DNA of 64,000 nt, taken from NCBI GenBank assembly GCA_965202585.1, contig OZ241832.1, positions 45,508,001 through 45,572,000 on the forward strand. The letters are read 5' to 3'. Each line of letters starts with the position of its first letter. The first letter of the stretch is position 1. The stretch is from Thalia democratica. Lineage: Eukaryota. This document shows positions 1 through 64,000 of the stretch, piece after piece. The notes under the pieces were generated by a model, which was not told the origin of the DNA, did no database searches, and saw only the letters and a program-made list of their open reading frames with translations. Made by a program: the position numbers and the translations under genes.

Positions 1-406
1 AATTTATTGTTTTTATTTAATATTAGTTTTACAAATTTAGACAAAATTTCAAACTTTTAATTTTATGTTAATATAAAACAAATACAATAAACTATGACAT
101 GATAACAATCCTAAATATTATACACAAGATATAAGTTTATAATTTAGTTTATTATAGTATGACCAGTTTTGTAGTCTTTTTTGAAAAAAAAAAATGTATT
201 ATTATAATTTTACAAAAAAATTAAAGACTAATGAAGTATGTATGTAAACTGCTAAATAATTGCAACTTAAAAAAAAGCTTATGAGGTCTTTTACTCTAAG
301 ATAAAATAAAAAATTTGAAGTTTAATAGTAAAAAATAAAAAGTTCCAATATAGTTAATAGTTTTAATTAATTATAAAGTAAATGTTTAAATACAACCAAT
401 TCTAAC

Positions 407-445
407 CTCACTGTATTAATATTGTAAAATATTTTCCAAAGAGAC
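407..445 (-). CDS. PEX11G: PEX11G coding exon 3 (short)
   Basis: ttttag|GTCTCTTTGGAAAATA... continues phase 2 as K-S-L-W-K-I-F-Y-N; the donor is either AG|gttaga (407) or CA|gtgagg (412). Confidence 0.65.
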
Positions 446-3400
446 CTAAAATTCAAGAAAATTTTATAACTTTTGCTTTATAATGTTGGTAAGTAATCAA
501 ATGCTTAATAGTTATTTTATTTAAGCAAATAATCATAGAACTTATCAAAGTTAAAAAGTAAAATCAATAGCAATTTAGTTAATTATTTTTTAAAATAACA
601 TATAGTTTCGAAAACAAATAAATCTTTAAACAAAAGTTAGGGTTATAACTGAAAAATTGTATAGAAAATAAGAATTAAAGTTATAGATTCAAATGGTATT
701 TAAGATGCATAGTAATTTTGTTTTTTGTAATGGATTTTTTATTTTAATTTATATTCTAGAATTCTAGATGACTAATATTTTTGTAACTATAACTAATTTA
801 CAACCTTTTAAATTATAGATACAATTTATGCATGTTAACTATATAAAAAACACATACTTATCATCTTATATTTGAAGTAAATACTTTTTTATGACTCCCT
901 AGAACTGTGTTATTTACATAGAGAAACACCACTAGTTAATAATAAGTTTGGTACTTTTAATTTTTTTTTGATATATTTTGTATAAAAAAAAATATTTTGC
1001 TTGACCTTTTATTAGTAAACATTAATAACAGTTTATAATTATTAGATACTTAAATTTAAAATATTTCAAGTTAATTAAAATCCTTTTAATAGTATACACA
1101 ATCTTTAGCAGAACAAAAAAATTAATATTAGTTTAAATATCAAACAGAAATACTATAATAATCAGCAAAATATTAAAATAATCAGCAAAATATTAACTAA
1201 CTTAAGTATATCCATCACTAAACATATGATCCACGTTACTAAGGAAAGCAATAGCCAAGGGGTGGCATTCATACTTATTAACTTCTTTTCAGATGCCCAT
1301 GCCAGATGTTCAACTAAATAAAAAGCTTGTCCAAAAATATTTGAAATTATTTGAACAACACGTAGAAACAAGTGCTCCTAAATATTAAATGTAGGCATAA
1401 GTAATGAGAATAGCTAATTGAAACAAAATTATAGTTCTTAAAGTTTATAACAATAACTTAAACAAAAACTAAAAATTGAGAAATTTATACTCTTTAAATA
1501 AAATGTATCTTAATAATTGAAAAAAAAAAAAGAAGAACTAGCTAATACAATTAGTAAAAGCATCTTTCCCACTAAACTTTAAAAAACTTATTATTTCGTA
1601 AAATAAAACCTATAATATTTTTAGAAGTCAAATTTGTAAGAACTACCAATATTTATGAAAAATATTAAATTAAACTAAAAAATTAAACAACTTAAAAAAA
1701 AAAATATTTTTGTTAGGTATGTGTGTACTGAAAATAACACTATGAATATATTTTAAATAATTTTTTATAAAAAAAGTTAAATTAAAGTTTTAAAACTTTT
1801 ATCTAAGTTAAAAAATATTATACTATTTCGTACTTAACTTTGATCAATTTTTTTGAAGGATAATAATTTTTATACATATAATTTATATCAAATAAAAGTT
1901 AAAGGGACCAGAGAATTATACTTGGTGAGCTGTACAGTGACCACTAATAATTTTGAAGTTTTTTCCAGTTTTTCTAATCTTCTTCCAAGTTGTAAAAAGT
2001 AAAAATTTTATATCCCTTTTAAGTAGGAAGTTAAATCTAAGATAAAAACATTCTTACTAATTTGACATTACTAAATAGGCACTGTTATTCTTCTTTAAAT
2101 TCTTTCAGAGAGGCTTGACAAATGTTTTTGGCAAATTTTCTCCAGGATGTTAAAAATACACAATTTTTGGTCTGTTTTTAGTTTAAAGATAAGTTTAAGG
2201 TAAAAAGTGTGTTAAAAAGTATAAAAACATTGAAAAGATGCTGTAAAGCTACTATAAATGTGTTTTCTAATAAAATAATATATTGATTATGACAATTTTT
2301 TTTCATATAAATCATATAGTGTATGGTAGATTTTTTGTGTCAAATCAAAATTTTTCTACTTAACATTTAAAAATTGTTTAAAATTCCAGGTTTATTTTTT
2401 TCCAAATTTCTTAAATTCCAACCCTGTTTCTGAACTAAGTATATTTTTTAATGTCTACAAAAATATAGAAATTTCTAAAAACCAGTGGGCACCTTTTTTC
2501 CCATAAAAGTAGCCATTCCTTAGTATAACAGGTTTAAAGAGATTAAAAACTAACTGATCACCACCATTCAAAAATTTATTGTGATTAGTCTTATTTTTAA
2601 TAAAATGATTCTGTTAAGATTTCAATTCAGTAATGCATTGTTTCTAGATTATAGATGAATTTTACAAACTCTTAAGGTCTAGTCTTGAAATCATTACTTA
2701 CTACTTTATATGTTTATTAACTTTGTGAATAAGTAGCCTTAAAGTTTTTCAACTATATATTATTTTGTTAAAAAAAATCAGTACTTACTATACCTTTTTC
2801 AATGATAACAAACAATGAACTTTACAACAAGATCAACAACAACAGCATCCGAGACAATCCTACAACCGGTTTTGTCCTTATTAGGACTCATCAGCCAGGA
2901 ATAGTCAGAAAAAAGTACTGAAGTGACCGTTTATGGGTAAAATTTAAAAAAATGACACAGCTAAATCATTCACAGCCCAATGTCTCAGACATTGTCAGCT
3001 TTTTCAATGAAAATGTGATACAAAATCAAGCAGGAAATTCTCATCATGTCACTTCGCCATTGGTTTTTTTTTTTATAAACTTTTATTTTAATTCTTTTAA
3101 ACTACATATTTTTTTGACTCTTTTTAGTAGAATGACGAGTTAAGTAAAAAGTACTTTAAGTGTGTTATATAGTATATAGTTTTCTCTTAAAAATAAAAAC
3201 TAATTTTATATTATTCTTAACTATTCCTTATGTTATCTTAATTTTATTATTTTATTTATAAAATACTTGCTAAATACAAGTTTTTCAATCCTTTTTTTTT
3301 AAGTTATCAGTCTTACCTTTACTTGAAGCTTCAAGCTGCTGTTGCTGAGGAATAAATTCATTAAATAATAAATTAGACAATATTAGTGACCAAGTTTTTT

Positions 3401-4146
3401 TATTATGTATTTAGTTCAAGGTTTGTTTTTTCCTAAGTTTTTAAATTCTGGGTTTTTTCAGGCCAAGTGGCCATCCTGCAATCAGCTGTTTCAAATTAAG
3501 TTTGAACTATAAAATACTCACCTAATAAAACTAATCACTAACAGACTATAACTTAAAACAAACTACAAAACCTTTGATAGTATAAATAATTACTTAAATT
3601 AAATAATTTTTTTATGTAGACTTATTTCAATAGTTTTTCAGACATCTATCTTTCTATTCCTTTAACATAAACCAGGTAATCAAGAGCACAATGAGTTCAA
3701 TATCTAAAAGTATTACTGAATATCAGTAAATATTACTGTTCACCGTTCAAATCCTCCTGGTAGCTAGATTACTGGGACCTGCCAAAGCACCTGGCACTTT
3801 TTAGTCTATACTTAATAATATTTTGTTTAACATTTCAAAAAATAACTGCTTAGAATATCTATATGTGAATAATACAAAAATTAAAACATACCTGATTACT
3901 TCCTGTACCATACTTAAGACAATATGCGACCATTGATGAATCATCAAACAACCTTAAAACAACTCTGCAAGCATTTAGCTCAGAAACAACTAAAAATAGC
4001 TTATTAGCTATTAGTTTGTTTTTGTTTTCAATTAAACCACCTAAAAGTAAAGAACAATAACTTGTACACCTTATTACCTTGTCCCTTCCTCTATAGCTTT
4101 CGAGGTAATGGACATAATTTTTGAAAACTTTTTCAAATTTCATCAT
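407..4146 (-). CDS. PEX11G: Peroxisomal membrane protein 11 gamma; 5' part of gene (3 coding exons visible, 3' end off the left edge)
   Basis: Spliced translation MMKFEKVFKNYVHYLESYRGRDKVIRCTSYCSLLLGG...CRVVLRLFDDSSM...GTGSNQ|EHLFLRVVQIISNIFGQAFYLVEHLAWAS...LK|SLWKIF matches, from memory, the PEX11-gamma motifs LESYRGRD, CRxxLRLFDD, EHxAWA and SLW. Exons 3892-4146 (phase 0), 1202-1377 (phase 2), 407-445; all GT-AG. Confidence 0.9.
1202..1377 (-). CDS. PEX11G: PEX11G coding exon 2
   Basis: atatttag|GAGCAC...CTTAA|gttagt; encodes EHLFLRVVQ...EHLAWASEKK...WLLLSLVTWIICL (hydrophobic segment). Confidence 0.88.
2800..3000 (-). mobile_element. Hammerhead-bearing repeat family, copy A (in PEX11G intron 1)
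   Basis: 2926-3000 aligns to 7966-8040; 2810-2852 aligns to 63211-63253 (37/43); 2800-2825 resembles 8121-8146. Confidence 0.7.
2858..2900 (-). ncRNA. Hammerhead ribozyme-like motif, copy A (type I, degenerate: GAAA to AAAA, GUC to GUU)
   Basis: Minus strand reads UCCUGG CUGAUGA GUCC uaauaa GGAC AAAAC CG GUU GUAGGA. Stem II is intact, stem III is the palindrome ACCGGU, and stem I is UCCUG/UAGGA. Confidence 0.8.
3892..4146 (-). CDS. PEX11G: PEX11G coding exon 1
   Basis: ATG at 4146 or 4143; 255 nt; ends CAG|gtatgt; encodes LESYRGRDKVIR and CRVVLRLFDD. Confidence 0.9.
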
Positions 4147-5210
4147 GTACTTTCAAGTAAAAACTTTGAACTAAGTTACAAATTCTTATTTTTAATTTCC
4201 CTAATAAATAACTTTTTTCTAAAATGATTGGGATTAGGGAATTTGCCGAAAACCAAGTTAACCCAAAAAAAAAAAAAAAAAAATTCAAGCTAACTATAAG
4301 AAAGACAATGCACGTATCTTTGCATTCATCACAGTACAAAACATTTTTATTATTTAGTTATTCTGATGAAAAAAAATCTATGTTTTATAAAAGCAACTAA
4401 ATTAAAAAAAGAAAACATTAGTAAACTTTTTTTGGTAGAGTCTCTAGCTCTACTCTCTAATCTACTATAGTAGTGTATTTGATTGTATGTTTTATAATAA
4501 AAAACTACTACTAAGTAAGTAGTACTATACTAACCATAGGAATTGTAATTTACAGATATTTTTTGTTTGTTAAACTTTGGTTTTGTTTTGCTTAGTTTAT
4601 TCGATTTTAAATTTTTTTTTTATTTAATAAACTAGGTAATCATTAAATAGTTCTGTTACGTGATTTTTGTTTTGTTTCAGAATAAAAATAAAAATCGTCG
4701 GCAAGTTATGTATATAAGAAAAAATAGGAAATAGAAAAAGCCAAGAAATCTAAAACTTAAAGCACAAAAAGTTTAGAAAAAAAAAAGTTTACCTACAACG
4801 TTTATTTTAAAATATAAAACAATCAGACTTAAAGTTTAAGTAAAAATGTTTTTTTATGACACAAACTTAGCACAGTTTGTATAAAAAGTTTTTTTTAGCT
4901 TTTACTCAATTCAATAGATAAATAAACAAGTAATTTGTTTTTACGAAGATTGTATTTTTAATAATTTTAGTAATTTTGGCTATCTTTATGAAAACCGAGA
5001 AATTACGCTATTATTTAATAAACACAAGTGATTAGACTGCATCGCTAATCCATCAAATCAACAATAGTCCATGTAAATTGTTTATTAACGACAAAAAAAA
5101 CGCTTATAATTTTTTGTTTAAGGGCTTATTTATGCACAAAAAAGATGTTTAGTTATCGAGTCGTACACCACTTGGATAAAGTTAAACTTCTTGTCCTGGA
5201 CATGTAACAA

Positions 5211-5253
5211 TTTGCGTCCTAGTTTCGTCCTTATCGGGACTCATCAGGCAGAC
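5211..5253 (-). ncRNA. Hammerhead ribozyme-like motif, copy B (core intact, cleavage triplet GUC to GAC)
   Basis: Minus strand reads GUCUGC CUGAUGA GUCC cgauaa GGAC GAAAC UAG GAC GCAAA. Confidence 0.8.
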
Positions 5254-5508
5254 AGAGTCACAATAAATTGCTCTATCAGTGAAAACTAAATGTGCTTAGT
5301 ACTTTCTTAGTACTTTTGAACTTAAACTTTGTTTTTAAGTACAGCCAAAAAACTGACGCGACCAAACTGTTCAAAATTTAACGTTTTAGACATTGTCAGT
5401 TTCAATGTTATATTATAGTTTACGCCTAATTGTTTAACGAACTAGTAGTTATTTCGGCTATCTGTAGAAAAACGGAGATTTTACACCAACCATCATTTCA
5501 ATAAAAAG

Positions 5509-5560
5509 CACGAAACCAGGTCGCAGATTGTAACACTGACTGTTGTTGATTGTCGAGCGA
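5509..5560 (+). mobile_element. 3' half of hammerhead motif plus downstream arm, copy D (opposite orientation to B)
   Basis: Plus strand reads ACGAAAC CAG GTC GCAGATTGT...CTGTTGTTGATT. This matches the GAAAC-stem III-GUC-stem I 3' strand and the downstream arm of copies A and C; the CUGAUGA half is missing. Confidence 0.6.
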
Positions 5561-6467
5561 TGTAGATTAGTTCTGATTGTGTTTTTGATAATAAGAAGTA
5601 AAGTTATATTGCTTGATAAAAACAAATAAAAACTAACTAAACTATATTTAAGACATCAGACGTTTTTTTCCAAAAAAATACATTTGGATACAAGTTTTTA
5701 CGATAAAAGTAGTAAGTAGTATTTTTAAATTTCATTATAACTAGATTTTATTATAAAATTATGGTGTACTAAGTATAATTTTATCAATTTTTATCTATGA
5801 AACGGTTTTTTTTTTACAATTTTTAATGTAAAATTAAGACTGTATCAAAAAGTAACGTATTTTTGATAGGAAATTGTTGGTACTTATAGGTCATTTAATT
5901 TTTTTCAAAAATACTTTAATTTTGTTTGTGGAAATTAATTATTACTTCAGTTTACCAAAATATATTCTTAAAAGATTAATTTTAATGATAATATTTAGTC
6001 TGACGAAGACTTAAAGCAAAAACTTTAAAGTTAGAACCATATGTTAACTACTTTTTTGTTTAAATCATTAATATAATTTACTTATTTTGTACATAACGTA
6101 TAAAGCACTATAATAGAAACATTAATTTAAACAATGTAATATGGTCTTATTTATTTTCTTTATACTTTAAACCAAATTTATCAAAAACACTTTTGCTCAC
6201 TAATGTTATTATAATCCTAATGATACCAGCAAAAAATGTTAAAAGTTAGTATTGGCCGTTATGAGATAGTATCAAAACAAAACGTTGTTGCTGTAATTTT
6301 ACTCTTTTATTGCATCAGTTAGGAAAATTTTCAGCTGTTGTCCTAAAGTAATTACAATAAAAAAAGCAACTGTGATTTAATGTAAAATGAGAGTAGCTTA
6401 AATCTAACTCACATCTAGTACACCCTCTGTTTTTTAAAATACAAACTTTAGTTATTAGCCTTTAAAC

Positions 6468-6897
6468 CAGGGTTTCCCAAACTTTTTTGCAAAAGGCACT
6501 CTAAACAGAAATTTAAAAAAAAAAAACTATGGACCCCTCTGAAGATAACTCAAAAAACTACTATTAAAAACACCTAAGATTTTTTTTTTTCTTTATCTTT
6601 AAGTCCAGAATATCTAGTGTAAGAGTTTCAAAACTACCATTAACAATACCTATGACCTTTTTTTGGCTCTTCATCATCAAGTTCAGAATTTCTAGTGTAA
6701 GTTTCAAAACAACCATTAAAAACACTTAAGACCTTTTGTTTTGCTCTTCATTTTCAGGTCCAGAATATCTAGTGCAAGTTTCAAATTACGACCTCATGGC
6801 AACTCTGCGGCCCCTTTACAGCTCATGGCCCTTCGTTTGGCCCCTTTGCTCCTCATTGCTTCCGTGGGGGCCACTTGACCCTCTTTAGGAAACCCTG
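6468..6897. mobile_element. Non-autonomous hAT-type MITE (430 bp)
   Basis: TIRs CAGGGTTTCCCAAA / revcomp CAGGGTTTCCTAAA; 8-bp TSD ctttaaac / ctttagac (7/8); internal ~75-bp tandem repeat x2.3 at about 6602-6785. Confidence 0.8.
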
Positions 6898-7841
6898 CTT
6901 TAGACTTACCAGGCCATACAATTAGTTATAAACTTTTGTAATATAAAAAAGTAACGTGGATAATAATATTTATTTTAATATTTTAGGTTCTGAGTGAAAA
7001 ACTCTCTGTCTGTATTTAACAATAAGTATAAACTTTGTAATATTGTCCAAAGTAATTTACTTTGTAAATATAATGTTTTTGTTTATAAGTATCCAATCAG
7101 TTGTTTCTTTGTTTTTACAAAAAATTTTAAGCAAAACAACTTGTTAAAGAAAACTTTAGTGAAGTTTTTTAAACAAAGTGCTTCAAAATATTCTAACACA
7201 AAAAATTAGATAAATGCTCAATAAGTTTATATTAAAATTCAAAATATTTGTATTTTGTTAGTAAATAAAGTTAAACTTTTATCTCCTAGTAATCTAACTT
7301 AAGCATTAAAAAAAATCTTATTACTTATTATTTATAAGATGTTTGCTTCTTACAAGTTTTACTAAAAAGCTTTTAGAAAAAAATAACCAACTAGCAAATA
7401 AATAGTCGTGTTTTTATAAATAGTTTTTAAGAATAAAACTAGAAAAAAACTTGTTCCTTTTTTATATTGCAGTAAAGTATGCTTTTTACTGTGTTTTCGT
7501 CATATCAATTAAATATAGATTAGTTATGTATTGAACCTCTATTCTAAAACGGTATCAGCAAGAGAGCAACAGCGTAGTTGGTTTGTCGAAAAAAAAAACT
7601 TATACTAAAGTAGAAAGAACAAAGTACCTAAAAAACAATTGTTGATCACTAAAAGTTTTATGTAGTAGCTACTGACATGCAAAAGTTAATACGTAAATTT
7701 ATGTCGAAGTTAATAAAAGCTAGCTTTTCATAAGTTTATGAATTAGAAAATTTAAGAAGTAAAACAGAAATCGATTTTGGAGTTTTTTGTTTAAAATTCA
7801 AGTATTTAAAAATGAAAAAACTTTTCATTACGAATATAAAT

Positions 7842-8149
7842 AACTTTACCACACAACAATCTACGACCGGTTTCGTCCTTATTAGGACTTTTCAGGCAAG
7901 CATAGACGCGAGAAACCGCTGTTGCGGTATAACCAAGCGGGCTCAAGTGGATATGCTCTGAAGCGACCGCTTGTGGGTAAAGTCAAAAAAATTGACGCTG
8001 TCAAATCGTTTACAGCCAAACGTCTTAGAAATTGTCAGCTTATTGTGACTACCCTCGTTTGATCAGTTTTAAACATTATTTATTACGGCCACCATCAAAA
8101 AAGGTGAGATGTTTCGTACCATCAATGATAAATGATGAACTTTACCACA
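7842..8149 (-). mobile_element. Hammerhead-bearing repeat, copy C: one 296-nt monomer plus the start of the next
   Basis: aactttaccaca occurs at 7842 and again at 8138. The sequence preceding 8138 (tcaatgataaatgatgaactttac) matches the sequence preceding copy A (tcaatgataacaaacaatgaactttac). Confidence 0.6.
7859..7901 (-). ncRNA. Hammerhead ribozyme-like motif, copy C (CUGAUGA to CUGAAAA, remainder canonical)
   Basis: Minus strand reads GCUUGC CUGAAAA GUCC uaauaa GGAC GAAAC CG GUC GUAGAU. Confidence 0.8.
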
Positions 8150-8344
8150 TGACTGTTAATAAGTATTTTTATCTTTAGTAGTAATTACTTGTGATAAAAA
8201 CTTTCTACTAATCACAGACTGTGCTGTCACAAAATTGCCGGTAACAATTACTTGAAATATTAATACTTATCAAACGTAACATTGACAATGTTGTCATATT
8301 GCCTGAGAATAAGGTAATAGCAGGTGGTATTTATACTATACTTT

Positions 8345-8521
8345 TTATCTGAATTTGTTGAAAGATTTAAGGCCACATTTGAGAAGGCTAAATTATTATG
8401 TATAGTCTTACTAACCCTAGGTTAAGCATTTGATAACGTTGATATAGGGATTTGGCTAAAACATATATTTTTATCGTATAAGAGCAAAAAAGTCTTTGTT
8501 GCTAGAATTTTATGTAGCTGA
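8345..8521 (+). pseudogene. Decayed non-LTR (CR1/L2/Jockey-like) reverse transcriptase fragment
   Basis: One frame reads LSEFVERFKATFEKAKLLCIVLLTLG*AFDNVDIGIWLKHIFLSYKSKKVFV. This resembles the RT motif ALDxGKxxxxVFLDLSKAFDTVD followed by a SYLxxRxQxV-like stretch; it has an in-frame stop. Confidence 0.5.
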
Positions 8522-10952
8522 TCTGAAAGGAAAGAAGTTTCAAATTTTGTTTGTATGAAATTATCAGTAAAAACATTTATGAAAATTTTCTACTATATAG
8601 GTGAAAATAATAATAAAATGCATTAATATTTTAGTTTTAAAGTAATGGTTTTAGCTGATTTTATTGCTCCAATTAACATGTTTTTATACGCAACATAAAT
8701 AAAAACATAAATTTACATGACAAGGACAGTTTTATGATGGACAAAAGTTTCTAAAATGTTTATAACAAACAAACATAAATTAAAAACTAATAAAAAAATT
8801 ATATTTTTAACAATTAAACACAAATTGTTAAAAAATACACTAATTTGGTAATAAGGTAGTCAAAAAAATTAAAAAAAAGTTTATCACGTGCATCAACTTT
8901 TTAGTTCTTAGTTTTGAAAATTTACTAATTCTATATTGGGCTAAACCATAGGTAATGAATCATAATTGTAGTAAATGATATCTTTCTACTTTAAATTTTC
9001 CTATACTTTTTGGTTACACTACTATTCAAATTACGACAATTTTTATTCTGAAAATTATAAAAGCTTCTTAGTATAAATAGTATGCAGCTAGGCTGATTTT
9101 TTTTTAGATAATAGTTAGATAGCTTGTGATAATTTACAAAACTAAAACTAATTTAAAACCATTATAAATACTGTTTTAATTCGTAAAAAAATATTTAGAA
9201 AGAAGTATTTCGTTTGTTAAAAAAATTTTTGTTTGACCAAAAAAGTGTGTAGGGAAATATAATAAAACAATCTAAATTAAAATTTTATTATATTTCTCCT
9301 TAACTATAAATTTTCGAGCAGAGCTTAAAACTTTTAGCAAACGAAAGTTTCTTTCAAATTTTTCGTTATAAAATTTAGGCCGTTTTTTCAATAGCCTTTA
9401 ATCAATTTTTACTTAGCAAAAGCTTTTAAGAGACCACATGTATAAAATTTTAAAATGTAAATTTAATTAAAGCAATTAGATTTAAAAATAATGTTAAAAG
9501 CACCTGTAGATCTAATTAACATGAACATGATAGTAAAACTTATTTTAATGGAAAATTCATAATAGCAAAAAACAGCCATATTTTAGTAAGTTTTAAAACT
9601 TCTTTTAGTAAAATCTCAAAAAACAAATTGAATTTAAAAAAAAGCTCATGTAGGTCTAAATGATATAATTATGAGACAAAAAGTAATACATTAACACAGA
9701 AAAATTCACAATAATCAAGAATACCTAAAGTTTTAGTGGTTTTAGTTTGAGTTGTTGGAAATAAAGTAGTTTAGTCTACTTGTAGCTAAACTAGTAGTTT
9801 TATAAATCTTGTCGGAATATTTTGAAACTATATTTTTATTATTCTAAAAACACAAACTTAGTGAGGGTAAATATATTTACTTTAGTGTAATTCATGGATA
9901 AGTTACTTTTTTATGTAGACTATGAAACCGTTAAGGTAAATTTTTTAGTTTTATACGGCTTTGAGTATACAGTTTATTCTAAGTTATAAAAAAGACAATT
10001 AACCCTTGAACGTGGATTTAAAAAAAAAAATGTAATAAAAAAGACAAAAGATTTAAACAAAACCTAATCGTACAATGAACTAATACAAAAACAAATTTAT
10101 ACAGAAAAAATTGTTACAAAGAAGAAGTTTAATGATAATGATTTAAAAAATTAACACTTAAAAATTTTTGTAAATGGAACGGGCGTATAGAAAGAGTTTT
10201 CGGTCATGGAACTACACAGTAACTACTTACTTTATCTATTTTGTGATACAAAACAAAGAAAAAAAGTATTATTTAAAGTTATAAATTTGTACTTTTACCA
10301 AAGTAAAAAAAGATAAGAAGAGACATACATGAAAAAAGAAACAATAGACAACATGATATTTTACACAGAATAACTTAACAAGAAAAATATATGGTAGTTA
10401 AGAGGTAGATTAAATTTGGCCTATCAACTTTTGTTTTTACTGTATATATCAGTTAATATATACTTATACCTCTGTACTTAATTATAAAAAAATTTTAAAA
10501 ACCATTATAAAAAACTCACTTATTTCTTAAAACAAAAAGACTTAGAAAAAGATAGTTCTTTTGTTAATTTTATTTTATTCTGTTGAAAAACACATTTTCA
10601 AACAAAAATAGTAATTTAGTAATTAAGATATGTTAAGGCTGAATCAGAGATACTTAAAGTATGGTGAGAACCCAAACTCTGTCAGATTTACAGGTAAAAC
10701 ATATCTAAATTAAATATATTTCTTTATAAGTATTATTATTTAAGCAAAAAAAAAGTCTTCTCGGGACAAAGGTTTTCTAAAATATAATAACTATTACAAA
10801 GTTACTACTTAATACCAAAAATGTTTTAAAATAAGAAACAAAAGTCCACTAGCAATAAGTGATTACTAAATTAAGAGCATAATTATAATTTTTTATTTCA
10901 AAATAATTTCTTTTTACAGTTTAAAAAGTTATTGTTTTACTTAAAAATTAAC

Positions 10953-11001
10953 TTGCGGGCCTCAGCTTTTGGCTTTGAGGGCCGCAGTCTGCCAATCCCT
11001 G
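10953..11001. mobile_element. Terminal remnant of a hAT-type MITE
   Basis: gcgggcc...gagggccgcagtctgccaatccctg resembles the right end of the 11566-12198 element (gggccgtacgttgcccacccct). Confidence 0.4.
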
Positions 11002-11565
11002 AGTTGTAACAAGATAAATCACGTAAAAAGATAGCAAAACAAATATACTAAAATTGCTTACTACAGTTATTCTTTTATAAGAAATAAAAAAAAGATACTA
11101 GGCTAGATATGTTAAATACATATTAAAAATTAACTTAGTTAAACATTTAACACTTTTGAAGCAATTATATAAAAGACTTTGTAAATTTACACAAAAGAAG
11201 ATGTAAATTAAACTTAATTTCAGTAATGGTGTAAGCATATAAAAAAAAGTTCTTACTACAACCTACACTGGATTAATATCACTAGAACCCAGTTATATGT
11301 AGAAACTATAAGTATAGAGCCAAAACATGTGAAAGAAAAGTACTAGGTGGGGTTATTTGTACATTGGATACAATTAGATATTCACAGGAGAAAGTTTTAA
11401 CTTTTACTAACGAATCTGTTTACACCACAGTATATAATAATATAGGCAATCGTTTTAAAAGGAAACGAGTAAATTATGTATTCCTTGAATCAGAGAGTTC
11501 AAAAATATATCATCGTTAGTTCATGTTAGCTTTTTAAAATAAAAAAAATTGACTATTAACTATAA

Positions 11566-12198
11566 TAGGGTTGGGCAACGTTTTTCTATCAACGGGCCGG
11601 ATCCGGAAAAATTTAGTCTTTTGCGGACCGGAGCACTTCGAACTAGTGATTTACCGGATCCAGCCGAATAATGACTTTTTAGATCCGACTGGAAACTAAC
11701 TTTAAGTCGAGATACGGATCCGGTCAGATTCTAATATAAATAAAAGTTTCGGATCCAGCCGGAATCTAATTTTATAGATACAGTTGATCACTTTTTTAAA
11801 CCCTTCGAATCGAAAAATTTTCTCAAGTCTGACATCTTAAGATGTAGATTAAGACATTTCAGATGTTTCAATAACGTGCTTGGAGTAATTAAAAAAAATG
11901 GTATTCCAACTAAGTTAGAACAACAACAAAGTATTAAGACAAAATGGTGTATTTATTAGTACACATTAACTTATAAAGTAATTTTTTAGCATGTTTTTGA
12001 AGTCAAATTCTTACAGTTTTGTTTTGTAAAAATATGATACAAAGTTTTATAACAAAATTGTAATATTGACCATTTGCGGGCCTGTAACATCACTTGCGGG
12101 CCGGTCATTTTCATTTGCGGGCTGGATCTCATTAAAATTTAAAAAACGGTCGGTGGCCGGTCATTTTCACCCTGTGGGCCGTACGTTGCCCACCCCTA
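11566..12198. mobile_element. Non-autonomous hAT-type MITE (633 bp)
   Basis: 16-bp TIRs TAGGGTTGGGCAACGT / revcomp TAGGGGTGGGCAACGT (15/16); 8-bp TSD aactataa / aactatag; subterminal gcgggcc and ccggatcc repeats. Confidence 0.85.
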
Positions 12199-13899
12199 AA
12201 CTATAGAATAGCTTGACTTATAAAGCATATTGAAGTCATAGATCAAACGTTAAAAAGTGTCATTGAGATAAATAATCTAAAATGTATAAATTAAAAATGT
12301 TATACATACGAAACTGCTGTAACTGATCCACTTAAAATTATAGCTAATCATTGTTTAATCGCAGTATTATTATGAGTATTTTGATTTAACTTCAATATTT
12401 GATCTAAGCAACAATACAATTCATACTCAACATTTTGTAACCATTATAACTTGTATCAAAGTTTGAGCAATGTAATATTGCCGAACCAGTTAACATTCTG
12501 AGTAGTAGTCATAAAAAACAGTATATATTTCCCTATAGTATTATTTGTAGAGTAACACACATATAGTTAGTATTTGAAAAATATTTTTAATCTGGAACAA
12601 GTCTGAACTTATGGATTTTTAAATTATTAAAGTCATTGACTTGAATGTTTTTCAAGATTTTGTTGATATTAATATAGTGGTAAAAAGATAGCTTATATAG
12701 TTTGGAAACTGTTAAATTATTCGCTTAACCGAGTTAACAAGTTCTATCTTTCGAGACTTCTTAGATATCACTAATATAAGTTCTTTAAATTTAGCTTAAC
12801 TGTACTTATTCCATATTTTAATATCTTTTTTATATTTCATAGCGTTTTGATAGTAAAAATTAAGTCTTAAGCAAAAACATTACTTGTAAAAATGATAGGT
12901 TTACAAGATAAAAGCAGAAGAATTTTTTAAAAATCTTTTTTGTAAATTATTTCGGAGTATTTTTGTTATACAGCTCTATTTTATGCTTTCATTTGTTCAA
13001 TATTTAATTGTAAATGATAAGGTGAGAAAACAGTTTACGATGGGAAAGCTTCAATGAAGTTTTACCTTGTTAAATTTGGCTCAGAAAATTTTATTTCTTA
13101 TACAACTTTAAATATTTTTAACTAACAAAGCTATTACAAGTAACAAACTTTTTAAAAAATATGAAGTTTACTACATAAAAATACGAGCTTTAAGATACCT
13201 TTTATTTTACTTAATTTCTTATGAAACTAGATTTTCTTCTATGCAAACTAATGACACAAAGTAAATCAGCTGCACTATAAGAATTGTCGGTTTGTGCTCG
13301 AATGTTTCAAGTTTTTTTCAAAACAAATAATTTTTAGTACTGATTTCAAAAGTAATTGAATTGAAAGTTAAAAGCAAAACTTACTTGTTTACCCAATTTA
13401 AATAAGCTTTTTTATCAGAACCTAACAGTTATAGCTGATAAAATAGCAGACTAACTTTTATAAGCTTTTTTACACTTTAACATAAAAAAATAAAACAGCA
13501 GATAATAAAATTAGTTAAAAAAATGTCAGTTATTATTAACTTTTGATTTTAATTGAAAAACTAACAAATACGTTTTATATTAATTTGTTAAAGTAAAATG
13601 AAACTATAACAACTTTAGCCATAGAAAAAACGTTAAAATTGTGAAACACTGAAGACGGAATTTAGGGAAACTTTTGTGACGATAAACACCAACAGTAGTT
13701 TTTGTACAAATTAATTATAACCATAGTTCAACAGAACTTTATCATTAAAAGAATTAAATTCGTAATTACAACTTAAAACTTAAAGGACACGATCATCAAA
13801 ATGGAAAGGACAAGATTTATCTAGTTCGTAAAAAAAAAATCAAAAATTCATGTGTTTATAAAATAAAGCTAATAAATTGCTCCATTAAACAACAAGTAC

Positions 13900-14065
13900 C
13901 GTTAGAACTAGCAGCACTTTAACCAAACAAGTAAATATCTCGTTAACATAATTGGTCCAGCCGATCTTGTCCGAGACCCAGCAGTGGTCTAGTGGAAGGA
14001 CAGACGGACCAAACATTTCCATGAAAACATCATTTTTTACCACCTATGCTAGAAGATTACCCGAT
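13900..14065 (-). other. Probable 3' UTR exon of the CHD gene (3' end not defined; 13900 is approximate)
   Basis: Donor TAG|gtaagt at 14134/14133, 6 nt after the stop codon; 68-nt intron; acceptor aaaaacag|ATCGGG at 14066/14065; the following sequence is GC-richer than the intron. Confidence 0.5.
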
Positions 14066-14139
14066 CTGTTTTTATTGATATTTAAAAAATGAAGCGTTTT
14101 AAATAACCTAACCTTAAGTAATTTTATACTTACCTAAAA

Positions 14140-54750
<40,611 letters not shown>

Positions 54751-55359
54751 ATTTTTTGTTTCTATTTCCAGTATAAACTATTAATCATTATAAGTAACAA
54801 TAAAATGCTCTTTTAAAAACTGTATCTCCTGTTAAAAAAATAGTTGTTAACCTTGCTAGAATAAAAACTATTAAACTACTATTTTGAATTTGGTTAATTA
54901 AGTAATAACTGAAAAAAAAAACAGGTAAACACTGCAAAAAAAAAAAAAATAAAGTTAAAGTTTTCTTTTAAAACAGTTAAAACTACAAAGATTTTTTTGT
55001 TTTTAATTAAGGCTATAATCATTACTAGTTATTAATAAAAATTTTACTATCATTATAAAATGTAAAATTTATAAAAACAAATTTCCAAGTCTATTATATT
55101 ACTATCGTGTAAGATTTATACATAAAATATTTGTTTTATTGTCGATTTATTGGATATAACAAAAGTTAAATAAAATAACTTAACCAAATATGCTAAATGT
55201 TAGATATATTGTTTAATTATACATTTTTTTTTTCAAGGATAAAAAATATTATCTCACATACATGTTTAGTAACATATTATTCATATGTTTCTTTATAAAT
55301 CTAAAATAATAATAATAAAGAACTATTTTATAAGTACTTTTCAACCTATAGCTTAAATA

Positions 55360-55680
55360 CAGGGTTGCCACTCTTAAAACCAAATAAGCAAGCCTGAATA
55401 ACCAAAAGTTAGCCGAAATTATATCAAATTTATAAGAAAAATTAAAAAAAACTTAAATGACCAAAATTTTATAAAAATGTTAATGAAAATTAAATACCTA
55501 AAAATACCACAAAAAAAAAAAACAGGACTTAATAAAAACACATTTTTCAAGAAAACACTTTTGAAGTCAATAAAACTAGCCTGAGATTTAAGCTAAATGT
55601 ACAAACTAGCCTAAGTTATGCACAAAAATTCAAATAAGCCTGAGTTTTTAAAAATTCAAACTAGCCCGAGTTATCCTAGG
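55360..55680. mobile_element. Possible degenerate hAT-type MITE
   Basis: Begins CAGGGTTGCCACT and has repeated aactagcct(g/a) motifs; a related reversed end (caggatggccact) lies at 3445-3478. The right end is unclear. Confidence 0.3.
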
Positions 55681-58600
55681 AATTATGAGTGTGTACCAGT
55701 TATGTTTGAATGATACTTTATATAAAAATCTATATCTTTTAACTTTAAAATAAACTATGGCTTTGTGTCAGAGAATTCCTGATGACAGCATTGAAAATGT
55801 AGTATTTCAATTTTACAAGATAAAATCTAGTTGGTCAACATAAAGAAACTTGATGTAGATTTTTTTATTTGCAACCATTATGATTTAAGCTACTGTTAAA
55901 GTAAAAAATAAAAAGAGTAAATCTTTCTGCATCTATCTTAAAATTTAATCTGACATTTTTGATATAAAATAGATAAACCAAAATACTTCAAAGAAAATAA
56001 AATTGTATTAGTTTTACAGTGTGAGATCAAAACCAACTAGTGAACAATTAAAAAAATTGTGAAGTTTAGTTGATACAAGAGCAGTACTCTAATTTTAGAA
56101 TAGAGCATGTGTGTACAAACTATGCAAATCTTAAGAACTATAAGAATAAAAAAATACCAATGAAGCCAATTGTTATTCTAAATTACATTTTTTTACTCTT
56201 CATAATTATTTTTCTTTCTTATTGTATATTGTTAGAAACAAACAAAAAATGAAATATAGGTTTAAATTGGCAAGCTAAATTCTGATTTTTTAACGAATCA
56301 GCACTTATAAAATTAAAAATAAAATAAAAATTTTATTCACGCAAAATCAAACTATTATTTGATGAAGTTGAATTGTTTTATCACATTTGAAAAATTTAAA
56401 TTACAATTTAACTAAAACAAAACCAAATAGCAAATTTCATTTTATCTGTAAACCCAAGAACTTAAAATAAATAATTTGTATTCAAAATTAGTATGTAAGA
56501 TTTAAAGCAAAATTTACAGTATATTTAATTGTGATAGCCTAAGAGAATTCAAAGCCATATGGGTAATAGTGTATTAACAAGTAAGAGAGTTTGAGTGTGC
56601 TTTTTGTCATGCATGATTTAACATAAGCTGCAGCTACATTCACATTTAATAAACTTATTACTTTTTACAATCTTAAAAACTTAGAATTTTAAAGATATAA
56701 TAATTATAAAGTTAAAATTACTATAAAAATTACAATCAGTGTAGTTAATTTAAGCATTACCTTAATTAAACATTTTTTCACTTAAATTTAACTTCAGTAG
56801 TATGTCATTGCTTATTACACTGAAGATATACCTAAAAATAAAACTAGTTAAGCTCTAAAATTAAGTATAACTTGGTTTTTATAAAAACGATTGATAGAAT
56901 TTAAATTCAAAACAATTATATAAGTTTTTAAATACTATGGTAAGAAGAACAAGTGACTTTGGTTCTAAGTTTTAAACAACAGTAAAATTTTTCTTTTCTT
57001 TGGAACTAAAACTTTACACATATAGTTATAATCTTTAATTATTTATTTACCAAGGTAACCATTCATAAGTTATACATTTTCAGCTGAGGTAATATTTTGC
57101 TGAAGAATTTATCAGGCTAGCTCATTTAAGACTTAAAAAAAGAAAAAGTTTTCAAGCTGTGAGTAATATAAGATAAACTTTATATAAAATAATTCAGAAA
57201 AAAAAATTAAAACTGATTATATAAAAAAGATGCGTTATTATTTTTCTAAAACTATACAAGTAAGATTTTCAAAAGATAATTTTTTTATACTTCTCAAACT
57301 ATTTTTTTAATAGATTTAATGATTGATATTAACAAATTATTTTTTGTTTTTACAAGCCATTTTATTTTATTTTCTGAAATGATCTATATTTTAAAACTGA
57401 GCAAAACTTAATCGTATTTAGTATTTATAAAGTGGTAAAAGACTTATCAGAATCTTTTATAATGCTTTAACTACTTATCCATGACTATTTGTAACAAATT
57501 TGATCTAAGCAACTTTTAGTTGACCGGTTTTTTGAAACAAATATTTTTAGTTAAGTAAATATATAACTTAGAAGTTTGCTATACTTTCAAACACTCTAAA
57601 GTGTTTATTGTTTAAAGCTAATCACATGAATCTTCAAAAAAATGTTTGCTTTGACATAAATTTTTGCAAAATGTTTGTTCAATAATATTTATGAATTAAA
57701 TTCACAATGTAGTAGTTTGCAAAATAAGTAACGAGTAAATAATGTATCAAATCATAATACTAATGGGTTTAAATCTGTACAAAAAAAATAAAGAAAATAT
57801 TAATTTAAGTATTAATACGAAATAACAAAAATATCCTTTCACTAACAAGTAAATTTCATTTTTTTACCTAAAATAACATTTAGACAAAATATGTGGAAAA
57901 CTAATCTAAGTTTTATTTTGTTGACTAGGACTATTTAGTTTACAAACGATACAAATAACTGTTTCGTTTTTATTGGACAATATGAAAATTGCTATGTCAT
58001 GTTTTCGCTATATTTATAAAATTTACTTGCAAAGTTTTTTTTTTTTTTGATTTGTTAAATTGTCAGTAGTTTATTTAACAATGTAGTTAAAAATAAAAGA
58101 GTTTTGCCTAAGTTTTTATACATAGCAGATTTATACCTAACATTTAAATTTAAAATGCTATGTTTTATACTGTAAAGTAATAACTGACTTAAGTGTTGTG
58201 GTTTATTTGTTTTTAATTTTATTATTTTTAATCTTTGTAGACATTTTTATACTAAAATAACTTTTTTTTAAGTTAGTTCAAGTAGTAAATGCCAATTGAT
58301 GTCTATCTTAACAACCGAAAGTTATTTTTATACACTATGTAGGTGATTTAGTCATATTTGTGAAAGTCGATTTCTTTTTCGTGTTCAATAATAAACTTTT
58401 CAAAATTTAGGTTACATATCTATTGGTAAAAGTTTAAGTTGTATCTATTGATACAAAAATTTTTTTTTTTAAATTGTATTCTACACATAAAAAGTAAAGC
58501 AACTACTTTAGAAAAAGTTAAAGTCCAAAAGACTATTAGAATATAAACAAACTTACAATTTTAAAACTTACACTTTACAAGTGATAGTAAAAAATTTCAA

Positions 58601-61229
58601 TTAACGAAAACATGTTAAGCTGAAGCAAGTTTAGAGTTGTTAATTTACACTGAGAAGTTTTTCAACTAAACAAATTATTTTTAAAATAAATTCTTACTTT
58701 CATACAGCGTTGAATAAAATAAATATTATAACATTAAAATGTAGATTGACGAAAAGTGATCGTTATATTAAAAAAATCGTAATTTGTTTTTAAACTTAAA
58801 TCATTGAAAATATATTTAAAATTTAGCTCAGAAATTTAGTTTTTATCTCACTTTCTACTTATATTAGACTAAAAACACTTAAAGAGTTTTTTTGTAAGAC
58901 ATTTTTATTTGTAATAACTTTTTTACTGCGATTAATTAATGTAATGTAGTACTTGAATAATTTTATTTACAAAATATTATAGTAAAATGAATATAGAATA
59001 TTTATGTAAACATAGTCTAAGACTTTATTTCCTTGAATTTAAAACTTTTTGACTTTTTTTATTTTTAAGTAGTCTGAATGCTTTAAAAGTTACTTTAAGT
59101 TAACAATTTAAGTTAAAAGATTGTGTAAAATTGTTTTAAGTAGTTCTTTTGTACTACATTTATTACTTTTTGAACGAAAAAAAGCACTCCAAATATTTGG
59201 TTTAAAGACCTTGTGTACGAAGGAACCTTTTAGTTATCGAGTCGTACATCACTTGGATATAGTTTAACGTCATTTCCCAGGACTGTAAGCATTTAGTAAA
59301 CAGAAAACTCTATTATTGTTTTAAAAACTACTAATGTCACAACAGTTAGTTAAATATATGAGTTTAGCGCGTATAATAATTATGAATAAAAAAGGTAGGG
59401 ATTGATGTAGAGAATACTTTAAGCAAAACAAAACTTCAAAACTATAAAAAAAAAAAAATTAAGTAGTCCTGAAATATAAGTTATGGTTTTCGCTAAAATT
59501 TTTAAATAATGAATACAAAATTGTACATTTAATCAAATTTATATTTTGAAGTTTAATTTAGGTGGTTGTCGATTTTATTTCAGCAAAAAAAAAGTATAAA
59601 CTTCTTTTTATAATGTTTTAAACATGATAACAGTCTTAAAATAGAAAGTTTCTTTTGCGTATGTTGTAGTTTCAGTTTAACAATGTTAATTTTATATAAG
59701 TCTTTTAAAAATAAATTATACAACTTTAACTCTCGAATAATGGTGTTTAAAAAGATTGATTTGTTAGGAACGACTTTAAAAAAGTAGAATTTTATGCTAA
59801 TTTAAAGTTAAATGATCCACACAAAGCTAAATAGGTTCAAATAACGAGATACATATAATATAATTTAGTGTTTATATAAGTTTACAAAATTAAAAAGTTA
59901 GTTTAAAGATCTTTTAAATTTCCTTTTTTCTTTCGAGTAATGTTTCCTCTCGAGTTTTAAATATTTAATACAAATTAATTGAAAACAAAAAAAAAAACGA
60001 GTTCCCTTGTAAACCTGACAATTCCAAAATAGAACTCAACTTAAAATATTACTTTACTAGAAAGCATATTAAATTAAACTTCGACAAAACTTTTTCTACT
60101 ATTTTGGAAGAATTAAGACTTAACTGTTGCCATAAACCAAGTATTATTTTGTAATAGAAAAAATCTCGATATTGATGAAAGTAAATGTTTTGCTAGTTCA
60201 GATAAATTTAGAAAAAAAAGCCACATCATATACATGTTTTCTATATAGATACTGAAAAATATGACTTTTTTTAACAAATGAACAAAGTTTTCTTAAATTA
60301 GTATAAAAAAATAACCTTTTTTTTGAAAAACTTGTTTTTTACTGGAAATACTTTTTGTATAAATAAAAGTTATTATAAAATAAGTGTGTTTGCTAATAGA
60401 AAAATAAAATGAAATTTTTTAAACACCTTATTGTTTTCCTAAACTAAAAAATAAAACATTTGTACGAAATATGTTTTTCAGATGATTGAAAGTCGCATAT
60501 TCTACTACCATATCAGCCCTTAGTTTTGTTAAAAGTATGTTGTGGAAGTAGCATTTCAAATCGCGGATTCTTAAAAAGTATAATCTATTTTATTTTAGAT
60601 TAAGTATTCAGTTTTACTCTAATTATAATGTTTTTGTTTTATAGTGAGTATTTAAGTTATTTTTGACAAGAGAATGTGTGAATTTTACAACAAAAGCTTA
60701 CAATGAAAAAATTTTTAGTCTGCAATAAAAGGATTTTAAAAACGCTTAAAGGTTTTCCTATGTTAAAAAAAATTACTTAAACTATTATAGTATGAAATAT
60801 ATATACAATAAAAACTAGCAACTTTAGATTAAAAAGAAATTTTAAAGTGATTTTTAAACGCATTCTAACTTTATTTTTAGTTTTAAACTTATATTTACTT
60901 AAAAAGCACAGATGTATGAGATAGTTGAAGCCAAACATTTTTACAAGAGATGAGATAAATTTACACAACCACTAGTTACTTTAAAACTATTTAACATTTT
61001 GTTAAATTAAATCTATCTTAAATACTTTAAGTTTAAGTTATCTCATACCCATGTATATCATCACCCTTTCTTAACAACTATAGCTACTTTTATTTTTATT
61101 TATGTCCTTGTAAGTTTATGTATTTTTTCAACTATAAGTTTACTTATTTAATTTCATGACATGTCTAACTAGTAAAAGAAAAAACAAAAAAGTACATGCG
61201 AGTAACTTTAAAAAACGAGGTTGCCTCTA

Positions 61230-61391
61230 CTTGAGTTTTTCCTGCTCGAATTTCTGTTGCTCGAGTTGCCCCTGCTCGAGTTGTTTCTGCTCGAGTTTTT
61301 CTTGCTCGAGTTTTCCCTGCTCGAGTTTATTCCTTCTCGAGTTGCCCCTGCTTGAATTTTCGTTGCTCAAGTTTTCTCTGCTCGAGTTCAG
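61230..61391. repeat. 15-bp tandem repeat (ctcgagttNNNNNtg), 10 units plus a partial unit
   Basis: Units start at 61230, 61245, 61260, 61275, 61290, 61305, 61320 (16 nt), 61336, 61351, 61366 and 61381. Confidence 0.9.
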
Positions 61392-62682
61392 CTTGTTTTA
61401 TTGTTCTCGCGTTGTAGTAAGTTTTCAACTGTGATCATGATTTTAATCACCTGGTGCTGCAAGTTCATGCAGCTCCAGAATTCAATTTTTCAACATTTTT
61501 TGTATTGAAAACTTGTAAATGTTTAAGATGCAGCTGACACAGGTTGAGCTTGCAGCTCTAATTTTACGAACATTTTGAACATCAAATATAAAAAATTGTA
61601 AAAAACTAATTAAGCAGGGAAGTTAACGACGTTCATGTACACATATGACTGTATTTTTTGTACAACTTCATGATAAAATAACTTCCTTTTTTTTAAGGTA
61701 ATAAAAAAACATTAATGTCATTTTAAAGCTCGATTCCTCAGCTTAAAAATAAAGTTATTTTGACGTAGTTTGGGATTATACAGTTGAAGCAGGGACCCAT
61801 TTAAAGCAGAGTGTTAAAAGGCTTAAACTCTAAAATAAAATAAAAAAGCACAATTTTAAATTTTTTTTAGGTGGAGCTACAGCTCCAGCATTCCACCCCA
61901 CGCGACTCCCCTGAGTGTTACCATAATTTTTTTTTTTGTAAATCTAGCTGTTGTAAACAGCGATGATTTTCAGACTTACATTTTCATAATTTTTATACTT
62001 AGTTGATATAATCAACTGTTTAATTCAAAACGTTAAAAGCAGATTGTCACACGTGTAAGTTTCTAGTCCAAAAATTATTTACCAGTGTTATTTGAATCAG
62101 AATTCAAAAAAAAATTGTCAAAATTATTTTAGTCGTTTATTATATGTGTCTAACCTATTACAATAATTTGCAAAAAGTAAAAGTTATAACATTTTCAAAC
62201 TTTATTATGCTTCATTTGTTATGGCTCAGCTTTAAAAAAATAATTGCACTTTGCAAATCCTTAAAATTATTAATCAATTTTGTATATAACAAGTACCATT
62301 AAACTAACTAATAATGTAAAGAATAAATTTCTGTATAAAAAAAACTGTTTTATTTATTAAAATTAAACGAGAAATTTAAAGCTTTAAAAAACTATTAAAG
62401 TAAAATATTAAAAACGAACAACATTAGTAATATTATGCCATCAAATCATCTTACATTAAATACTTACTTATTAGTAGAAGTATGCAATTTTTGAAAGTTT
62501 AGAATGGAAAAGCTAATTTATTTAAAAAAAAATTTAGGTTGTTACTCTTAAGTAAGTTTTGTATTAATTATTTTATTGTCAATTATTAATATAGCCGATA
62601 TTTGTTTTTGACCTCACGAAATACCACTAAAATACACCATATTACCATCGCGAGTGTAAACAATTATCGCGACAGTTTAGAC

Positions 62683-62930
62683 CAGGATTTCCTAAACTCC
62701 ATTTCTTGATCGCTACGTTTTAAGAAAATTAAAAAATTAGTCATCTTTTATAAAAACCCTAGAATATTTAGTCGAAGTTCTATAACTTTCGTGAAATGAC
62801 CCTAAAGTAAATTCTTTCTTGTCATTTCAAACCCCGTAGTATCTAGTGATCGCCTTTTTTACTAGTCAAGTTCCCTTTTTTGCCCCTTTTACAGCTTTCT
62901 GCCCCCTATGGCTTACTTTTGAAAACTCTA
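62683..62930. mobile_element. Degenerate hAT-type MITE related to 6468-6897
   Basis: Left end CAGGATTTCCTAAACT; degenerate right end; 8-bp TSD gtttagac / ttttagac. Confidence 0.55.
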
Positions 62931-63210
62931 TTTTAGACCCTAGCTTGGTCAAAAAATAATTGAGTATGCCAACAAACAGACTATACTAATAAATGTTGCT
63001 TGATAAATAAATTACAATAATTATTTGTGATACACAACGGCCTAAATCGCGTTTTACCGGAAATAGGGAGTGAGTTTTTTTATACACCTTTTTTCGGTGC
63101 ATAACTTATTTAAAAGATATAACAAAACACATTTCATTTTTTCTTAAATTTATTTGAGTACTTTCGAAGTAAGTCTTGTAAAAAATTGTATCTTACTAAT
63201 TTAAACTAAA

Positions 63211-63253
63211 AAACAATAAACTTTGCCGCACGACCAACAACAACAGCATCCGA
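63211..63253 (-). mobile_element. Fragment of the hammerhead-bearing repeat family (arm downstream of the cleavage site)
   Basis: 37/43 identical to 2810-2852, including the identical caacaacaacagcatccga. Confidence 0.65.
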
Positions 63254-63671
63254 TATTTTTAAACACTTATTTAAACTGAATTGAAATTGAAATAAAATTA
63301 TACTGTAGTTTAAAGTTTTAAACATAAAATGACGTAACAATCAAGTGTAAAAATTATTAAAAGCTTATACTAAAGTACTTTGCTGTACTAATAAAACTTG
63401 TTAGATTTAAATCAAGTTAAAATAAAACAGCGATAAAATTGAAAATAAAACTACACTTGAAAAAAATATTTTAGGAGAAACTAATTACTTTAAAATAACT
63501 TAATATAAGGATTTAAAAAGCCTAGTTTGTTATACCAATTTTTTCTGCTTACATAAACTGGGGCTTAAAGATCGAACGCATAAGGCTTCTAGAATATGTA
63601 GCTGAAAAGAGTTCTCCGATAGAAAAAAGTTCTGTTTTTTATAATTTTTCGCGCACTCATGATTGTCCAGC

Positions 63672-63816
63672 AAATTTTGCCCATTCGCCGAGAAATATTT
63701 TTTCGTAGGTTTCTCCAAACGACCATCAAACAATTTCCGAAAATCTTGAAAAGCTGATTTGATGGTCGTTCGGAGAAACCTACGAAAAAATACTTCTCGG
63801 CGATTGGGCAACATTT
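63672..63816. repeat. Fold-back element: 59-bp inverted arms, 27-nt spacer
   Basis: 63672-63730 versus the reverse complement of 63758-63816: 4 mismatches. Confidence 0.9.
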
Positions 63817-64000
63817 ATAGAATGCTTCCTTCTTATTAAAAAAAATCGTAATCGGAACAAGTTTTGTTAGTTTTACTTTAATCTAATAAATCTGAGGATT
63901 TTAGAAATATATACATATAATAGTACTAGAATACAGAGTTATAAACCCAAGTAAGTCACCTGTAACCATTACTCAAAAATTTTAATAGACAATCAATTCA

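What the first reader, a model, noticed from the sequence alone, without database searches (positions are those of the whole stretch)
2858..7901. Dispersed repeat family carrying a minimal type I hammerhead ribozyme (retrozyme/Penelope-type)
Seen: three minus-strand copies read stem I - CUGAUGA - GUCC n6 GGAC - GAAAC - CG - GUC - stem I, and a fourth half-copy lies on the plus strand. A (2900-2858): CUGAUGA GUCC uaauaa GGAC AAAAC CG GUU. B (5253-5211): CUGAUGA GUCC cgauaa GGAC GAAAC UAG GAC. C (7901-7859): CUGAAAA GUCC uaauaa GGAC GAAAC CG GUC. D (5512-5527): GAAAC CAG GUC GCAGA. Each copy has a different lesion, so the majority consensus is a complete hammerhead core. Stem II is invariant while its loop varies. 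Stem I differs in sequence but still pairs (UCCUG/UAGGA in A; the UCUGC of B is complementary to the GCAGA of D). Established: CUGANGA, GAAA and NUH form the hammerhead catalytic core. Type I hammerheads with a tiny palindromic stem III (here ACCGGU) occur in Penelope-like elements and metazoan non-LTR retrozymes and typically cleave as dimers. Inference: this is a self-cleaving-RNA mobile element family of this genome. The class is known; whether this family is described cannot be judged without a search.
Basis: partly seen in the sequence, partly recalled or inferred. Interest (0 to 1): 0.9.

Follow-up and report, generated by a model that had tools for sequence, protein, structure and literature searches.

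The report
Dead copies of hammerhead retrozyme repeat
The window holds four old, broken insertions of an abundant 327-base mobile repeat that carries a self-cutting hammerhead RNA motif; this is an ordinary member of the animal "retrozymes" described in 2020, and its insertion scars match those of Penelope-like retroelements.

Summary
Three minus-strand hammerhead-like motifs lie at 2900-2858, 5253-5211 and 7901-7859, and a plus-strand half motif at 5512-5527. Shuffled sequence gives none.

They are decayed copies of a 327-nt non-coding repeat. The repeat occurs in long 327-bp tandem arrays and in dispersed short copies.

The family fits animal non-LTR retrozymes (Cervera & de la Peña 2020):
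- a type I hammerhead of the usual metazoan kind, with a 1-bp helix III capped by a palindromic CCGG loop, the dimer-dependent kind;
- no ORF, 41% GC, a strongly self-paired RNA, and 7-10 bp target-site duplications.

The insertion scars are Penelope-like: variable 5' truncation, partial tandems, head-to-head pairs, and two fixed 3' ends (+54-59 and +107-120 nt past the cut site). All 10 classifiable pairs carry one end of each kind.

All three window ribozymes carry disabling lesions (A: G12A; C: G8A; B: cleavage triplet lost). The "half copy" D is the inverted, 5'-truncated partner of B, not a trans-pairing strand.

The scan has already followed up this family on other DNA of this genome. 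It is a new member of a known kind and of low interest.

The parts
2804..3000 (-). Copy A: a 5'-truncated retrozyme insertion (unit positions about 154-327, then tail 1-60). The hammerhead is at 2900-2858, with G12->A (GAAA->AAAA), GUC->GUU and a G.G mismatch closing stem I.
   Evidence: blastn to a natural 327-nt unit; 76% identity to a young unit; 84-88% to its closest genomic copies; sequence.
3001..3009 (.). Target-site duplication of copy A: CATTGAAAA on the minus strand. The second copy is at 2804-2796, and its first base is shared with the element end.
   Evidence: Read directly.
5016..5505 (-). Copy B: an old copy (unit positions about 45-327, then a short tail ending GTTTATTA at 5016), 63% identical to a young unit. 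The hammerhead is at 5253-5211; its core 5' half is intact but helix III and the cleavage triplet are destroyed (GAAAC-UAG-GAC).
   Evidence: Local alignment; tail rejoined across the nested insertion; best genomic relative only 69% identical.
5066..5205 (.). An unrelated 140-bp dispersed repeat nested in B's tail. It is flanked by a 6-bp duplication, ATTGTT (5211-5206 and 5065-5060, minus-strand reading).
   Evidence: Genome search: 40 scored matches of about 125-140 nt at 75-82% identity, 913 first-look candidates; sequence.
5502..5644 (+). Copy D: an inverted partner of B, 5'-truncated inside the hammerhead (unit positions about 308-327, then a long tail 1-115). Its 5' end meets B's 5' end at 5502-5505.
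   Evidence: Local alignment, 64% identity over 151 columns; sequence; same layout as the head-to-head pairs elsewhere.
7833..8152 (-). Copy C: slightly more than one unit (positions 32-327, then a tail about 1-58 with an internal deletion). The hammerhead is at 7901-7859 with CUGAUGA->CUGAAAA (G8->A).
   Evidence: blastn; 76% identity over 347 columns; sequence.
63207..63253 (-). A tail-only fragment of the same family (unit positions 12-58). It ends at the canonical short 3' end.
   Evidence: blastn, 85% identity over 47 nt; junction shown.

Best explanation
The window carries four independent, old insertions of a non-autonomous retroelement: A, the B/D head-to-head pair, C, and a tail fragment at 63.2 kb. 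The element is a 327-nt non-LTR retrozyme. Shown here: the family's unit, its copy number, the hammerhead architecture, the insertion scars, and the disabling lesions in the window copies. Inferred life cycle: tandem or multi-unit loci are transcribed. Two neighbouring hammerheads pair through the palindromic ACCGGU to form an extended helix III and cut after GUC, which releases 327-nt monomers. These fold into a highly paired RNA and are probably circularised by a tRNA ligase. A Penelope-like element (PLE) reverse transcriptase/GIY-YIG endonuclease nicks AT-rich DNA and starts cDNA synthesis at one of two internal sites, about 58 or about 115 nt downstream of the ribozyme cut site. It copies a variable length, often more than one unit, and often primes on both DNA strands, which gives head-to-head pairs. 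The window copies themselves are inert. A lacks G12, C lacks G8 (both catalytically essential by established hammerhead mutagenesis and structure), and B has lost U16.1 and helix III.
For: Family and copy number:
- 1,924 intact cores, reversed control 0; 4,585 within 3 mismatches.
- Tandem period 326-327; 163 distinct full-length units in the fetched loci.

Hammerhead:
- The array variant scores 41-43 bits on Rfam Hammerhead_1, above the gathering score of 34. The dispersed variant scores 38.4 bits on HH9.
- A second retrozyme lineage (335-nt unit) shares 97% of the 31-nt ribozyme but only about 60% elsewhere.
- Both segments of stem I covary between the two lineages: 39 double-change cells against 12.5 in shuffles (0 of 500 shuffles as high), and 6-22 in slid controls.

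Retrozyme traits:
- 41% GC and no ORF longer than 97 aa in a trimer.
- Monomer fold -106.7 kcal/mol, z = -6.4.
- Target-site duplications of 7-10 bp, including CATTGAAAA around copy A.

PLE-type scars:
- Variable 5' ends, partial tandems and head-to-head pairs.
- Of 56 distinct 3' ends, 29 fall at positions 54-59 and 19 at 107-120.
- 10 of 10 classifiable head-to-head pairs have one short and one long tail (P about 6e-4 under independence). The B/D pair shows the same.
- This matches the published PLE signature of 5' truncation, pseudo-LTR tandems, inverted 5'-truncated partners, a tail at one end, and two internal RT start sites (PMC8557442; PMC11167929).

PLEs are present in the genome:
- 136 GIY-YIG matches.
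- A 948-aa RVT_1 + GIY-YIG ORF in a 3,580-bp tandem.

RNA:
- Marine metatranscriptome run X1 holds a 356-nt contig equal to one unit plus a k-1 overlap, at depth 42.8.

Dimer:
- Cofolding places ACCGGU:ACCGGU in trans, at -73.3 against 2 x -34.6 kcal/mol.
Against: - No cleavage, circular RNA or reverse transcription was observed.
- The RNA evidence is contigs from metatranscriptomes that may contain DNA, and a closed 356-nt cycle is equally expected from tandem DNA or multimeric RNA.
- The two PLE families I could fetch have no canonical hammerhead. They show no similarity to the retrozyme and do not lie within 1.5 kb of any sampled hammerhead. The autonomous partner is therefore unidentified.
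- Within the family, ribozyme columns are no better conserved than the rest (0.91 against 0.92). Selection on the core shows only between lineages.
- The dispersed variant does not reach an Rfam gathering score.
Confidence: 0.83

Rival explanations
1. The copies are solo pseudo-LTR fragments of an autonomous Penelope-like element, not a separate non-autonomous retrozyme family.
For: PLE pseudo-LTRs carry hammerheads and show the same scars (PMC4209133; PMC8557442). A 2026 preprint finds that Xenopus retrozymes are sequence relatives of pseudo-LTRs. Only two of at least three PLE groups in this genome could be fetched.
Against: The unit forms long pure 327-bp arrays without an ORF. tblastn with two PLE proteins finds nothing in the 90 hammerhead loci or in the window. 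On contig C1 from 0 to 57 Mb, none of the 7 GIY-YIG sites lies within 30 kb of an intact family core (coordinates). The two fetched PLEs lack a canonical hammerhead.
Confidence: 0.07
2. The element is mobilised by a LINE-type (non-PLE) reverse transcriptase, as SINEs are.
For: Cervera & de la Peña 2020 left LINEs open as possible mobilisers. 5' truncation and target-site duplications also occur with LINE target-primed reverse transcription.
Against: There is no poly(A) or microsatellite tail at the 3' junctions. Both arms of the inverted pairs carry their own 3' tail pointing outward, unlike L1 twin priming. The strict pairing of one short and one long tail (10 of 10) and the two internal start sites match the PLE tail signature.
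Confidence: 0.05
3. It is plain satellite DNA spread only by DNA-level processes such as unequal crossing-over or segmental duplication, and the hammerhead is incidental.
For: Arrays tens of kilobases long on C1 near 105.5 Mb and on C73 probably grew at the DNA level. Core columns are no better conserved than flanks within the family.
Against: There are thousands of dispersed short copies with target-site duplications, fixed 3' ends and graded 5' truncation. The flanks of A, B and C are unrelated. The ribozyme is kept at 97% identity between lineages that are otherwise about 60% alike, and stem I shows compensatory changes.
Confidence: 0.03
4. The three motifs are host-recruited, working cis-ribozymes that process a transcript of this locus.
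For: Three copies lie on the same strand within 5.1 kb. Exapted intronic hammerheads exist in amniotes (cited in PMC7229834).
Against: Each copy has a lesion at a catalytically essential position. The copies are of different ages (63-76% identity to a young unit), and copy A has its own target-site duplication. Rfam scores are 21-24 bits.
Confidence: 0.02

Closest known systems
Metazoan non-LTR retrozymes (Cervera & de la Peña, NAR 2020, PMC7229834)
   Same: Type I hammerhead inside a 170-400-nt tandem repeat; no LTR, PBS, PPT or ORF; GC under 50%; target-site duplications longer than 4 bp; a highly self-paired monomer RNA; co-existence with PLEs.
   Different: The family sequence is not found in the held literature. 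The host is marine and, by unchecked earlier notes, probably a pelagic tunicate, a group not mentioned in that paper. Circular RNA is not shown here.
Amphibian satellite 2 / axolotl HHR_Amex1 retrozymes (330-bp unit)
   Same: Helix III is a single base pair capped by a palindromic tetraloop, so efficient cleavage needs two ribozymes acting as a dimer. The unit length is almost the same, 327 against 330.
   Different: No sequence homology was tested. The paper describes most invertebrate retrozymes as efficient monomeric cleavers, so this family behaves structurally like the vertebrate type.
Penelope-like elements and their insertion signature (Craig et al. 2021, PMC8557442; Frangieh et al. 2024, PMC11167929)
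   Same: Graded 5' truncation, partial tandems, an inverted 5'-truncated partner, an extra 'tail' at only one end, two internal RT start sites downstream of the hammerhead, and AT-rich targets.
   Different: The element has no RT/GIY-YIG ORF. The tail is about 57 nt, against 30-40 bp in described PLEs. Its hammerhead is the canonical type I, not the PLE minimal variant. The two PLE families sampled here have no canonical hammerhead.
Plant LTR retrozymes (Cervera et al. 2016, PMC4918200)
   Same: A non-autonomous retroelement whose RNA is cut by hammerheads and is expected to circularise.
   Different: Plant elements have type III hammerheads in true LTRs, a PBS and PPT, 4-bp target-site duplications and Gypsy-type mobilisation. 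None of these features is seen here.

Membership tests
Hammerhead ribozyme, type I (Rfam RF00163, clan CL00010) | Conserved core CUGANGA ... GAAA ... NUH | tested here: met
   Met for the family: 1,924 intact cores, control 0. Not met by the window copies: A has G12A, C has G8A, and B has lost U16.1.
Hammerhead ribozyme, type I (Rfam RF00163, clan CL00010) | Helices I and II supported by pairing and covariation; open helix I (type I topology) | tested here: met
   87.5% of cells are paired, against 31-45% in slid controls. There are 39 double-change cells against 12.5 in shuffles (0 of 500 as high). Most of the covariation comes from a single split between two lineages.
Hammerhead ribozyme, type I (Rfam RF00163, clan CL00010) | Score at or above Rfam's curated gathering threshold | tested here: inconclusive
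   The array variant scores 41-43 bits against a threshold of 34. The dispersed variant scores 38.4 bits on HH9 against 52, and nothing reaches gathering score. The window copies score 21-24 bits.
Hammerhead ribozyme, type I (Rfam RF00163, clan CL00010) | Site-specific self-cleavage in Mg2+ | not testable with these tools
   Needs in vitro transcription of monomer and dimer constructs.
Metazoan non-LTR retrozyme | Type I hammerhead within a 170-400-nt unit found in tandem copies | tested here: met
   Period 326-327 with 6-9 copies per fetched locus. Unit lengths range from 322 to 335.
Metazoan non-LTR retrozyme | Non-coding, GC under 50%, no LTR/PBS/PPT, target-site duplications longer than 4 bp | tested here: met
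   41% GC and a longest open stretch of 97 aa in a trimer. Target-site duplications of 7-10 bp. PBS and PPT were not searched for explicitly.
Metazoan non-LTR retrozyme | Highly self-paired monomer RNA | tested here: met
   Minimum free energy -106.7 kcal/mol against -75.8 +/- 4.8 for shuffles, z = -6.4.
Metazoan non-LTR retrozyme | Expressed as linear and circular RNA of unit length | tested here: inconclusive
   RNA-library contigs hold the unit, including a 356-nt contig equal to one unit plus a k-1 overlap. Contigs cannot separate circular RNA from multimers or from DNA carry-over.
Mobilised by Penelope-like elements | PLE insertion signature: 5' truncation, partial tandems, inverted 5'-truncated partner, tail at one end | tested here: met
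   See: 10 of 10 classifiable pairs have one short and one long tail. The B/D pair in the window has the same layout.
Mobilised by Penelope-like elements | Autonomous PLE (RT + GIY-YIG) present in the same genome | tested here: met
   136 GIY-YIG matches. A 948-aa ORF with RVT_1 (E 3.6e-8) and GIY-YIG (21.1 bits, just under the 22.6 cut-off). A second family is 39% identical to it.
Mobilised by Penelope-like elements | Sequence relationship between the retrozyme and a PLE terminal region | tested here: not met
   No similarity to the two PLE loci fetched, and no canonical hammerhead in them.

The most novel reading that the evidence does not exclude
This family may be the first retrozyme documented in a pelagic tunicate, and it may still be active: many copies are 95-100% identical and RNA is present in open-ocean metatranscriptomes. 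Its strict scar pattern would then be direct genomic evidence that a retrozyme is copied by the Penelope 'internal initiation' mechanism acting on both DNA strands. The pattern is two fixed 3' ends 58 and about 115 nt past the ribozyme cut, with one of each on the two arms of every head-to-head pair. This would also place a dimer-dependent, amphibian-type hammerhead outside vertebrates.
Probability: 0.45. Interest if true: 0.4.

Novelty: new member of a known kind. Interest (0 to 1): 0.22.

Why it matters
For this window it matters little. The copies are dead relics of a known class of selfish element, and they explain the local repeats. For the genome, the family is a clean natural dataset of thousands of young copies with sharply defined ends. 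It supports the recent proposal that animal retrozymes are non-autonomous passengers of Penelope-like elements. It could also be used to map where the Penelope reverse transcriptase starts on a ribozyme-bearing, possibly circular, template.

Tried and rejected
- Rfam at gathering score on the window found nothing. It also found nothing on intact dispersed copies; only the array variant passes.
- The Rfam Hammerhead_1 hit for B was rejected as a chimera with a nested unrelated repeat.
- Segmental or tandem duplication as the cause of three copies in 5 kb was rejected. The flanks share no repeat in register, the ages differ, and A has its own target-site duplication.
- The search for the autonomous partner failed. 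Two PLE families were fetched and neither has a hammerhead or any similarity.
- The test 'core more conserved than flanks' within the family was negative (0.91 against 0.92). It was positive only between lineages.
- No target-site duplication could be recognised for C or for the B/D pair. They are probably too old.
- Organism identity: Pfam on four window ORFs found nothing. A protein search found only unnamed metagenome proteins. 'Pelagic tunicate' comes only from unchecked earlier notes, plus marine run labels.
- A literal search of the ribozyme sequence in the held papers found 0 hits.


Full report
**Observation**

- A, 2900-2858: CUGAUGA-GUCC-uaauaa-GGAC-AAAAC-CG-GUU
- B, 5253-5211: CUGAUGA-GUCC-cgauaa-GGAC-GAAAC-UAG-GAC
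- C, 7901-7859: CUGAAAA-GUCC-uaauaa-GGAC-GAAAC-CG-GUC
- D, plus strand 5512-5527: GAAAC-CAG-GUC-GCAGA

A degenerate core pattern with up to 3 mismatches matches exactly these three minus-strand sites. It matches none of 100 dinucleotide-preserving shuffles. Rfam finds nothing in the window at gathering score. At permissive thresholds it gives only weak hits: HH9 at 23.7 and 21.1 bits for A and C, and Hammerhead_1 at 22.4 bits for B.

**What the copies belong to**

The window is contig C8:45,508,001-45,572,000 of an 801.8-Mb, AT-rich assembly.
- The version with the UAAUAA loop occurs 4,585 times within 3 mismatches.
- Copy A's sequence finds many genomic relatives (1,374 first-look candidates). 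These include the edge of a long array on C1 near 105.5 Mb.
- Tandem Repeats Finder gives a period of 326-327 there. Units measured from cut site to cut site are 322-335 nt, mostly 327.

Mapped onto a natural 327-nt unit, the window holds these pieces:
- A = 3000->2804: unit positions 154-327, then 1-60.
- C = 8152->7833: positions 32-327, then a shortened tail.
- B = 5505->5016: positions 45-327, then a tail.
- A tail-only fragment at 63253->63207.

**The ribozyme**

- Array copies (loop UAAAUA) score 41-43 bits on Rfam Hammerhead_1, above the gathering score of 34.
- Dispersed copies (loop UAAUAA) score 38.4 bits on HH9, below its threshold of 52. They pass no gathering score.
- Helix I has two segments separated by an internal loop: CCUGC/GUAGG and CGCGAC/GUCUCG.
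- Helix II is GUCC/GGAC with a 6-nt loop.
- Helix III is a single A-U pair capped by the palindrome CCGG.

This is the canonical metazoan type I hammerhead. The literature describes it as a poor monomeric cleaver that becomes active when two copies form an extended helix III (PMC4209133; PMC7229834). It is not the Penelope 'minimal' variant.

A second lineage in the genome (335-nt unit) is about 60% identical to the first over most of its length, but 97% identical over the 31-nt ribozyme. It carries compensatory helix I sequences: ACUGA/UCAGU and UUCGGU/ACCGAA.

On a 33-sequence alignment the proposed pairs are 87.5% standard, against 31-45% when the partners are slid. There are 39 double-change cells, against 12.5 +/- 2.7 in shuffles, and 0 of 500 shuffles reach that figure. 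Most of this covariation is one evolutionary event, the split between the two lineages.

Within the family, the ribozyme columns are no better conserved than the rest (0.91 against 0.92). That is what neutrally decaying or concertedly evolving copies would show.

A cofold of two ribozyme segments places ACCGGU against ACCGGU in trans and gains about 4 kcal/mol over two monomers. This is an inference, not evidence of activity.

**Retrozyme traits**

- The unit is 41% GC and has no open stretch longer than 97 aa, even read through a trimer.
- As a linear monomer it folds at -106.7 kcal/mol, against -75.8 +/- 4.8 for shuffles (z = -6.4). Its 5' end pairs with its 3' part to form helix I.
- Simple insertions are flanked by 7-10 bp target-site duplications. 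Examples are AGCAGTATAT, CTGTAAA and CTTAATAAA. Copy A in the window has CATTGAAAA at 3009-3001 and 2804-2796.

These are the features listed for metazoan non-LTR retrozymes (PMC7229834).

**How it moves**

Dispersed loci show graded 5' truncation, partial tandems of more than one unit, and frequent head-to-head pairs.

Of 56 distinct 3' termini:
- 29 lie at unit positions 54-59;
- 19 lie at 107-120;
- 8 lie elsewhere.

None carries poly(A).

Fourteen distinct head-to-head pairs were found. In 10 of them both outer ends could be classed, and all 10 have one short and one long tail. The probability is about 6e-4 if the arms were independent.

This matches the published Penelope-like signature. 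That signature includes strong 5' truncation, pseudo-LTR tandems, an adjacent inverted 5'-truncated copy, and a tail present at only one end (PMC8557442). It also matches the in vitro finding that a Penelope RT-endonuclease cuts both strands. That enzyme starts reverse transcription at two internal sites downstream of the hammerhead, and the tail is the stretch between the two sites (PMC11167929).

A 2026 preprint argues from Xenopus sequence similarity that animal retrozymes derive from Penelope pseudo-LTRs.

The genome does hold Penelope-like elements:
- 136 GIY-YIG matches, many in inverted or tandem pairs.
- A 948-aa ORF with RVT_1 and GIY-YIG in a 3,580-bp tandem.
- A second family, 39% identical to the first.

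Neither fetched family has a canonical hammerhead or resembles the retrozyme. No Penelope ORF lies in the window or within 1.5 kb of any sampled hammerhead. The family is therefore non-autonomous, and its partner is unidentified.

**The window copies in detail**

- A belongs to an older subfamily. It is 76% identical to a young unit and 84-88% identical to its nearest copies.
- A has G12->A, and a G.G mismatch next to the core. Its GUU triplet would still be cleavable.
- C (76% identity) has G8->A.
- B is the oldest. It is 63% identical to a young unit, and its best genomic relative is 69% identical. It has lost the cleavage triplet and helix III.
- B's tail is split by a nested 140-bp dispersed repeat (5205->5066) flanked by the duplication ATTGTT. 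Rejoined, the tail ends in the canonical GTTTATTA at 5016.
- The Rfam Hammerhead_1 hit for B borrowed its 3' stem from that nested repeat, so it is spurious.
- D (5502->about 5644, plus strand) begins inside the hammerhead and runs through a long tail of about 115 nt. Its 5' end abuts B's 5' end.
- B plus D is thus one head-to-head insertion with a short and a long tail, like the ten pairs elsewhere.

G8 and G12 are essential catalytic residues by established hammerhead biochemistry. No window copy is therefore expected to cleave.

**Expression**

The unit's 31-mers occur in several marine metatranscriptome runs. Laid on a 1.3-unit reference, run X1 contains a 356-nt contig at depth 42.8. It spans exactly one unit plus about 29-30 nt of overlap. 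That is the form a closed cycle takes in a k=31 assembly graph.

This fits a circular or multimeric RNA. It cannot exclude DNA carry-over, and the tool itself warns of this. Run X11, probably the animal's DNA, holds 7,310 matching contigs.

**Context and prior work**

Earlier notes of this scan had already followed the same family on other DNA of this genome and reached the same class: s1-291866, s1-274414 and s1-271234. My tests are independent of theirs and agree.

Other notes call the host a pelagic tunicate. I did not verify this. The run labels show only that it is marine. No held paper contains the ribozyme sequence, and none links retrozymes with tunicates.

**Verdict**

The thing itself is a set of dead copies of a known kind of element. 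It is a new member of a known kind and of low interest.

The most useful by-product is the strict short/long tail pairing. It supports Penelope-type mobilisation of retrozymes.

Noticed in passing
window 5066-5205: A 140-bp dispersed repeat nested in retrozyme copy B, flanked by the 6-bp duplication ATTGTT. The genome has 913 first-look candidates, and scored copies are 75-82% identical over about 125-140 nt. Its family was not identified (SINE or MITE-like).
   Followed up: partly
window 2804-8152: Four retrozyme pieces of different ages lie within 5.3 kb, three on the same strand. The genome-wide density of recognisable cores is about 1 per 175 kb (4,585 in 801.8 Mb).
   Followed up: partly
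L001, L002 (G000:C2:1950550-1953620 and C2:36440522-36443592): A second retrozyme lineage with a 335-nt unit. It shares only the 31-nt ribozyme with the 327-nt family and has a fully compensated helix I. It scores 41.2 bits on Rfam HH9.
   Followed up: partly
L092 (G000:C7:24119000-24124500) and L091 (G000:C8:46440500-46447500): Two Penelope-like element families with intact ORFs of 948 and 896 aa, 39% identical to each other. The first lies in a 3,580-bp tandem. Neither has a canonical hammerhead; L092 has only a CUGAAGA...GAAA core-like string at about 1746-1770.
   Followed up: partly
G000:C1:105484767-105555063 and contig C73: Arrays of the 327-bp unit at least 70 kb long (loop variant UAAAUA), about 82-85% identical between units. 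At the edge of the C1 array lie units of the dispersed type.
   Followed up: partly
window 6554-6785: A 76-bp tandem repeat with 3 copies and 81% matches, lying between retrozyme copies B and C. It is unrelated to the retrozyme.
   Followed up: no
window 47531-49264 (-) and 46068-47192 (-): Two long ORFs (577 and 374 aa) with no Pfam match. The 577-aa product has a 95%-identical and a 75%-identical unnamed relative in ENA metagenome assemblies.
   Followed up: partly
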